Part shown: positions 1 through 64,000 of the stretch, piece after piece
How positions within the stretch are numbered: the first letter of the stretch is position 1
Layout of the letters: each line of letters starts with the position of its first letter
Translations under genes and position numbers: made by a program
The notes under the pieces: generated by a model
Databases searched by the model: none
What the model saw: the letters and a program-made list of their open reading frames with translations, nothing else
What the model was told of the DNA's origin: nothing
Assembly: GCA_947494155.1 (NCBI GenBank)
Contig: CANLTW010000001.1
Location: 13,524 to 77,523 of the forward strand
Length of the DNA: 64,000 nt
Reading direction: 5' to 3'
Origin: Chlamydiota bacterium
GTDB lineage: Bacteria; Chlamydiota; Chlamydiia; Chlamydiales; RGXB01

Positions 1-358
1 AGAAACACTCGATCTTTGGTCAATAAAGGATTTGCGCCTGAAAGAACTTAGCGGCGGCCAGCTCCAACGAGCCCAGATCGCTCATGCGTTGGCATGCTCC
101 CCCGATTTATTGATTTTGGATGAGCCCACTTCAAACATCGACCCAAAAGCGAAAAAACAGATCTTAGACATCCTCCACGAACTCAAAAAAAGTGTTACCA
201 TTTTGATGGTGACCCATGATTTAGAGACTCTTCTGCCTCAAACAGACAAGGTTTTTTTAGTAAGCAATGGAATCGAGGAGGTGGACAAAACCAGCCTTTG
301 TGTGCACACGGCGATGGGCCTCTACGAAAACCGGCTTATCCAACCCAGGAAGGAATAA
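1..358 (+). CDS. metal-type ABC transporter ATP-binding subunit; 5' end lies outside the window
   Basis: The frame is open from nt 2 to TAA at 356-358. It carries the ABC signature LSGGQ, Walker B LLILDEPT and H-loop VTHD. An ABC-3 permease follows directly. Confidence 0.85.
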   Translation, partial: ETLDLWSIKDLRLKELSGGQLQRAQIAHALACSPDLLILDEPTSNIDPKAKKQILDILHELKKSVTILMVTHDLETLLPQTDKVFLVSNGIEEVDKTSLCVHTAMGLYENRLIQPRKE

Positions 359-360
359 AA

Positions 361-1182
361 GTGTTAGATATTTTTTCAAACCCTTTTGTGGTTATGGCAG
401 CCATAGCCTCTCTTCTCTCCTCCATAGCCAGCGGAATCATGGGGACCTACGTAGTCATTAAAAGAATTGTATTTATCGCAGGGAGTATATCGCACGCTCT
501 TCTTGGTGGAATAGGGGTCTGCATCTATCTGTATTCTCTCTACCCCTCCCCTATTTTTTACCCCCTGAATGGCGCCCTCGTATCAAGTCTTTTAGCTGCC
601 GGCGTAATTGGATGGGTCTATTTAAAACATAAAGATCGGGAAGATACGGCGATCGCCGCAATTTGGACGATTGGGATGTCGGTGGGGATTATTTTCGCAT
701 CGATCACTCCGGGATATAATGTCGAGCTAATGAACTACCTTTTTGGAAATATCCTGTGGGCCTCGATGCGTGAAATTAAACTTTTAATTTGCCTTGATAT
801 CTTGTTGCTCCTAGCGGTTTTTCGTTATAGGTATCTATTTTTAGCTATCTCTTATAATGAGAAGCAGGCAAGACTCAATAAGGTTCCCGTCGACAGGCTT
901 TATCTTATTTTACTGGCACTTGTGGCGATTACTGTGGTGATTTTAATCCAGGCGGTCGGGGCTATTTTGCTCATCGCTTTTTTATGTCTGCCCGCGGCTG
1001 TTGCCGGAAAATGCACAAAAAGTATCCACCACATGATGGCGGCCGGGGTGGGTTTTTGTACCCTTTTTAGCCTCCTAGGAATCTTGTTATCAGCCACTTG
1101 GAATATCCCTTTGGGGGCAACAATAGCCCTGGTGTGTAGTAGTTTTTATTTTATTCTACTCCTTATAAAAAAAGAACCGTAA
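361..1182 (+). CDS. metal (Zn/Mn/Fe) ABC transporter permease, ABC-3 (ZnuB/TroC-like) family
   Basis: Polytopic membrane protein with the family-typical N-terminus NPFVVMAAIASLLSSIASGIMGTYVVIKRI. I chose the GTG at 361, 2 nt after the upstream stop and preceded by AGGAAGG. The track ORF start at 298 overlaps the ATPase gene. Confidence 0.8.
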   Translation: MLDIFSNPFVVMAAIASLLSSIASGIMGTYVVIKRIVFIAGSISHALLGGIGVCIYLYSLYPSPIFYPLNGALVSSLLAAGVIGWVYLKHKDREDTAIAAIWTIGMSVGIIFASITPGYNVELMNYLFGNILWASMREIKLLICLDILLLLAVFRYRYLFLAISYNEKQARLNKVPVDRLYLILLALVAITVVILIQAVGAILLIAFLCLPAAVAGKCTKSIHHMMAAGVGFCTLFSLLGILLSATWNIPLGATIALVCSSFYFILLLIKKEP

Positions 1183-1244
1183 GCCTCTCATTGACTTGAA
1201 GGGTGCTTTTGGTGTATTGTATTCCCATTACTATTGGAGAGTTT

Positions 1245-1559
1245 ATGTACGCAGTGATTAAAACGGGCGGTAAGCAGTACCGAGTCGCCCAAGGGGATGT
1301 CATAGATGTTGAGCTTTTAAAGGCCGACAAGAGTGGCAAAATCCACCTTCACGACGTGCTTCTCCTTAACGAATCCGGCTCAATCAAGGTAGGTAGCCCT
1401 ACAGTTGCTGGTGCTAGTGTTGAGGCTGAGCTCGTTGACTACGTAAAAGGGGAAAAAGTCGTCGCTTTTAAATATAAGCGCCGCAAAAATAACGCTAGAA
1501 AAGTGGGCCATCGTCAAAAATATGCCCGCATCAAAATCCTTCAGATCAAAAAAGGGTAA
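1245..1559 (+). CDS. rplU: 50S ribosomal protein L21
   Basis: MYAVIKTGGKQYRV N-terminus; GGAGA Shine-Dalgarno at 1236-1240; followed by rpmA and obg, the conserved operon order. Confidence 0.95.
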   Translation: MYAVIKTGGKQYRVAQGDVIDVELLKADKSGKIHLHDVLLLNESGSIKVGSPTVAGASVEAELVDYVKGEKVVAFKYKRRKNNARKVGHRQKYARIKILQIKKG

Positions 1560-1562
1560 ACC

Positions 1563-1808
1563 ATGGCACACAAGAAAGGCCAAGGCTCTTCCAAAAACGG
1601 ACGCGACTCGCATTCCAAGCGCCTTGGTATAAAAAAATATGGTGGGGAACAAGCCATTGCTGGCAATATCATCGTTCGCCAAAGAGGAACACGATACCAT
1701 CCCGGTAAAAACGTAGGGATTGGCACGGATCACACTCTTTTCGCGCTTGTTGATGGCAGAGTTCAGTACGAAACCAAAACAAAGACGTTCGTACACGTCG
1801 TTGCCTAA
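1563..1808 (+). CDS. rpmA: 50S ribosomal protein L27
   Basis: [28 protein letters not shown]...[13 protein letters not shown] is the canonical L27 sequence. Confidence 0.95.
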
Positions 1809-1819
1809 GAGACAATAAG

Positions 1820-2788
1820 ATGTTTATAGATAAGGTTCGCATCTGCGTAGAAGCGGGAAAAGGTGGTGACGGAGTGATCGCCTGGACCCGTGAAAAGTTT
1901 CGTCCAAAGGGCGGACCTTGTGGTGGTAACGGGGGCGTGGGGGGCTCCGTTATCATTCAAGCCACTTCCAATCAGTTCGATCTAGGTCGATACAGAAACC
2001 AACAAATTTTCAAAGCTCAATGCGGTGCTAATGGTGCGATCGCCTGCAGACAGGGGGAATCGGCCGACGACATCATTTTGCTCGTCCCTATGGGGACCAT
2101 CATCTATGACGCCGAAACCCAAGAAGTTTTAGCAGACCTTGGGGTGCATGGTGAACAATTTGTTGTTTGCAAAGGTGGAAGAGGCGGTCTAGGAAACAAC
2201 TTTTTCAAAAACTCCTACAATCCTGCCCCTATGAAATGCACGCCGGGAAAACCGGGCGAGTCAAAAGAGGTGGTGCTCGAGCTTAAGCTCATCGCAGATG
2301 TGGGGTTTGTCGGCTTTCCTAATGCAGGAAAATCGACTTTGTTGAACGCTCTTACCGCGGCTAAAGTAAAAGTGGCCGATTATCCATTCACTACTTTAGC
2401 GCCTAATTTAAGCTATATAGAGTGGGAGAACTTTACTCGTACATTTATCGCCGATATCCCCGGGATTATCGAAGGCGCTAGCAATGGACGAGGGCTAGGA
2501 TTCCAATTCTTAAAACACATCGACAGAACAAAAAGCCTTCTTTTTGTATTGGACGCTTCTCAGGAGGCCCCTAAAGCGCAATACGATATTCTACTCAAAG
2601 AGCTTGAAGCCTATAATCCAGAGCTTTTGACAAAGCCAAAAATTGTCGTTTTAAATAAGGTGGACCTTGTAGACGAGGAAACCATCAGCCTGCTCACTTC
2701 TTTATTTCCGACCGATGTGAAGACAGTGGTGATCTCTGCTTTGATGAAAGAAAATTTGGACTCTTTAAAGCAGCTTTTGTCAGCTTAA
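1820..2788 (+). CDS. obg: GTPase Obg/CgtA (short form, 322 aa)
   Basis: Glycine-rich Obg fold (GKGGDGVIAWTREKF, GGPCGGNGGVGGSV). GTPase motifs GFPNAGKST, DIPG and NKVD. Confidence 0.93.
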   Translation: MFIDKVRICVEAGKGGDGVIAWTREKFRPKGGPCGGNGGVGGSVIIQATSNQFDLGRYRNQQIFKAQCGANGAIACRQGESADDIILLVPMGTIIYDAETQEVLADLGVHGEQFVVCKGGRGGLGNNFFKNSYNPAPMKCTPGKPGESKEVVLELKLIADVGFVGFPNAGKSTLLNALTAAKVKVADYPFTTLAPNLSYIEWENFTRTFIADIPGIIEGASNGRGLGFQFLKHIDRTKSLLFVLDASQEAPKAQYDILLKELEAYNPELLTKPKIVVLNKVDLVDEETISLLTSLFPTDVKTVVISALMKENLDSLKQLLSA

Positions 2789-2903
2789 AAAAGTACACCA
2801 CAGCTCATAAGTTTAAATTTATTATTTCGTTGTTTGTCACTTATTTCTTTATTTAAAACACGATAAACTTATACTTATCCACCCGCACACTAGGAGGACC
2901 AAA

Positions 2904-4139
2904 ATGATTAGAGCATTCCAAAGTTTTTTTTCCCGTTCGGAAGATGCTGCAGAGATTTTTCCTGTCGAGCTCAAAATTCCTCAACACACCCCGCCAAATA
3001 CCCCAAGAGCTCCTTCAGACCCTGTGGAGGGCTCAATTGTACCTCCGTATGAGCCATTAGAGCACAATGAGGCCCTCATACGCCTTTTCAGGCCTATCTT
3101 TTCTGTTACAGGTGATGCAAAAGAAAAAGCAAACTCTGCTTTAAAAAAAACTTTTTTTAATGTGCAGAGCTATAAACACCTAACTGTAAAAACAAAAACC
3201 TTCTTATTGCATCCTGCCCAATTGGATGATTCCAGCTTAGATGCCTATGCAAGTCCTGCAATACAATTGGTTGGAAACGAGTTAAAGCGCAATAAAAAGG
3301 GGGATCCTAAATTCTATGTTTTATTAACTCCAAAAAATTCTGAAAACCCTTTTTCTCAATTCAAACCTGAAAATTTGCAGATTTTCGACCGAGCTTTTAG
3401 ACTAGGTCTCACCCCTAAAAAGTATCCCCTTATGGAAACCAGCTCTCAACCAGATTCAAAGGAGGGCTTAGGCGAAACTAAAAATGCTTTACTATTGCAG
3501 TTTGTCAATGGCGGAGATCTACTTAATTTTCTTTACGACCACGTGGAGCTCTCTTTTGAACAGAGGCTAGACCTTGTCCATCAAGCTCTCCACCTAACCA
3601 CCCAACTTCACGAAAACCAAGTAGCACACCTGGACTTAAAACCAGAAAATTTTCTCGTTCATGTAAGCGATAGGGAATACAGACTTAAACTTACAGATTT
3701 TGGATTTTCTAAAACCATCAAAGAGGGTGAGGATACTACTAAAGATAGATGCTACAGCCAAAATTATATGCCTCCGGAATTTGCCCAAAGCTTCTGGCTT
3801 GGAAAGAAATGGCGAATCGATACAAAATTTTTGCCTCTTGATCAAAAACCGCTATCGATTACCAAACTTGACCAATGGTGCTTAGGTGCCACTCTTTTTT
3901 TTATTTTATTTGGCCTTTCGTACGAAAAAGCCCTTGCAGAAAACTATCGGTCACACCCCATGTTTTCATCTTTAGAATCTTTTATCGCCTATAAACAAAG
4001 TCTTTCTGATCGGATGATTAGCGGTTTCTGCGGCAGCTATGCGCCAAAGGTAGCCCGTTTATTAACAGGCTTGCTTCAATATGATCCAGAAAAAAGGATT
4101 GAGTTAAAGCAAGCCCTTACTATTCTTTTAGAGGACTAA
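2904..4139 (+). CDS. eukaryotic-like Ser/Thr protein kinase (non-RD type) with a Pro-rich, unassigned N-terminal region
   Basis: Catalytic loop HLDLKPENFLV, DFG motif LTDFGFS, APE-like YMPPEF and subdomain IX DQWCLGATLF. Strong SD AGGAGG lies upstream of the ATG at 2904. Confidence 0.8.
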   Translation: MIRAFQSFFSRSEDAAEIFPVELKIPQHTPPNTPRAPSDPVEGSIVPPYEPLEHNEALIRLFRPIFSVTGDAKEKANSALKKTFFNVQSYKHLTVKTKTFLLHPAQLDDSSLDAYASPAIQLVGNELKRNKKGDPKFYVLLTPKNSENPFSQFKPENLQIFDRAFRLGLTPKKYPLMETSSQPDSKEGLGETKNALLLQFVNGGDLLNFLYDHVELSFEQRLDLVHQALHLTTQLHENQVAHLDLKPENFLVHVSDREYRLKLTDFGFSKTIKEGEDTTKDRCYSQNYMPPEFAQSFWLGKKWRIDTKFLPLDQKPLSITKLDQWCLGATLFFILFGLSYEKALAENYRSHPMFSSLESFIAYKQSLSDRMISGFCGSYAPKVARLLTGLLQYDPEKRIELKQALTILLED

Positions 4140-4337
4140 GGCTCTTAAACCAGCACTGCTCTAGTGCCCCCTTTTTTTTTAGATTTTTTCGTCTCGCCTC
4201 TCTTTTGACTGCTAGTTTTTTTTGATTTATTTTCTTTTTTCATGCTCCCTCCTTTTCATCTCTTAACAGCTAAATAAACTTTTTTGGATAATCTTTTACA
4301 CAACATTATCAGGATATGTCCCCTGGCAGGACGATAG

Positions 4338-4955
4338 TTATAATACCCCTAGAGATGCGAGTCCACGAAAGAAAATTTCGACAGATAATGACGCCAAAAT
4401 CAAACCTCCTACTCTAGTAACAATATTTATACCGGTGCTACCTAGTTTCGTCTCGATAGGAGCAGCAAAATAGAGAATAATTGCTGCTATAACACCCACA
4501 CCTATGCCACATAAAGAAAGGATCAAAAGATCGAATACAGAGGAATAAGCTCGCGAAGCAATAATTGCAGCACTGAATGCCCCAGGACCCGCCATAAGTG
4601 GAATAGCAAGCGGCACAACAGATATATTGGGAGGTTTATAGTGGGACTCATTGAGATTTTGCCGCATTGGGCTTACTTCAGCATTCAACATAGAAAGTGC
4701 AATCAAAAATACAATAATTCCCCCAGCACACTGAAAAGCAGCAATACGGATTCCTAAAAAATCTAATATTGGGCCACCTATCAAAGTTACCAAAACTAAA
4801 ATTACAGCAAGTGATATACCAGACCAAATTCCAATCGAATGTCTTTGCTCCTTAGTTCTGCCCTGAGTTAGGTTCAATAAAACAGGAATGGCAATCAAGG
4901 GATTACACAAAACGAGCATAGTCACGAAATAATTTATGAAGTACGTAAGTTCCAT
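4338..4955 (-). CDS. MarC-family (UPF0056) integral membrane protein
   Basis: 205 aa with about six TM segments. Family-typical N-terminal NPLIAIPVLLNLT motif and central FQCAGGIIVF segment. Confidence 0.8.
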   Translation of the reverse strand: MELTYFINYFVTMLVLCNPLIAIPVLLNLTQGRTKEQRHSIGIWSGISLAVILVLVTLIGGPILDFLGIRIAAFQCAGGIIVFLIALSMLNAEVSPMRQNLNESHYKPPNISVVPLAIPLMAGPGAFSAAIIASRAYSSVFDLLILSLCGIGVGVIAAIILYFAAPIETKLGSTGINIVTRVGGLILASLSVEIFFRGLASLGVL

Positions 4956-5070
4956 AACCCTCCTTCAATCCCCTTCCACATATCCAAGTTTCTAATTGGA
5001 AACAAGGGGATAACCGTCCTCCTCAAAAAATATTTAGTAAAATAATGGGGGCGTTACTCTTTTATTGATG

Positions 5071-5135
5071 GTGTGACCTCTAAATAAAAAAAGGCACACT
5101 TAGTTGATTAAGTGCGCCTCTAAAGATGTGGCTTG
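5071..5135. repeat. 65-bp direct repeat, copy 1; identical to 6775-6839
   Basis: Character-by-character comparison shows gtgtgacctctaaataaaaaaaggcacacttagttgattaagtgcgcctctaaagatgtggcttg at both positions with no mismatch. Confidence 0.95.
5082..5118 (-). terminator. rho-independent terminator (duplicate of the tRNA-Phe terminator) downstream of the 5161-6165 CDS
   Basis: Minus strand reads GGCGCACTTA-ATCAAC-TAAGTGTGCC, a 10-bp stem with one mismatch, followed by TTTTTTTATTT. Confidence 0.6.
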
Positions 5136-5160
5136 ATTTGGATTTAAAAACGGATCTTTT

Positions 5161-6165
5161 TTAGGTACTTTTTATAACAGTCTTTTTTAAATTAAGATTT
5201 ACCAAACCCCAGTTCTCATCATTTATCGGTGCTGGGTTAGGACAACCTAGTGATGGGTGTTTCCCTTGACTTTGGCTTAAGAAGTGTGGATCACTAGAAG
5301 TATTAATTCCACCACCACCCCAACGTGAGTGATCAAAATGATAGACTGTGAAACCATCTAATCTTTTAATCTGGGATTTTGGGTTTGTCCTAAAAAAAGC
5401 ATCAATAAAAGGTTGTTCAAAATGATGAATCCCATAGGGAAACTCTGGAAACCCTTTTGCCTTCAAAACTTTTTCTCTTTTAAAAAGCATAAAATCTCCA
5501 TATCCAGTTCGATGTCCACCTTGAATCCTTGCGCAATTTCCATCCAGTCTTTTTAAACAATTTTCCAATTCTTTACTACTCGTTAAGTCTATCAAACATT
5601 GGTAATATGTAACATTATTTATATCTGTTCTTACAGGTTCTCCAATTATGATATCATCCATCTCAGTACAAACAATTTCCTCAATATGATCTAAGGTCTT
5701 TCTGCAATAAAAATTATCTGGATTGGTTTGAATAATGTACTTCCCCTTTGCATGTCTAAACCCTACATTCTTGGCTGCATACTCATGAAACGTGTACCTT
5801 GTATCACCTTGGTTATAGTAACTACAGAATTTGTCATGATTTTCTTTTGAAACCTCAATAACAACTATAGGATTTTTGTAATTCAATCTTTCGTTCCAAA
5901 TTTTTATAATATCAGATAATTTTAACTGATTCTGAATAGGATTCCATTCAACCAAAATTATTTCCACAGGAATGGTCAATCTATCCACTGATCTCAAAAA
6001 ATACTCTAATCTGTTTAGAAAATTTCCTCCATAATCATCGTTTCTACCTGAACAAATAATTGATAGTTTGTAAAAATCTTTATCGCAGTTTTCCGTATAA
6101 GAATTAGCTCCAACCAAGCTACTTAAATTACCTAAAGCAATGCATATGTATAAAATAAAACGCAT
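5161..6165 (-). CDS. hypothetical signal-anchored or secreted protein; possible GT-A-fold glycosyltransferase
   Basis: 334-aa ORF in a markedly AT-rich segment with hydrophobic N-terminus MRFILYICIALGNLSSLVG. GT2-like pattern LSIICSGRNDDYGG ... AAKNVGFRHAKGKYIIQTNPD. The function is a motif-level guess only. Confidence 0.5.
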   Translation of the reverse strand: MRFILYICIALGNLSSLVGANSYTENCDKDFYKLSIICSGRNDDYGGNFLNRLEYFLRSVDRLTIPVEIILVEWNPIQNQLKLSDIIKIWNERLNYKNPIVVIEVSKENHDKFCSYYNQGDTRYTFHEYAAKNVGFRHAKGKYIIQTNPDNFYCRKTLDHIEEIVCTEMDDIIIGEPVRTDINNVTYYQCLIDLTSSKELENCLKRLDGNCARIQGGHRTGYGDFMLFKREKVLKAKGFPEFPYGIHHFEQPFIDAFFRTNPKSQIKRLDGFTVYHFDHSRWGGGGINTSSDPHFLSQSQGKHPSLGCPNPAPINDENWGLVNLNLKKTVIKST

Positions 6166-6774
6166 TTTTTACCCGTTTTTTTTTAAAGAATTTTCATAAC
6201 ATAAAATCGAAATACAACAAACTAAATATGTTGTTTTTCTACTTTTTGGGAATTCAAAATCGTCACAAAAATGAAAATATCTATTTACTGGATCGACAAA
6301 TAAAAGTTTTTTAGCACACTACATGAGAAAGGATAAAAATAAATGCATGAGTAACCGGAATACATTTTGTAAAATCTATGATTTTCCCATACTTGCCAAA
6401 AAATAATGACTAAGATGTTAAACGAAATCACTTTTAAAAATCTTGTTAAACAGAAACAGTTTTTACTTTTAAAGATAATATTTTTGAGAGACACAATCGC
6501 TTAACTTGCATTTTTAAACTGTATAGGCAAGCTTGCGTAGAGTTTTAATTTTTCTAGCCTAAGTTCAGATCTTCCTTACTTTCAATTTGGGTCTGACTTA
6601 AATAAAAATCAATTTGGGTTTAGGGAAGGTTATTTAAAATTCTCTCTATGGTTATAAGGGTATAGAAGCTTTAAAAATGCACGTCGCATCAAGCTATTAT
6701 TGATATCGTAGTAATACAAAAAAATACAATCTGGCAGTTTTCTGAAAATATATCAACAGCAAAAAAAATTGACT

Positions 6775-6832
6775 GTGTGACCTCTAAATAAAAAAAGGCA
6801 CACTTAGTTGATTAAGTGCGCCTCTAAAGATG

Positions 6833-6839
<7 letters not shown>
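6775..6839. repeat. 65-bp direct repeat, copy 2; covers the last 7 nt of tRNA-Phe plus its 58-nt downstream region
   Basis: Identical to 5071-5135. Positions 6833-6839 are the 3' acceptor end of tRNA-Phe. Confidence 0.95.
6786..6822 (-). terminator. rho-independent terminator of tRNA-Phe
   Basis: Hairpin at 6797-6822 followed, on the minus strand, by a T-rich run (6786-6796), immediately 3' of the tRNA. Confidence 0.7.
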
Positions 6840-6905
<66 letters not shown>

Positions 6906-6999
6906 ATCCAAATGAATGATGTTCAATACAATAGCATCAAGCGGGAATTTACCGCAACAAGAAGTATCTAGGGCAAATAGGGCTTAGACCTTGAGGAAA

Positions 7000-8853
7000 C
7001 TATTCCCCTTTTTTTATTGAGCCGCCGTTGAGATACATGACTAGATCCCGGGCAATCTCCTGAGCCTCATAAAGGGCCGGATCCGCCACATCTGCGCGAA
7101 GCCCTCTTGTTTCGCTCAAAGAGCGTAGCTGATCAATCCACACACGTGAAACAGAGCCACTGGCTTGCCTTTGGTAGAAAGAGAATATCTGCCCCAACTC
7201 ATCTCTGCTCTGTAAAGAAAGTTGTTTAAAGTTTTGCCTAAGGGTATCGTAACCTAAAGGATACTTCAAGTATTGCTCCCCTATAGGGATCTGCGAAAGA
7301 TCGGTTGGAACCAATATATCCGAGGCGACCCCTTTGAGCTGAACAGAGGCCCCCGATATTGTGTAGTATTTTGCGATCGTGACAGCATAACAAAAGGGCT
7401 CGTCCGAAGTGATAGTTTGGTACTGCATCGATCCCTTCCCGTATGAATTAGTGTCACCAACAATAATCGCCACACCATACTCTTTGAGGGTTTGTGCCAC
7501 AATTTCTGAAGCGGACGCCGAAAGACGAGAAATCAGAATTATCAGTGGACCGTTATATAAAGGTTTTGTGATTTTCTCTTTGACGACACTAATCTGACCA
7601 TTACCATACCTTGCCAAAACAATCGGCCCGCCTCCCGTAAATATAGAGCAAACTTTTGCCGCCTGAGTCAAAAATCCACCCGTATTTCGTCTTAAGTCTA
7701 GTACAACAGCCTTCAGCTCCTCCTTACTTTGGATCGAAGCTATCGCCGACTCGAGTTGCTGAGCTGCAGAATTCCCCTGATCATTGTCAAAAAAACCGTC
7801 AAGGCGGATAGCGGCTATAGTACCCGTCCCAAAAGGGAAAAGGGTGGTGCGGGCCTGAGATTCGGGAGACAAAATCGGGGCGCGAGTTAAGCTCACCTCA
7901 AATATTTGCTCACCTCTTTGGATCTCGAGTCGCACTTTTGTAAAGTTGCGACCGCTAAGTAGCTCAATGGCCTCCCTGAAATAAAGATTTGTTATGTCTT
8001 GGCCGTCAATCTTGAGAATAATATCCTTGGCACGCACACCTGCATTGGCAGCCGGAGAGTTTTCCACAACACGCTGAATAATCAGCCCATCCATAGAATC
8101 ACGTAGAACTACCCCGATACCACTATAATCCTTAGAAAGGGCTTGCTTCATCTCCCGCTTCTCATCAGGGCTAAAAAACCGGGTATGGGCATCCATCGAT
8201 GCAGCTATCGCTTTAAGGACGTGAATGGAAAAATAGTGCTCCTCCATAGAGGGGCCACGCTGCATATACTCCAGCTCTTTTTCTCTTTGTTTTTTTTGAA
8301 AGTAGGTGTAAATTTTTTTCTTAACATTTTCATAGTCATACCTCCCGTTAAGGGTTTCCCGCGTCGCAAAAAGGGCCGCCTCTGCCTTAATCTTAGTCTT
8401 AAGTTGAGCGAAATTCGCCGGGTAGGGCTCAAACCCGTAAGCTGCGATTTTTTGCACCTCTTTAAACGGTTTCTCCAAAAGATCACGGATCATTTCGTTT
8501 TCAAAGGCAATCCTTCTCTCAATCGCCTGCTCGAAATATTTTTGTATCTCTATAAAGGCTTCAAAAGAACGGTTTGTAAAAGATTTTTTTGTAAAATCGA
8601 TCCACTTCCCAGAGGGGCTTAACATAGGCTTGACTTCACTCCATAAGAAATAGGAGTGATCCACATCAAAACTCTCCACAAAAAGATCTAAAGACCTTTT
8701 AGCCATTTCCGCATCAAAATCATTGCGATCATAATGATAGGAAAATAATTCCTTAACACCCTCAGGTATGTCGTTGATAGTGAACAGCGATAAGAAAAAA
8801 ATACTTTTTATGAAGACCATATTTTCCTGATACGCGTTAAAGCTTTTTTTCAC
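7000..8853 (-). CDS. carboxy-terminal processing (tail-specific) protease, peptidase S41 with PDZ domain
   Basis: PDZ segment [41 protein letters not shown]41 core [22 protein letters not shown] and GKGSMQ. GTG at 8853; an alternative ATG at 8820 gives a signal-peptide-like N-terminus. Confidence 0.9.
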
Positions 8854-8929
8854 ACGAATTTTCTATTTGGCATTTATTCATTTGGACGGTATAGTGTTCT
8901 CAATTCGACATAAAAGGAGTCTGGCAACT

Positions 8930-9301
8930 ATGCCAACTATCAACCAGTTGATTCGCAAGCCACGAGTGCCCAAAGAAAAACGATCTAAAAGTCCAGCCCT
9001 CGAAGCTTGTCCACAAAAGCGTGGAGTTTGCACAAAAGTCTATACACAGACGCCAAAAAAGCCAAACTCCGCTTTGAGAAAAGTCGCAAAAGTTCGACTT
9101 TCAACTAAAAAAGAGGTTATCTCTTACATCCCAGGTGAAGGCCACAACCTCCAAGAGCACAGTATCGTTCTCGTGCGCGGTGGTAGGGTTAAAGACCTTC
9201 CCGGTGTTCGCTACCACATCGTTCGCGGTAACTTGGACACTCAAGGGGTAAAAAACAGAAAGAAATCGCGATCTAAGTATGGATCGAAGAGCGGTAAATA
9301 G
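8930..9301 (+). CDS. rpsL: 30S ribosomal protein S12
   Basis: [13 protein letters not shown]-terminus and [24 protein letters not shown] at 8914-8919. Confidence 0.97.
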
Positions 9302-9322
9302 TCAGGATCACTAGAGGAATTC

Positions 9323-9796
9323 ATGTCAAGAAGACACCAAGCTGCAAAGCGTGAGATCAAAGCTGACGAAAAATATGGATCAGAAGTTATTGCTAAGCTC
9401 ATCAATCTTGTCATGGAGCGTGGCAAAAAAACTGTTGCAAAAACCATAGTTTACGATGCATTGGAACTCTTTGCGAACAAAATCGGAAGCGCCGACACTA
9501 AAGAGAGCTTCGATAAAGCTATTGAAAATACATCCCCACTTCTCGAGGTTAAATCTCGACGTGTAGGCGGTGCCAACTATCAAGTGCCTATCGAGACTAC
9601 ACCAGCTCGTCGCTTATCCCTTGCACTTCGCTGGATTATAACCCATTCCAGAAAGAAGTCTGGTCAACCCATGCACATTAAACTTGCAAACGAGTTGACT
9701 GACTGCCATAACCACACCGGTGCAAGCGTTAAGAAAAAAGAAGATACCCACAGAATGGCCGAAGCGAACAAAGCTTTTGCCCACTTCCGTTGGTAA
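9323..9796 (+). CDS. rpsG: 30S ribosomal protein S7
   Basis: 157 aa with VKSRRVGGANYQVPIE and C-terminal ANKAFAHFRW. Lies between rpsL and fusA. Confidence 0.97.
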   Translation: MSRRHQAAKREIKADEKYGSEVIAKLINLVMERGKKTVAKTIVYDALELFANKIGSADTKESFDKAIENTSPLLEVKSRRVGGANYQVPIETTPARRLSLALRWIITHSRKKSGQPMHIKLANELTDCHNHTGASVKKKEDTHRMAEANKAFAHFRW

Positions 9797-9868
9797 GCCA
9801 GATAAAACACCCACTACTTCCCTAGTGGGTTCTTCATTTTAGCAAAAGATTTAAGGATTAAATACAGC

Positions 9869-11959
9869 ATGTCGCAAGCGGCAAAACAAGACCTAGCTAA
9901 GCTCAGAAATATCGGGATCATGGCTCACATCGATGCCGGTAAAACCACCTGTACTGAACGTATTCTCTTCTATTGCGGTATGGTTCACAAGATCGGTGAG
10001 GTTCATGAAGGAGCTGCAACAACCGATTGGATGGAGCAAGAAAGAGAGCGTGGTATCACGATCACTTCTGCTGCAGTTACCGTATTCTGGAAAGGACACA
10101 AAATCAACATTATCGATACCCCCGGCCACGTAGACTTTACAGTGGAAGTGGAGCGCTCATTGCGCGTTCTTGATGGTGCTGTTGCTGTATTCAGTGCCGT
10201 TGACGGTGTTGAACCACAATCAGAAACTGTTTGGAACCAAGCTGACCGTTATGGAGTACCCCGTATCGCTTTCGTAAATAAAATGGACCGAGTCGGTTCA
10301 GACTATTTCGGTGCGATCCAGTCGATGCGCGACAAGTTGGGTGCCAACGCTTTTGCTGCTCAGCTTCCTATTGGGGCCGAAGGTGATTTCAAAGGGATGT
10401 GTGATCTTATCAGCATGAAAGGGTACGTCTTCAACGACGAAACCATGGGTGCTGACTACGACACCATCGAAATTCCTAGCGAGCTCTTAAGCGAAGCGAA
10501 AAAATTGAGAAAAGAGCTTCTCGAGGAACTTGCCACTATCGATGAAGAAGACGAAGACTTCATGATGAAGGTCGTCGAAGATCCGGACAGCGTTCCTGAA
10601 GAAGATATCCATGCTAAGTTACGCATGGCAGTCGTAAAAAACAAACTTAATCCGGTTTTCTGTGGTACTGCCTTCAAAAACAAAGGTGTACAACAGCTTC
10701 TTGATGCCGTTACACGTTACATGCCCTCTCCGCTAGACCGCGGAAACATGAAGGCCTACAACGTCAAAAACGATGAGCCTATGACTGTTGTTCCTGATGA
10801 CAGTCAAAAATTTACTGGTCTTGCTTTCAAAGTGATGACCGATCCCTTCGTTGGCCGTTTGACCTTCGTGCGCATCTATTCAGGTGTGCTCAAGAAAGGG
10901 ATGACCCTTGCGAACACAACAAAAGGGAAAAAAGAGCGTATCTCCCGTATCGTTCGTATGCATGCGAACCAGCGCGAGGACATCGAAGAGGCAGGAACCG
11001 GAGACATCGTTGGTGTTATCGGACTGAAAAACTCCTCTACAGGTGATACACTTACTGAAGAAGATTATCCAATCATCCTCGAGAAAATGGAGTTCCCAGA
11101 ACCCGTTATCTCCATGGCTATTGAGCCAAAATCTAAAGGTGATCGCGAAAAGCTTGCGGTTGCATTGAGCTCATTGTCCGAAGAGGACCCCACTTTCCGC
11201 GTTTTCACCAACGAGGAGACTGGACAAACAATTATTGCAGGTATGGGTGAGCTCCACTTGGAGATCATTACAGACCGTATGTTCCGTGAATTTAAGGTCG
11301 AAGCCAACGTAGGTAAACCACAGGTTGCTTATCGTGAAGCTGTCCGTAAAGCTGGAAAAATGGAGACAAAATACGTTAAGCAGTCCGGTGGACGCGGTCA
11401 ATATGGCCATGTTGTCATCGAGATGGAGCCCAACGAGCGCGGCAAAGGAAACGAAGTCGTTAGCAAGATTGTGGGTGGTGTCATTCCACGTGAATACATC
11501 CCGGCAGTTATCAAAGGGATCGAGGACGGACTTAACACAGGTGTTCTTGCGGGCTATCCTCTTGTCGACACCAAAGTGGCTATCGTTTTTGGATCTTACC
11601 ATGACGTCGATTCTAGCGAGATGGCTTTCCGTATCGCAGGATCTATGTGTGCCAAAGACTGTGCCAGAGTTTGTGATCCTATTATCCTTGAACCTATCAT
11701 GAAAGTTGCGGTTTCGACACCTGAAGATTACGTCGGTGATGTAATCGGAGACCTCAACCGTCGTCGTGGACAGGTTTTAGGACAAGAACATACTAAATCA
11801 GGACTTCGTGTAGAAGCTCATGTGCCCCTTTCCGAGATGTTCGGATACTCCACCGCCCTCCGTTCGGCCACTTCTGGTCGTGCGAGCTACGTGATGGAGC
11901 CATCGCACTATGACGAACTTCCACAGAAGTTTAAAGAAGAACTTATTAAAAAGAGCTAA
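9869..11959 (+). CDS. fusA: translation elongation factor G
   Basis: [17 protein letters not shown] and NKMD GTPase motifs; 696 aa; str-operon position. Confidence 0.98.
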
Positions 11960-11967
11960 GAGTTGCC

Positions 11968-12294
11968 ATGTCTTCAACATCAACAAAATCATCTAAGAAG
12001 CTCCGCATCCGACTCAAAGCCTATGACTCTAGAGTGATCGATAGAACTGCTAAAGAGATTGTAGAAGCTGCAAAGTCTACAGGAGCTGTCGTAGCGGGAC
12101 CATTCCCACTACCCACGAGAATCGAGCGTTTCACAGTGTTGCGCTCCCCACACGTTGACCGTAAATCACGTGACCAATACGAGTCCAGAACACATTCCAG
12201 ACTCATTGACATTATCGTTGCTCCACAAACAGCCGATAGACTCAAAAAATTGGTGATCGCATCCGGTGTAGAAATTTCAACAGTAACTGTTTAA
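11968..12294 (+). CDS. rpsJ: 30S ribosomal protein S10
   Basis: [25 protein letters not shown]...[26 protein letters not shown]. Confidence 0.95.
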
Positions 12295-12319
12295 ATTTTC
12301 TTGATCTCTAAGGATTTTA

Positions 12320-12350
12320 ACCTTCACTCACTGGGTGAAGGTTTTTTTTT
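12320..12350 (+). terminator. rho-independent terminator after rpsJ
   Basis: CCTTCAC-TCACTGG-GTGAAGG stem-loop followed by nine T. Confidence 0.75.
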
Positions 12351-12354
12351 GCTT

Positions 12355-12382
12355 AAAAAAAACCCCCTTTTTTTGAGGGGGC
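12355..12382 (-). terminator. rho-independent terminator after the 12389-12736 lipoprotein gene
   Basis: Minus strand reads CCCCC-TCAAAAAAA-GGGGG followed by eight T. Confidence 0.6.
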
Positions 12383-12388
12383 TTATGT

Positions 12389-12736
12389 TTAAAAGTCGAG
12401 AATCGGGTCGGCGTTGTAGGGCTCTGACCAGGGGGGAGGAGTTTGAACCTTCTGCCCTTTTTTCTTTACAACCCCCTCTTTTATGAAGAAGTAGTAGTAA
12501 TTCTGCTCGATGATTGCATTCCCTACGTAGACTCGCTCCACGTACTCATACACCTCATAACCCTGCTCATCGTGGTATTTGTAAAGCGGTTTGCCATATT
12601 TTTTTTCTAATTGGGATTTTGGGGTTTGGAGTTGAACGCTGTAAAAATTTTCCCGTGTCATATCTTGCGGCCCGTTACATCCAGTACAGACTAAAAAAGC
12701 CATAGATACCGCAAAAATTTTCCATTTTGTGTTCAT
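12389..12736 (-). CDS. small lipoprotein, possibly BamE/SmpA-OmlA-like
   Basis: Start MNTKWKIFAVSMAFLVCTGCNG has a signal peptide with a lipobox-like CTGC. Its ATG overlaps the upstream stop (ATGA). The BamE-like call rests only on size and the pattern QLEKKYGKPL...YEYVE...FFIKEGVV. Confidence 0.55.
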   Translation of the reverse strand: MNTKWKIFAVSMAFLVCTGCNGPQDMTRENFYSVQLQTPKSQLEKKYGKPLYKYHDEQGYEVYEYVERVYVGNAIIEQNYYYFFIKEGVVKKKGQKVQTPPPWSEPYNADPILDF

Positions 12737-13194
12737 TTTCCTTGAATACCCGCTTTTGTGTGCTTCCAAAGTTTACCTCGCATCACCGTTCTAAGATCGT
12801 CGCTCGTGCTGTATTCTGCTTCCATGATGTAATGCCCATCTCCTTGATGTTGATAATATTCATAACCATCAAATCCGATGAGATTTTCCTTAAATTCCCA
12901 ACCTATCCAATCCGATTTTATCTGGCCGGGACCCATCACTTGGCCGATGTTATCACTTTCCAAGATAATGCTAAACCGATGTTTTTCAAAATCTTTAAAA
13001 GTGAAGTTATTTGTCATCACTTCGCTATGCCCTTTTATCTGAATCTGCTGGATTAATTCCAGATAAGGGTCCTCAGGTTTGAAAGAGGGGACCATCCATT
13101 TCACAATAAAAGGGATTTTTTCCGCCACATTTGTCAATTCCATCATCCCTTCTCCAATCCAAAATCCGGGGGTAAAAATAAATAGATCGTTCAT
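12733..13194 (-). CDS. hypothetical protein; possible lipocalin/nitrobindin-like beta-barrel
   Basis: The ATG at 13192-13194 overlaps the SEDS gene stop (TGATG). The N-terminal GFWIGEG matches the GxWxGxG motif of nitrobindin-type barrels. The function call is weak. Confidence 0.5.
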   Translation of the reverse strand: MNDLFIFTPGFWIGEGMMELTNVAEKIPFIVKWMVPSFKPEDPYLELIQQIQIKGHSEVMTNNFTFKDFEKHRFSIILESDNIGQVMGPGQIKSDWIGWEFKENLIGFDGYEYYQHQGDGHYIMEAEYSTSDDLRTVMRGKLWKHTKAGIQGK

Positions 13195-14321
13195 CAAAAC
13201 CTAAACCTTCTTACTGTTATACTTTGTAAAAGCCCAAGACACATCATCGTTGCCACAACAGACGATCCACCATAGGTCATCAAAATCAACGGAACGCCTG
13301 TTATGGGTAAACTTCCTGCCATCATCGAAATGTTCACAATTACATGTACCGCTATGTATGTTGCTGTACAGGCCGCGTAAAGTTTTCCAAATCGATCTTG
13401 TGCCTCTTCGGCTATTTTTAAACTCAAATAAATCAAACTGAAAAAGAGTGCAAATAAAAAGCCAGCCCCAATCAACCCGAACTCCTCTGTGAATGCTGGG
13501 AAGATCGAGTCTGTGTGTGCAAAAGGGAGCCACTCTTGACCTGTAAACTGGCTTTTTCCGAAACCACTCCCCCCAACACCTCCCAAAGCGATTGCTGTTT
13601 GTCCCGCTTTTTGGTGGTAGGTCTGAGGATTAAGCCTTTCTATTTGATATTCCTTTAAAACGTGAGATAGTGGACCTTTGACTTTCTCAAAGGGGATATA
13701 CCCTGTAAAAATCGATACCACAAAGACTACGGACACCACTCCCCCAATAGTCATCCAACGGATAATCCCTTTATGCCCTTGAGCAAAAAGAAAAGCGGTA
13801 TAGCAAAGAGGAAGTAGAATCAATGCAGTACCCAGATCTGGCTGTTTTAAGACAAAAACGAATGGGACAAAGACAATTCCAAGCGCTTTTAATCCTACAG
13901 AAAGCTTTTTGCTAGTGTGGTACTTATCTTCGAAATACCATGCAAGCATGATCATCAAAACTACTTTGGCAAATTCACTAGGTTGAAGCGCAAATGGGAG
14001 AAAAGGGAAGCGAAACCACCTATGGACATTTTGGATTGGATTGGTAAAAAAAAGGCCTAAAAGGAGGATCAGGATAACAGTATAATAAATGGGGGCCGAC
14101 TTTTTGATATTTCTGTAGTCACACCAGGCCAAGAAAAAGTAAGCAGCCCAGCCAACCGCATAACTTCTTAGTTGGGCAATCACTGCAGAGGAGAAAAATC
14201 CTGGGGAATTTTCCTGCTGAATAGTGCTGGAGCTGATTACAGTAAGGCTCAAACACATCAAAATGAAAATGACCATGATCATCTTGAAGTCGAGCTGTTT
14301 GATAAACTTGACAAATCGCAC
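13194..14321 (-). CDS. SEDS-family peptidoglycan glycosyltransferase (RodA/FtsW)
   Basis: 375 aa, polytopic, with LPFAHTDSIFPAFTEEFGLIGAGF and LPITGVPLILMTYGGSS motifs. GTG start. Confidence 0.9.
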   Translation of the reverse strand: MRFVKFIKQLDFKMIMVIFILMCLSLTVISSSTIQQENSPGFFSSAVIAQLRSYAVGWAAYFFLAWCDYRNIKKSAPIYYTVILILLLGLFFTNPIQNVHRWFRFPFLPFALQPSEFAKVVLMIMLAWYFEDKYHTSKKLSVGLKALGIVFVPFVFVLKQPDLGTALILLPLCYTAFLFAQGHKGIIRWMTIGGVVSVVFVVSIFTGYIPFEKVKGPLSHVLKEYQIERLNPQTYHQKAGQTAIALGGVGGSGFGKSQFTGQEWLPFAHTDSIFPAFTEEFGLIGAGFLFALFFSLIYLSLKIAEEAQDRFGKLYAACTATYIAVHVIVNISMMAGSLPITGVPLILMTYGGSSVVATMMCLGLLQSITVRRFRF

Positions 14322-14359
14322 TTGAGAAGTTCCCTTTAGATTGCGTACTATATTCCCTT

Positions 14360-14905
14360 ATGACATTAAATCGTAAACTCCTTTTTTTCGAAACCATCGA
14401 CTCCACGCATGAGTACGCAAAACTTCACGCCAACCTGTTTGATCCAGCTTCGCTCACCTGCCTCCGTGCTTACAGTCAGACAAAAGGAAGAGGCCAAAAC
14501 GATCGCAAATGGATAAGCCTTGAAGGGAATCTCTTCGTCACCTACGTCGTGAAAATTCCGCCCCGTGTTTACCCCGAAGCGGCAAATTTTCTTGCCCTTT
14601 GTCTCTATCTGACGATCCACCACGAGGGGAAAAAAGTTCTTTTTAAAGAGCCCAATGACCTCTATTTTGAAGGGAAAAAATGTGCCGGTTTTCTTTGTCA
14701 CCAAATAGGAGACCGACTCATTTTAAGCTATGGTTTAAATACCCAAAGCGCACCAGAAGAATTTAGTGCACTTAGGGTAGATACCGAAAAGTTTTTTAGA
14801 CAGCTTGATACCCTGATTTTTGAGCAGATCCCCACGTTTCTAAACCAGGGCTTCTCCCCATTTGCAAACGAGTGGAACAAAGTGGAACGTTTTTTTAAAA
14901 ACTAG
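14360..14905 (+). CDS. birA: biotin--protein ligase, minimal catalytic domain only (181 aa)
   Basis: FETIDSTHEYAK and QTKGRGQNDRKWIS (GRGRxGRxW-type biotin-binding loop). Confidence 0.8.
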   Translation: MTLNRKLLFFETIDSTHEYAKLHANLFDPASLTCLRAYSQTKGRGQNDRKWISLEGNLFVTYVVKIPPRVYPEAANFLALCLYLTIHHEGKKVLFKEPNDLYFEGKKCAGFLCHQIGDRLILSYGLNTQSAPEEFSALRVDTEKFFRQLDTLIFEQIPTFLNQGFSPFANEWNKVERFFKN

Positions 14906-14909
14906 GTCT

Positions 14910-15671
14910 TTAGTGGCCTAGATGGAGATTTTCTAAATCGGGTACTACCGTTAGTTTGGGATGGATTCTTTGGTTTAAAACATTTTGTATCCCTTGCAAT
15001 GTCCCTCCGATTGAGGAGAAACAAGAGGTGCAGTTTCCTGAGTAGGCTATTTTCACTTGAGTCTGATTTTCAATTCCCAAAATCTGTACGCCGCCCTCAT
15101 CTATGGCTAAAAAGGGGCGAATATGCTCTTCGAACACATTTTCCAAAATCTCCATTCTTTTTGGATCCGAAAGCTCATCCCAATCCTGAGCCAAAGTTTC
15201 GCATCTATCCCCCTTCATCCCATCCAACGGGGTGGTGTACTCCTGTATATCGATTTCTGGAGCCTGTGAAAGGGCCTCCAAAAAGCCCTCTATTACAAAT
15301 AGTAGGTAAGGGATCTGCTTCTCATCCAGAGCTGGTTTGGATTCCTCCTGTCGCAAAAATCGGTCTAGAATCTCAGGGGTTATTTTTTTTGCCTGCTTAA
15401 TATTTTTTCGGACTATAAAACGGCTCAAAGACTCCAGACTAACCAGTAATATCGTGGGGCCAAAAAAAAGATACTTCACATCTGCTATCACACCATCTGC
15501 GGTATCCACCACGATTTGGATGTGAAACCAGTTCCCCTCCTCTTTTGCTCCCGCCTCTGCCTTAAGGCAAATCATCCCGTCAGGTTGTTGTCCGAAAGTA
15601 CCGACTGATAGGGGCCTTTTAAGAAAGTCTTGCATTTTTTTTGTGTAACGATTCCAGGAAAAAATTTCCAT
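14910..15671 (-). CDS. NifU-related protein: degenerate IscU-like N-domain plus Nfu-type C-domain
   Basis: The C-terminal IRPFLAIDEGGVQILGI...AYSGNCTSCFSS carries the Nfu CxxC. The N-domain aligns to IscU by eye but lacks the three ligand cysteines. Confidence 0.75.
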   Translation of the reverse strand: MEIFSWNRYTKKMQDFLKRPLSVGTFGQQPDGMICLKAEAGAKEEGNWFHIQIVVDTADGVIADVKYLFFGPTILLVSLESLSRFIVRKNIKQAKKITPEILDRFLRQEESKPALDEKQIPYLLFVIEGFLEALSQAPEIDIQEYTTPLDGMKGDRCETLAQDWDELSDPKRMEILENVFEEHIRPFLAIDEGGVQILGIENQTQVKIAYSGNCTSCFSSIGGTLQGIQNVLNQRIHPKLTVVPDLENLHLGH

Positions 15672-15672
15672 T

Positions 15673-16674
15673 TTAGACCCTCTCAGCGGAACGTTTGGTT
15701 AATCTTAGACACTCTTCAATCGTGATGAGAACCTCTTGCAGGGTATTCTCCTCCAAGTCGGGGGAGAAACTTACATGAACCGCTGTGTATGCTTGGCTGT
15801 CCTCAAATCCGATTGAAGAGAGATGTCGATGCAAAGAGGGCCTTTGCCCTCCCCCTATTGAGGTGAAAATCCCACGCTGGCATAGCCAGTAAGATAAAAG
15901 CTCTCCATGAATCCCCGAAAAACCAAAGACAATAGTCCCCGGCTCGCGCTTTGCAGTCTTGAAAAAAATCTCCCCCCCCATAGACTCTATTGCTCTTTCA
16001 AAAAATCTGCGCAGATAAAGGAGTTGCATCCCCTCTTCCACCCGTCTGGCAAAGCACTCCTGAATCTCTGTAGCTGCAGCAAAAATTCTGTCTGGCTCTT
16101 TTGAACCAGATAAGGGATAGGTTCTAGGGACAAATAGAGCATTGTCGCATTGTATCGCTTCGATTTTTTCTGAGAAATTTTGTAGGCCAAATAGAGCTTT
16201 CGTAAGCAGAAAAACAGGACAATGATTTTCACAGGCTAAAAGAATCTCCTCAACCGGTTGCTCCACACCCGTCATCAGATCAAATGGCTCAAAAAGAAAA
16301 CCCATAGTTGTAGGATAGAAACTGTTTTTCAACTCCTCAAGATCGACCGTTCCCAAAGGGGTTAATGGTATCTGGTCAACTTGGATCCCCAAGGGGGCAA
16401 ATTTTGCAAGTATTGCTTTGAAAGGAGAGCGAAGAGTGTCTAAAACGAGAAGATGGTTTTTCCCCTCGGCGAGCGCTTTTTCGTGGATAAGGGAAAGAAT
16501 AAGCTGCATAAAAGCCTCCTCTTCCGATGAGAATACCTCGAACTTGAAGGGGTCAAGCTTCTCTTTACCCCTCTTGAAAAGGGTCTCAAGGGCTAATTTC
16601 GCCCTATCAATTAAATTTTTAGGCGCCCAGGGGGTTCTTAAATGGATAGCTTCAAAGCGATCAAGATGCATCAT
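15673..16674 (-). CDS. NifS/IscS-related class V aminotransferase-fold protein, apparently non-catalytic
   Basis: Collinear by eye with IscS. The PLP-lysine segment (SGHK) reads NALFVPRTY, and the catalytic Cys loop (SSGSACTS) reads TSIGGGQRP. Confidence 0.65.
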   Translation of the reverse strand: MMHLDRFEAIHLRTPWAPKNLIDRAKLALETLFKRGKEKLDPFKFEVFSSEEEAFMQLILSLIHEKALAEGKNHLLVLDTLRSPFKAILAKFAPLGIQVDQIPLTPLGTVDLEELKNSFYPTTMGFLFEPFDLMTGVEQPVEEILLACENHCPVFLLTKALFGLQNFSEKIEAIQCDNALFVPRTYPLSGSKEPDRIFAAATEIQECFARRVEEGMQLLYLRRFFERAIESMGGEIFFKTAKREPGTIVFGFSGIHGELLSYWLCQRGIFTSIGGGQRPSLHRHLSSIGFEDSQAYTAVHVSFSPDLEENTLQEVLITIEECLRLTKRSAERV

Positions 16675-16679
16675 GATGC

Positions 16680-17300
16680 TTAAATTTTAACAAACGCCCC
16701 ATTTTTCATCTCGTAAATCCTTGGTTGCATCAAAGGAATTTCTAAATGAACTACGTCTTCATCGCTAATATGGTCTAAAATTTTCACAAGGGCCCTTAGG
16801 GAATTGCCGTGCGCAACAATCAAAACACTCTCATTTTCAGCGAGTTTAGGCTTCAGAGTTTTGTCTAAAAAATCTTTGACACGTATCTCTACATCAAATA
16901 AGGACTCTCCTGCGGGGGGACGATCTTTGTATCCTCGTCGCCACTTTAAAAACTGTTCTTTACCATATTTTTGTTGCGTCTCTTGCTTATTTTTCCCCTT
17001 TAGCTCCCCATAATCCCGCTCATCGATTCTTTTATCCTGAATTATGCGTATATCGATCCCCTCAGTTTGGTGAGCGGAAAAGCTAAAAAGCTTTTTTGAC
17101 ATCGCCAAAAGGAGGGCTGCTGTCATCTTGCAGCGAAAAAGAGTTGAGGTATAGACTACCGAAAAGGGGGGTATCGAATCGGCTACACTCAAGGCTTGAA
17201 AAACCCCTGTAAGACTTAAACCAACGTCAATATCTCCTGTAAAACGGTTTTCTTTGTTCCACAAAGACTCCGCATGACGAATTAAAATTAATTTTGACAA
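16680..17300 (-). CDS. gpmA: 2,3-bisphosphoglycerate-dependent phosphoglycerate mutase family (short, 206 aa)
   Basis: LILIRHAESLWNKENRFTGDIDVGLS and VAHGNSLRAL. TTG start preceded by GGAGG. Confidence 0.85.
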   Translation of the reverse strand: MSKLILIRHAESLWNKENRFTGDIDVGLSLTGVFQALSVADSIPPFSVVYTSTLFRCKMTAALLLAMSKKLFSFSAHQTEGIDIRIIQDKRIDERDYGELKGKNKQETQQKYGKEQFLKWRRGYKDRPPAGESLFDVEIRVKDFLDKTLKPKLAENESVLIVAHGNSLRALVKILDHISDEDVVHLEIPLMQPRIYEMKNGAFVKI

Positions 17301-17476
17301 ACCTACCTCCCAGGATCCTTTACCCTTTTCCCAATTTAGTAAAAAAAAGGGGGCTTTAACCCACTCTAATTTATTCTCTTACCTTTAATCGTTAGACGGA
17401 AGGCGATTTTGTTGCAACTTTAGGTTGATCTACTATAAAATAGATCCCTTAGCAGAGCCTTTTAGGACTAAAACCC

Positions 17477-18172
17477 ATGACACAGCGTCTCAATACCTTT
17501 GTAGCCCGTTTTTACCCCACCTCTCGTCGTAAAGCCGAAGAGCTGATCTTCAACGGCCTAGTTGAAGTGAACGGAATGATCCAAAAAGAGCCGTTTTTTC
17601 GCGTCGATCCCAAGGATAAGGTCCTGGTTGACAAACAGCTCATTAAATCGCGTAAACAAACCCTTTACTATGCTCTCAATAAGCCTAGAGGTTTTGTCTG
17701 CTCCGAAAGGCGTTTTAAGCAAGAAAAGCTTGTGACCGATCTTTTCCCTGCAACACAAGGGAGGCTTTTCACAATCGGAAGGCTCGATAAAGATAGCGAA
17801 GGCCTTATTCTTGTCACAAATGATGGTGCGTTTGCCAATAGCGTCTCTAGCCCTAAGTCGGGTGTCGAAAAGGAGTATATTGTAAAAACTGTCCAAGAAA
17901 TCAGCCATGAACATTTAGTTCAGCTCTCCAAAGGGGGATTTGTGGAGGGCTCTTATGTGCGCCCTAAATCGGTAATCAAAATCCGCAAAGGGACTACAAA
18001 AGTGATTCTCAAAGAGGGGCGTAAAAGGGAAATTCGCGTCCTTTTTCAAAAGGCCGGCCTCGAGATCGTTGAGCTCAAACGTGTGCGCATTGGAAATCTA
18101 CAGCTAGGATCTTTACAACCCGGTCAATTCAAAGAATTGCTGGAGTCTGAAACACTTGCGATTATCTCTTAA
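17477..18172 (+). CDS. pseudouridine synthase, RsuA/RluB family
   Basis: N-terminal S4-like segment and catalytic GRLDKDSEGLILVTNDG. Confidence 0.85.
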   Translation: MTQRLNTFVARFYPTSRRKAEELIFNGLVEVNGMIQKEPFFRVDPKDKVLVDKQLIKSRKQTLYYALNKPRGFVCSERRFKQEKLVTDLFPATQGRLFTIGRLDKDSEGLILVTNDGAFANSVSSPKSGVEKEYIVKTVQEISHEHLVQLSKGGFVEGSYVRPKSVIKIRKGTTKVILKEGRKREIRVLFQKAGLEIVELKRVRIGNLQLGSLQPGQFKELLESETLAIIS

Positions 18173-18225
18173 CTCTTTTATCCTCTAAAAATGATCTAGA
18201 AGCGGATCTTTTTAGGATAATCCCT

Positions 18226-18903
18226 ATGCTCAAATTTTCTAAGATTTTTGGTAGCAACCCATTTAAGCTCTTAATGGCGCACATGCAAATTGTCTCGTCG
18301 AGTATGGAGAAATTGCAAGAAGCTATCGACTGCACACTTAATGGAAAATACCATGATATAGGTCCGATCGTTTCGGAGCTCTCCAAGATCGAATTTAACG
18401 CCGATTCACTTAAGCTGGAAATACGTAACAGTATAACTAGAGCCTTTTTTCCTATCATTCGAAAAGAGGACGTTTTGGAATTAGTGATTCTCCAGGATAT
18501 GATTGCCAACAAAGCGTTAGAGGCCGGAAACGTGCTATCGTATAGAGAGCTCGAGATTTTTGAAACCCTAAAACCTTTATTCATAGATTACAATCAAAAA
18601 TGTCTAGACGTGTTCCTCGACACAAAAAAGGTTGTTTTAGAGCTTACCGATCTTCTGGAAGCGAGTTTTGGGGGACCCGAGTTTGAACGGGTACGCAACA
18701 TGGTGGAAATCACAGCGCACAAGGAGTACGAGTCAGATCTTCTACGACAGCGTTTGATGAAAGAGCTCTATGCAATAAGTGCTCACGACAAAAATTTTAC
18801 CCTTTTTTACCAGACAAATAAATTTATAGAGACCCTTGGCCAAATTGCTCACGTTTGCGAAGGGCTCGCATTGAAAATTCTTTTAACCCTAGATAAAAAT
18901 TAA
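18226..18903 (+). CDS. DUF47 / TIGR00153 PhoU-like phosphate transport regulator
   Basis: 225-aa helical protein directly upstream of, and overlapping, a PiT transporter gene; this is the classic pairing. Confidence 0.75.
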   Translation: MLKFSKIFGSNPFKLLMAHMQIVSSSMEKLQEAIDCTLNGKYHDIGPIVSELSKIEFNADSLKLEIRNSITRAFFPIIRKEDVLELVILQDMIANKALEAGNVLSYRELEIFETLKPLFIDYNQKCLDVFLDTKKVVLELTDLLEASFGGPEFERVRNMVEITAHKEYESDLLRQRLMKELYAISAHDKNFTLFYQTNKFIETLGQIAHVCEGLALKILLTLDKN

Positions 18904-20324
18904 TGCCTTTAGAAATTGCCTTTGTAGCTTTTGTCCTTATAGTTGGTTTTTACATGCTCTGGAACATCGGTGCAAACGATGTTGCAAACGCGATCGGAAC
19001 CTCTGTGGGATCGGGCTCTTTGTCTATGAAAAAAGCGATTTTTGTTGCCGCTATTTTTGAGTTTTTAGGAGCGGCTTTTTTTGGCTCTCATGTTTCAAAA
19101 ACCATCCAGGGGGGGTTAATCGACTCCACCGACTTTATTACTGACCCCAACACGATTGTTGTGGGGATGTTAAGTGCTCTGTTAGCTACTTCAATCTGTT
19201 TACAAGGGGCCAACTTAAAGGGCTGGCCTATCTCTACCACTCATGCTATTGTTGGGGCAATTGTGGGATTCGGCCTTGTAGCAGGCGGATTGGATGCGGT
19301 TAACTGGGGAATTATCGGCGCCATCGTCTCAAGTTGGATTATCTCCCCATTGATAAGCGCCATCACGGCTTTTTTCTTCTTCAAAATCGTACAAAAATAC
19401 ATCCTTTTTGCCCGACACCCGATTTTAGCAACAAAACGCCTCTTCCCATTTTTTGTTTTTATTGTGACTTTCACTTTTTTCACCACTATTCTGATGGGCC
19501 GATTTGAAGGGGACAACTCCTACCTTTATGCTTTTCTTATCTCCAGCTTTTTAGGAGTTCTATCTTTCATAGGATTGAGATTTTGGCGCCCCTCCTCTTC
19601 AGATGATTTTGAGGAGCAATCGGTGCATCAACAAAAACTCGAAAGCTTGCAAGAGGCATTAAAAAATCTCAAACTTGCACAACTCTTTGCTTCAGAATTC
19701 GAAAGCCCCGAAGTCCAGAAACTTGTGGATAAAACTAAAATGCTCACAAGGGAAGTGAGAAAAAAATCGAATATACGAAGCCCACTCACGCACGATTTCA
19801 ACGTGGTGGAAAAACTCGTGAGCTTTTTACAAATTCTTTCTGCATGCTGTGTAGCCTTTGGACATGGAGCAAATGATGTTGCGAACGCTGTGGGTCCGGT
19901 TGCCGCAATCTTTAAAATTCTCTACACCCCTGAATCCATCTCTAATCCAACACCAATCCCTTTCTGGCTTCTTGTTTTTGGCGGATTCGGTATTGTGATT
20001 GGGCTGGCTACTTTTGGCTGGCGCGTTATAGAAACCATCGGAAAAAAAATTACAGAGCTCACCCCGACAAGGGGTTTTTGTGCCGAATTCGGAGCCGCAG
20101 CCACAATTCTAGTTGCCTCAAAATTAGGGGTGCCTATCTCTACAACCCATTGCCTTGTTGGGGCTGTTTTAGGGGTCGGTTTTGCTAGAGGTCTTGCCGC
20201 TTTAAACCTCTCGATGATCAAGGATATCGGCTTTTCCTGGCTCATTACAGTACCGTCTAGCGCCTTTTTATCCATGGGGATTTTTCTTATTTTCCATCTT
20301 ATAGCACAACAGTTCGGATTATAA
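18903..20324 (+). CDS. inorganic phosphate transporter, PiT family
   Basis: Two GANDVANA signatures (N- and C-terminal halves); polytopic. Confidence 0.92.
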   Translation: MPLEIAFVAFVLIVGFYMLWNIGANDVANAIGTSVGSGSLSMKKAIFVAAIFEFLGAAFFGSHVSKTIQGGLIDSTDFITDPNTIVVGMLSALLATSICLQGANLKGWPISTTHAIVGAIVGFGLVAGGLDAVNWGIIGAIVSSWIISPLISAITAFFFFKIVQKYILFARHPILATKRLFPFFVFIVTFTFFTTILMGRFEGDNSYLYAFLISSFLGVLSFIGLRFWRPSSSDDFEEQSVHQQKLESLQEALKNLKLAQLFASEFESPEVQKLVDKTKMLTREVRKKSNIRSPLTHDFNVVEKLVSFLQILSACCVAFGHGANDVANAVGPVAAIFKILYTPESISNPTPIPFWLLVFGGFGIVIGLATFGWRVIETIGKKITELTPTRGFCAEFGAAATILVASKLGVPISTTHCLVGAVLGVGFARGLAALNLSMIKDIGFSWLITVPSSAFLSMGIFLIFHLIAQQFGL

Positions 20325-20396
20325 TTTTTTTTACACTTATAGCTTGTTTTACCAAAAGAATTGGTTAAAAATCCCCAAATCCTTTAGTAGGGAAGA

Positions 20397-22976
20397 ATGA
20401 GCCCTTCAAAAGAAACAATCGCCAGCAACGTCCAACATATACGACAGGTTGCCCTAATAGAATTTGGACAACCATTTGAGGAACTTAGTATTCGGGAAAA
20501 GGCCGAGGTGATTGCAATCGCAGCTCGGGAAGAGGTGTTAGTACGCCAAGCTGCTACCCAAAAGACATACCAAAAAGAAAAACCAAAAAAGCTGTACTAT
20601 CTATCTTTGGAATACCTCCCTGGCGTTTGGACTTTAATGAACGTAATAAATGTTCTTCAACTTGAGAATCTTAAGGAAGTGGCTAAAATCCTTAATTTTT
20701 CTATAAATGACCTCGAGGAGGCTTACATAGACCCAGCTCTAGGAAACGGTGGCCTGGGGAGACTAGCCTCCTGCTTTTTGGATTCGCTTGCCACCCTTAA
20801 TATGCCTGCTATCGGCTACGGTCTGCTTTACGAGTACGGAATTTTTAAACAAGAGATCATTTACGGTACCCAAATCGAGACAGCAGAAACTTGGCTTGAC
20901 AGACGAAACCCTTGGATTCGGTTTGATCCAAATAGTTCCGCAAAAGTCCAGTATAATGGAGATCTTCGCGAATCGAGAAACAAATCTGGAGAGGTAACGT
21001 ACTCTCTAGCGAATTACGACGAGGTCAATGCCCAGTGCTTTAGTATCCCCACAGTTGGTTACGGGGAGTATGCAGGGGTAAATCTTCTGAAGCTTTTTTC
21101 GACCAAAGCTATTTCTTCAAACTTCAAAATTATCTCTTTTTCCGCTGGTGACCTAGCCGCAGCGACCAAGTTTACCCACATCACCTCGGTTCTCTATCCG
21201 TCGGACGCTGTCGAGCTTGGGAAAGAGTACCGGCTCATGCAAGAGTACTTGCTCGTATCTGGTGCAATTCAAGATATTTTCAGAGATTTTTTTAGCAATT
21301 ATACTGATCTTTCCCTGATGAAAGATAAGGTCACTATTCAACTTAACGACACCCACCCGGCTATTGCCTGTGCAGAGCTCATAAGAGTTCTTGTTAGAGA
21401 GTATCACACAACGATTCCCTTAGCATGGGATATCGCCTCTCACTGCCTAAACTATACAAATCACACTATATTGCAAGAGGCTTTGGAAAAGTGGGACGAG
21501 CCCCTTTTTAGAAGGCTTCTACCTCGCCAGCTCAGAGCAATAGAATTAATCAATCAATTTATCTGTGACCAAGTACGCCAAAAATTCCCCTATAACGAGG
21601 ATTTGATTCGTCAAATCTCGATTATTCAGGACAATAAAATACACATGGCAAGACTTTGTTGCCATGTCTGCAATAAAATTAACGGTGTTGCAAAGCTCCA
21701 CTCCGAACTAATCAAAGAGACTATCTTTAAACCTTTTGCTAAGCTCTATCCAGCTAAATTCACCAATGTTACGAATGGGGTAACCTTCAGACGCTGGGCT
21801 TTAAAATGTAATCCAGCACTAGCCAAATTTTTTGATGATATGATCGGCCCAGGATGGGTTACAGACTACAAAAAATTTACTGAACTCAGAAAATTTGCTA
21901 ATGACCCCCAAACTAAATCCCGATTTGCCGCCATCAAGGAGGAGGCTAAAGCCAACCTGCTCCAGTATTTAGCCAAGAACCGTATGAAAAAAGAAGGGAG
22001 TGATGATGCACTATGGGCAAACGTATTTCATCAAAACAAAGTGCCCGAAAAAGGGGTCTTTTTTGACTTGCAAATCAAAAGATTACACGAGTACAAGCGG
22101 CAGATGATGAATGCCTTGCACTTGATGCTTTTGATGAAAGAGATCAAGGAAAAATCCTACATCCCCCCCGTAAAAAAATTCTCTATTTTTGCCGGCAAAT
22201 CGGCCGCCTCGTATACCTTGATGAAGGATTTGATACGTCTTATTTGTGCCATTTCCAGACATATCAATAATGACTCGGACGTGAGCGCCCATCTAAAATG
22301 TATTTTTGTTCCAAACTATAATGTTAGCCTTGCCGAAAAACTCATACCTGCTGCCGATACCTCCCAACAAATCTCGACTGCTGGATTCGAAGCCTCGGGA
22401 ACCTCTTTATTTAAGTTTTGCCTTAATGGCGGACTTCTAGTGGGAACTTTGGATGGGGCTACCATAGAGCTCAAAGAGGAGGTAGGAGAAGCCTACTTCC
22501 CATTCATTTTTGGCGCTACAAAAGATGAGATTTTTGACAAGATTGCCAACCACAGCTATCACCCCCAAACACTTGTCAATGAGAATCCCCAGATCCGCTG
22601 GTTGATCGACACCCTACGCTCCGATTTACTAGCGTCCTATCCGGAGGAACGTGAAGCATTTTCTCGAATTGCAAATTATCTGGAAAATTCGGATAGCTAC
22701 TTCACCCTTCTCGATCTCCCTCACTACCATGAGATGCAAAAAGAGTGTCTCAAAGCCTACTGCGATAAAGATAAATGGAACCATCTTGCACTTATGAATA
22801 TTGCAGGGGTAGGAAACTTCTCCTCTGATAGAAGTATTGAAGATTATGCCAAAGAAATTTGGGATATAAAAAGTGTACCGATGGATAAAAATATTCTTTC
22901 AGGGATCAGGGACATTTTTGTGTTTAACGACAAATGTTCTATCGATCTCAACATCTTTAAAGATGTCAAGGATTGA
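20397..22976 (+). CDS. glgP: glycogen/maltodextrin phosphorylase
   Basis: 859 aa with GNGGLGRLASCFLDS and the PLP-lysine region EASGTSLFKF. Confidence 0.95.
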   Translation: MSPSKETIASNVQHIRQVALIEFGQPFEELSIREKAEVIAIAAREEVLVRQAATQKTYQKEKPKKLYYLSLEYLPGVWTLMNVINVLQLENLKEVAKILNFSINDLEEAYIDPALGNGGLGRLASCFLDSLATLNMPAIGYGLLYEYGIFKQEIIYGTQIETAETWLDRRNPWIRFDPNSSAKVQYNGDLRESRNKSGEVTYSLANYDEVNAQCFSIPTVGYGEYAGVNLLKLFSTKAISSNFKIISFSAGDLAAATKFTHITSVLYPSDAVELGKEYRLMQEYLLVSGAIQDIFRDFFSNYTDLSLMKDKVTIQLNDTHPAIACAELIRVLVREYHTTIPLAWDIASHCLNYTNHTILQEALEKWDEPLFRRLLPRQLRAIELINQFICDQVRQKFPYNEDLIRQISIIQDNKIHMARLCCHVCNKINGVAKLHSELIKETIFKPFAKLYPAKFTNVTNGVTFRRWALKCNPALAKFFDDMIGPGWVTDYKKFTELRKFANDPQTKSRFAAIKEEAKANLLQYLAKNRMKKEGSDDALWANVFHQNKVPEKGVFFDLQIKRLHEYKRQMMNALHLMLLMKEIKEKSYIPPVKKFSIFAGKSAASYTLMKDLIRLICAISRHINNDSDVSAHLKCIFVPNYNVSLAEKLIPAADTSQQISTAGFEASGTSLFKFCLNGGLLVGTLDGATIELKEEVGEAYFPFIFGATKDEIFDKIANHSYHPQTLVNENPQIRWLIDTLRSDLLASYPEEREAFSRIANYLENSDSYFTLLDLPHYHEMQKECLKAYCDKDKWNHLALMNIAGVGNFSSDRSIEDYAKEIWDIKSVPMDKNILSGIRDIFVFNDKCSIDLNIFKDVKD

Positions 22977-23673
22977 TTTCCCATCTATTTTTAATCGCCT
23001 CGATCAACCCTTCCTTATTCATCCTCTCCAACTCATTAAATACTTGGGCGATCTTCTCGTTCGTATTTAATCCGATAAAGCTGAAATTGCGGTCGGTTAT
23101 CTCCTGTTTGTGAATAGTAAAATCTGTTTCAAAAAGCCTAAAGAATCCAACAGGTGCCAGCAATGCAGAGCAACTCGATTTCGAGAGTTGCAAAAAACCA
23201 TCCCTTTCATCGATGTAGAAGCCAAAATCGACCCTGGGATATCTGGCAATCAATACGGTCGCCTCTTCATTATTAAGTAAAAGAACTCGTCTCGTATCTA
23301 AATCTTTTAATCCTCTTCTATCCTCTTTATTTGTAACAAGGTAGTAGCCGTTGTATAAAAGCGGTTCCGAGAATCGGAATTGCTTTTTCATCATGATCGA
23401 CTGATGCAAATCGGAAAAAATAAGATCCACCTTTTTTTTGATCAAAAGGTCTTGCAGAGACTCTGGGAATGCAGGAACAAGCTCCACCGAAAACCCCAAT
23501 TTTTTTTCTAAGTGGAGGAGAATTTCGTCAAAAAAACCCTTCATTCGTACCGTCTGCATCGTTTGCGAAAAATATCCTGAATCAAAAGCTACCCTTATTG
23601 GAGGGGCATTTTTTGTCCCGGAACAACTATAAAAAGAAAAAAAAACAAGAGAAAACAGGATGGCTCTAAACAT
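22966..23673 (-). CDS. periplasmic solute-binding lipoprotein, family 3 (amino-acid type)
   Basis: Signal peptide with lipobox FYSCSG. SBP_bac_3-like pattern IRVAFDSGY...VDLIFSDL...FRFSEPLLYNGYYLV. Confidence 0.65.
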   Translation of the reverse strand: MFRAILFSLVFFSFYSCSGTKNAPPIRVAFDSGYFSQTMQTVRMKGFFDEILLHLEKKLGFSVELVPAFPESLQDLLIKKKVDLIFSDLHQSIMMKKQFRFSEPLLYNGYYLVTNKEDRRGLKDLDTRRVLLLNNEEATVLIARYPRVDFGFYIDERDGFLQLSKSSCSALLAPVGFFRLFETDFTIHKQEITDRNFSFIGLNTNEKIAQVFNELERMNKEGLIEAIKNRWEINP

Positions 23674-23817
23674 GTCTTAAAGTATACGACAAACCGATTT
23701 AACCTTACATGTCAATCAACTGTTGCATAATAAATCAAAACAGATCAAATGAGAAAAAATCGAGATGGTGTTAAACTATCCATCGCCATATTCGAGAAAA
23801 AGTATTTGGAGATAAGA

Positions 23818-24690
23818 ATGAAGCCACGCCTTTATAGATTTTTGCACCTCTTTCTCTTCCTTTTTCTTTTAGGTTGTGACAACAAAAACGAAATCGTTTC
23901 TAACCTTGATGAAAGAGAAGCTAATTTAATTGTAGTTTTTTTAGAGAGTAAAGGGATCTCTGCAACCAAGGAGATGATGCCCATTGCTGCTGGTGCTGAT
24001 GGGGGTGCTACAGCTAAATATAACATTGTCGCCTCTCGCGAAAAAGCAATCGAAGCGATGACATTGCTCAATCAAAATGGTTTACCAAAAAGAGTCGGTC
24101 CTAACCTTCTCGAACTGTTTGCTCCTTCCGGTTTGATGACTTCAGATAAACAAGAAACTATTCGTTATCAGGCGGGCCTTGCACAACAAATCCAAAATAC
24201 GATCATGATGATTGATGGGGTAATTGATGTTTCTGTGCAAATCTCTTTCCCCCCTGCTGAGGCCACAGAACCAACAAATCGCATTACTGCAGCCGTTTTC
24301 GTAAAACACCAAGGGATTATCGACGATCCCAACAGCCACCTCGAATCCAAAATCAAACGACTTGTTTCAGGTAGCGTGAACGGACTGGAGATCAACGATG
24401 TTACCGTAGTTTCCGATCGCTCAAGGCTAAATGATATTTCGACTGTTTCAGATCAGGGAAAGTTTGCACAAGATTTTGTCCAAGTCTGGTCAATCACCAT
24501 GACAAAAAGATCCTTGGGAGTATTCAGATTCATTTTTGGGTTTCTTCTAACTTTGTTTGTCCTCTCCTTGTCTCTTCTTGGCTGGATCCTTTACAAAGTC
24601 TATCCTCTTATTCGCGATAACGGCGGTTTTAAAGAACTTTTGATCCCCCTCCCCGTGATAAAAAAGAAAGAGGAGTCGCCCCATCAATAG
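23818..24690 (+). CDS. sctJ: type III secretion inner-membrane ring lipoprotein SctJ (CdsJ/YscJ family)
   Basis: Lipobox LLGC followed by LDEREANLIVVFLESKGISA; C-terminal TM helix. Confidence 0.88.
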   Translation: MKPRLYRFLHLFLFLFLLGCDNKNEIVSNLDEREANLIVVFLESKGISATKEMMPIAAGADGGATAKYNIVASREKAIEAMTLLNQNGLPKRVGPNLLELFAPSGLMTSDKQETIRYQAGLAQQIQNTIMMIDGVIDVSVQISFPPAEATEPTNRITAAVFVKHQGIIDDPNSHLESKIKRLVSGSVNGLEINDVTVVSDRSRLNDISTVSDQGKFAQDFVQVWSITMTKRSLGVFRFIFGFLLTLFVLSLSLLGWILYKVYPLIRDNGGFKELLIPLPVIKKKEESPHQ

Positions 24691-24775
24691 AGAACTTTTA
24701 ACCCTTAAATGGTTACTGGGGCGCGATGAGGGCCCCTTAAAGTTTTTAGACGAGTCCACAAGAAAGGAGCTTAAA

Positions 24776-25318
24776 ATGCTGCCGATTATGGAACACACCC
24801 CACCCACACCCTACGATTTGATGGATCTGGAACCTTTGCAAAAAGAATTTTTTATCAAAATGCAACCCCATCTCCCCTCACCCTACTTTCTGACCAAAGA
24901 TCCCTTAAACCGTTTAATCACCCTATCTGAAGAGCAACTACATCTCATTTGCCGCTTTTTAGGCCTTTATGATCTCTTTGACGAAATAAAACATGTCGTG
25001 CGCACCGACATCTTCCAGTCCCTCAAACAGTCTCTGTCACTCAAAGAGCTCCAATTTCTGGAGTCATGCCGCTCACAGGAAAATCCGGTACAACTCCCAA
25101 GCATGCACATCAACGCTTGGGATCTTAAAAAAGAGAGCCTAGATAGAGCCCTTTTTGACAGGGGAAAAACACGATTAAGAGGGGCGCTATCTACAGCTTA
25201 TGAGACTCTCTTTTCCTTTATCCCCGCCATCTTTATGCCTCCACAGAAGAAACCCCAAAAAGAGATAACTGACATCCTTCTCAAACAACTCGAAACCGTT
25301 CTAAATAGGGCTTTATAA
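24776..25318 (+). CDS. hypothetical protein at the SctK position of the T3SS cluster
   Basis: 180-aa ORF with SD AAAGGAG at 24763-24769, lying between sctJ and sctL. No motif recognised. Confidence 0.6.
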   Translation: MLPIMEHTPPTPYDLMDLEPLQKEFFIKMQPHLPSPYFLTKDPLNRLITLSEEQLHLICRFLGLYDLFDEIKHVVRTDIFQSLKQSLSLKELQFLESCRSQENPVQLPSMHINAWDLKKESLDRALFDRGKTRLRGALSTAYETLFSFIPAIFMPPQKKPQKEITDILLKQLETVLNRAL

Positions 25319-25319
25319 C

Positions 25320-25940
25320 ATGTTGCAAATCTCCAAACAGCGCCCATTTAAAATCCAAGAGGGGCAAAAAATTATCAGCCATAAGGAATGGCAAGAGCTT
25401 TTAACTCTCGATCGGTTAATTCTACAAGCGGAAAAAGAGCTTAAAGAGGCTCATGAACAGCTCGCTTTAGATCGTATAGAAGAGGAAAAAAAGGGGTTTT
25501 CAGAAGGGTTTGAAAAAGGGGAGCACACCTTTTTTGCCCATTTAAAACTTTTTGAAGAGAAACTCCGTGAATTGCGTTTGGAAATGCAAAGATCTGTACT
25601 CCCTTTGGTTGTTAAAACAACAAAAAAAATTGTTGCAAAAGAGCTTGAAATCGCACCCGAAACTATTGTGGATATTGTCAACGATGCCATAAAACCGGTT
25701 CTGACGTCGAAAGTAGTCCGCATTTTTGTGCGCAAAGAAGATTTTGCAATGCTCGAAAAAGAGAAGCCCCACATCAAGGCCCTTTTTGAGGCAGCCGAAT
25801 CTTTCACAATTGGCATGAAAGAGGATTTAGAACCCGGATCTTGCCTCATTGAAACCGATAAAGGGGTGATCAACTCCACCATAGATCTAAAAATTAAAGC
25901 ACTAGAATCCGCATTTGAACGATTTGGACCCCCCACATGA
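25320..25940 (+). CDS. sctL: type III secretion stator protein SctL (CdsL/YscL/FliH family)
   Basis: Coiled-coil N-half and a FliH/YscL-like C-half with EDLEPGSCLIETDKGVINSTIDLKIKAL. Confidence 0.8.
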   Translation: MLQISKQRPFKIQEGQKIISHKEWQELLTLDRLILQAEKELKEAHEQLALDRIEEEKKGFSEGFEKGEHTFFAHLKLFEEKLRELRLEMQRSVLPLVVKTTKKIVAKELEIAPETIVDIVNDAIKPVLTSKVVRIFVRKEDFAMLEKEKPHIKALFEAAESFTIGMKEDLEPGSCLIETDKGVINSTIDLKIKALESAFERFGPPT

Positions 25941-26671
25941 ATCTTCTGACCCTATTACCCTACTTACCTATGCTAGCGACCGACGCGGCTACAGAGCCTA
26001 TGACAAGCGCTACCGTTGTCACAAGAATGGTCATCATCGCAGGGCTGGCCCTTTTGCCATTCGCGGTGATGCTTCTCACTTCCTTTACCAAAATGGTGGT
26101 TGTCCTATCGCTGCTTAGGCAAGCGATAGGAGTACAACAAGCTCCCCCAAACCAGGTGATCAATGGGATGGCTATTTTAATGTCTATTTATGTGATGTTT
26201 CCCACGGGTTTACAAATGTACCAGGAATCGAGTAGCTTTATCCAAAATCAACCTAGAACCGAGCTTTTCTCGTCCGAATCGGCCCTGTTTATCGAGAAAG
26301 TCGCAAGTGTGGCTAAAGAACCCTTGCGAAAATTTTTGCAAAAAAACACGAATAAATCCCACATCACAACATTCTATAAACTCGCCCTTTCCAAATTTCC
26401 CCAAGAGTATAAAAAATCACTTGCTAATTCCGATTTTATTGTTTTGATTCCCGCCTACATTACTTCACAGCTCAAGGGTGCTTTTGAAATTGGTGTGTTG
26501 ATTTATCTCCCTTTTTTTGTGATCGATCTTGTCACCTCAAACATCCTTTTAGCGATGGGTATGATGATGCTTTCCCCATTAACGATCGCTTTACCCCTAA
26601 AGCTCCTTTTATTAGTCATGGTGGATGGCTGGACGTTGATTATCCAAGGAATCGTTCAAACCTATAAGTAA
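25937..26671 (+). CDS. sctR: type III secretion export apparatus protein SctR (FliP family)
   Basis: TSFTKMVVVLSLLRQAIGVQQAPPNQVINGMAILMSIYVMFP. Confidence 0.92.
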   Translation: MNLLTLLPYLPMLATDAATEPMTSATVVTRMVIIAGLALLPFAVMLLTSFTKMVVVLSLLRQAIGVQQAPPNQVINGMAILMSIYVMFPTGLQMYQESSSFIQNQPRTELFSSESALFIEKVASVAKEPLRKFLQKNTNKSHITTFYKLALSKFPQEYKKSLANSDFIVLIPAYITSQLKGAFEIGVLIYLPFFVIDLVTSNILLAMGMMMLSPLTIALPLKLLLLVMVDGWTLIIQGIVQTYK

Positions 26672-26686
26672 GAGATAAGAGGCTCA

Positions 26687-26956
26687 ATGTTTCAATCAGA
26701 GATCTACCAACTAAGCTATCAAGCCCTTCTATTAATCCTTATTCTCTCAGGACCCCCGATCTTTATAAGTATGATTTTAGGTCTTGTTGTTGCCATATTC
26801 CAAGCAGCCACACAAATCCAAGAACAAACCCTCTCTTTTACTGTAAAGCTTATTGCTGTGATGTTTACTCTGATGTTTATGGGGGGTATGCTTAGCTCGC
26901 AAATAACTCAGTTCACTTACACTATTTTACAAAACTTTCCCAAATGGAATGGATAG
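26687..26956 (+). CDS. sctS: type III secretion export apparatus protein SctS (FliQ family)
   Basis: 89 aa with two TM segments and IFQAATQIQEQTLSF. Confidence 0.9.
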   Translation: MFQSEIYQLSYQALLLILILSGPPIFISMILGLVVAIFQAATQIQEQTLSFTVKLIAVMFTLMFMGGMLSSQITQFTYTILQNFPKWNG

Positions 26957-27747
26957 ACCCCTACTCATGGCTGCAAATTCTGCAGATGTATCTGCTAGTT
27001 CTCTGCAGGCTTGCCCCAGTGATTGCGTTCACCCCTTTTTTAGGGGGAAAGATTGTTCCTGCGACAGCAAGGGCTGGCCTTTTAATTTTTTTAGGCATCC
27101 TTTTTTTACCCTACTCCGGATTGAATACGCCCCCTGATGAATCCGCTACATTCTTTACTGCCTTTTACGCTCTCAAAGAAATTTTCATAGGATTTGTGAT
27201 CAGCTTTTTTGCCTCAATACCCTTTTTTGTAGCCCAATCTGCAGGGATCATTATCGATTTTGCCAGAGGATCTTCACAGCTTATGGCTCAAGACCCCACC
27301 TTGCAAAACCAGGCCTCTCCCTTAGGGATCATGTTCAATTATGTACTGATTGCCCTTTTTTTCATGATCAAGGGGCCCGAACATTTTTTTGAAGCACTTG
27401 CACTCTCCTTTGAGAAATTTCCCCTTCTAGGGACCTTGGCACCAGAATTTACACAACTTAAATCTAGTCTTTGGGTAGCTATGTCCTCCATAATCCAGGT
27501 CGTATTTACCCTCTCTTTAAAACTTGCATCCCCTGCGATTATTGCTATTTTAATGGCAGAAATGTTTCTTGGAATTGCAAATAGGCTCGCCCCACAAGTA
27601 CAAATCGCTTTTTTAGGGATGCCACTAAAATCTTTCTTAGGTCTTTTACTATTGTTTGTGGGTTGGTTTGCGATTTTAGGTGATATGAAGGAGCTTTCTG
27701 AACAAATGCTTCAACAAATAGAAGCTTTTTTTGCAAAATCCTCCTAA
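26944..27747 (+). CDS. sctT: type III secretion export apparatus protein SctT (FliR family)
   Basis: 267-aa polytopic protein that overlaps sctS; position and topology match the FliR family. Confidence 0.88.
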   Translation: MEWIDPYSWLQILQMYLLVLCRLAPVIAFTPFLGGKIVPATARAGLLIFLGILFLPYSGLNTPPDESATFFTAFYALKEIFIGFVISFFASIPFFVAQSAGIIIDFARGSSQLMAQDPTLQNQASPLGIMFNYVLIALFFMIKGPEHFFEALALSFEKFPLLGTLAPEFTQLKSSLWVAMSSIIQVVFTLSLKLASPAIIAILMAEMFLGIANRLAPQVQIAFLGMPLKSFLGLLLLFVGWFAILGDMKELSEQMLQQIEAFFAKSS

Positions 27748-27907
27748 AAGAAAATCGATAAAACAATTTTTCTTTCATTGTTTCAAAAACCGTTTAAATA
27801 CTCTTAGAGGGCGAATATTTAATAAAATAACAATATTAAAAATCAACGAAAAAAATCAAAACCATTCTCTAAGTATAGTTACAAACCATTTTTTTTTGGT
27901 TATCCTG

Positions 27908-27937
27908 TTGACAGTATTTTAACAACCGTACTAAGCT
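27908..27937 (+). promoter_or_regulatory. candidate sigma-70/66-type promoter upstream of the first porin gene
   Basis: Perfect -35 TTGACA at 27908-27913. Possible -10 hexamers are TACTAA (15-nt spacer) or TAAGCT (18-nt spacer) in an AT-rich 244-nt intergenic region. The spacing is non-ideal. Confidence 0.25.
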
Positions 27938-27991
27938 ACACTTACGCATTAATATTTAAGGCTTCAAACATATTTAAAGGGAGAACTTATA

Positions 27992-29128
27992 ATGGAACTC
28001 AACTTTCGCAAGTTGTGGACTGTTCTAGGGGTTGCATGTTTAAGTGCTAACCTCGCAGCAGCGCCCGCTTCAAGCAGCGGCTCATCCTCTTCATCCACTC
28101 AGATGAGTAACACCGACCAATCAATGATGGCTTCTGGGCTAATGTACGCCGGACCTCAACTCGGTGAAGACGCAACAGGTATTTCACTTGGTGCAGATTA
28201 CATTCTTTGGCAAGTAGTCCAAGAGGGTCTAGAATTCACAGCCGGAAATGTTTACCCTACAGGAACCAATGCAGCTTTGCAAGGGGGGACTAACTTTCCT
28301 AAATTCAGACTCTTGAACGGCTTCAAAGTACACGGTCAAGTAACAATCGCAGAGTGTGATGATGTAGATCTTTTCCTCCAGTACATCTGGTTGCAAAGAT
28401 CTTCTGGAACGAACTCAGGTACAGGTGCTACAACTGTCTATCCTCTAATGATTATAGATTTTGATGATTCCATTTCATCCTCAGATAGCGTCTCCTCCTG
28501 GGCAAGCTCCTTTAAAACCTCTTACAACGTTATCGACCTAGAAATGGGCCGTCTTACTTCGATTGCTAAAGATTCATTTAGTCTTAGACCTTTCTGGGGT
28601 ATTAGAGGTGTTTGGAACAACCATACATGGGTAGCTTCTTGGGTTGGGACAGTTTCTGGAACACAAAGCATCACCTATTCACTCAACTCTTACCAAAACA
28701 CAAGTGGTGCAGGTGTAAGAGGTGGATTTGATCTTGCATGGCAATTCTTTGCTAACAGCGAATATTTCGGTGGTCTAAAAATCATCGGGATGACAGCTCT
28801 TTCAGGTGTTTATGGACGCACTTATGTGAATACATTAACAGGACAAGCTCCAACTGCTTCACAAACAAACACAGGTGGTCAAGTTTTCTACAGCAACCGC
28901 ACATCTTTAAATAGAATGGTTCCTGTTGTTGATCTATCTATCGGTCTAAGCTGGAACATGAGTTTTGGCGGTGAAAGAGATAACGACTACAATGTTGAAA
29001 TCCACGCTCTTTGGGATACACAATCCTGGATTGGGTATGGAAGACACTTTACAGCGTTTTGGGCACCACGTGGTCCACAAAACCTCACTGTACAAGGTTT
29101 CACAATTGGTGCAGAACTCGCATTCTAA
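27992..29128 (+). CDS. MOMP-like outer-membrane beta-barrel porin, paralog 1
   Basis: Signal peptide ending ANLAAAP, alternating beta-strand patterning, and terminal GAELAF with C-terminal Phe. Shares motifs with the next two ORFs. Confidence 0.75.
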   Translation: MELNFRKLWTVLGVACLSANLAAAPASSSGSSSSSTQMSNTDQSMMASGLMYAGPQLGEDATGISLGADYILWQVVQEGLEFTAGNVYPTGTNAALQGGTNFPKFRLLNGFKVHGQVTIAECDDVDLFLQYIWLQRSSGTNSGTGATTVYPLMIIDFDDSISSSDSVSSWASSFKTSYNVIDLEMGRLTSIAKDSFSLRPFWGIRGVWNNHTWVASWVGTVSGTQSITYSLNSYQNTSGAGVRGGFDLAWQFFANSEYFGGLKIIGMTALSGVYGRTYVNTLTGQAPTASQTNTGGQVFYSNRTSLNRMVPVVDLSIGLSWNMSFGGERDNDYNVEIHALWDTQSWIGYGRHFTAFWAPRGPQNLTVQGFTIGAELAF

Positions 29129-29153
29129 TTGTTGGATTGCTTCCAGAAAAAAA

Positions 29154-29183
29154 AACCGAGTCAGAAATGGCTCGGTTTTTTTC
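29154..29183 (+). terminator. rho-independent terminator after porin paralog 1
   Basis: AACCGAG-TCAGAAATGG-CTCGGTT followed by a T run. Confidence 0.75.
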
Positions 29184-29260
29184 TTTTCTAGAGTAAAAAA
29201 AATCGTTTGCATTTCTCCTCCTCTTTTTTTATACTTGTAGTCAAAATTTACATAATCTTG

Positions 29261-30322
29261 ATGCAAAACTCTTATCTTTCGATCCGGTTTTTAGCCGTCT
29301 TTCTTTTGGTGCAAATGTTCTGCTGGACAGACAGCTTTTCTCAAATCGCTTCTTTGCAAACGGGTATACATAATAAAGAATTGGAGTGGAAGCTTTCGGG
29401 AGAATATCTACTATGGCAAATATCGATGGAAGGTCTCGATATAGCCGCCGATAATGCCTATATCGACTATTTCCCCCCCGCGCATAGAGGGCGGAGTTAT
29501 GGAGTGAGCTTTCCATGGAAAAGCGGAGTTCAGATAGGAGTAGGCGCCATTTTTCCAGAGAGCCAAGGCACTGAATTAGAACTTGTCTATTCGTGGCTTT
29601 ATCCTGTTGTAAAAGAGAATATCTCAACCGACCCAGTTGTCCAAACTTTTCCCTTTTACTCTGTAAAACCAACTGAAAGACTCCCAAATTCACAAGTGTT
29701 TGTTGTGGATCACCTTGCTACATTTCAGTCCTATTATAATCTGCTTGATTTTCGTATGGGACGTGAAAATCAGATTGTACCTGCATTTAGAGTCACCCCG
29801 TATTTAGGTTTGAGAAGTACCTGGCAAAAACAGCTATGGGATACAAACCTGCAGATGTTTACCCAAAATCCGGTTATTTCCAATTACATCTACAACTACA
29901 TTCAAAATTTTCAAGGAGCAGGCCCCCTTTTTGGAGGTCGCTTTAAGTTTTTTTTCCTAAAAAAATACCCAATTTTTGAAAATTTTGCCCTTATCGGAAA
30001 CATTGCTCTAGCTGGGATTTTAGGAAACATTCAAGTAGATTCTCTGTTCAGTGCAGTATCACCCTTCTCCAACCTCATCTACTCCTCTAACCAAAAAACC
30101 ATCTTTACCATTGTACCTGTATGGGATTTGAGTGTTGGGCTCCTTTTTGAGAAGATTTTCTCTAAAGGGACAAAGGTTTTTTCCGCTATCCGTTTTAATA
30201 TTCTGTGGGAAACCCAATCCTGGATCGGTTTCAATAAAATGCAATCGAGTGTTGTCTACTTTTCCACCCCCTCGTCGATGACTGTTCAAGGTCTGACAGC
30301 TGGATTGGGGTTAGTCTTTTAA
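29261..30322 (+). CDS. MOMP-like outer-membrane beta-barrel porin, paralog 2
   Basis: Start chosen at MQNSYLSIRFLAVFLLVQ (signal-like). Shares YLLWQ..EGL, GAGPLFGG, VPVWDLSVGL, LWETQSWIG and the terminal GLGLVF with paralog 1. Confidence 0.7.
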   Translation: MQNSYLSIRFLAVFLLVQMFCWTDSFSQIASLQTGIHNKELEWKLSGEYLLWQISMEGLDIAADNAYIDYFPPAHRGRSYGVSFPWKSGVQIGVGAIFPESQGTELELVYSWLYPVVKENISTDPVVQTFPFYSVKPTERLPNSQVFVVDHLATFQSYYNLLDFRMGRENQIVPAFRVTPYLGLRSTWQKQLWDTNLQMFTQNPVISNYIYNYIQNFQGAGPLFGGRFKFFFLKKYPIFENFALIGNIALAGILGNIQVDSLFSAVSPFSNLIYSSNQKTIFTIVPVWDLSVGLLFEKIFSKGTKVFSAIRFNILWETQSWIGFNKMQSSVVYFSTPSSMTVQGLTAGLGLVF

Positions 30323-30323
30323 A

Positions 30324-31319
30324 ATGAGAAGTTTTCTACTACCCCTTTTTCCCCTTTTTTTCCTATTTGGAAATCCCCTGCCACCAATTGAACAAGAGAA
30401 CCCATTAGAGATCAAAGTCGATCTTTTTAGATTTGCCCCCTCCTGCTCTTCACTTTCGACTCACTATGAAAAAAAGACGTTTTTTGATACGACACTTTTC
30501 AAAAATTTTGAACCGGAAAAAAGGGCGTTTTGGGGAGCAGATATAAAAATTCAAATCCCTTTAGACAGTAAAAAAACGTTTTCCAAAACAAGATTTTTTT
30601 CCTCTAAAAGACGGTTCCAACTTATAGACTACTCTGGATACTTGGATCCTGATGCGATAGCATTACACTACGACGTGCACCGATCCTATTGCGAAAAAAA
30701 CATCCTTTTGACGACAGCACAAAATGGGTACCTTTTTAATGAAGAGCTTATTGAAAGCTATCTGGGAGCTAAGTTTTTTGTATCGAAATATCTCCTGTTC
30801 TCCCTTTCCCAGGGGCTTCAGTTTTCCCGCTTCCTCCATTCTCTCACTAAAAAAATCGGTTTCTTGTATCTAGAAAACGCACCTGTTGAGGAGCTGAGGA
30901 ATTTCAATTCCTCTACCTCTTTTCATGGAGCTGGCCCCCTCTTTTGTGCTCACCTAGACTTCATCCCTTTTCCCACCCATGTTGTTTCAAAGACACTCCA
31001 CCTCTTTTCCCAAATAGACACTTGTATGAGCTACGGAAAATACACCGTGCGGAATCTATTTCATATCGATAATGGGGCAAAAAAAATCACTCTTCTTGAC
31101 CAGTTAAATACCACCTTTACACTTACTCCTGTTTTCACTTTTCTTGCGGGAATAGAGTTTCGTCCAAATCTTATTTTTTTTGAGGGTTCTTTTGAATTGA
31201 TGATTTACAACCAAACATGGTGGAATGCCGATCGGAGCTACCAAGGGACATTGGATTTCAACGGACCTGGGAACATCTCATTGACAGGTTATGCAGTAGG
31301 TATAGGTGTAGATTTTTAA
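30324..31319 (+). CDS. MOMP-like outer-membrane beta-barrel protein, divergent paralog 3
   Basis: Signal-like N-terminus. Shares GAGPLF, TPVFTFLAGIEF, NQTWW and the terminal GIGVDF. Starts 1 nt after the paralog 2 stop. Confidence 0.65.
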   Translation: MRSFLLPLFPLFFLFGNPLPPIEQENPLEIKVDLFRFAPSCSSLSTHYEKKTFFDTTLFKNFEPEKRAFWGADIKIQIPLDSKKTFSKTRFFSSKRRFQLIDYSGYLDPDAIALHYDVHRSYCEKNILLTTAQNGYLFNEELIESYLGAKFFVSKYLLFSLSQGLQFSRFLHSLTKKIGFLYLENAPVEELRNFNSSTSFHGAGPLFCAHLDFIPFPTHVVSKTLHLFSQIDTCMSYGKYTVRNLFHIDNGAKKITLLDQLNTTFTLTPVFTFLAGIEFRPNLIFFEGSFELMIYNQTWWNADRSYQGTLDFNGPGNISLTGYAVGIGVDF

Positions 31320-31333
31320 AATTTAGAAAAGTC

Positions 31334-32542
31334 TTAAAAAAATTGGAGAACTTTTTTCAATTCTTTTTCAAAACGATCGACCTCGTCAAGGGTATTATAC
31401 ACACCTAAAGAGATGCGTAAAAACCCATTCACTCCAAAATACTTCAACGCTTTCAACGCACACAAAGAGCCGCTTCTGAGTTCGATCCCCTTTTCCCCTA
31501 ATAAAAGGGCAATGTCCATCGAGTGGGCGTTTTGGATCACAAATGTAACTATCGTATCGCTATCTTTAGCGCTTAAGAGTTTACAACCGGGAATTTTCTC
31601 CAAACACTCTCTATAAGCTGATGCTATCTCACCGAAAGTTTCTATCTTTTCTTGAAAATAAGGGGTATTTTGAAAAAGTAAGGCCTCTTTCCAGGCAGCA
31701 ATCTGCGCTAAAGCGGGCGTACCCGTCTCAAATTTCAATGGAGGTTCTTGAAACTGCATCTTTTCATCAAGCTCAAGAATCATATCCCCTCCGAAAAAAA
31801 GGGGGTCTAATCGCTCTAAAAAACGTTCGGCTATAACAAGTGCACCTAATCCTGTTGGCCCATACATTTTGTGCGCAGAAAAAGCGAGAAAATCTATATA
31901 ACATTCTTCAACGTCCACTTTTTTATGAGCAAGACTTTGAGCTGCATCCACAATAAAGACCCAATCTTTTTGTTTACAAAGAGATCCCAACTTTTTAAGG
32001 TCTTGGGTACATCCCGTTACATTCGATACGTGGGCTATTGTGATCGCTTGCACCTTAGACAAATCCATCTTGAGCAGAGAGGCAAAATCCACAGCACCAC
32101 TCTCCTCTACAGGGAGATCTCTAATCTTTAAAAGACCTTTTTCTTCCAGAGCTTTAAAGGGGAGCAGGTTTGCATGGTGCTCAAGTGGAGAAATAAGAAT
32201 CTCTCCCCCTTTTTCAAGAATCTGCAAAAGAAATTGGGCTGCTTGGTTGAGACTATCGGTTGCCCCGCGCGTGTAAACAATTCCTTGAGTGTTAGTCGCC
32301 CCGATCCGCTTTCGGATCAACTCCTTAGTAATACTAAGCTCTTTTGTCGCCTCCTGGGCCCTCGGGTATAAAGAGCGATGAACCGTTGCATAACGGTTCC
32401 GATAGAAATCAGACTCCGCCTCGATCACAATTTCAGGCTTTAAAGAGGTTGCTGCCGAGTCCAAATAGACCCTTTCCCCCCCTTTAAGAAGGGTAAATTG
32501 CTCCCTTATTGCTAATTCGTGATCCATGAGCGCTTGCATCAA
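31334..32542 (-). CDS. sufS: cysteine desulfurase SufS (class V aminotransferase)
   Basis: PLP-lysine motif FSAHKMYGPTGLGAL and catalytic Cys loop RSGSLCA. Last gene of sufBCDS. Confidence 0.92.
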   Translation of the reverse strand: MMQALMDHELAIREQFTLLKGGERVYLDSAATSLKPEIVIEAESDFYRNRYATVHRSLYPRAQEATKELSITKELIRKRIGATNTQGIVYTRGATDSLNQAAQFLLQILEKGGEILISPLEHHANLLPFKALEEKGLLKIRDLPVEESGAVDFASLLKMDLSKVQAITIAHVSNVTGCTQDLKKLGSLCKQKDWVFIVDAAQSLAHKKVDVEECYIDFLAFSAHKMYGPTGLGALVIAERFLERLDPLFFGGDMILELDEKMQFQEPPLKFETGTPALAQIAAWKEALLFQNTPYFQEKIETFGEIASAYRECLEKIPGCKLLSAKDSDTIVTFVIQNAHSMDIALLLGEKGIELRSGSLCALKALKYFGVNGFLRISLGVYNTLDEVDRFEKELKKVLQFF

Positions 32543-33405
32543 ACCGAGCCTTCTAAAATCTTCGACAGTGCCCCTTTAATCTCCCCAAGGAATGAGTCGA
32601 TAAGGATCTCTTTTGCCCTTTCTTCGCTAAACCCTCTGGAAAGGAGATAGAACTGATCCTCTTTTGAAGGCTTGGCAACGGTCGCACCATGCGAGGCTTT
32701 CACATCATCATGGAATACCTGGATTCCAGGTGAGGTTTTTGCTTGGGCATGATCAAAAACTACGTTGCTATTTTTTTGGAAGCTCTCGGTTTTATCCGCC
32801 CCTTTTGCGACATAAATAGACCCCTCAAAACTGGAGCGGGCAGACTCCCTCACCACACCCTTAAATAACTGATTCGAGCGGGCAAGGGGAGCTTTATGCT
32901 CCACTAAAACACTCACACCAATCGTCTCTCGCTCACAAAGGTGCCATCCCCCCCTTAAGTCCACTTCAGCCCGTTCTCCTTCAATGGAGGCGGTCACCGT
33001 CTCAAGAAGTTTACCGACAGCCTCTACCCAACCCACATGAAGAACTCGAGCCCCTTTTTTTACTGTGTAGTGGGTCTTCAAGTCTACGACCCCTTTTTTT
33101 TCTACAATCGTAGCCCGCTGCAAAAAGGCCTGATCTTCTAAATAGGCTTTCAACTCAAACGATCCCTCTCTGCTGGGATGGAATACCCAGTTAAGTTGGG
33201 CCCCTTTTGAAAGATACACCTCATACTTTCCAGGCTCAGTAATTCTGACACTTTCACGAGAGGAAAAATTTTTAGGAACAAACAGAAAACCATCAATCTC
33301 TCTAGGCTCCCCTTCAAAAAAGAGGGGAAAAAGCTCTTTTGCCTCTTCAAGTGAGAAAATTTCTAGACCTTTAGGGAGATGCGAATGATTAACAAAAGCT
33401 TTCAT
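32539..33405 (-). CDS. sufD: Fe-S cluster assembly protein SufD (short form)
   Basis: SufB/D beta-helix-type C-terminal region, located between sufC and sufS. I chose the ATG at 33405; the track ORF extends to 33465. Confidence 0.8.
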   Translation of the reverse strand: MKAFVNHSHLPKGLEIFSLEEAKELFPLFFEGEPREIDGFLFVPKNFSSRESVRITEPGKYEVYLSKGAQLNWVFHPSREGSFELKAYLEDQAFLQRATIVEKKGVVDLKTHYTVKKGARVLHVGWVEAVGKLLETVTASIEGERAEVDLRGGWHLCERETIGVSVLVEHKAPLARSNQLFKGVVRESARSSFEGSIYVAKGADKTESFQKNSNVVFDHAQAKTSPGIQVFHDDVKASHGATVAKPSKEDQFYLLSRGFSEERAKEILIDSFLGEIKGALSKILEGSV

Positions 33406-34126
33406 AGCCCTCTGCCTCAAGAATTTTAGCCAAATCCTTATTTCCCGAACGGACGATTTTTCCATTCTGCATCACATGCACAACGTCGGGTTGAATAAAA
33501 TCTAAAAGCCTCTGGTAATGGGTAATCAAAATGATACTGCGGTCTTTAGATCGTAACCTTTCGATCGCCTGTCCTACAGCTTTCAAAGCATCGATATCCA
33601 GACCCGAGTCGGTTTCATCCAAGATAGCAAGACTAGGTTCAAAAAGTGCCATCTGCAAAATTTCACTTTTTTTCTTTTCTCCCCCTGAAAAATTAGCGTG
33701 TAGGTCTCGATCGATCAAGTGGGGTTGAAACTTTACCAGCTCCATTTTTTCCAGCAAAACGGCCTCAAAGTCTTGCAAAGAGAGCGGATCCAACCCTTTT
33801 TGTTTCCGATGGAGATTGTAGGATTCTTTTAAAAACTCTTTGGTGTTTAAGCCTGCTATTTCTAAAGGATATTGAAAACTTTTGAAGATCCCCTTCAGAG
33901 CCCTTTGATCCGGCTCCATATCGAGAAGATTTTCCTCTTTAAAAGAGACCGATCCACCCAAAATCTGATACGAGGGGTGACCGGCAAGCACGTTAGATAG
34001 ACTGGATTTTCCGGCACCGTTAGGCCCCATGATCGCATGCACCTCATTTGCCCCTACCCTTAAAGAAAGGCCGTTAAGGACTTTTTTGTCGTCTACAGAA
34101 ACCTCTAAATTGTCGATGATTAACAT
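33389..34126 (-). CDS. sufC: Fe-S cluster assembly ATPase SufC
   Basis: Walker A GPNGAGKSS, signature FSGGEKKK and Walker B LAILDETDSGLD. Confidence 0.95.
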   Translation of the reverse strand: MLIIDNLEVSVDDKKVLNGLSLRVGANEVHAIMGPNGAGKSSLSNVLAGHPSYQILGGSVSFKEENLLDMEPDQRALKGIFKSFQYPLEIAGLNTKEFLKESYNLHRKQKGLDPLSLQDFEAVLLEKMELVKFQPHLIDRDLHANFSGGEKKKSEILQMALFEPSLAILDETDSGLDIDALKAVGQAIERLRSKDRSIILITHYQRLLDFIQPDVVHVMQNGKIVRSGNKDLAKILEAEGYESFC

Positions 34127-35535
34127 TATCCTACGGATCCTTCTAACTTGATCATTAATAATTTTTTCGCTTCTTGTGCAAATTCCAGAGGCAACTCTTG
34201 CATCACCTCTTTACAAAATCCATTCACAACAAGACTTATAGCCTCTTCTTTGTTAAAACCACGCGACTGCAGATAAAAAAGGACCTCTTCGTTCATCCGG
34301 GACGTGCTAGCTTCGTGCTCTATTTCTGCTGTTGCATTCGTAGATTCGATCACAGGAAAGGTGTGGGCCGAACAGTTTGTATCAACAAGCATAGAATCGC
34401 ACTGGGTGTAATTTCTTGCGTTGCTTGCCTTCGGTCCCACCATCACCAGACCACGATAGGTATTGGAGGAACTGTCCGCAGAAATCCCCTTAGAAATGAT
34501 GGTAGATTTGGTGTTTTTTCCGACATGGATCATTTTTGTCCCCGTATCGGCCTGCATCTTTTTATTTGTGAGTGCTACAGAGTAGAATTCCCCTACCGAA
34601 TAGTCTCCCAACAAAACGCAACTGGGATACTTCCAGGTGATGCTTGACCCCACTTCCACTTGTGTCCAGGAAATTTTCGCGTGGTCACCTAGGCATTTCC
34701 CCCTTTTTGTGACAAAATTGTACACCCCCCCTTTCCCCTCTTCATCCCCCGGGTACCAGTTCTGGACTGTAGAGTATTTAATCTCGGCATTTCTCATAGC
34801 GACAAGCTCGACGACAGCCGCGTGCAACTGCTTGGAGTCAAAAGAGGGTGCTGTGCAACCCTCAAGGTAACTCACATAAGAATCGTCTTCAGCTATGATT
34901 AAGGTGCGCTCGAATTGCCCTGTGTTCTCCTCGTTTATACGAAAATAGGTCGATAGCTCCATAGGAGATTTTACCCCTTTTGGGACGTAAACAAAGGAGC
35001 CGTCGCTAAAGACTGCCGAATTCAGGGCTGCAAAATAGTTATCCCCAATCGGAACCACAGTTCCCAGGTATTTTTCTACAAGCTCAGGATACTTCTGCAC
35101 CGCTTCAGAAATAGAGCATAAGACCACTCCAGCGTCTTCTAGTTTTTTTTTGAATGTCGTAGCAATCGAGACAGAATCAAACACTAGATCTACGGCGACA
35201 TTCGCCAGCCTGTGCTGCTCGTCTAAAGGGATCCCCAGCCGCTCATAAGTTTTACGAATTTCGGGATCAAGATCCTCAAGTGAAGAGAGGGAGGGCTTAT
35301 TTTTAGGCTCTGCGTAGTAGCTAATTTTTTGCAAATCAATCGGCTCAAAAGAGAGATTCGCCCAATTAGGCGGGGTCATTTCAAGAAATTTTTTATACGC
35401 TTTAAGGCGAAAAGCGAGCATAAACGGAGGTTCATTTTTCTTTAATGAGATGCGACGAATCACCTCTTCATTAAGACCCGCCTCAAATACCTCGCTCTCA
35501 ACAGCAGTTTTAAAACCAAATGGATAGTCGTTCAT
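34126..35535 (-). CDS. sufB: Fe-S cluster assembly scaffold SufB
   Basis: 469 aa with typical segments [21 protein letters not shown] and [20 protein letters not shown]. Confidence 0.95.
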
Positions 35536-35646
35536 TAGTCAAATATTTTACCCAATAGAAACTATCCCTGTCAATGAAGCTCTTCAATGAAAATACTAAA
35601 AGGCTTGGGAATCCCACTCTAACGAAAGAGATGTCAACCTTTTAGT

Positions 35647-36387
35647 CTAAATTAAAGGAGCGGCATCAAATATTTTCTTTATTTTTTCCAAGTCTTCGGG
35701 AACGTCTACTCCGTACACTGTCTCGGCGGTTTCGAAAACCTCGATAGGAATCCCATGAAAAAGGGGGGTGAGCTGCTCCAGACTCTCAGCATGATCTAAA
35801 TGGGAGCGTTCGAGGGAGGAAATCTTCATTAGGGCTTCAGGGGTGTATGCATAAAGCCCTACATGTTTAAAATAGGTGATCTCCCCTTTTTGATCCCGAT
35901 CGAATGGGATCACAGAACGCGAGAAGTAGAGCGCGCGCCCGTTTATATCAGTAATAACCTTGACAATTTGAGGCGCTTTTAACTCCTCAAGCGTCTCAAT
36001 TTTCTTTTTAAGTGTCCAAATTCGCGCACCGATAGTGTCTTGTCCGGATAGTAATCTGTTGAAAATTGTCCTTGTAAGGAGAGGCTCATCTGCCTGCACG
36101 TTTACAATCTTTTCCCCGATCGGAGCCCCATTTTTTAACGCCTCGATAATCCTTTCGGTTCCATTTTGCGGTCTATTAGAGGTCAAAAGAGCACGAGCTT
36201 TAAAACTCCTTGCCAATTCTAGAGTAATGGGGTCATCTGCCAAGATAATCACTTGATCAAAAACTTCTGCTTGAACGGCATTTTCATATGCCCATTGCAA
36301 AAGGGGTTTACCCAAAAATGGCTGGAGAATCTTCTCTTTGAATCGGGTAGATTTAAGTCTTGCGGGTATGTAAGCAATGCTTTGCAA
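35647..36387 (-). CDS. kdsB: 3-deoxy-manno-octulosonate cytidylyltransferase (CMP-Kdo synthetase)
   Basis: IPARLKSTRFKEKIL, NVQADEPL and HVGLYAY motifs. TTG start. Confidence 0.88.
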   Translation of the reverse strand: MQSIAYIPARLKSTRFKEKILQPFLGKPLLQWAYENAVQAEVFDQVIILADDPITLELARSFKARALLTSNRPQNGTERIIEALKNGAPIGEKIVNVQADEPLLTRTIFNRLLSGQDTIGARIWTLKKKIETLEELKAPQIVKVITDINGRALYFSRSVIPFDRDQKGEITYFKHVGLYAYTPEALMKISSLERSHLDHAESLEQLTPLFHGIPIEVFETAETVYGVDVPEDLEKIKKIFDAAPLI

Positions 36388-36405
36388 TCGAAAAAACCTT
36401 AGGGT

Positions 36406-36990
36406 TTACCACTCGTTTCCGGCTTCAGGGCTATTTTGCCCACCCGGAGCGTAATAGGTTCTATCAGAGGGATCATCCTTTTCGCGATTTTTTTTATCCT
36501 GGTCCTCGTCCTCGGAAGATCCCCTTCCGGAGTACCCATCTGTAGCCTTGCTCGAAATTTTACCCGAAGTGGTGGAATTAGTTCCAGAGGAAGAGTTTTG
36601 GGGCTGCTCTGAATCATACCCTTCCTGAGTAGAATGGGATCCTGATCCCTCGACATTACTTGGTTGTCGATTATTGACCTGAGCGTAATTCATCACCGCC
36701 TGGTTTGGATCCACACCATTTTGAATATCTTGCCTTACAGCCTGTTTTTGCTGGGGAGTTAGTGTCGTCCAGTATTCGGTCGCCTCGTCATTTAACCCAT
36801 CAGGAGGCGTAGGGTCGACGCTCATTTCGTTGTAATCATCCTGCATTTGATTGCTGTTTTGCGACTGCTGGGCTATGAAAAAGAGTTTCTTGGAGTTCCC
36901 TGTATACGTAAGGCTGCCTTTGAGGGCCGCTACCCCGAGAAGAGTGAGTAAAACTAAAGATAGGGTGTAACGCATAGCAATCCTTTTCAT
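36406..36990 (-). CDS. hypothetical secreted protein, low-complexity (Q/N/S/D/E-rich)
   Basis: Signal peptide LSLVLLTLLGVAALKG followed by a compositionally biased sequence with no recognisable domain. Confidence 0.55.
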   Translation of the reverse strand: MKRIAMRYTLSLVLLTLLGVAALKGSLTYTGNSKKLFFIAQQSQNSNQMQDDYNEMSVDPTPPDGLNDEATEYWTTLTPQQKQAVRQDIQNGVDPNQAVMNYAQVNNRQPSNVEGSGSHSTQEGYDSEQPQNSSSGTNSTTSGKISSKATDGYSGRGSSEDEDQDKKNREKDDPSDRTYYAPGGQNSPEAGNEW

Positions 36991-37052
36991 TCCAACCGCT
37001 TAACTTATTCCTATCGTAAATTTGGTTTAAAATTGTAAAGAAAAAACGCCAT

Positions 37053-37496
37053 GTGTATGAAACAATTATGACATCTTTTAAAAAACCAACCTCCTGCAAA
37101 GGGTGTAATGAACCAGCAAGCATCAGCTTCAAACAGATCGAAAAGGGGAAAACGACCTGCTACGGTCTATGCAGTAAGTGCCCCTTAAGACAAACGCTTC
37201 TTGATCAAAAAACAGAGACCCTCTCTTGTATGAGTTGCTCAAAATCTTTAGAGGATCTACAAACCTCGGGTACCGTAGGCTGCGTTGACTGTTACACCAC
37301 CTTTAAAGAGACTTGCCACACCCTCTTCCAAGCGCTTAATTTAAGCGAGTTTTCCCCACTGGAACGAAACGCAAAAATAGACGTTCAAGAGCTGCAATCC
37401 TCCTTGCAAGAGGCGATTGCTAAGGAGCTTTTTGAAGAGGCGGCGATGCTTCGGGATCGCTTGAAACAAATCACCTCAACAACAGGTGGTGCATGA
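37053..37496 (+). CDS. mcsA: McsA-like protein (zinc-finger CxxC pairs plus UVR motif)
   Basis: CKGC...CSKC and CMSC...CVDC pairs are collinear with B. subtilis McsA. C-terminal UVR motif ELFEEAAMLRDRLKQI. Confidence 0.75.
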   Translation: MYETIMTSFKKPTSCKGCNEPASISFKQIEKGKTTCYGLCSKCPLRQTLLDQKTETLSCMSCSKSLEDLQTSGTVGCVDCYTTFKETCHTLFQALNLSEFSPLERNAKIDVQELQSSLQEAIAKELFEEAAMLRDRLKQITSTTGGA

Positions 37497-38086
37497 TCCT
37501 CCATTTTACAAGAAATATAGATAAAATCCCGTTTGGATCCTCTGAAGCGACCACCCTATTGAAAAAAACCCTACCCCAGATTTTTCCCCAGGGTAAATGG
37601 TTGGAAAACCTTAAAGAGGCTGAAGAGAAGAGATTAGTAAAAGCCTATTTTTTTAATGAACAGGTTAAAAACCTATTCTTCGACCCAAAAAGTAAAATTC
37701 TATTTTGCTTAGGATCCTTTGACCATCTGCATATCCTCTACGACGGTGACTACAAAGAGATTAAAGAGCTCCTTGTACATATGCATTCCCTATTCAATTT
37801 TTCCTATGACACTAATTTTGGATTTTTAACGACTAAACTTTCCACAACGGGGACAGGATTAAAAGGGAAGTTTTTCCATGAACTCCACTACCCCGAAATC
37901 CCCGCCTCAATAGAGGCCCTCCCCTATGAAGGGGGGTTTTTGTACCAAAATCGCCTCGCGATCGGATGTTTGGAGACAACTTCTATCGAATCTCTCAAAA
38001 CTTTGCAGGCTGCAATTCAAAATCATGTTTTTGAGATTAAATCGCTAGGGAGTCATATCGCCCAACAAATCTACGAACGCCAGTAG
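37493..38086 (+). CDS. McsB/guanidino-kinase-like protein, short and apparently degenerate
   Basis: 197 aa overlapping the mcsA stop. LHFTRNIDKIPF, SFDHLHILY and FGFLTTKLSTTGTGLKGKF parallel the McsB motifs RLARN, NEEDHLRIQ and CPTNVGTGLRAS, with the key residues replaced. Confidence 0.6.
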   Translation: MILHFTRNIDKIPFGSSEATTLLKKTLPQIFPQGKWLENLKEAEEKRLVKAYFFNEQVKNLFFDPKSKILFCLGSFDHLHILYDGDYKEIKELLVHMHSLFNFSYDTNFGFLTTKLSTTGTGLKGKFFHELHYPEIPASIEALPYEGGFLYQNRLAIGCLETTSIESLKTLQAAIQNHVFEIKSLGSHIAQQIYERQ

Positions 38087-38126
38087 TCCTTTTGCTCTTT
38101 AACCCTAAATAGAGCATGCTTGGGCG

Positions 38127-39452
38127 ATGGCATGTGCAGCAATTTTATTGATAGGGGGGAAAAGCGAACGGTTTTTAGACCCGAAAACCCCTAAACAGTT
38201 CCATTTCCTAAGTGGAAAGCGGGTTTACGAATACTCTCTTGAAACTTTTTTGCAATCGGGGCACTTTTCCCAAATCCTTTTGGCTTGCCACAAAGATTGG
38301 ATAGCGACTTTAGAAAAAGAACTTGAGGGTAAAAGTTCTATTATACGGTTAATTGAAGGGGGATCAACTCGACAGGAATCGGTAAAAAAAAGTCTTTTGT
38401 TTCTCGACAAAACGATTCAAAACGTTCTAGTTCATGATGGTGCTCGCCCTTTTGTCTCTTTCAAAATAATCGAAGATCTTTTAGGGGCATTAAAAACTTT
38501 TGAGGCAAGCGGCACCTACATCCCCTCTCAGGACACTATCGGCGTAACAGACACCCAAACGATTCTCCACATCCCTGATCGGGCTACCATGCAGAGAGGT
38601 CAAACACCACAAAGTTTTCGTAAAGCGCTCCTAGTTCAAGCCCACAGACACGCAGAAAACAACGGTATCTTCCAGGCAACTTGCGATATTCAGCTCGCTT
38701 TACGTTTGGGCGCTAAAGTGAAACGGGTTGATGGGGATGAAACAAACATCAAAATAACCACCCCGATCGACCTCTATCTCGCTGAACATATCCTCAGAAA
38801 AAAAACAGCTCCTCATATTGCAGACTTCGATTTTAGGGGAAAAAAAATCGCCCTTATCGGTGCCTCCGGAGGAATAGGACGACAAATCCACAAAGAGCTT
38901 CTGAAAGAGGGGGCCGAAGTGATCCCCCTTTCAAGAAATTCCACCCCATTTTCGCTCAATCTACTAAAAACTTCTTCCATCAAAAAAACCTCTAAAGACC
39001 TTTTTGATCACTATGGAGCACTAGATGGTTGTATCTTTTCAGCTGGCTGCCTCCACAAAGGGGCCATCGAGAAACTAGAGGAAAAGCAGGTAAACGAAAT
39101 GGCTAGGGTCAATTTTTTGAGTCTAGTGCCCCTTTTACAACATTTGCGGCTCAAAAAGGAGGCCCTCTTTATTTTAATCGGTTCCTCCTCCTACTTCAGA
39201 GGGCGAAAGGAGATCGGAGTCTACTCCGCCACAAAAGCAGCCAGCATCAATTTGTTACAAAGTCTATCAGAAGAGTGCCCTGAACTTAAAATTCAGATTA
39301 TTTGCCCAAAAAGAACCGATACCCCAATGAGAAAGAGAAACTTCCCCTTTGAAGATCCCTCAACCTTGGCTGATCCATGGGATGTAGCAAAATCTATTTT
39401 AGAAAAGATCAAAAAAAATAGTTGCAAAGGGGAAATTCTAAACCTGCTCTAA
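38127..39452 (+). CDS. bifunctional IspD/TarI-type cytidylyltransferase fused to a short-chain dehydrogenase/reductase (Bcs1-like)
   Basis: N-half has ILLIGGKSERF, PKQF and VLVHDGARPF (IspD family). C-half has KIALIGASGGIGRQI (Rossmann fold) and SS..(x)..YSATKAA (SDR Ser-Tyr-Lys). Confidence 0.8.
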   Translation: MACAAILLIGGKSERFLDPKTPKQFHFLSGKRVYEYSLETFLQSGHFSQILLACHKDWIATLEKELEGKSSIIRLIEGGSTRQESVKKSLLFLDKTIQNVLVHDGARPFVSFKIIEDLLGALKTFEASGTYIPSQDTIGVTDTQTILHIPDRATMQRGQTPQSFRKALLVQAHRHAENNGIFQATCDIQLALRLGAKVKRVDGDETNIKITTPIDLYLAEHILRKKTAPHIADFDFRGKKIALIGASGGIGRQIHKELLKEGAEVIPLSRNSTPFSLNLLKTSSIKKTSKDLFDHYGALDGCIFSAGCLHKGAIEKLEEKQVNEMARVNFLSLVPLLQHLRLKKEALFILIGSSSYFRGRKEIGVYSATKAASINLLQSLSEECPELKIQIICPKRTDTPMRKRNFPFEDPSTLADPWDVAKSILEKIKKNSCKGEILNLL

Positions 39453-39484
39453 AAATAAAAAAACTCCTTGAGATAAGGAGTTTT
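39451..39484. terminator. bidirectional hairpin between the convergent cytidylyltransferase-SDR gene and the tRNA-Glu/tRNA-Lys genes
   Basis: AAACTCCTT-GAGAT-AAGGAGTTT. On the minus strand it is followed by TTTTATTTTT, and on the plus strand by TTTT. Confidence 0.6.
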
Positions 39485-39507
39485 AGTATTGCACTTTTTT
39501 AAAAGTG

Positions 39508-39580
39508 TGAGACATGTTGGACTCGAACCAACGACCCTCTCATTAAAAGTGAGATGCTCTACCAACTGAGCTAATGTCTC
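39508..39580 (-). tRNA. tRNA-Lys (anticodon UUU)
   Basis: Reverse complement GAGACAUUAGCUCAGUUGGUAGAGCAUCUCACUUUUAAUGAGAGGGUCGUUGGUUCGAGUCCAACAUGUCUCA. Acceptor GAGACAU/AUGUCUC and anticodon loop CUUUUAA. Confidence 0.95.
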
Positions 39581-39587
39581 GGTGTAT

Positions 39588-39660
39588 TGACCCTTCGGGG
39601 ATTCGAACCCCGGTTGCAAGGATGAAAACCTTGTGTCCTAGGCCTCTAGACGAAAGGGCC
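39588..39660 (-). tRNA. tRNA-Glu (anticodon UUC)
   Basis: Reverse complement GGCCCUUUCGUCUAGAGGCCUAGGACACAAGGUUUUCAUCCUUGCAACCGGGGUUCGAAUCCCCGAAGGGUCA. Anticodon loop UUUUCAU. Lies 7 nt from tRNA-Lys. Confidence 0.95.
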
Positions 39661-39713
39661 GCGCTAGTGATGGCACTAATATAGCAACACCAGCTATTTT
39701 TTCGCAAATATTT

Positions 39714-40250
39714 TCAAACTTCCTGCAGTTCTTTCTCTTTCTCAGCTAGGGCAGCGTCAATTTCTTTAATGGCCTGGTCGGTCATCTCCTGAGCTTTTTT
39801 CTCCCCTTTCTTTTGCATATCCTCTGTGATTTCACTTGTGGATTTTTGCTTTTTCAATAGGTCGTTCATCTCTTTGCGGTGCTGACGAATAGTGACTTTC
39901 GCCTCTTCCGCTTTTTTTGAAGCGAGTTTTAGCGTCTCTTGTCGTGTCTCTTTTGAGGGGGGAGAAAAATTCACTCTCACCTGCCCTTTTTCCATAATGA
40001 CCTGCGCGTAGCTTGAGGAGTCCTCAATAGCCTTGGCAACCGCTTGGGTCATCGACGGATCGTAAAGAACAATCAAAATTTGACGATCATGGCATGAAAT
40101 TTGCCCACAGGATTTCAAAGGCTTCATAGCCCCCATCATATCCACTTTTACATGGTCTAATGCCTGGGCAGTAACACGGCCCGAACGCAATTTTTTCAAT
40201 TCCGTTTTGAAATGCTCGATTGTTTCGCTATTTTTCTTTTTTAGATCCAT
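39714..40250 (-). CDS. frr: ribosome recycling factor
   Basis: 178 aa with LKKLRSGRVTAQALDHVKVD; downstream of pyrH. Confidence 0.93.
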   Translation of the reverse strand: MDLKKKNSETIEHFKTELKKLRSGRVTAQALDHVKVDMMGAMKPLKSCGQISCHDRQILIVLYDPSMTQAVAKAIEDSSSYAQVIMEKGQVRVNFSPPSKETRQETLKLASKKAEEAKVTIRQHRKEMNDLLKKQKSTSEITEDMQKKGEKKAQEMTDQAIKEIDAALAEKEKELQEV

Positions 40251-40911
40251 AAATATGTGTACCTAAATTTTCCTTTTTCAGAATTTGATCTAAGACATCG
40301 AAAGAAAAAACCCGGATAGGGATCGGATGCTCTCTCAATAGGGCAAAAGCGGTCTGATCCATCACCTTCAAGTCTTTTTCTATCGCCTCTTGGTAGGTCA
40401 ATTGTGAAAGGCGTTGTGCATTCTGATCTTTTTTAGGATCTTTATCATACACACCATCCACATTGGAGGCTTTTAAAATTTGGTCAGCTTTAAGATCAAT
40501 TGCGTAGAAAGCTGCTGCAGAATCAGTGGAAAAATAGGGTAAACCGGTGCCATACGATAAGAAGGCAACACCGCCTCCTCTCATCCACGAATCCACCTCC
40601 GCTCTTTGATACACAAGATCCTGGGCTATAGGTTTCGCTGTGAAAACTCTACCCATTCCTTTTAAATAACTGCTGACAATTTTGGCATTCATCACCGTTG
40701 CCAACATCCCCACCTCATCAGCGACACCCCTTAAAATCGAAGAGCCGGCCTCTCTTCCTCTGTACAGATTTCCTGCACCGAGAACGACAGCCAGCTCTGC
40801 ATGCTTTGAAAGCTCGATTAGAGTATCTGCTAAAGAGGCGGCCTTCCCCTCTGAGATCATCGGAGAAAGGATTTCCCCGGAGATCTTTAGGACAAAGCGC
40901 CTTTTTTGCAT
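40228..40911 (-). CDS. pyrH: uridylate (UMP) kinase
   Basis: VLKISGE and VLGAGNLYRG motifs. The ATG at 40911 avoids overlap with tsf. Confidence 0.93.
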   Translation of the reverse strand: MQKRRFVLKISGEILSPMISEGKAASLADTLIELSKHAELAVVLGAGNLYRGREAGSSILRGVADEVGMLATVMNAKIVSSYLKGMGRVFTAKPIAQDLVYQRAEVDSWMRGGGVAFLSYGTGLPYFSTDSAAAFYAIDLKADQILKASNVDGVYDKDPKKDQNAQRLSQLTYQEAIEKDLKVMDQTAFALLREHPIPIRVFSFDVLDQILKKENLGTHIYGSKKEK

Positions 40912-40915
40912 GCGA

Positions 40916-41740
40916 TTACACCCCAACTTGTAGTCGAACGTAGGAGGAGATGATGGTTAAATCACCAGCTCCAAGCTCCTTCCCTTTTTTACGCACATAC
41001 TCTTCAATTGTCAAGGATTCATCTTTGATGAATTTTTGCTTGTTCAAACAAACTTCAGCAAAGTAGGTGTTTTTCTTCCCTTCAATGATTTTTTGTACGA
41101 CGTTTTCAGGTTTGCCATGAATTTGCGCACGAGCAATCTCTTCCTCTTTTGAGAGGATTTCGCTTGGAACATCCGCTGGAGAGAGATAATGAGGATGGGC
41201 AGCTGCACAGTGCATCGCAATCTCTTTTGCGACGTCAACCATGTGGTGCCCTTTGATATCGACTACACAAACGATCTTTCCATCGCCGTGCACGTAGATC
41301 CCGTAAGAATGCCCCTCTTTTTTCTCGATAAGCGTGTAACGGTTGATGACGATATTTTCCCCGATTTTTCCAACTAAAGCTGCTCGCCTCTCTTCCGTGT
41401 GTTCGCGGAGAGCCTCAAGAGTTTTAGGATGGTTGTGCAAAGCATGCTCTGTAACCGACTGGGCAAAATCCCTGTAATCGTCATTACGCACGACGAAATC
41501 GGTCTCACAATTCACCTCTACTACAGCTATACGGTGTGAGTCATCACAAACACGAATCACTCCCTCTTTAGCTTCTCGAGAGGCTTTTTTAGCCGCTTGA
41601 GCTAATCCCCTCTTACGAAGATGTTCCAGCGCAAGATCAAAATCTCCGCCAGCCTCATCAAGAGCCTTTTTGCAATCTTGCATTCCGACTCCACTCACCT
41701 CACGTAAGCGAACAACATCTTTTGCAGAAACTACGCTCAT
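40916..41740 (-). CDS. tsf: translation elongation factor Ts
   Basis: N-terminal UBA-like LREVSGVGMQDCKKALDEAGGDFDLALEHLRKRG. Confidence 0.95.
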   Translation of the reverse strand: MSVVSAKDVVRLREVSGVGMQDCKKALDEAGGDFDLALEHLRKRGLAQAAKKASREAKEGVIRVCDDSHRIAVVEVNCETDFVVRNDDYRDFAQSVTEHALHNHPKTLEALREHTEERRAALVGKIGENIVINRYTLIEKKEGHSYGIYVHGDGKIVCVVDIKGHHMVDVAKEIAMHCAAAHPHYLSPADVPSEILSKEEEIARAQIHGKPENVVQKIIEGKKNTYFAEVCLNKQKFIKDESLTIEEYVRKKGKELGAGDLTIISSYVRLQVGV

Positions 41741-42549
41741 TTTGCTACCTCAGCTACTGCCTCTTTACGAGGACGACGTGGTCTATCAGATTTTTTAGGC
41801 TCTCGCTCTTTCTCTTCTTTCTCTGCTCTTTCAGAAGATGCCTCTTCACGCTGTTGCACAGAGAACTCGTCTTTAGCGGCTTTGATCGCATTCGAGAGTG
41901 CACCAAGGATCACTTTTACGCTTTTTTGCGCGTCGTCATTGGCCGGGATCACGTAGTCGATCAACGAAGGATCGCAGTTTGTATCTACAATCGCCATCAC
42001 CGGAATGTTCAATTTTTTCGCTTCTAAAACGGCGATATCCTCTTTGCTTGGATCTACTACGATCATAAGCCCCGGAGCGCGGCGCATGCCACGAATACCT
42101 GAGAGGTTACGGCTCAGTTTAATCTGGTCTTTTCCGAGAAGAAGACGCTCTTTTTTCGTGTATTCGTTGTTCTCAGAAGAGAGTTTTTTTTCCAAATTCT
42201 CGAGCTTTTTCACCGATTTGCGGATAGTGGCAAGGTTTGTCAACATACCACCCAACCAACGCTCGGCAACATAAAACTCGTGGCAAGATTCCGCAGTCTC
42301 TTTAACTACGTCTTTTGCCTGTTTTTTGGTCCCAACGAAAAGGACGCTTTTGTGTTTGGAAACGATCGAAACGGCCGCTTCAATCGCCTTTTTGAGTTGG
42401 TGTACAGTTTTAGAAAGGTCGATAATGTGGATGCCGTTCTCTTCAGAGAAGATAAAACGTTTCATTTTTGGATTCCAACGACGCGTTTGGTGACCGAAGT
42501 GTGCACCCGCCTCGATGAGCTCCTGGACAGTTGGCTCTTTGTGGCTCAA
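41737..42549 (-). CDS. rpsB: 30S ribosomal protein S2
   Basis: LIEAGAHFGHQTRRWNPKM. TTG start preceded by AAGGAG. Acidic/basic C-terminal tail. Confidence 0.96.
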   Translation of the reverse strand: MSHKEPTVQELIEAGAHFGHQTRRWNPKMKRFIFSEENGIHIIDLSKTVHQLKKAIEAAVSIVSKHKSVLFVGTKKQAKDVVKETAESCHEFYVAERWLGGMLTNLATIRKSVKKLENLEKKLSSENNEYTKKERLLLGKDQIKLSRNLSGIRGMRRAPGLMIVVDPSKEDIAVLEAKKLNIPVMAIVDTNCDPSLIDYVIPANDDAQKSVKVILGALSNAIKAAKDEFSVQQREEASSERAEKEEKEREPKKSDRPRRPRKEAVAEVAK

Positions 42550-42732
42550 AATAACTCCTTAGCATTCCCCTCTCCAGGTGCCTTCCTGGGCGATCAGGTT
42601 CGTTTATGCCAAAGTCACATCAAAAATTGTTTTTACTTTAGGAGAATTCTATCGCTTGTAAAAACGATGGACCGGCCGGCTGGGTCGAGGATAGCAGATT
42701 TTTTTGTTTTATCAAAGGGAAAAAGAAGTAAA

Positions 42733-42803
42733 AGCGCCCAGTCGGAATCGAACCGACACTAACAGCTTGGAAGGCTGTAGTTCTACCTTTAAACTATGAG
42801 CGC
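42733..42803 (-). tRNA. tRNA-Gly (anticodon UCC)
   Basis: Reverse complement GCGCUCAUAGUUUAAAGGUAGAACUACAGCCUUCCAAGCUGUUAGUGUCGGUUCGAUUCCGACUGGGCGCU. Anticodon loop CUUCCAA and discriminator U. Confidence 0.93.
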
Positions 42804-43004
42804 CCAAAGTATTCCTAAAGTATTCCAGATCAGACCATTTTTTGAAAAGTGAAAAAGCACGGGGAGTGTTTCAAAAAATAAATAAGTATTTTGAGCTGTT
42901 ATCTGCTCAAGCTTCCATTCAAGCTTCAATTATGGGGCTGCTCCTGCCACAACTTTTTAGCGAAACTCTTTCCAAAAAAACTTTTTTTTAAGAGACTATC
43001 TAGA

Positions 43005-46000
43005 ATGCGTGGCCCTTCCACAAATCAACCCCTGATTGCCCTCTTTCTTTTCGGTTCTATCTTTCTCCTCTCTTTTGGCCGAATCGGCTATCTTACCCTT
43101 TTTCTTCATGACAACTATTTGGAACAGTCCAAAAGCCCAAGAGAATTATCCATTCACGTAGAACCCGATCGGGGCACTATTCGGGATCGCTATAACCGCC
43201 CCCTTGTAATCAATCGCATCGCCTACGATGTCGGAGTCACCTTTGATAAAATCGCCCTCATCCCCCGGATGAAAATAAAAAATGGGCAAAAAACGTTTCC
43301 AAGAAAAGAATATGTTGAGCAACTTTCGTCTTTTTTAGCACGAACGCTAGAGATAGATCGGCAAGGGGTTGAGGATCTGATTTTTTCCAAATCGGCCCTT
43401 TTTCCCAATACATTTTTCCCCCTAAAGCAAGATGTGAAAGAAGAGACTTTTTATCTGCTGAAAATGGAGGAGAGGAACTGGCCCGGGCTGGATGTTAAAC
43501 ACCGTTCCAAGCGACAGTACCCCCAAGGTGCCGTGGGGCTGCATATCCTGGGTTCTATAGGTCCCATCCAAAGTGCGCAAATGGCAGCCATTCAACACGA
43601 AATGCATAGTCTTAAATCTTTCTTCCAGATGAGGGGGGAAAAAATCGCCGTTCCATTGCCTTATGGGTTTATCTCTTTGCAAAAAGCACAAGAGCGCTAC
43701 TTGGAGTTGCAAAAATTGCACTACCGGCTGAACTCCTACATGGGGCGAGGCGGGGTGGAGGAGATTTACGACAACCATTTGCGGGGCTATCCGGGAAAGG
43801 AGCGCTTTGAAGTCGACGTTAAAGGTCGCTTCATACGAAAGCTCCCCGAGTCGGTAGATGCTCTGCCGGGGAAACGGCTTTTGCTTACCATCGATTTAGA
43901 GTTGCAAAAACATGCCGAGGAGCTTTTGATTCGGAACGAAAAAGAGCGTGACGAAGAATTCAAATACTTGAGCATCGATCATAGTAAAATAGCCTCTCCG
44001 TTTATCAAGGGGGGTGCAATTGTTGCTATCGATCCGAAATCTTCGGAAGTTTTAGCTCTCGCTTCCTACCCAAGAATGCACCCCGAAATGGATCCAAAGA
44101 TGTGGCTCGAATCGAGCGATCACATCCTCGAGATTTTTGATGGGGAAAAACCTTTGTTGAAAGAGAGGCAAGACCCAAAGACCAAAGAGTGCTTTTTCTC
44201 CTCCACATATTTGACGTATGAGATGTTTTTAGATCAGGTTCTTTCCACCGACTGTCAAGTAAGAAAATCTCTTACCAAGCTCCACACTGTGGGAAAAACG
44301 CTCTTTTTGCAACAGGCTATTAGCTCTTTGTTACACCACTTTCAGCAGCAATCGATCCAAGTGCTTCTCGACGGTCTTTACGGAAATGAACCGAAAGAGA
44401 TCCAGTTTGTCGTCCCCCCCGATCTTCTCCAAGAAAAGGAGTTTCTCGACCCCCTGTTTTCTAAAATTCGTCATCCAAAAGACCGTTTGCTGCTCTATAA
44501 TCTATGCCATCTATTTGCCCCTTTGGAAAACTTTAGTGACGCTTTGAAGATCGCTTTAAGCGATGAACCCATCGACCATTTTGTCGCATTATGTCAACAA
44601 ATCCGCAGGCTGGAAAAAGAGGTCATTCGACAAAGTCGTACCCTTTTCAAAACCACCTACATGCCTATTTTTAGAAAAAACTATTTCTCCTCTTATTTAG
44701 CGCAGGTGAGAAAAAAGGGGGGGAAACTCCCCTATTTGGATTATCTCAAACCTAAAGAGGAGGAATTTTTTCAAACCTTTTATGAAAAAAATCGCTCTAT
44801 TTTGATCTCTTCTGCGCTCTTAGGAGCCAATATAGCCCCTCTTTATGACCCCAAGTTTTATCTGTGCAAGGAATTGGCAAAAATCCCTTCGGTTCCACAG
44901 ATTCAACGCCGACTCCAGGATTTTCCAGCCCACCTTATTCAAAGTCTGATTCACGTCGTGCGTACAAGCAAAATGCTGGACGGATACGAAAAACAGCTGG
45001 CTCAGGCATTTTATCCCAAACACGGTTTTGGATTTTGCCGCTCTTTTGCCTACCAGGAGTCAGCCCCTTTGGGCTCAATTTTTAAAATTGTTTCGGGCTA
45101 TGCCGGGCTCAAAAGGCATTTGGAAAAAGAGTTAGACTTCACTAAACCCTTTGATCCAAATCCTCTCACTATTCGAGACGAAGGGCCAAAAGGGGACCCA
45201 GCAGATCCAAAAAATATTTTGGGATATCTTCCAGACGGCACTCCCATCACCCGAAATTTTCGCGGAGGTAGACTCCCCAGAAGCGACCACTCTATCGGTA
45301 AATGTGATTTGGAACGTGCAATCGAACAATCCTCAAACATCTATTTCTCCCTGCTGGCTGAGGGGGCTCACGAAGAACTTTTACAAACCTCAAAAGCGAT
45401 GGGTCTGGGGAGCCGTACAGGAATAGATTTACCCATGGAAATTGGGGGAACTTTACCGTTCGACTTAAGCTACAATAAAACCGGCCTATATGCTTTTGCC
45501 ATAGGCCAACACCTATTAACCGTCACCCCTTTGCAAGTCGCCAATCTTCTGGGAGCACTTGTAACTGAAGGGCAGGTAAAAAAACCCCATGTTGCCAAAG
45601 CTCTTTTAGGGGCCTACACCCCAAAACAAACCAATAGCCAACGTTTCAAGCAATACTTTGCCCCCTTTCATATTGAACCCGGTATTTTTTCAGAGACTTT
45701 GAACCAATCGCTTCAACCGTTTGTCCTCCCGTTCGACCCGGTGACGTTGCAAGCGTTTGCTTTTCCGCGTGAGCTTTCCAGACCGCTTTTGAAGGGTCTA
45801 CACAAAGTGCTCAACGGAGAGAGAGGGGGCGCAAGGCCTGAGGCCATTCGCACCTATTTTAAACATCCTGAGCTTAAAAAAGATTATCTGAAGCTTCGTG
45901 CCAACATGATTGGAAAAACAGCTACAGCCCAGATTAGTTACCGCCCTTTTCTAGATAAAGAGGGGGAATCGGCTCTTGTGAAACACACCTGGTTTGCCTT

Positions 46001-46160
46001 GGCGCACTATGAGGAAAACTCCCCGATGTTTGAAAATCCGGACCTCGTGGTTGTGGTGTACTTACGTTTTGGCGATTATGGAAAAGAGGCGCTCCCCTTA
46101 GCTGTAGAGATGACAAAAAAGTTTTTGGAGATACAGCAAAAACAGAAGAGTATTTCCTAA
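43005..46160 (+). CDS. mrdA: penicillin-binding protein 2 (class B transpeptidase), extended chlamydial-type form
   Basis: TM anchor after MRGPSTNQ. Motifs SxxK GSIFKIV, SxN SSNIYF and a KTG-like box GKTATAQ. About 1050 aa. The track start at 42891 was rejected in favour of the ATG at 43005. Confidence 0.9.
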   Translation: MRGPSTNQPLIALFLFGSIFLLSFGRIGYLTLFLHDNYLEQSKSPRELSIHVEPDRGTIRDRYNRPLVINRIAYDVGVTFDKIALIPRMKIKNGQKTFPRKEYVEQLSSFLARTLEIDRQGVEDLIFSKSALFPNTFFPLKQDVKEETFYLLKMEERNWPGLDVKHRSKRQYPQGAVGLHILGSIGPIQSAQMAAIQHEMHSLKSFFQMRGEKIAVPLPYGFISLQKAQERYLELQKLHYRLNSYMGRGGVEEIYDNHLRGYPGKERFEVDVKGRFIRKLPESVDALPGKRLLLTIDLELQKHAEELLIRNEKERDEEFKYLSIDHSKIASPFIKGGAIVAIDPKSSEVLALASYPRMHPEMDPKMWLESSDHILEIFDGEKPLLKERQDPKTKECFFSSTYLTYEMFLDQVLSTDCQVRKSLTKLHTVGKTLFLQQAISSLLHHFQQQSIQVLLDGLYGNEPKEIQFVVPPDLLQEKEFLDPLFSKIRHPKDRLLLYNLCHLFAPLENFSDALKIALSDEPIDHFVALCQQIRRLEKEVIRQSRTLFKTTYMPIFRKNYFSSYLAQVRKKGGKLPYLDYLKPKEEEFFQTFYEKNRSILISSALLGANIAPLYDPKFYLCKELAKIPSVPQIQRRLQDFPAHLIQSLIHVVRTSKMLDGYEKQLAQAFYPKHGFGFCRSFAYQESAPLGSIFKIVSGYAGLKRHLEKELDFTKPFDPNPLTIRDEGPKGDPADPKNILGYLPDGTPITRNFRGGRLPRSDHSIGKCDLERAIEQSSNIYFSLLAEGAHEELLQTSKAMGLGSRTGIDLPMEIGGTLPFDLSYNKTGLYAFAIGQHLLTVTPLQVANLLGALVTEGQVKKPHVAKALLGAYTPKQTNSQRFKQYFAPFHIEPGIFSETLNQSLQPFVLPFDPVTLQAFAFPRELSRPLLKGLHKVLNGERGGARPEAIRTYFKHPELKKDYLKLRANMIGKTATAQISYRPFLDKEGESALVKHTWFALAHYEENSPMFENPDLVVVVYLRFGDYGKEALPLAVEMTKKFLEIQQKQKSIS

Positions 46161-47467
46161 ATTTTTTCGATTATTTCTGTTGCTACAGGAAATTCCTGTG
46201 GGCAGGCATGAACAGCTTTGAGAAGTCTTTTAGCTGCTAAGACTGCCGACTCCATGTAATTATTTGTACGGGCTAAATAGGCAGCCATAATCCCCCCGAG
46301 GACATCTCCTGCTCCAGCTGTGGCCAGCTTGGGTTCAGCCTCCAAAATAACGTAGGGTTTGGCCTCTTTGGGGTCAAAAATCCATGTAGGGGCTCCCTTT
46401 TCAAAAAGGACGAAATCCTCTTTTCTGGAGTTGCGTAAAAAACGCATTTCCCCCCCATTCGGAGTTACGATTGCGAAAGGCTTTTTCAGACGGTGGACAT
46501 AAATGCCAATCGCTGCGGCATCTACAATCAGGGGCTTTGGGTGATCACAAAGGTAATCAAACACCTCATTTACAAACTCTTTTTTTTCCTCACTGAGTCC
46601 CGGCCCAATCACGATCGCATCCAGCTTCGGTGCCCATAGGCGAAAATCTTCTATAGTTTGCTTAGAAAAAACGGCCTCCACGATGGGGAGTTGAAAATCA
46701 TCATCGCAAAAAAGCCGCACCATCCCCGCCCCGGCTCTATGTGCCGCTTTGGCGCACATGTAGGCTGCCCCCTCCATTCCGATAGAGCCGGCGATGACAC
46801 CAACATAGCCTCTGTCATATTTATGGACGACCTTTGGCATTTCGGGCTCAACAAGAGCTGAGAGGTTGACAACCCTACAAAGCTCCTCCATCTTTTCCAT
46901 GTAGCCTTTTCCCAGCCCGAAATCGACCAACTCGATCGTTTTATAGGACTGATACCCTGCTCCTACCATGTGGCCCAGCTTGTAAGTCCCTATCGCAATG
47001 CAATGAGTGGCTTGTATGTGGAAAACACTCACATAGCCTGTGTTGGCATAGACTCCTGAAGGGATATCTACCGAAAGTATCGGCAAACCGCTCCCATTTG
47101 CGATTAATACCTGCTGGGCTTCATCACCCAAAATCTCCCCGTGAAAACCGATACCGTACAGCGCATCCAAAAGGATTCCGCCACGCTTAAGGTGACTTAA
47201 TCCCTCAAAGGTTTCATAACCCAACTTCTTCAGTGTTTGCATCGCTGCAATTCCGTCTTTTCCATTATTCCCTTTTCCGATCAGGCAATGGACTATAGGA
47301 GGGTGCCGGTGCTTTTTGGCGTAGCGATCCACAGCAAAAGCAACCTGTTCTCCAGCTTTTTGATTCATGAGCCGAGCTTCATGCCCGTTTGCCAAAGCTA
47401 GCTCTTCGATACGCCTCTCCTCTTCTGAGGAGACCACTTTATGATAAGGGATTTCGTAGGGGTTCAA
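46157..47467 (-). CDS. nnr: bifunctional NAD(P)H-hydrate repair enzyme Nnr (YjeF epimerase/dehydratase)
   Basis: N-domain GKGNNGKDGIAA. C-domain HKYDRGYVGVIAGS and AGAGDVLGGIMAAYLA. Confidence 0.88.
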   Translation of the reverse strand: MNPYEIPYHKVVSSEEERRIEELALANGHEARLMNQKAGEQVAFAVDRYAKKHRHPPIVHCLIGKGNNGKDGIAAMQTLKKLGYETFEGLSHLKRGGILLDALYGIGFHGEILGDEAQQVLIANGSGLPILSVDIPSGVYANTGYVSVFHIQATHCIAIGTYKLGHMVGAGYQSYKTIELVDFGLGKGYMEKMEELCRVVNLSALVEPEMPKVVHKYDRGYVGVIAGSIGMEGAAYMCAKAAHRAGAGMVRLFCDDDFQLPIVEAVFSKQTIEDFRLWAPKLDAIVIGPGLSEEKKEFVNEVFDYLCDHPKPLIVDAAAIGIYVHRLKKPFAIVTPNGGEMRFLRNSRKEDFVLFEKGAPTWIFDPKEAKPYVILEAEPKLATAGAGDVLGGIMAAYLARTNNYMESAVLAAKRLLKAVHACPQEFPVATEIIEKI

Positions 47468-48405
47468 AATATTTTCCGCACTTCTTGATCCGCACCATAA
47501 CCTTCAAATAAAATCTTGTAAACGATTTGGGCAATCGGGAGTTGAATCACGCTGTGGATAGCTTGAGCGGCAAATGCCCCTTCCACTACCATCCCTACAC
47601 TCCCCCTTGCCTCTTCAGGAGCCATACCGTGAGCTATATTCAACCCACATTGAAAATTACGACTTTTTTCAGAGGTACAGGTCAATATAAGATCGGCTAA
47701 CCCAGAAAAATTTTCCAGGCAGGTTTCATCAATCCCTTTGTAGCGTAAAAGCTTTTTCATCTCCTGAAACCCTTTGGTAATCAGTGCGGCTCTGGCATTT
47801 TTCCCGTACCCCAGCCCCTCCACCAGCCCACATAAAATCGCATAGATATTTTTCATAGCACCGCTCAACATACATGCGACCGGCTCATCAGACTCTTCGG
47901 TGTGGAAAAAATCCTCATCAAAAACCTGAGATACCGCTCTTCTTAACCAGGTATCTTGAGAGGCGATAGTGGCACATGTTGTCAATCGCGCTAAGACCTC
48001 ATCTGCAAAAGTCGCTCCGCTTAAAACGGCCAAATTTTCTAGACCGATCTCTTTTGCGATTTCGTAAAGGGTGTGCCCCTTGTGATCAATCCCTTTCGAC
48101 GTGATCAGGATTGGCACTTTACAGCCCAAGTCTTTAAGAGCCTGCATCACCGGTTTGAACCCTTGTGATGTCACCGACTCGATCAAAAGATCCGCATTTT
48201 CGATCGCCTCCTTAAGATTCTCGTGCATTTCCAAAGGGTTTTTCATCGAAACGATCGGGAATCTGGGGTGTTTTTTATGACTTTGAATCGAATTCACTAC
48301 CTCTTTTTCGATAGAATACATCCGCACTTCTACATTTTTAAGAGCCTGTGATAAAGCAAATGCCCAGGCTCCGCTTCCTAAAATTGTCACTCGCTTCATT
48401 TTCAT
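47464..48405 (-). CDS. gpsA: NAD(P)H-dependent glycerol-3-phosphate dehydrogenase
   Basis: ILGSGAWAFAL dinucleotide fold and GLADLILTCTSEKSRN. The ATG at 48405 overlaps the upstream stop (ATGA). Confidence 0.92.
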   Translation of the reverse strand: MKMKRVTILGSGAWAFALSQALKNVEVRMYSIEKEVVNSIQSHKKHPRFPIVSMKNPLEMHENLKEAIENADLLIESVTSQGFKPVMQALKDLGCKVPILITSKGIDHKGHTLYEIAKEIGLENLAVLSGATFADEVLARLTTCATIASQDTWLRRAVSQVFDEDFFHTEESDEPVACMLSGAMKNIYAILCGLVEGLGYGKNARAALITKGFQEMKKLLRYKGIDETCLENFSGLADLILTCTSEKSRNFQCGLNIAHGMAPEEARGSVGMVVEGAFAAQAIHSVIQLPIAQIVYKILFEGYGADQEVRKIF

Positions 48406-49187
48406 TGTAGGATCCTCAAAGCCTCTTCTAAACTGTCCTCCCCAAAAGCCCTTTTGATCGGGCAAAAATGGGATTGGCGGTGCACTTCCACCACCTCATA
48501 ACTTTTTGCTAAGGGGAAAAAGTCAAATACAAACTTCTCTTGTTTAGCAACTTTTTTCCCCTCGTGGATTTTTTCAATCAGTTGGCTCTTTACCATGCTA
48601 TCCATATGAGCGGCCCGTTTGAAAAAATCGATTGTTGCAGAAAAAATTCCGGTATAGGCAAGCCCTAACCCACTTTTTTCTTCAGTGTACTCTTTCACGC
48701 TCAACTTATCCCCAAGGATCACAGTCCCCACCGATTCGCTAGCCGATCTTTTTTTTACCCCAAGCACAATCAGCTCGGCACTCCCTTGCAGATAGGGGAA
48801 ATCGGGTTGGCAGAGCGGATTATCCACTGGACAAACAACTACCCGTTCTACTTGATTGTTTAAAAAATTTTGGTAGGAAGAGCTCGCATAAAAGGCCCTG
48901 AAAAGATCCCCATTACCTATAGGGCTCTCCTTATCAAGCCCTTCAATAAGTGCCGACTTCTGGGAAAAAAAAGTGATCTCTTTCCCCTCTAACTGTAAAG
49001 AAAGGACGTGCTCTTCAATCTTTTTGTGATTTTTTTTAGAGGTCATGATAGCTACATTTTTGGGACATTTTTCTAAAATTCTCTTTAAAAGAGAGGAATT
49101 ATGTATCTCGATAAGACCTTTAGGGATATCCATTTGAAGGCGGGTTGCGTCACCAGCAGCCAAAATCACCACACCATATTTTTTCAT
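48402..49187 (-). CDS. UDPGP-family (eukaryotic UAP1-like) UDP-sugar pyrophosphorylase, compact 261-aa form
   Basis: VILAAGDATRL...PKGL, AIMTS, FFSQ, PIGNGDLF, PVDNPL, VKEYTE and KFVFDFFP...FCPIK occur in the order typical of UDPGP enzymes. Confidence 0.65.
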   Translation of the reverse strand: MKKYGVVILAAGDATRLQMDIPKGLIEIHNSSLLKRILEKCPKNVAIMTSKKNHKKIEEHVLSLQLEGKEITFFSQKSALIEGLDKESPIGNGDLFRAFYASSSYQNFLNNQVERVVVCPVDNPLCQPDFPYLQGSAELIVLGVKKRSASESVGTVILGDKLSVKEYTEEKSGLGLAYTGIFSATIDFFKRAAHMDSMVKSQLIEKIHEGKKVAKQEKFVFDFFPLAKSYEVVEVHRQSHFCPIKRAFGEDSLEEALRILQ

Positions 49188-49411
49188 GAAAAACTTTTTC
49201 TTAGGATTATTTCAAAAGTCTAGCAACTGCTCGGTTTTAAACAAAAAGGGTTTTTCATCAAAAATAAGAGCTCTATAGAAAACCCCTTTTTCAAGAACAG
49301 TTTCTAGGGACGTTTAGAGGGAGGATTTACCCGAAAATTCTCCTCTTTTCTCGCCAAACAACTCCAAAAAGGGGTATATTCTGAAAACTCAAGAGGAGCT
49401 AAAAAGCAAGT

Positions 49412-50305
49412 ATGCCCTTTTTAAGCCTTTTTATTTCTCTAATGATTACAGCAATTTGGGGATTAAACTTTGTTGTAATCAAATACTGCCTTGTCGAGAC
49501 AAAACCGCTGTCTTTATGTGTTTTGCGTTTTTTTCTCTCAAGTATCCCCTTTATTTTTTTTGTAAAAAGACCCAAAACCCCGTTTTGGCTCCTTAGCCTC
49601 TACGGAATTGTCATGTTTGTCATCCAATTTGGACTCCTTTTTTTGGGTCTATATTTAGGGATGCCGGCGGGTCTTGCCTCCCTTTTATTGCAAATTCAGG
49701 TTTTCTTTAGCCTTTTTATCGGTATTTTTGTTTTTCAGGAAAAAATTCGGCTTTGGAATATTCTTGGTTGTTTGATCTCTTTTTTTGGAATTGGGATTGT
49801 CATAGCCCATCTGGACAGCTCGATTTCGATTAAAGGGCTTTTGCCGATCATCGGAACCGCCGCTTGTGCAAGCCTGGGGAACTTAATCACCAAAAAAATG
49901 GGAAATGTTAACAGCGTTTCTCTAGTTACCTGGGGCAGCTTTATCGCTTGGCCCCTGCTACTGGTACTATGCCTACTTATTGATGGTCCCGATACTCTTT
50001 TACACACTCTTTTTGATCTCGAGCTCGATTTTTGGATTGGGGTAGGATACATCACCTATCTCTCTACAATCGTAGCCTACGGAGCGTGGAGCTGGCTTGT
50101 TGCAAACAATCCGCTTAAAGCTGTTACCCCATTTACCCTTCTTACACCCATATTTGCCCTGATTGGGGGAACTTTGTTTTTGGAAGAGTCTTTGCCCCCT
50201 TGGAAATTGGTCGCTACACTCTTTGTATTGAGTGGTCTTGCCATCAATCTTTTTGGGAATCATTTTTTTAAATCCTCTGCTCCTGTAAGAGTAGAATTCG
50301 ATTGA
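49412..50305 (+). CDS. EamA/DMT-superfamily transporter
   Basis: 297 aa with about ten TM segments in two repeated EamA-like halves; N-terminus ITAIWGLNFVVIKY. Confidence 0.8.
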   Translation: MPFLSLFISLMITAIWGLNFVVIKYCLVETKPLSLCVLRFFLSSIPFIFFVKRPKTPFWLLSLYGIVMFVIQFGLLFLGLYLGMPAGLASLLLQIQVFFSLFIGIFVFQEKIRLWNILGCLISFFGIGIVIAHLDSSISIKGLLPIIGTAACASLGNLITKKMGNVNSVSLVTWGSFIAWPLLLVLCLLIDGPDTLLHTLFDLELDFWIGVGYITYLSTIVAYGAWSWLVANNPLKAVTPFTLLTPIFALIGGTLFLEESLPPWKLVATLFVLSGLAINLFGNHFFKSSAPVRVEFD

Positions 50306-50406
50306 CGCATTAACATAAAAAAGGAATATTTTATAACATAACTCACTAAAAGCATCCCTTTGGTGAAATCTTTGTATCCTAAACTTTTTTTAAATTAGGA
50401 GGTCTC

Positions 50407-51747
50407 ATGGAAACCATTCTCCTTACCCTTTTTAGCGCTTTAGGTCTTTTTTTAATCCTATCGATCCGGCTCTACCAACGCTGCCCCTCTAATAAAATTT
50501 TAGTTATTTATGGCCGAGTGGGTTTTGGAAAAACCATCCAGTGCCACCACGGCGGTGGCCGTATTGTTTGGCCGCTCATTCAGGGATATGCTTTCTTGGA
50601 TCTAACTCCTAAAACAATCCATATCTCGTTAAAAGGGGCGTTATCTCAACAAAATATCCGTGTGAACATCCCCAGCACTTTTACAGTGGCTTTGGGAGTA
50701 AATCCCGAAATCATGCAAAACGCTGCTATTCGTCTATTAGACCTGGACGCACGCAGCATAGAGATGATGGCTACCGAAATCATCACCGGTCAACTCCGTT
50801 TAACGATAGCCTCTTTGCGTATTGAAGAGATCAACCAAGACCGGGAACGGTTTTTGGAAGCAATTAAAGATAATATCGAGGAGGAGCTCCATAAGATCGG
50901 ATTAACTCTTCTTAATGTCAACATCACCGACATCACGGATGAATCGGAGTACATCGACAGCATCGGAAAAAAAGCCTCTTCCACAGCGGTCAACCAGGCA
51001 AAAGTCGATGTTGCGGAACAAGAAAAGCAGGGTGAGGTGGGTAAAGCTTCTCAAGAAAGAGATTGTAGAATTCTTGTCGCCAGTTACAACGCCGATGCCG
51101 TACGGGGAGAAAATGAGTCCGCTGCAGAGATCGCCGCAACAAACGCTATGCTTGCAGAAAAAGAGGCTGAGGCAAAACGTAGAAGTCAGACCGCTCTAGA
51201 GCAAGCCGAAGCCGAGATCCAAAAAGCCAAGTCGCTTGCAAATACACATAGGCTTGAGGCTGAACAGATCGTTCCACAAGAAATTCAGAAACGGAAAATT
51301 GAAATCGAGGCCCAAGCTGAGGCTCAAAGTAAGATTCTAGTCGCTAAAGGGGAAGCGGAGGCGATTCTCCTGATTAAAGAGGCGGAAGCCTTAGGAATCC
51401 AAAAGATTCTCGACGCAAAGGCCCGCGGGTACAAACAGCTTATAGATGCCTGTAATCAAGATGCCCAGAGCGCTTCTACGATGTTATTGATGGAAAAACT
51501 CGAAACGATGGTTTCTTTGCAAACTGAGGCAATTAAAAACATCAAAATTGATAAAATCACCGTTTGGGACTCGGGAAACCAGGGGGACAATCAAAAATCG
51601 ACAACCTCTAACTTTTTAAGCCAATTTATGAAATCCCTCCCCCCTCTCCACGATGTTGCAGGGATGGCAGGGTTGAAAATGCCCGATTATCTGGGGACAG
51701 TGAAAACATCTCAAGAATCTTCAGAAAAAGAGTTTCAACTCCAATAA
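50407..51747 (+). CDS. flotillin-like SPFH/band-7 domain protein
   Basis: N-terminal TM segment, an SPFH-like core, then a long E/A/K/Q-rich coiled-coil (AEKEAEAKRR...EAQAEAQSK...GEAEAILLIKEAEA). Confidence 0.8.
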   Translation: METILLTLFSALGLFLILSIRLYQRCPSNKILVIYGRVGFGKTIQCHHGGGRIVWPLIQGYAFLDLTPKTIHISLKGALSQQNIRVNIPSTFTVALGVNPEIMQNAAIRLLDLDARSIEMMATEIITGQLRLTIASLRIEEINQDRERFLEAIKDNIEEELHKIGLTLLNVNITDITDESEYIDSIGKKASSTAVNQAKVDVAEQEKQGEVGKASQERDCRILVASYNADAVRGENESAAEIAATNAMLAEKEAEAKRRSQTALEQAEAEIQKAKSLANTHRLEAEQIVPQEIQKRKIEIEAQAEAQSKILVAKGEAEAILLIKEAEALGIQKILDAKARGYKQLIDACNQDAQSASTMLLMEKLETMVSLQTEAIKNIKIDKITVWDSGNQGDNQKSTTSNFLSQFMKSLPPLHDVAGMAGLKMPDYLGTVKTSQESSEKEFQLQ

Positions 51748-51752
51748 AAAAA

Positions 51753-51806
51753 GACTTTAGTCGCTTTTTTTGTCCGTTTTTTTGGACAAAACCAGCGACT
51801 AAAGCC
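51753..51806. terminator. bidirectional terminator hairpin between convergent genes
   Basis: 11-bp outer stem CTTTAGTCGCT/AGCGACTAAAG enclosing an inner GTCC/GGAC hairpin and T/A runs. Confidence 0.65.
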
Positions 51807-51834
51807 CTATTTACTTACAAAAAGCATCTCTACT

Positions 51835-52974
51835 TTACCCCCTTTTCTCTTGGAAGCTGACCAATACAACTCCTGAGAACTCTTTGATCTCTCTCCCCAT
51901 CGGCATCGCTTTAACAATCACGTGTTGCAAAGACGATTTGGGATCGCTTTCGATCGCCTCTTCAAAAAGCTCGATAGGGTAGCTCTCAAAGAAGGGTTTG
52001 GTGCCCATAACAAGCGTCTCTTTTCCTTGTAAGGGATAACAGGTAATTTTAGGTTTTGCGCTGATAGGCCATAAAGGTCTATCCAGACCACGGTAGCTAT
52101 TAAACGACAAAAGACCCAAAGCCCTCGACTGGGAGACCCCCTCCTTTGTATTTGGCCACCTGTATTCACCAGAAAAAGGGAGATAACAACTCCCCCTTTG
52201 CTCGTGTAAAGCCTTCAGGGCTTTATCTAGGCGTTGGATATCTTTTTTTGACGAAAAATTTCTGATATTGCTGAGTGGAATTCCACCCCCTTTTGTCTGG
52301 TTACGAATCAAGTACGCCCTAGGGTTCCCGAGAGTCGCCGTATACAAAACCGCATTGGCATGATCTATAAGACATACGATTCCACCCGCTCCCTGGTGTG
52401 CAAAGTTGCGGTTAGATAAAACGTTAGCCTCCAATTCATGAAATGTCCGCAATAGAACCTCCCTCGGGGAAAGCCCCTGAGCGACTAGAGCTCTGATAAC
52501 CACTTGGCAGCGCGATTGTAGAAAATCGGCGACATCCCTACCGTTAATCCCCTCAAAAAGGGTGAAAGCGGTCATGGGATTTGCAGGGTCAATTCTCTGA
52601 TCGATTTGCCTAAACTCTGTTTTATTGCACTCTTTGAAGACAAAACACTCCTTGCAAATAACGCCGTTTGTCCTTTTTGCAAGCTCTGAGCGCACTTTAC
52701 GCTCGTATTCTGCCGGATCTATTCTTAACGTCCGCTTTTCGGTTAAAGCCTTGAAAAGATTTTTCATCAGCTTTTCGCCATCTTCTTGAATAATACGATC
52801 TCTGGAAAAAAGAGATCCCATACCCCTTCTTGAAGTGCAGCCCATCCCAAAAAATTCGGTGATGCTATCAAAAAATCCCTTTTCGCTCTCCTCAGGAATC
52901 TTCCTGGCGCTGCTGCAAAAATCGAAAAAGGAGCCCCCTACATTCTCTGTAGAGCCTCCGGTTTTTGTACTCAT
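51835..52974 (-). CDS. PP2C-fold protein with apparently degenerate metal-binding motifs (pseudophosphatase candidate)
   Basis: The ATG at 52974 is preceded by GGAGG plus a 7-nt spacer. FTLFEGINGRDVADF, IVCLIDHANAVLYTATLGNPRAYLI and SRALGL parallel the PP2C motifs VFDGHGG, GDSRA and RALGD. Confidence 0.6.
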   Translation of the reverse strand: MSTKTGGSTENVGGSFFDFCSSARKIPEESEKGFFDSITEFFGMGCTSRRGMGSLFSRDRIIQEDGEKLMKNLFKALTEKRTLRIDPAEYERKVRSELAKRTNGVICKECFVFKECNKTEFRQIDQRIDPANPMTAFTLFEGINGRDVADFLQSRCQVVIRALVAQGLSPREVLLRTFHELEANVLSNRNFAHQGAGGIVCLIDHANAVLYTATLGNPRAYLIRNQTKGGGIPLSNIRNFSSKKDIQRLDKALKALHEQRGSCYLPFSGEYRWPNTKEGVSQSRALGLLSFNSYRGLDRPLWPISAKPKITCYPLQGKETLVMGTKPFFESYPIELFEEAIESDPKSSLQHVIVKAMPMGREIKEFSGVVLVSFQEKRG

Positions 52975-53179
52975 AGTTAAACCTCCGCAACTATTTTTTC
53001 CAGTATAGTGGTTCAATCTATATAAGTAAAATTTTAATTTTGCATAAAGAGCTAGAAATGCTCTCTTAACATAGTGGTAGAATATTTTTTAATTTTTTTT
53101 CTGTAGACCCCCATTACCAGATGCAGCTTGCTCTTCGGAGGATTTTTCCCCTATAGTATTGATGGTAACTACTATTTTT

Positions 53180-53665
53180 ATGAAGAAAATCATTTTAGGT
53201 TTTGACCCGGGAACCGAAAAAACCGGTTGGGCGCTTTTAGCACAAGTGCAGGGGAAAATCCACCTGATTGAAGCGGGATGCATCTCTTTAAGCGCAAAAG
53301 TTTCGCTACAAAAACGGCTTGGGGAACTGTTTCGGGAAGCCTCAAAGATTCTTGAGAAATTTTCCCCCGATCAAATCGCTATCGAATCGCAGTTTGTCGG
53401 TTTGAATCCGAAGTCGACGATGGCTATTTCTATGGCTAAAGGGGTAATTCTTGCCGCTGCGGACCAAAAAAATGTAGAAGCTTTCGAATATTCGCCCCAA
53501 GAGGCTAAAAGAGGGATCACAGGAAAAGGGAACGCCACAAAAGAGGAGGTGCAAAAAATGTGCAGGCTCTTATTTCAGCGCCCTTTTGAAACCCCGTTTG
53601 ACACAACCGATGCGATTGCGTTAGCCTATTGCCATCTCAACCGATCAAAAATGGGGATCTTATGA
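53180..53665 (+). CDS. ruvC: crossover junction endodeoxyribonuclease RuvC
   Basis: ILGFDPGTEKTGWALL, IESQF and DTTDAIALAYCH. Confidence 0.92.
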   Translation: MKKIILGFDPGTEKTGWALLAQVQGKIHLIEAGCISLSAKVSLQKRLGELFREASKILEKFSPDQIAIESQFVGLNPKSTMAISMAKGVILAAADQKNVEAFEYSPQEAKRGITGKGNATKEEVQKMCRLLFQRPFETPFDTTDAIALAYCHLNRSKMGIL

Positions 53666-54228
53666 TAGAGTGTATCGAGGGTAAATTGATCGATCTCAAT
53701 GGGCAAAAAGCAACCCTTTTTGCGTACGGGGTAGGTTACGGCATTTGGATCCCGTTAACAACGTTCGACAAAATCTGTCATCGTTTGGGCGAAACCGTTT
53801 TATTGTATACCTCGCAGATCGTTCGTGAGGATTCCAATCGCCTTTTTGGTTTCCTGGAAAAAGAGGAGAAAAAACTTTTTGAAACTCTTCACCCCCATAT
53901 TGGCCCCAAAACCACCCTATCCCTTTTAGGCCACCTTTCAAAAGAGGTCTTGAAACGGGCAATAGAGCTCAAAGAGGTGCAGACTCTCATCAAAGTTCCA
54001 GGAATCGGAAAAAAATCGGCGGAGAGAATTATTGTCGAGCTCAATGGTAAACTTGACCCCTACTCTCAAGAAAATTCTTTACTTGAAGATGGCGTGCAAG
54101 CTCTAGTGAACATTGGTTACTCGGCTGTTGAAGCAAGAAAAAAAATTCTCAAGGCGCAAGAGAGTGTCTTGGAAAAAACCGACCTACAAGAGTTATTGAA
54201 AGTTGCTCTGCAGACAAAAACCTGCTAA
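53662..54228 (+). CDS. ruvA: Holliday junction DNA helicase subunit RuvA
   Basis: MIECIEGKL N-terminus and HhH motif VPGIGKKSAERIIVEL. The ATG overlaps the ruvC stop (ATGA). Confidence 0.9.
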   Translation: MIECIEGKLIDLNGQKATLFAYGVGYGIWIPLTTFDKICHRLGETVLLYTSQIVREDSNRLFGFLEKEEKKLFETLHPHIGPKTTLSLLGHLSKEVLKRAIELKEVQTLIKVPGIGKKSAERIIVELNGKLDPYSQENSLLEDGVQALVNIGYSAVEARKKILKAQESVLEKTDLQELLKVALQTKTC

Positions 54229-54240
54229 TATTATCGCCTT

Positions 54241-55587
54241 ATGAGCGAAAAAAAGACTATTGCAGCGATCGCTACTCCTCCTGGTGATGGCGGGGTGGGG
54301 ATTATCCGCATTAGCGGTCCCGAGGCTGTTGGAATTGCCAATAAAATTGTACAAATCGACCTTTTACAAAAAGAGAGCCACAAGGTCTATTTTACCAAAG
54401 CTTTAACCCCTTCTAAGGAGATCCTTGACGAGGTACTAGTCTTCAAGATGTGCACACCCCGCTCCTTTACCGGCGAAGATGTAGTAGAAATCCAGTGCCA
54501 CGGGGGGCAGCTTGTTTGTAAGAAAATTCTTCAATCGGCCCTGGATTCGGGTGCTAACCTAGCCCTTCCTGGAGAGTTCACTCTAAGGGCCTTCATGAAC
54601 GGCAAAATCGACCTTGCTAAAGCCGAATCGATACAGATGCTGATCCACGCCAAAAATACAGCCGCCCTAAAGGCAGCAAAAAACCAGCTTGAGGGGCACT
54701 TATCCCAAAAAATTCTTTTCTTCCAAGAGGAGCTCTTCTCTTTGGCTGCAATTTTGGAAGCCTGGGTTGATTATCCTGAAGAGGGGCTTGAATTTTTGAC
54801 AACTGAGGAATTTCTGGAAAAACTCCAGGGGATCATTTTTTCTCTAAAAAAGCTGGAAAACACCTTTTTTTGTGGCAGCAAGCTAAATACCTCCACTAAA
54901 CTTTGTCTGATTGGGGCACCCAACGTAGGGAAATCCTCTCTTTTGAATGCGCTGATGGAAAAAGAGCGGGCTATTGTTACCCCGATAGCCGGGACAACGC
55001 GTGATCTTATCGAGGGGGAAATCCATCTTTTTGGTCACCATTTCACTCTGATCGACACCGCCGGAATTAGAGATACCGACGAGACGATTGAGAAAGAGGG
55101 GATCCGCCGCTCCCTTGAAGCGATAGATAAAAGTGATTTAGTCCTCTTCCTTCTCGACGGCTCGCGCCCCAGGACTGAGTCCGAAAGCGCACTTTTAAAA
55201 GAGATGGATGCGCAAAAGACGATAGTGGTCACCAATAAGGCCGATCTCCTCCCTCCACGAGTGAACCCTCAAGGAGTCCTGATATCTGCAAAACACCTCA
55301 CCGGTTTAGATACTTTAAAAGAGCTCTTAGTCGAATGGTTGGAGACGCAAAACGGGCAGCTCTCAAAAGAAGAGGTCATTTTAGTTCAAGAGCGACACTT
55401 CAAAGCGATCCAGCAAGCGATCGACTTTTTAAAAACTGTCGAAATGGGGCTTAAAGAGGGAATAGGTGGCGAACTTTTAGTCATGGATCTCAAATCGGCA
55501 ATCCACTCTTTATCGCTCATCATCGGACGAAATGTTACAGAAGAGGTCCTTAACCAGATCTTCAGCCGCTTTTGCGTTGGGAAATAG
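54241..55587 (+). CDS. mnmE: tRNA modification GTPase MnmE (TrmE)
   Basis: GAPNVGKSS, DTAG and NKAD motifs; C-terminal CVGK tetrapeptide. Confidence 0.95.
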   Translation: MSEKKTIAAIATPPGDGGVGIIRISGPEAVGIANKIVQIDLLQKESHKVYFTKALTPSKEILDEVLVFKMCTPRSFTGEDVVEIQCHGGQLVCKKILQSALDSGANLALPGEFTLRAFMNGKIDLAKAESIQMLIHAKNTAALKAAKNQLEGHLSQKILFFQEELFSLAAILEAWVDYPEEGLEFLTTEEFLEKLQGIIFSLKKLENTFFCGSKLNTSTKLCLIGAPNVGKSSLLNALMEKERAIVTPIAGTTRDLIEGEIHLFGHHFTLIDTAGIRDTDETIEKEGIRRSLEAIDKSDLVLFLLDGSRPRTESESALLKEMDAQKTIVVTNKADLLPPRVNPQGVLISAKHLTGLDTLKELLVEWLETQNGQLSKEEVILVQERHFKAIQQAIDFLKTVEMGLKEGIGGELLVMDLKSAIHSLSLIIGRNVTEEVLNQIFSRFCVGK

Positions 55588-55592
55588 CTCTC

Positions 55593-56231
55593 ATGAGAAA
55601 ATCTGAAAAAGCCTCGCGTATTTTCGCTCTGCTTAACAACTACTACCCGAGTGTGGATATCCCGCTCAAACACCGATGCCCCTATACCCTCTTAGTCGCA
55701 GTTTTGTTATCCCAACAGAGCACCGATAAAAAAGTTAATGAGATCACTCCTGAACTTTTTGAAAAGGCCGATTCGCCCGAAAAAATGGTTGATTTAGGAA
55801 TAGAGGAAATCCAAAAAATCATTCGCCCTATAGGACTTGCTCCCCAAAAAGCGAAAAACCTCTATGCCTTATCAAAAATGCTGTTGGAACATTTTCAGGG
55901 TAAAGTTCCCCCTAGACTCGAAGAGCTTATGCAACTCCCTGGAGTGGGGAGAAAAACGGCTCTTTGCGTTTTAGCTCAAGCCTTTCATCAGGATGCTTTT
56001 CCCATAGACACACATATCCTGCGACTCGCAAACCGTTGGGGACTCTCCAAATCCAAAAATCCTCTTCGGGTTGAAGAGGATTTAAAAAAACTTTTTTTGA
56101 AGAGCTCTTGGTCCAAGGTGCATCTTCAAATCATTTTTGCCGGAAGAGAATTTTGCAAAGCCTCCCCACATGACCCGCAAAAATGCCCTTTTTGCTCCAG
56201 CCTAATCTCAACCAAAAAGCCCCTAGATTGA
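55593..56231 (+). CDS. nth: endonuclease III (HhH-GPD DNA glycosylase)
   Basis: LLSQQSTDKKVN and the HhH motif LPGVGRKTALCVL. The C-terminal Cys cluster has only three Cys visible. Confidence 0.88.
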   Translation: MRKSEKASRIFALLNNYYPSVDIPLKHRCPYTLLVAVLLSQQSTDKKVNEITPELFEKADSPEKMVDLGIEEIQKIIRPIGLAPQKAKNLYALSKMLLEHFQGKVPPRLEELMQLPGVGRKTALCVLAQAFHQDAFPIDTHILRLANRWGLSKSKNPLRVEEDLKKLFLKSSWSKVHLQIIFAGREFCKASPHDPQKCPFCSSLISTKKPLD

Positions 56232-57071
56232 GGCGATCGGCTGCCCCATTTTAATCAAAACCTCCCCTTCAGGAAAATCGAGATCCTCCTCCACAACGAC
56301 CCCCTCTTTTAAAAGAAGAACGCACATCGATCCGCCAAAAGAAAAATGCCCTAACTCGTCCCCCTTTTTCACCTCATCCCCCTCTTTTACTTTGAGGTGA
56401 ATTGTACCTACAAATGTCGCTCCGACTAATACCATCGCGTAGGTTTCAAATTCTAAAAGTACTCTTTTATTCTCGTGCAAAATCGATAAATTCTGTTTCA
56501 GCGCTATAGGAGAAACCGAAAACAGAGGACCGTTCATTTTTTTAACCGATAGAATTTTCCCATCCATGGGGGCATGTAATCTATGGTAATCTTGTGGAGC
56601 CAAACGGACCGTTAAAATTTTTCCATTCTCAAATTTTTTTGCGATATTTTTGTCCTTAACAAGCCTTTCTAGCGAAAAATTTTTCCCCTTTACATCAAAC
56701 GTTTTCTCTTGAATCACCTTCACTCTGCCGTCCGCTGGGCTGATCAACTTTTTTTCATCAAGATAGATAGGGCGCGCGCAAGATTTAAGCCTCCTTTCAA
56801 AAAAGTCTGAGAAGGTCGGGAACTCGCTTGCAAGAAATTCGTCTCTTTTGACCTTGTATTTTTCTATAAAAGGGTCAATAGATTTTTTGCTGTAAGCGCT
56901 TTTTTGAAATTGCGCATAGGCCCAGCCCAAAAACGGGACATGGGCTAACAAAAATCGGGCGATTTTGCTAATTAGATTGTCTTTATATAGCCACACCAAT
57001 GCATTTTTTGCGGGGGGCTCTTCTTCAAGTATCTGTTTGGATTCTCTGTCGAGTAGTTTAATCGATGTCAT
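56223..57071 (-). CDS. psd: phosphatidylserine decarboxylase proenzyme
   Basis: YHRLHAP and the self-cleavage region GHFSFGGSM. Confidence 0.9.
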   Translation of the reverse strand: MTSIKLLDRESKQILEEEPPAKNALVWLYKDNLISKIARFLLAHVPFLGWAYAQFQKSAYSKKSIDPFIEKYKVKRDEFLASEFPTFSDFFERRLKSCARPIYLDEKKLISPADGRVKVIQEKTFDVKGKNFSLERLVKDKNIAKKFENGKILTVRLAPQDYHRLHAPMDGKILSVKKMNGPLFSVSPIALKQNLSILHENKRVLLEFETYAMVLVGATFVGTIHLKVKEGDEVKKGDELGHFSFGGSMCVLLLKEGVVVEEDLDFPEGEVLIKMGQPIASI

Positions 57072-57131
57072 AAAAATTGATTATATCTTTCACATCGTTT
57101 ATGCTCAAGGATCAAGAATTAGGGTTTTTTC

Positions 57132-60110
57132 ATGATTTTCGACCTTTTAAAACGGATATTTGGCACACAGCAGACTCGCATGGTCCGCAAGTACTTCAAA
57201 ATTGTTCAAAAGATCAATAAAGAAGAAGAGAAACTCCAACCTCTTTCCGATGAGGCGATCCGCTCTAAAACAGCCGAGTTTAGAGCCCGTTTAGAAAAGG
57301 GCGAGACGACCGATGATCTTATGGTTGAGGCTTACGCCGTTGTGAAAAACGTCTGCCGCCGTCTTGTAGGGACCGATGTTCATGTATCAGGATACGATCA
57401 AAAATGGGATATGATCCCCTACGATGTGCAGCTTGTGGGGGCGATTGCAATGCACCATCAAACGATTTGCGAAATGCAAACAGGGGAAGGAAAAACGCTC
57501 ACCGCCTCCATGCCTGCTTACTTGCATGGCCTTACGGGGAAGGGTGTGCACGTTGTAACCGTAAACGACTATCTGGCTAAAAGGGACTGTCAATGGATTG
57601 GCGTCATCTTTAGATGGCTTGGATTAGATGTTCGCGCATTGACAAACGAAACCTCTCCTATGGAAAAACAAGATACGTACAACGCCGATATCATTTATGG
57701 TACCGCTTCTGAATTCGGATTTGATTATCTCAGAGACAACTCTATGGCCCAAGATGTAGAGGAGCAGTGCCAGCGCAAACACTATTTTGCCATCATCGAC
57801 GAGGTCGATTCGATCCTTATCGACGAGGCGAGGACCCCACTCATTATCTCTGGTCCAGCTGGAGAGACGCGTCAGATGTACGATGAATTAAAAGAGGATG
57901 TCAACGACCTCGTAGCGCTGCAAAAAAGGTACTGCAACACTTTGGCCGAACAGGCTAGAACCATTTTAGACAAAATGGGTCTTTTCAAAGATTTAGAAGA
58001 GCAACCGAAGCTTACAAAAGAGCAAACGAAGCTGAAAAATGAGGCGATTCGCCTCCTTTGGAAGGTCTCTAAAGGGGTCCCCACCAATAAAATTTTATGC
58101 CAGGCAAAAGAGCTCCCTGACATCCGTGCCGACTTAGAAAATCTGGAAACCTATTTGCATGCTGAAGTCAATAAAGAGGAAAAAATCGAGCTCTTAACCG
58201 ACCTTTACCTGATTATCGATGAGAGATCGAATGATTTCGAGTTGACCGATAAAGGGATTCACGCCTGGAAAGGGGGAGCCGAAGACTTCACCCTTGTTGA
58301 CCTCACAGAAGTTTTTCAAAACATCGATGAGATGCCCCTCTCAGAAGAGGAAAAAATGAAGGAGCGGGTGAAAGTACGTGAAGAGGACTCTTTGAAAAAA
58401 GAGCGCGCTCACAACTTGCGTCAGCTTTTCCGAGCCCATTTGACGATGGAAAAAGATGTGGATTATATCGTTCAGGAAAAAAAGGTCATCATTATTGATG
58501 AAAACACGGGCCGTCCGCAGCCGGGTCGCCGTTTTTCTGATGGATTGCATCAGGCAATAGAAGCAAAAGAGAATCTACCCGTCCAAAGAGAAACACAGAC
58601 CTACGCAACTATCACTTTGCAAAACTACTTCAGGATGTACGAGCGGCTTGCAGGGATGACTGGTACTGCAATGACCGAAGCGACCGAATTTAAACAGATT
58701 TATAACCTCGAAGTTTTGCAGATCCCCACCAATCGGCCTAACCAAAGAGCCGATGCCGATGACGAAATTTACATGACCGAAAGGGAAAAATTCCAGGCGA
58801 TCCTCAAGGACATTCAGGAAAAACATAAAATCGGACGCCCGGTACTTGTGGGTACGGAGACTGTTGAGGCATCAGAGAAATTTTCCAGAATTTTACAACA
58901 AGCCGGTTTGCCACATCACGTGTTAAATGCAAAACAGCCCGAAAAAGAGGCTGAAATTATTGCGATGGCGGGGCAAAAAGGGGCAATCACCGTCTCCACC
59001 AATATGGCAGGACGGGGAACCGATATCAAGCTGACCAAAGAGGTGGAATCTTTTGGTGGGCTCCATGTCGTGGGAACGACCCGTCACCAATCACGCCGTA
59101 TCGATAGACAGCTTCGTGGTAGATCGGGGCGTCAAGGAGATAAAGGGAGCTCTAAGTTTTACGTCTCTTTTGAAGATCCTCTGATGCGTCTGTTCACCTC
59201 CCCGAAATTGAGTCAGTTTCTGGTTCGCTTCCGTCCTCCTGAAGGGGAAGCTATTACCGGAGGGTTGATCAATCGCTCGATCGAAACAGCTCAAAAAAGG
59301 GTCGAACAGAGAAACTATGCGATCCGCAAACACACTCTCGAGTATGACGACGTGATGAATTTGCAACGTCAAGAGGTGTATGCTTTCCGGAACGACATCT
59401 TGAAAAATCCTAACCCTTTTTCTATCGGGAAAAAAGTTCTTGAGGGAGTTTGCTCCATTTTGGTCGAAAAAGAGTTTAAAGAGACTCCACGAATCGATGC
59501 AGACAAGATGCGAAAATTTCAAGAGACCGTTTTTGCTCATATGCCGATTCGTTTTACCGAGGAAGAAATCGAAGCACGATACGAATCCATTCAAGAACTT
59601 GAGGCCCTTTTTGTCAAAAAAGCGGTCGATATGTACGTAAAAAAACTTGACCATGAAGCAAAAATGATTGCCATGATTCAAACAGCAGCCGGTAAACAAG
59701 TGGAGCCCCGCTCGGTTTTACAGGGTGTTTTGCGAAATGTTTTTATACGCAACATCGATCATCTATGGCAACAACATCTTCTTTCAATCGATCATTTGCG
59801 TACCGAGGTTGGTCTATTGACTATTGCGCAAAAAGACCCTCTCTTAGAGTTCAAGCATGAAGCCTTCCGCCTCTTCCTGCTTTTCCGCGAAGACCTTTAT
59901 CAGGAAATTACTCATGCTATTTTTTCCATGCAAATGATGTTGCCGAATTCGGAAAAACTCTTGCAAAGTTTGAAGACCATCTCCATTCGAGAAATGCCCG
60001 GTTTTATTTCGAGCCAAAATTTGGAAACTATTGATGTTTTGATGGAACCGCATGCCTTTAAGCAACCCTCTCACCCGAAAATCGTAGAGCTTGAAACGGC
60101 ACATCCCTGA
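57132..60110 (+). CDS. secA: preprotein translocase ATPase SecA
   Basis: MQTGEGKTL, IIDEVDSILIDEARTPLIISG and TNMAGRGTDI; 992 aa. Confidence 0.98.
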   Translation: MIFDLLKRIFGTQQTRMVRKYFKIVQKINKEEEKLQPLSDEAIRSKTAEFRARLEKGETTDDLMVEAYAVVKNVCRRLVGTDVHVSGYDQKWDMIPYDVQLVGAIAMHHQTICEMQTGEGKTLTASMPAYLHGLTGKGVHVVTVNDYLAKRDCQWIGVIFRWLGLDVRALTNETSPMEKQDTYNADIIYGTASEFGFDYLRDNSMAQDVEEQCQRKHYFAIIDEVDSILIDEARTPLIISGPAGETRQMYDELKEDVNDLVALQKRYCNTLAEQARTILDKMGLFKDLEEQPKLTKEQTKLKNEAIRLLWKVSKGVPTNKILCQAKELPDIRADLENLETYLHAEVNKEEKIELLTDLYLIIDERSNDFELTDKGIHAWKGGAEDFTLVDLTEVFQNIDEMPLSEEEKMKERVKVREEDSLKKERAHNLRQLFRAHLTMEKDVDYIVQEKKVIIIDENTGRPQPGRRFSDGLHQAIEAKENLPVQRETQTYATITLQNYFRMYERLAGMTGTAMTEATEFKQIYNLEVLQIPTNRPNQRADADDEIYMTEREKFQAILKDIQEKHKIGRPVLVGTETVEASEKFSRILQQAGLPHHVLNAKQPEKEAEIIAMAGQKGAITVSTNMAGRGTDIKLTKEVESFGGLHVVGTTRHQSRRIDRQLRGRSGRQGDKGSSKFYVSFEDPLMRLFTSPKLSQFLVRFRPPEGEAITGGLINRSIETAQKRVEQRNYAIRKHTLEYDDVMNLQRQEVYAFRNDILKNPNPFSIGKKVLEGVCSILVEKEFKETPRIDADKMRKFQETVFAHMPIRFTEEEIEARYESIQELEALFVKKAVDMYVKKLDHEAKMIAMIQTAAGKQVEPRSVLQGVLRNVFIRNIDHLWQQHLLSIDHLRTEVGLLTIAQKDPLLEFKHEAFRLFLLFREDLYQEITHAIFSMQMMLPNSEKLLQSLKTISIREMPGFISSQNLETIDVLMEPHAFKQPSHPKIVELETAHP

Positions 60111-60861
60111 ACAAATTTCCCCAATAGATCTCTTTTTATCCTTTTTTAAAAAGAGATCTATTCAATCAGATGCCTTGATCTCTAAGTATTCTTGCCTGTT
60201 CTTCCTTTTTTTACCCTATGCATCGGCTGCAGGATCCAGAATACCGACAGAAATCAATGAGCGAAACATTTTCTGCAAATCACCCGAAATTTTTGTAGTG
60301 GAGAATTTTGCTGACGATACCCTTTGTGAACATCTTGTGCGTGTAGCACTACCTCATCTGAAGCATTCTACAGTTGTGGATTTGACGGGAAAATCGCACG
60401 GAGTGATCGATTCCGGCCGCACAAGTAGCGGTATGTATTTTCCCCCGATGCTGCAGGATAAACACATCGATCATCTTGAAAAAAAAATTGCTCAGCTCAC
60501 CTCCCTTCCACAAAAAAATGGGGAATGGATCCAGGTATTGCGTTATAAACCTTCACAGGAGTACCGCCCCCATTACGATTTCTTCGATCCGCAAACACTT
60601 GGGGGATTAGAGACGCTCAAGCGGGGGGGACAACGCGTAGTGACATGTATTTTGTATCTGAAGGAACCTCTTGTTGGTGGAGAGACTGTTTTTCCCCTTC
60701 TTGGGGTCTCTATTCCCCCAAAAAAAGGATCTTTACTTGTTTTCTACAATTGCGATGAAAAAGGTCAAGTGTTCTACGAAACACTTCACGGGGGCGCGCC
60801 TGTTATAGAGGGGGAAAAATGGATTGCCACCAAGTGGATACGGCAAAAAACTTTTCACTAA
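60091..60861 (+). CDS. prolyl 4-hydroxylase-type 2-oxoglutarate/Fe(II) dioxygenase with hydrophobic (signal-like) N-terminus
   Basis: HxD PHYDFF, distal His TLHGGAPV and 2OG-binding KWIATKWIR. The start is uncertain: TTG at 60091 overlaps secA, while an alternative TTG at 60175 gives the signal-like ISKYSCLFFLFLPYASAAG. Confidence 0.8.
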   Translation: MKRHIPEQISPIDLFLSFFKKRSIQSDALISKYSCLFFLFLPYASAAGSRIPTEINERNIFCKSPEIFVVENFADDTLCEHLVRVALPHLKHSTVVDLTGKSHGVIDSGRTSSGMYFPPMLQDKHIDHLEKKIAQLTSLPQKNGEWIQVLRYKPSQEYRPHYDFFDPQTLGGLETLKRGGQRVVTCILYLKEPLVGGETVFPLLGVSIPPKKGSLLVFYNCDEKGQVFYETLHGGAPVIEGEKWIATKWIRQKTFH

Positions 60862-60934
60862 CACTTTAAAGATATTGAAAAGACAAGCGGGCTCTGGTAT
60901 ACACTTAAACATATTTAAAGAGTTTGTTTGACTT

Positions 60935-62974
60935 ATGGCGTCCAACAGTTTGTCCTCCCGATTTATCGGATTTTTGCCGTTTCTTTTTCTCTTTACCTAT
61001 TGTTTTGCAGATCCGCAGCAGGTTGTGATAGTCAGTTACGCAGAATCGGATGCAAACGGCTACCTTACAACTGCAGGCACCTGTAGCGGTATAGCTCGTG
61101 CAAATTATTTTCCCGGGTACCTTTCTGGCACAACCCCATTAAATCTTTATGGACCACCCATAGCACTTTATGGTGCACGCCAAACCGCAGACAACCCTGG
61201 GCCAAACGTGATTCAATCTCTCATCCCCACCTCAAGATCCTTTAAAGTGCCTCTTCATCTAGGATACGATAGTGGATCTCCGGCAGATTTGGCAGATGAG
61301 ATTTTATCAAACACACTCTACAGCGGAAAAACAGTATTTATCGTATGGGACTATGATGCTATTCCTAGTTTGATCAATGCCTTTGGCTACAGCTCCCCAG
61401 CCGCCCCAAATCCAGTAGCCTATAACAGAACCTACATTTTACAATTTCCCATTAACTCTCCTTTTCCACTCACTCTATGCCAAAGTTTAAACACTTGCGA
61501 TAGCGGATGTACCCCCCCGCCACCTCCACCTCCATCGCCTCCTCCAGCCCCCCCATCGCCACCTGCACCCACACCTTTACCTAATCCCCCTCCTCCTATA
61601 ACCGATTATCTACCCATTACTTTTGTAGATCCCAATTCCGCTAGTTTTGATACTTGGGCGGTAATTACAGGTAAAGTTCCTGTCGCGTCAGGTCTAACTC
61701 CTACACAAGCCTGTTTTGTAAAGATAGACACTAACACTGGCATAGGGACAAGAAGCAACACGACAGCATCAAGCAATTCCTCTGAATATGCTTTCAAAAT
61801 AAAGGACCTTCCCACACTAAACGGAAACCGGTATCTCTACTTACCCTATCTTGACTCCGGAGAAATCTATTTTTCGATTGGCGCCCTTGGTGATGATGAC
61901 CCAAAATGGGCTGTTAAGCTGGATGTCGAATCAACTGGTGGATATGATTTTAAAAAAATTGAACCACTAGATGTAAATAAACAATACTATAACCTTCTAT
62001 TTGATAAGGCTCTTTGTGCTTTTTTACCCACAGGGCAAAACAGCCAATTCTATGTGAGTGCGGTAGATTTTTTTGGTCTGCCTATGTATGTGGAGCTCTT
62101 TCTTGCAAAACCTACATCGAGTAGCGCCAGTCAAAACTGCGGGTTTTGGCAAAGCAGATCCTCTTGTTTTACCGCTTTTGAAAGAATTTTAAAATCTGCA
62201 TATGATCAAACAACCCTAGACAAATGGGGTAATTTGTTTATTAATGCTTCTTCTGGAGGTACGACAGTCAACTTAAGACTTTCTTCCACACAACTAGCCA
62301 TGACTTATTCCTCATCAACTCCCATTTTTCCTAAAACTTACTTATCTGATTCTACTCTTTTCATAGAACCTTTTGATTGGACCGATAAAGTGTGGAAAAC
62401 ATTTTACCAATCTAATGGTTCGAATAAACTTTTTATCGACTGCTCAGGTGTCTCACCCCCTTATAATATCCCCATGTCTGGCTCAACAGCCACTACCCCC
62501 CCTTACAGTTTTGATTTCCAATACACCTCTGGTACAGTCACTTTATCCTCTTCACTTAAACTTCCCACTGACTCCTATGGATTTTTTTCGGGTGATTACA
62601 GTGCGTTTGATGCAATTACAGATGTCCAAAAAGAATTGGTAGATAACCTCACTGCAGCGTTTAGTAGCGGACTTCTTCCGGTTGATGGTGCAAGTCAGAC
62701 GCTCAATAGCGCTTTTTTTCAGGCAAACCAAGCCAGTTTCTACACAAATACTTTTATACAGACGGCATTCCCCTCTCAGTCGGGACCCTTCTATGACCTT
62801 TACGCAAAAGCAATCCATCAGGCTTTTTCTACCAATCAACCCCAAATTTATGCGTTCAAAAACGATGACCTTTTAGGATTTGTCGGCAAAACCACATTTG
62901 ACACGATAGAAGACGCTTATATTACCCTTACATTTGGTAGTCTCGAAGGACAAACTTTAGTCTACCCTCCGTAA
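60935..62974 (+). CDS. secreted multidomain protein: N-domain, polyproline linker, C-terminal possible GH64/thaumatin-like domain
   Basis: Signal-like FIGFLPFLFLFTYCFA; the Pro tract is listed as a separate feature. The C-half pattern GNRYLYLPYLDSGEIYFSIG ... FDKALCAF...FYVSAVDFFGLPMYVEL resembles GH64 beta-1,3-glucanase blocks from memory. Confidence 0.65.
   Translation: MASNSLSSRFIGFLPFLFLFTYCFADPQQVVIVSYAESDANGYLTTAGTCSGIARANYFPGYLSGTTPLNLYGPPIALYGARQTADNPGPNVIQSLIPTSRSFKVPLHLGYDSGSPADLADEILSNTLYSGKTVFIVWDYDAIPSLINAFGYSSPAAPNPVAYNRTYILQFPINSPFPLTLCQSLNTCDSGCTPPPPPPPSPPPAPPSPPAPTPLPNPPPPITDYLPITFVDPNSASFDTWAVITGKVPVASGLTPTQACFVKIDTNTGIGTRSNTTASSNSSEYAFKIKDLPTLNGNRYLYLPYLDSGEIYFSIGALGDDDPKWAVKLDVESTGGYDFKKIEPLDVNKQYYNLLFDKALCAFLPTGQNSQFYVSAVDFFGLPMYVELFLAKPTSSSASQNCGFWQSRSSCFTAFERILKSAYDQTTLDKWGNLFINASSGGTTVNLRLSSTQLAMTYSSSTPIFPKTYLSDSTLFIEPFDWTDKVWKTFYQSNGSNKLFIDCSGVSPPYNIPMSGSTATTPPYSFDFQYTSGTVTLSSSLKLPTDSYGFFSGDYSAFDAITDVQKELVDNLTAAFSSGLLPVDGASQTLNSAFFQANQASFYTNTFIQTAFPSQSGPFYDLYAKAIHQAFSTNQPQIYAFKNDDLLGFVGKTTFDTIEDAYITLTFGSLEGQTLVYPP
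61511..61597 (+). other. polyproline / extensin-like tract within the 60935-62974 CDS
   Basis: TPPPPPPPSPPPAPPSPPAPTPLPNPPPP has 21 Pro in 29 residues, encoded by mixed CCC/CCG/CCA/CCT codons. Confidence 0.95.
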
Positions 62975-63150
62975 AATAGCAAAAACTAACTAAAGGTGAT
63001 TTGAAAAAAGACTACAATAAATCTATAAAAGGGAAAATAACCCCCCTATTTTTTTGAAGATGTTCGGTAATCTCTGGAATAAAAAAATAAAACAGGCCAT
63101 ATGAAGGTAGAAGTAGCAAAAAAACTTTTTGTTCGAGGTCAAGATCACCC

Positions 63151-64000
63151 ATGAAAAAAAATCCGGTCCCAGGGATTTACCTTTTTATTTTTTCTTTTTT
63201 TCCCATTTTATGTGCCGAAAATAGTCTTACAAATATTGAACTTGAGGGAGAATTTCTCTACTGGACAGCATACCAAAACGATTTTGGTTGTGCCACCCAC
63301 TCTACACCGGTTTTTACCACAACGGATTTTCTTTTAAATCGGATTGACAAACCCACCTATTCCTGGCGGCCAGGCTATAGATTAAGCGGATATTATGATG
63401 TTTTTTTTGGGGAAGTGGGGGCAAGATTTACCTCCTACCAAGGGGCGTTGAACGAGAGGTATGGAACCTCAGCTTTAGAGGGGTTTTACCCCCTTTTCAC
63501 ACTATGGAACGATAAATTACCAAGCGATTACACACGCTTTTCCTCCATAAAAGGGGCAATCGATCTTTGGAGTATCGATGCATATGCCCTATTCAATCTT
63601 TTAAGTGAGGATATCCTTATATATCCGAAAATTGGAGTAAGAAATTTGTGGCTTAACCAAAGCTACGATGTTACGTATGACGGGGGGACTTTTGCAGCAG
63701 GCACCGATATCCTCTTTCGCTCATCCAAGTTTTATGGTGTAGGACCTCAAGCGGGATTAACCGGTTTCTTGCAGCTTTTCGGAAATTTCTTTTTGACAGG
63801 GGAAGCTTTGGGAACATGGTATGCCGGTACCTTCAAAGATTTTCAATCCGAAACTTTTTTAGATCGAACGCTTACTGATCAAAAACTTACCCAAACCTAC
63901 AGCCGGTTTAGCCTAGACTTGCAAGGGGGCCTTGAATGGGCGGGGAGTTTTTTTGATGACCGTTTTTTAGTGGGTATAACGGTAGGGGGGGACTGGATTT
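63151..64000 (+). CDS. MOMP-like outer-membrane beta-barrel protein, paralog 4; 3' end lies outside the window
   Basis: Hand translation from the ATG at 63151 stays open to the window end. Signal-like IYLFIFSFFPILCA. LEGEFLYW and FYGVGPQAGLTGF match motifs of the 27992-31319 porins. Confidence 0.65.
   Translation, partial: MKKNPVPGIYLFIFSFFPILCAENSLTNIELEGEFLYWTAYQNDFGCATHSTPVFTTTDFLLNRIDKPTYSWRPGYRLSGYYDVFFGEVGARFTSYQGALNERYGTSALEGFYPLFTLWNDKLPSDYTRFSSIKGAIDLWSIDAYALFNLLSEDILIYPKIGVRNLWLNQSYDVTYDGGTFAAGTDILFRSSKFYGVGPQAGLTGFLQLFGNFFLTGEALGTWYAGTFKDFQSETFLDRTLTDQKLTQTYSRFSLDLQGGLEWAGSFFDDRFLVGITVGGDWI

Follow-up and report, generated by a model that had tools for sequence, protein, structure and literature searches.

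Chlamydial prolyl 4-hydroxylase gene adjoining a GH64-like gene with a polyproline linker: enzyme and substrate, or ordinary neighbours?

Introduction

Which proteins bacterial collagen-type prolyl 4-hydroxylases (P4Hs) modify in nature is, to our knowledge, not yet settled. In a 64-kb stretch of Chlamydiota DNA (the window), a P4H gene is directly followed by an ORF that encodes a polyproline tract, and the first-pass annotation had proposed that the two form an enzyme-substrate module of an extensin-like kind. The idea is reasonable because both proteins look exported, the P4H is of the Chlamydomonas type and proline-rich tracts are otherwise rare. The locus offers one concrete candidate substrate, a 29-residue peptide encoded beside the enzyme, which is cheap to test. 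If it is indeed the substrate, it would give bacterial collagen-type P4Hs their first defined physiological target, and secreted bacterial proteins their first hydroxyproline-bearing linker. A search of the literature for chlamydial P4H substrates or for GH64 in chlamydiae found no paper. Do the two genes form a dedicated, conserved module, or are they two ordinary parts that happen to adjoin?

Results

All features described here are on the + strand. The P4H gene (60175..60861) is preceded by secA (57132..60110, 992 aa), which was recognized from its ORF, from SecA Pfam domains on the orthologous genes and from phmmer matches in L007 and L008, two syntenic loci. It is followed by the polyproline/GH64-like ORF (60935..62974, 679 aa) and by a Legionella_OMP-like gene (63151..64000) that runs past the window end, assigned from its translation and from PF05150 matches on the orthologous genes. 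The ORF list gives the P4H and the downstream ORF on the same strand and 73 nt apart, exactly where they had been annotated. The whole block is syntenic throughout the clade, in the order nth-psd-secA-P4H-GH64like-OMP-lpdA-lipA.

The P4H ORF as listed (60091-60861) overlaps the secA stop by 20 nt. Its longest form begins with TTG 60091, and the homologues, which have 227–229 aa, align from TTG 60175. TTG 60175 is the likely start and gives a protein of 228 aa. With this start the protein carries a signal-peptide-like N-terminus (MISKYSCLFFLFLPYASA, then AGS), and a Sec signal peptide, (M)ISKYSCLFFLFLPYASA, is predicted at 60175..60228 with cleavage before AGS. A comparable hydrophobic N-terminus is found in all PVC-group homologues of the P4H alignment (A2). 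The P4H is apparently exported.

The ORF 60091-60861 matches Pfam 2OG-FeII_Oxy_3 (PF13640) with an E-value of 5.6e-17 over residues 147–251 of its 256 aa, and the motifs PHYDFF, TLHGGAPV and KWIATKWIR are all present. The Fe(II)-binding His-x-Asp (PHYDF) is encoded at 60571..60579 (His codon 60571-73, Asp codon 60577-79), the distal Fe(II) His at 60787-60789; codon 60817-60819 is that of the 2OG-binding Lys, and all four codons were confirmed. A2 shows no variation at H133, D135 and H205 (228-aa numbering), and the triad and the Lys align to His143, Asp145, His227 and Lys237 of Cr-P4H-1. The 2OG-binding residues Tyr (VLRYKP), Thr (QRVVTC) and Lys (GEKW) correspond to Cr Tyr134, the conserved Thr and Lys237, and their roles in P4Hs have been described (PMC9676403, PMC7948501). 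Among the six Cr-P4H-1 residues with roles in activity or peptide binding (PMC7948501), Arg93, Glu127, Tyr140, Arg161 and Trp243 are identical in the window P4H, and the sixth, Trp99, is exchanged for another aromatic residue, Tyr. The strong PDB matches are all peptidyl P4Hs, namely Cr-P4H-1 (2jig/3gze, E 1.6e-36), Bacillus anthracis P4H (3itq/5hv0, E 8e-32), the catalytic domain of human C-P4H-II (7zsc) and PBCV-1 P4H (5c5t, E 1.7e-21), and five P4H structures are matched full-length. The position of Cr Ser95, which we take to be a peptide-contact residue, is conserved too. These results indicate that the upstream gene encodes a predicted bona fide peptidyl-prolyl 4-hydroxylase of the collagen/algal type with all catalytic residues kept, so that both the identity and the hydrophobic signal-like N-terminus given in the first-pass annotation hold.

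The downstream protein is predicted to be exported and to consist of a signal peptide, a novel N-domain, a proline linker and a GH64-fold domain. The predicted signal peptide, MASNSLSSRFIGFLPFLFLFTYCFA, is encoded at 60935..61009 with cleavage before DP, and the orthologues have equivalent hydrophobic N-termini. The N-terminal domain (about 167 aa, 61010..61510) ends in a Cys-rich segment (LCQSLNTCDSGC) and is conserved in the clade orthologues and also in the distant locus L106 (E 2.8e-40). It matched nothing in Pfam, even at E 10, and nothing among PDB sequences, and it appears to be novel and clade-restricted. A degenerate histidine-phosphatase-like origin was considered for it (SYAES versus RHGE, IVWDF versus IVAHG) and found no support, hhalign to the PGAM of the window giving a probability of 0.5%. 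A near-identical protein in the same 90%-identity cluster is named 'beta-1,3-glucanase family protein' at NCBI.

The C-terminal 458 residues (61598..62971) were assigned to the GH64 fold by AF2, Foldseek and a family profile. The full-length AF2 model on an 8-sequence alignment reached a pLDDT of 39 and was replaced by a model of the C-domain on a 45-sequence alignment (pLDDT 93.2, pTM 0.92). The six best Foldseek matches of this model in the PDB were all GH64 (E 7.6e-16 to 1.6e-09), with 3gd0 as the best (E 7.6e-16, target TM 0.78) and 7vtl, 5h4e and 5h9x also among them. Consistently, the 45-sequence family profile matched GH64 PDB chains with E 1.9e-34 to 5e-18. Pfam GH64 was not matched by the window protein alone and was matched by 5 of its 8 closest relatives (best E 2e-26).

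In LPHase, the general acid is Glu154 and the base is Asp170 (PMC4758615). The alignment column of the base retains Asp in the window protein (SAVDFF, 62066-62068), and that of the acid holds Leu (62012-62014). The general-acid column is Glu in 42 of the 45 family members; the exceptions are the window protein and P0002, both with Leu, and P0006 with Lys. The spacing from the Glu to the Asp position is 18 residues in the window protein and 16 in the GH64 reference, the equivalent of the sugar-binding Trp163 is absent in the clade, and a C-terminal domain of about 110 aa is missing as well. The window protein is probably not an active glucanase, because its catalytic Glu is replaced by Leu. The GH64 domain is more likely to bind beta-1,3-glucan, or to have another role, than to hydrolyse it, as predicted from these residues.

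The polyproline tract, TPPPPPPPSPPPAPPSPPAPTPLPNPPPP (61511..61597), has 21 Pro in 29 residues and sits between conserved domains in alignment A1. The "secreted polyproline protein" of the first-pass annotation therefore stands as regards the signal-like N-terminus and the selected tract, but the protein has three parts and the tract is only its inter-domain linker. Its Pro codons are CCT (10), CCA (6), CCC (4) and CCG (1), and in the orthologues the Pro residues and the length are conserved while the Pro codons differ synonymously. Because Pro and length are kept despite this turnover, selection at the protein level is supported, as the use of all four CCN codons had already suggested, and a slippage artefact or a spurious ORF was rejected. 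Among the 61 ORFs of the window, the downstream ORF is the sole proline-rich one (the runner-up has 9 Pro in 30 residues), and of 465 further ORFs, taken from related low-GC loci, not one has as many as 12 Pro in 30. A P4H placed beside such a tract by chance would be roughly a 1% event or lower. The window yields no alternative proline-rich substrate for the P4H.

In the clade where the P4H is adjacent, the tracts have 19–25 Pro per 30 residues and are among the longest and purest of the family. The SPPP and APP motifs are not conserved, and the tract of clade member L095 has 25 Pro in 30 and no Ser. A collagen-like substrate was rejected, the tract having no Gly-X-Y repeats. The extensin-like part of the original proposal is not supported: there is one tract with two SPP(P) motifs, which are not conserved, within a globular multi-domain protein of 679 aa. 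Of 100 distant GH64-like homologues, 19 contain a stretch with 10 or more Pro in 30 residues, in most cases immediately in front of the GH64 domain. A proline-rich segment at this place is an old feature of the GH64-like family. The tract presumably takes the PPII conformation and would act as a PPII linker.

The P4H/GH64-like pair is adjacent in about seven related Chlamydiota lineages and in every clade member examined, with identities down to about 51–56% for the downstream protein and 58% for the P4H. When searched from the P4H side, the pairing was found only in L007 and L008 among 80 genome loci, both of them syntenic; from the GH64-like side, it was found only in L094–L096 among 34 metagenome loci. 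No P4H was found in the flanks of the GH64-like loci L005, L006, L087, L090 and L092 or near the GH64-like genes of 31 metagenome loci outside the clade; these make up about 36 loci outside the clade, and many of the GH64-like proteins there have a proline-rich tract. Among the genome and metagenome loci searched, the adjacency did not recur in any independent, non-syntenic lineage. Since the entire block is syntenic in the clade, the adjacency amounts to one evolutionary event. The adjacency, whose persistence in related Chlamydiota the first-pass annotation had put forward as a check, is kept in about seven lineages, all in a single syntenic clade.

The P4H family itself is found widely among Chlamydiota, Verrucomicrobiota and Proteobacteria, where its neighbours are unrelated. 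Immediate neighbours were not proline-rich at 46 of the 47 P4H loci scored, and only 1 of 94 immediate neighbours of P4H homologues was proline-rich (in L063). Homologues with signal peptides (41–50% identity) occur in many PVC genomes in unrelated contexts with no GH64-like gene nearby. Within about 8 kb on either side of the pair in the syntenic loci, no glycosyltransferase gene was found.

The spacer between the P4H and the downstream gene is 73 nt in the window and 185 to about 320 nt in other clade members. The 73-nt spacer has no terminator-like site, and it contains a promoter-like element (60875..60903: TTGAAA, 17 nt, TATACA, with TG at -15/-14 as an extended -10). The distance between the element and the ATG is the same in five clade members (the window, L094, L096, L008 and L095). 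Because a clade-conserved promoter-like element precedes the downstream gene, co-transcription of the pair would not be required.

Discussion

The best solved-structure match to the window P4H is Cr-P4H-1 (2JIG, 3GZE), likewise a single-domain enzyme of about 200 residues. Like Cr-P4H-1 and the plant P4Hs, the window enzyme has the HxD...H triad, the 2OG-binding Tyr/Thr/Lys and the peptide-contacting Arg/Glu/Tyr/Arg/Trp, and it shares both substrate-binding loops and an N-terminal targeting sequence with Cr-P4H-1. In contrast, the extended betaIV-betaV loop of Cr-P4H-1 with its Cys195-Cys230 disulfide is absent, and Trp99 and His245 are replaced by Tyr and Arg. The plant and algal enzymes reside in the ER/Golgi, whereas the window P4H is bacterial and predicted to be Sec-exported. 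As in the plant/algal system, the candidate substrate is proline-rich with Ser-Pro and Ala-Pro; however, extensins have tandem repeats and the candidate one 29-residue tract, and Hyp-O-glycosylation genes belong to the plant HRGP system while none was seen near the window P4H.

Among bacterial enzymes, B. anthracis P4H (3ITQ, 5HV0) is of the same family and of similar size, and is the second-best PDB match over nearly its full length. Its physiological substrate is unsettled too, and it has been studied with collagen-like Gly-Pro-Pro peptides. The window locus differs from it in that no Gly-X-Y repeats are present and the P4H has a clear signal-like N-terminus. PBCV-1 P4H (5C5T) belongs to the same family but is more distant in sequence. 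PBCV-1 is a case of a non-eukaryotic genome encoding a small P4H together with presumed proline-rich targets, which carry (PAPK)n-type repeats; unlike the window pair, that pairing of enzyme and target is not based on gene adjacency.

The C-terminal 458 residues have the two-domain fold and the catalytic Asp equivalent in common with GH64 enzymes, and differ from them by Leu at the Glu154 equivalent, the spacing of 18 instead of 16, the missing Trp163 equivalent, and the extra N-domain and polyproline linker. Pro/Thr-rich linkers are present in secreted bacterial glycoside hydrolases, for example the 'PT boxes' of Cellulomonas fimi. These are likewise short, extended, proline-rich spacers by which exported proteins link an accessory domain and one of glycoside-hydrolase fold, but the window tract is far denser (72% Pro), its length is conserved in the orthologues and a P4H gene adjoins it. 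We know of no bacterial linker that is hydroxylated.

Taken together, there is in our judgement about an even chance that two ordinary parts adjoin by happenstance in one chlamydial clade and do not constitute a dedicated, conserved enzyme-substrate module. The upstream gene would encode a monomeric-type peptidyl-prolyl 4-hydroxylase of the collagen/algal class, exported through a Sec signal peptide, and it would be a member of a widespread exported family with its ancestral substrate or substrates elsewhere. The downstream gene, presumably driven by its own conserved promoter-like element, would encode a secreted protein in which a clade-restricted N-domain is joined by a polyproline spacer of about 30 residues to a GH64-fold domain. 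The GH64-like family would have passed on the tract as a rigid linker between domains, which purifying selection holds as a spacer, and the domain behind the tract, having no general-acid Glu, would more likely bind beta-1,3-glucan or do something else than hydrolyse. The linker may be hydroxylated opportunistically, since both proteins are predicted to be exported and the closest characterised enzyme takes proline-rich peptides, (Ser-Pro)5 in the 3GZE complex and also poly-L-proline. Several observations sit uneasily with happenstance: proline-rich tracts are rare outside the GH64-like family (0/465 ORFs), the two genes share a strand and are separated by 73 nt that hold no terminator-like site, the adjacency has survived in about seven lineages, and few tracts of the family are longer or purer than those of the P4H-adjacent clade. 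Of these observations, the rarity, the shared strand, the 73-nt spacer with no terminator-like site and the kept adjacency would also fit a P4H that was recruited beside the GH64-like gene and hydroxylates the polyproline linker after Sec export, which we consider possible but somewhat unlikely. By analogy with the PBCV-1 P4H on viral proline-rich proteins and plant P4Hs on extensins, hydroxylation would stabilise the PPII spacer or shield it from host proteases. Such a dedicated role is favoured by the closest solved homologue, Cr-P4H-1 (E 1.6e-36), being crystallised in complex with (Ser-Pro)5 (3GZE; PMC9676403), by the conserved peptide-contacting Arg93, Glu127, Tyr140, Arg161 and Trp243 (with Tyr for Trp99), by signal-like N-termini on both proteins, by purifying selection on a tract that no other ORF among the 465 comparable ones resembles, and by the adjacency in every clade member examined. 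Against it, the adjacency has a single origin within a wholly syntenic block, only 1 of 94 neighbours of P4H homologues elsewhere is proline-rich (L063), no P4H flanks the GH64-like homologues with proline tracts outside the clade, a conserved promoter-like element stands before the downstream gene, the spacer widens to 185–320 nt in other members of the clade, the Ser/Ala-Pro motifs are not conserved and the flanks have no Hyp-glycosyltransferase-like gene.

It is quite unlikely that the P4H never meets the linker and acts on other substrates (envelope proteins or, once secreted, host proteins), with a neutral adjacency fixed by synteny. The exported PVC homologues (41–50% identity) in unrelated contexts with no GH64-like gene imply that an older P4H function, independent of this neighbour, must exist. 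However, if both proteins are Sec-exported to one compartment, a P4H that accepts polyproline would be expected to touch an exposed PPII tract of 29 residues. A chance neighbour of so rare a kind is also improbable, and the 64-kb window yields no other substrate. The listing of P4H among the genes common to Chlamydiae and Plantae (PMC2376095) agrees with a function elsewhere.

A more far-reaching version, which we regard as unlikely, has the algal/viral pair of P4H and proline-rich target matched by a bacterial counterpart in a freshwater chlamydial clade, where the Sec-exported P4H would turn the spacer of a secreted, catalytically silenced GH64 glucan-binding protein into polyhydroxyproline. 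That hydroxylation would stiffen or protease-proof a stalk showing the glucan-binding domain to an algal or protist host containing beta-1,3-glucan is doubtful to a like degree. If the linker is not hydroxylated, it would be an ordinary proline-rich linker next to an unrelated enzyme. If it is hydroxylated, an obligate intracellular bacterium would have protein hydroxyproline chemistry in its envelope or secretome, and this would tie in with the old observation that P4H genes are common to chlamydiae and plants/algae (PMC2376095). That a secreted GH64-fold protein has lost the catalytic acid suggests that this chlamydia may use it to bind glucan, which may inform on the cell wall or storage glucan of the host.

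The upstream protein is a predicted peptidyl-prolyl 4-hydroxylase

The two ORFs lie where the first-pass annotation had placed them, at 60091-60861 and 60935-62974, both on the forward strand and separated by 73 nt. ORF 60091-60861 matches Pfam 2OG-FeII_Oxy_3 (E 5.6e-17) and contains the motifs that had been quoted from it as signs of a prolyl 4-hydroxylase (P4H). At its longest, this ORF begins with TTG, and its first 20 nt run over the end of secA, stop included. Homologues, called at 227-229 residues, can be aligned only from an in-frame TTG at 60175; starting there gives the N-terminus MISKYSCLFFLFLPYASA-AGS, which by eye would be a typical Sec signal peptide. The start differs between gene callers, with identical or near-identical records at 256, 228 and 187 aa, and only the 228-aa form (TTG 60175) both yields a signal peptide and fits the homologues. 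Locus L009 (CAVWEK010000002.1), on a contig binned as 'Acidobacteriota', encodes a P4H that shares 49% identity with the chlamydial enzyme and has a similar signal peptide; mis-binning or lateral transfer may account for this.

Among solved structures, the best match is Chlamydomonas Cr-P4H-1 (2jig/3gze, E 1.6e-36), followed by the Bacillus anthracis P4H (3itq/5hv0, E 8e-32), the human C-P4H-II catalytic domain (7zsc, E 8.7e-24) and the PBCV-1 P4H (5c5t, E 1.7e-21). In Cr-P4H-1 numbering (chain index + 29 on the alignment, which reproduces His143), the window P4H retains the Fe(II) triad His143, Asp145 and His227, the 2OG ligands Tyr134, the conserved Thr and Lys237, and the peptide contacts Arg93, Ser95, Glu127, Tyr140, Arg161 and Trp243. 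In contrast to the algal enzyme, it has Tyr for Trp99 and Arg for His245, and lacks the extended betaIV-betaV loop. The mapped residues are invariant across the homologues in a 19-sequence alignment. Ser95 and His245 are included on the basis of general background on Cr-P4H-1. The roles of the other mapped residues follow published work (PMC7948501, PMC9676403); Cr-P4H-1 was crystallized with (Ser-Pro)5, and its Tyr140 contacts the proline due for hydroxylation (PMC9676403). With every feature that can be checked in sequence present, the upstream protein is a putative but well-formed peptidyl-prolyl 4-hydroxylase of the collagen/algal family. P4H genes have been recorded in chlamydiae before (PMC2376095), and a literature search found no paper on the substrates of a chlamydial P4H.

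A proline-rich tract as a probable linker in the downstream protein

The downstream ORF (60935-62974, 679 aa) begins, as had been described, with a signal-like sequence. Its earlier label of polyproline protein falls short: eight close and distant homologues align over a signal peptide, an N-domain of ~167 residues (61010-61510 in the window, residues 26-192), a Pro-rich tract (61511-61597) and a large C-terminal domain, here called GH64-like. The tract TPPPPPPPSPPPAPPSPPAPTPLPNPPPP does contain 21 Pro in 29 residues with all four CCN codons in use. The peptide spanning the linker is CTPPPPPPPSPPPAPPSPPAPTPLPNPPPPITDY. No other of the 61 window ORFs has such a tract (runner-up, 9 Pro in 30), and of 465 further ORFs at related low-GC loci not one reached 12 Pro in 30. 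Across orthologues the prolines and the tract length are kept while the Pro codons vary synonymously, which bears out the proposal that the tract is selected at the protein level.

In the small syntenic Chlamydiota clade that keeps the order P4H, GH64-like gene, the tract lies exactly between the Cys-rich end of the N-domain and the first GH64 strand (...CDSGC-[Pro tract]-ITDYLPITFV). In the more distant C-domain homologues, 19 of 100 also carry 10 or more Pro within 30 residues, mostly directly before the same first strand (e.g. PPSPPSPPVPPPTPPAPPFITDYLP), and a PPPNPPxPPF motif recurs in many metagenome members. The Pro-rich lead-in is therefore older than the clade and than the adjacency to P4H. 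At locus L106, a distant member, a short Pro linker joins the N-domain to the GH64 domain, and the gene upstream is lepA, not a P4H. Judged from these alignments, the polyproline tract is most probably a family-level linker.

In many distant metagenome homologues, a recurrent and conserved Pro-rich lead-in, GLT(S/N)PC...PPPNPPxPPF(K/M)xG(L/F)LPIV(L/I)VNNS, stands just before the GH64-like domain (loci L114, L115, L117, L118, L122, L123 and L125). In the RGYU01 genome (GCA_010031885.1) the assembly breaks exactly at the tract, with locus L008 ending in the N-domain and L093 starting after the tract; polyproline tracts may cause such breaks in short-read assemblies and conceal genes of this kind.

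Conservation of the gene pair and its interpretation

The spacer between the two genes is unusually conserved (86%), and no terminator-like hairpin was found in it. It contains a promoter-like element on the forward strand at 60875-60903 (TTGAAA-17 nt-TATACA, TATAAA in some members, with TG at -15/-14). The element lies ~30 nt before the start codon of the GH64-like gene at a distance fixed in five clade members (the window, L094, L096, L008 and L095), even where 250-320 nt separate the two genes. Because of its consensus resemblance and conserved position, it reads as a candidate promoter of the downstream gene itself. Co-transcription is possible and not needed.

The pair is present in the window, L001-L004, the P0004 contig, L007/L096, L094, L095 and the RGYU01 genome. 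At all of these loci the whole block nth-psd-secA-P4H-GH64like-OMP-...-lpdA-lipA is conserved, so the adjacency was inherited once. Among related Chlamydiota the adjacency holds within the syntenic clade; outside it, the pair was found from neither the GH64-like nor the P4H side. No P4H was detected in the flanks of L005, L006, L087 (10 kb per side), L090/L091 or L092, nor in those of 31 further metagenome loci, ~12 of them with Pro-rich tracts; this absence is firm for roughly ten loci with at least 4 kb of flank, many other flanks being short. From the P4H side, a scan of genomes yielded 593 relatives, and among the best 80 loci only L007 and L008, both of the clade, showed the pair. At the other Chlamydiota and Verrucomicrobiota P4H loci the neighbours were unrelated and none was Pro-rich, which argues that the P4H family has a function independent of the GH64-like neighbour. 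Among 94 immediate neighbours at 47 P4H loci, one reached 12 Pro in 30. It is a lipoprotein gene (lipobox LVAC-G) at L063 6723-8945 (reverse strand), a Comamonadaceae MAG, convergent with the P4H homologue; its product has an N-terminal linker with 18 Pro in 30 (APPAPPAPPAPPPLPPPP).

The reading preferred here, with about an even chance of being right, is that an ordinary linker lies next to an exported P4H of a widespread family and is hydroxylated at most opportunistically. That the P4H is dedicated to its neighbour's tract, as the first-pass annotation proposed, is rather unlikely. In its favour, the enzyme is of a suitable class and has an intact set of peptide-contacting residues. Both products look exported, the genes are near neighbours on one strand, and the rarity of Pro-rich tracts would put the odds of a chance pairing at ~1% or lower. 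However, the adjacency counts as one event within a syntenic block and recurs from neither side, the downstream gene has a promoter-like element of its own, and the window was picked post hoc for looking interesting. The Ser/Ala-Pro motifs are also not conserved, L095 being nearly pure polyPro, and glycosylation genes are absent nearby.

The suggested likeness to an extensin system is not borne out, since tandem SP(3-5) repeats and nearby Hyp-glycosyltransferases, which characterize such systems, are both missing at the window locus. A complete lack of interaction between the P4H and the linker is more improbable still. The locus would lend itself to an inexpensive, clear-cut experiment on the P4H substrate, but comparative support is thin.

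The C-terminal domain has a GH64 fold

An exhaustive search found 103 relatives of the C-domain. Pfam Glyco_hydro_64 is matched by five of the eight homologues aligned above (best E 2e-26) but not by the window protein alone, and a 45-sequence profile of the C-domain relatives matches GH64 structures (E 1.9e-34 to 5e-18). Modelled with AlphaFold2 on this alignment, residues 222-679 gave a confident structure (pLDDT 93.2, pTM 0.92); GH64 beta-1,3-glucanases make up its six best PDB matches (top 3gd0, E 7.6e-16, target TM 0.78), followed by thaumatin-like proteins. A near-identical protein, which falls in the window protein's 90%-identity cluster, is listed by NCBI as 'beta-1,3-glucanase family protein [Chlamydiia bacterium]'. 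No paper on GH64 in chlamydiae was found in a literature search.

The GH64 catalytic pair is Glu154 and Asp170 in LPHase numbering (PMC4758615), and the family motif E-x15-D, in which Trp stands at +9 and Thr at +13, matches this pattern; the Glu column holds Glu in 42 of 45 sequences. At the general-acid position (62012-62014; seen also at loci L094 and L093), the window protein and its nearest relative have Leu and the RGYU01 genome has Lys, while other clade members retain Glu. The catalytic Asp is kept in the window protein. The Leu sublineage also lacks a ~110-residue C-terminal domain that other clade members have. Because of these two losses, the window protein is predicted not to be an active glucanase, and it may be a glucan-binding protein; in the sublineage, glucanase function may have given way to binding, or selection may have relaxed. 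Since the GH64 fold is present and the catalytic Glu is missing, the domain is termed GH64-like, and the name GH64 glucanase is avoided.

The N-domain (61010-61510) gave no match in Pfam and PDB sequence searches, and it is confined to the clade and one distant metagenome member (L106 1900-2400). Its motifs VVIVSYAES and TVFIVWDY are reminiscent of histidine phosphatases, although comparing the profiles gave no significant match. As family context, GH64-like genes adjoin outer-membrane-protein genes (Legionella_OMP or OMP_b-brl) in three genomic contexts, at 63151-64000 in the window, L090 10085-11143 and L092 7035-7859.
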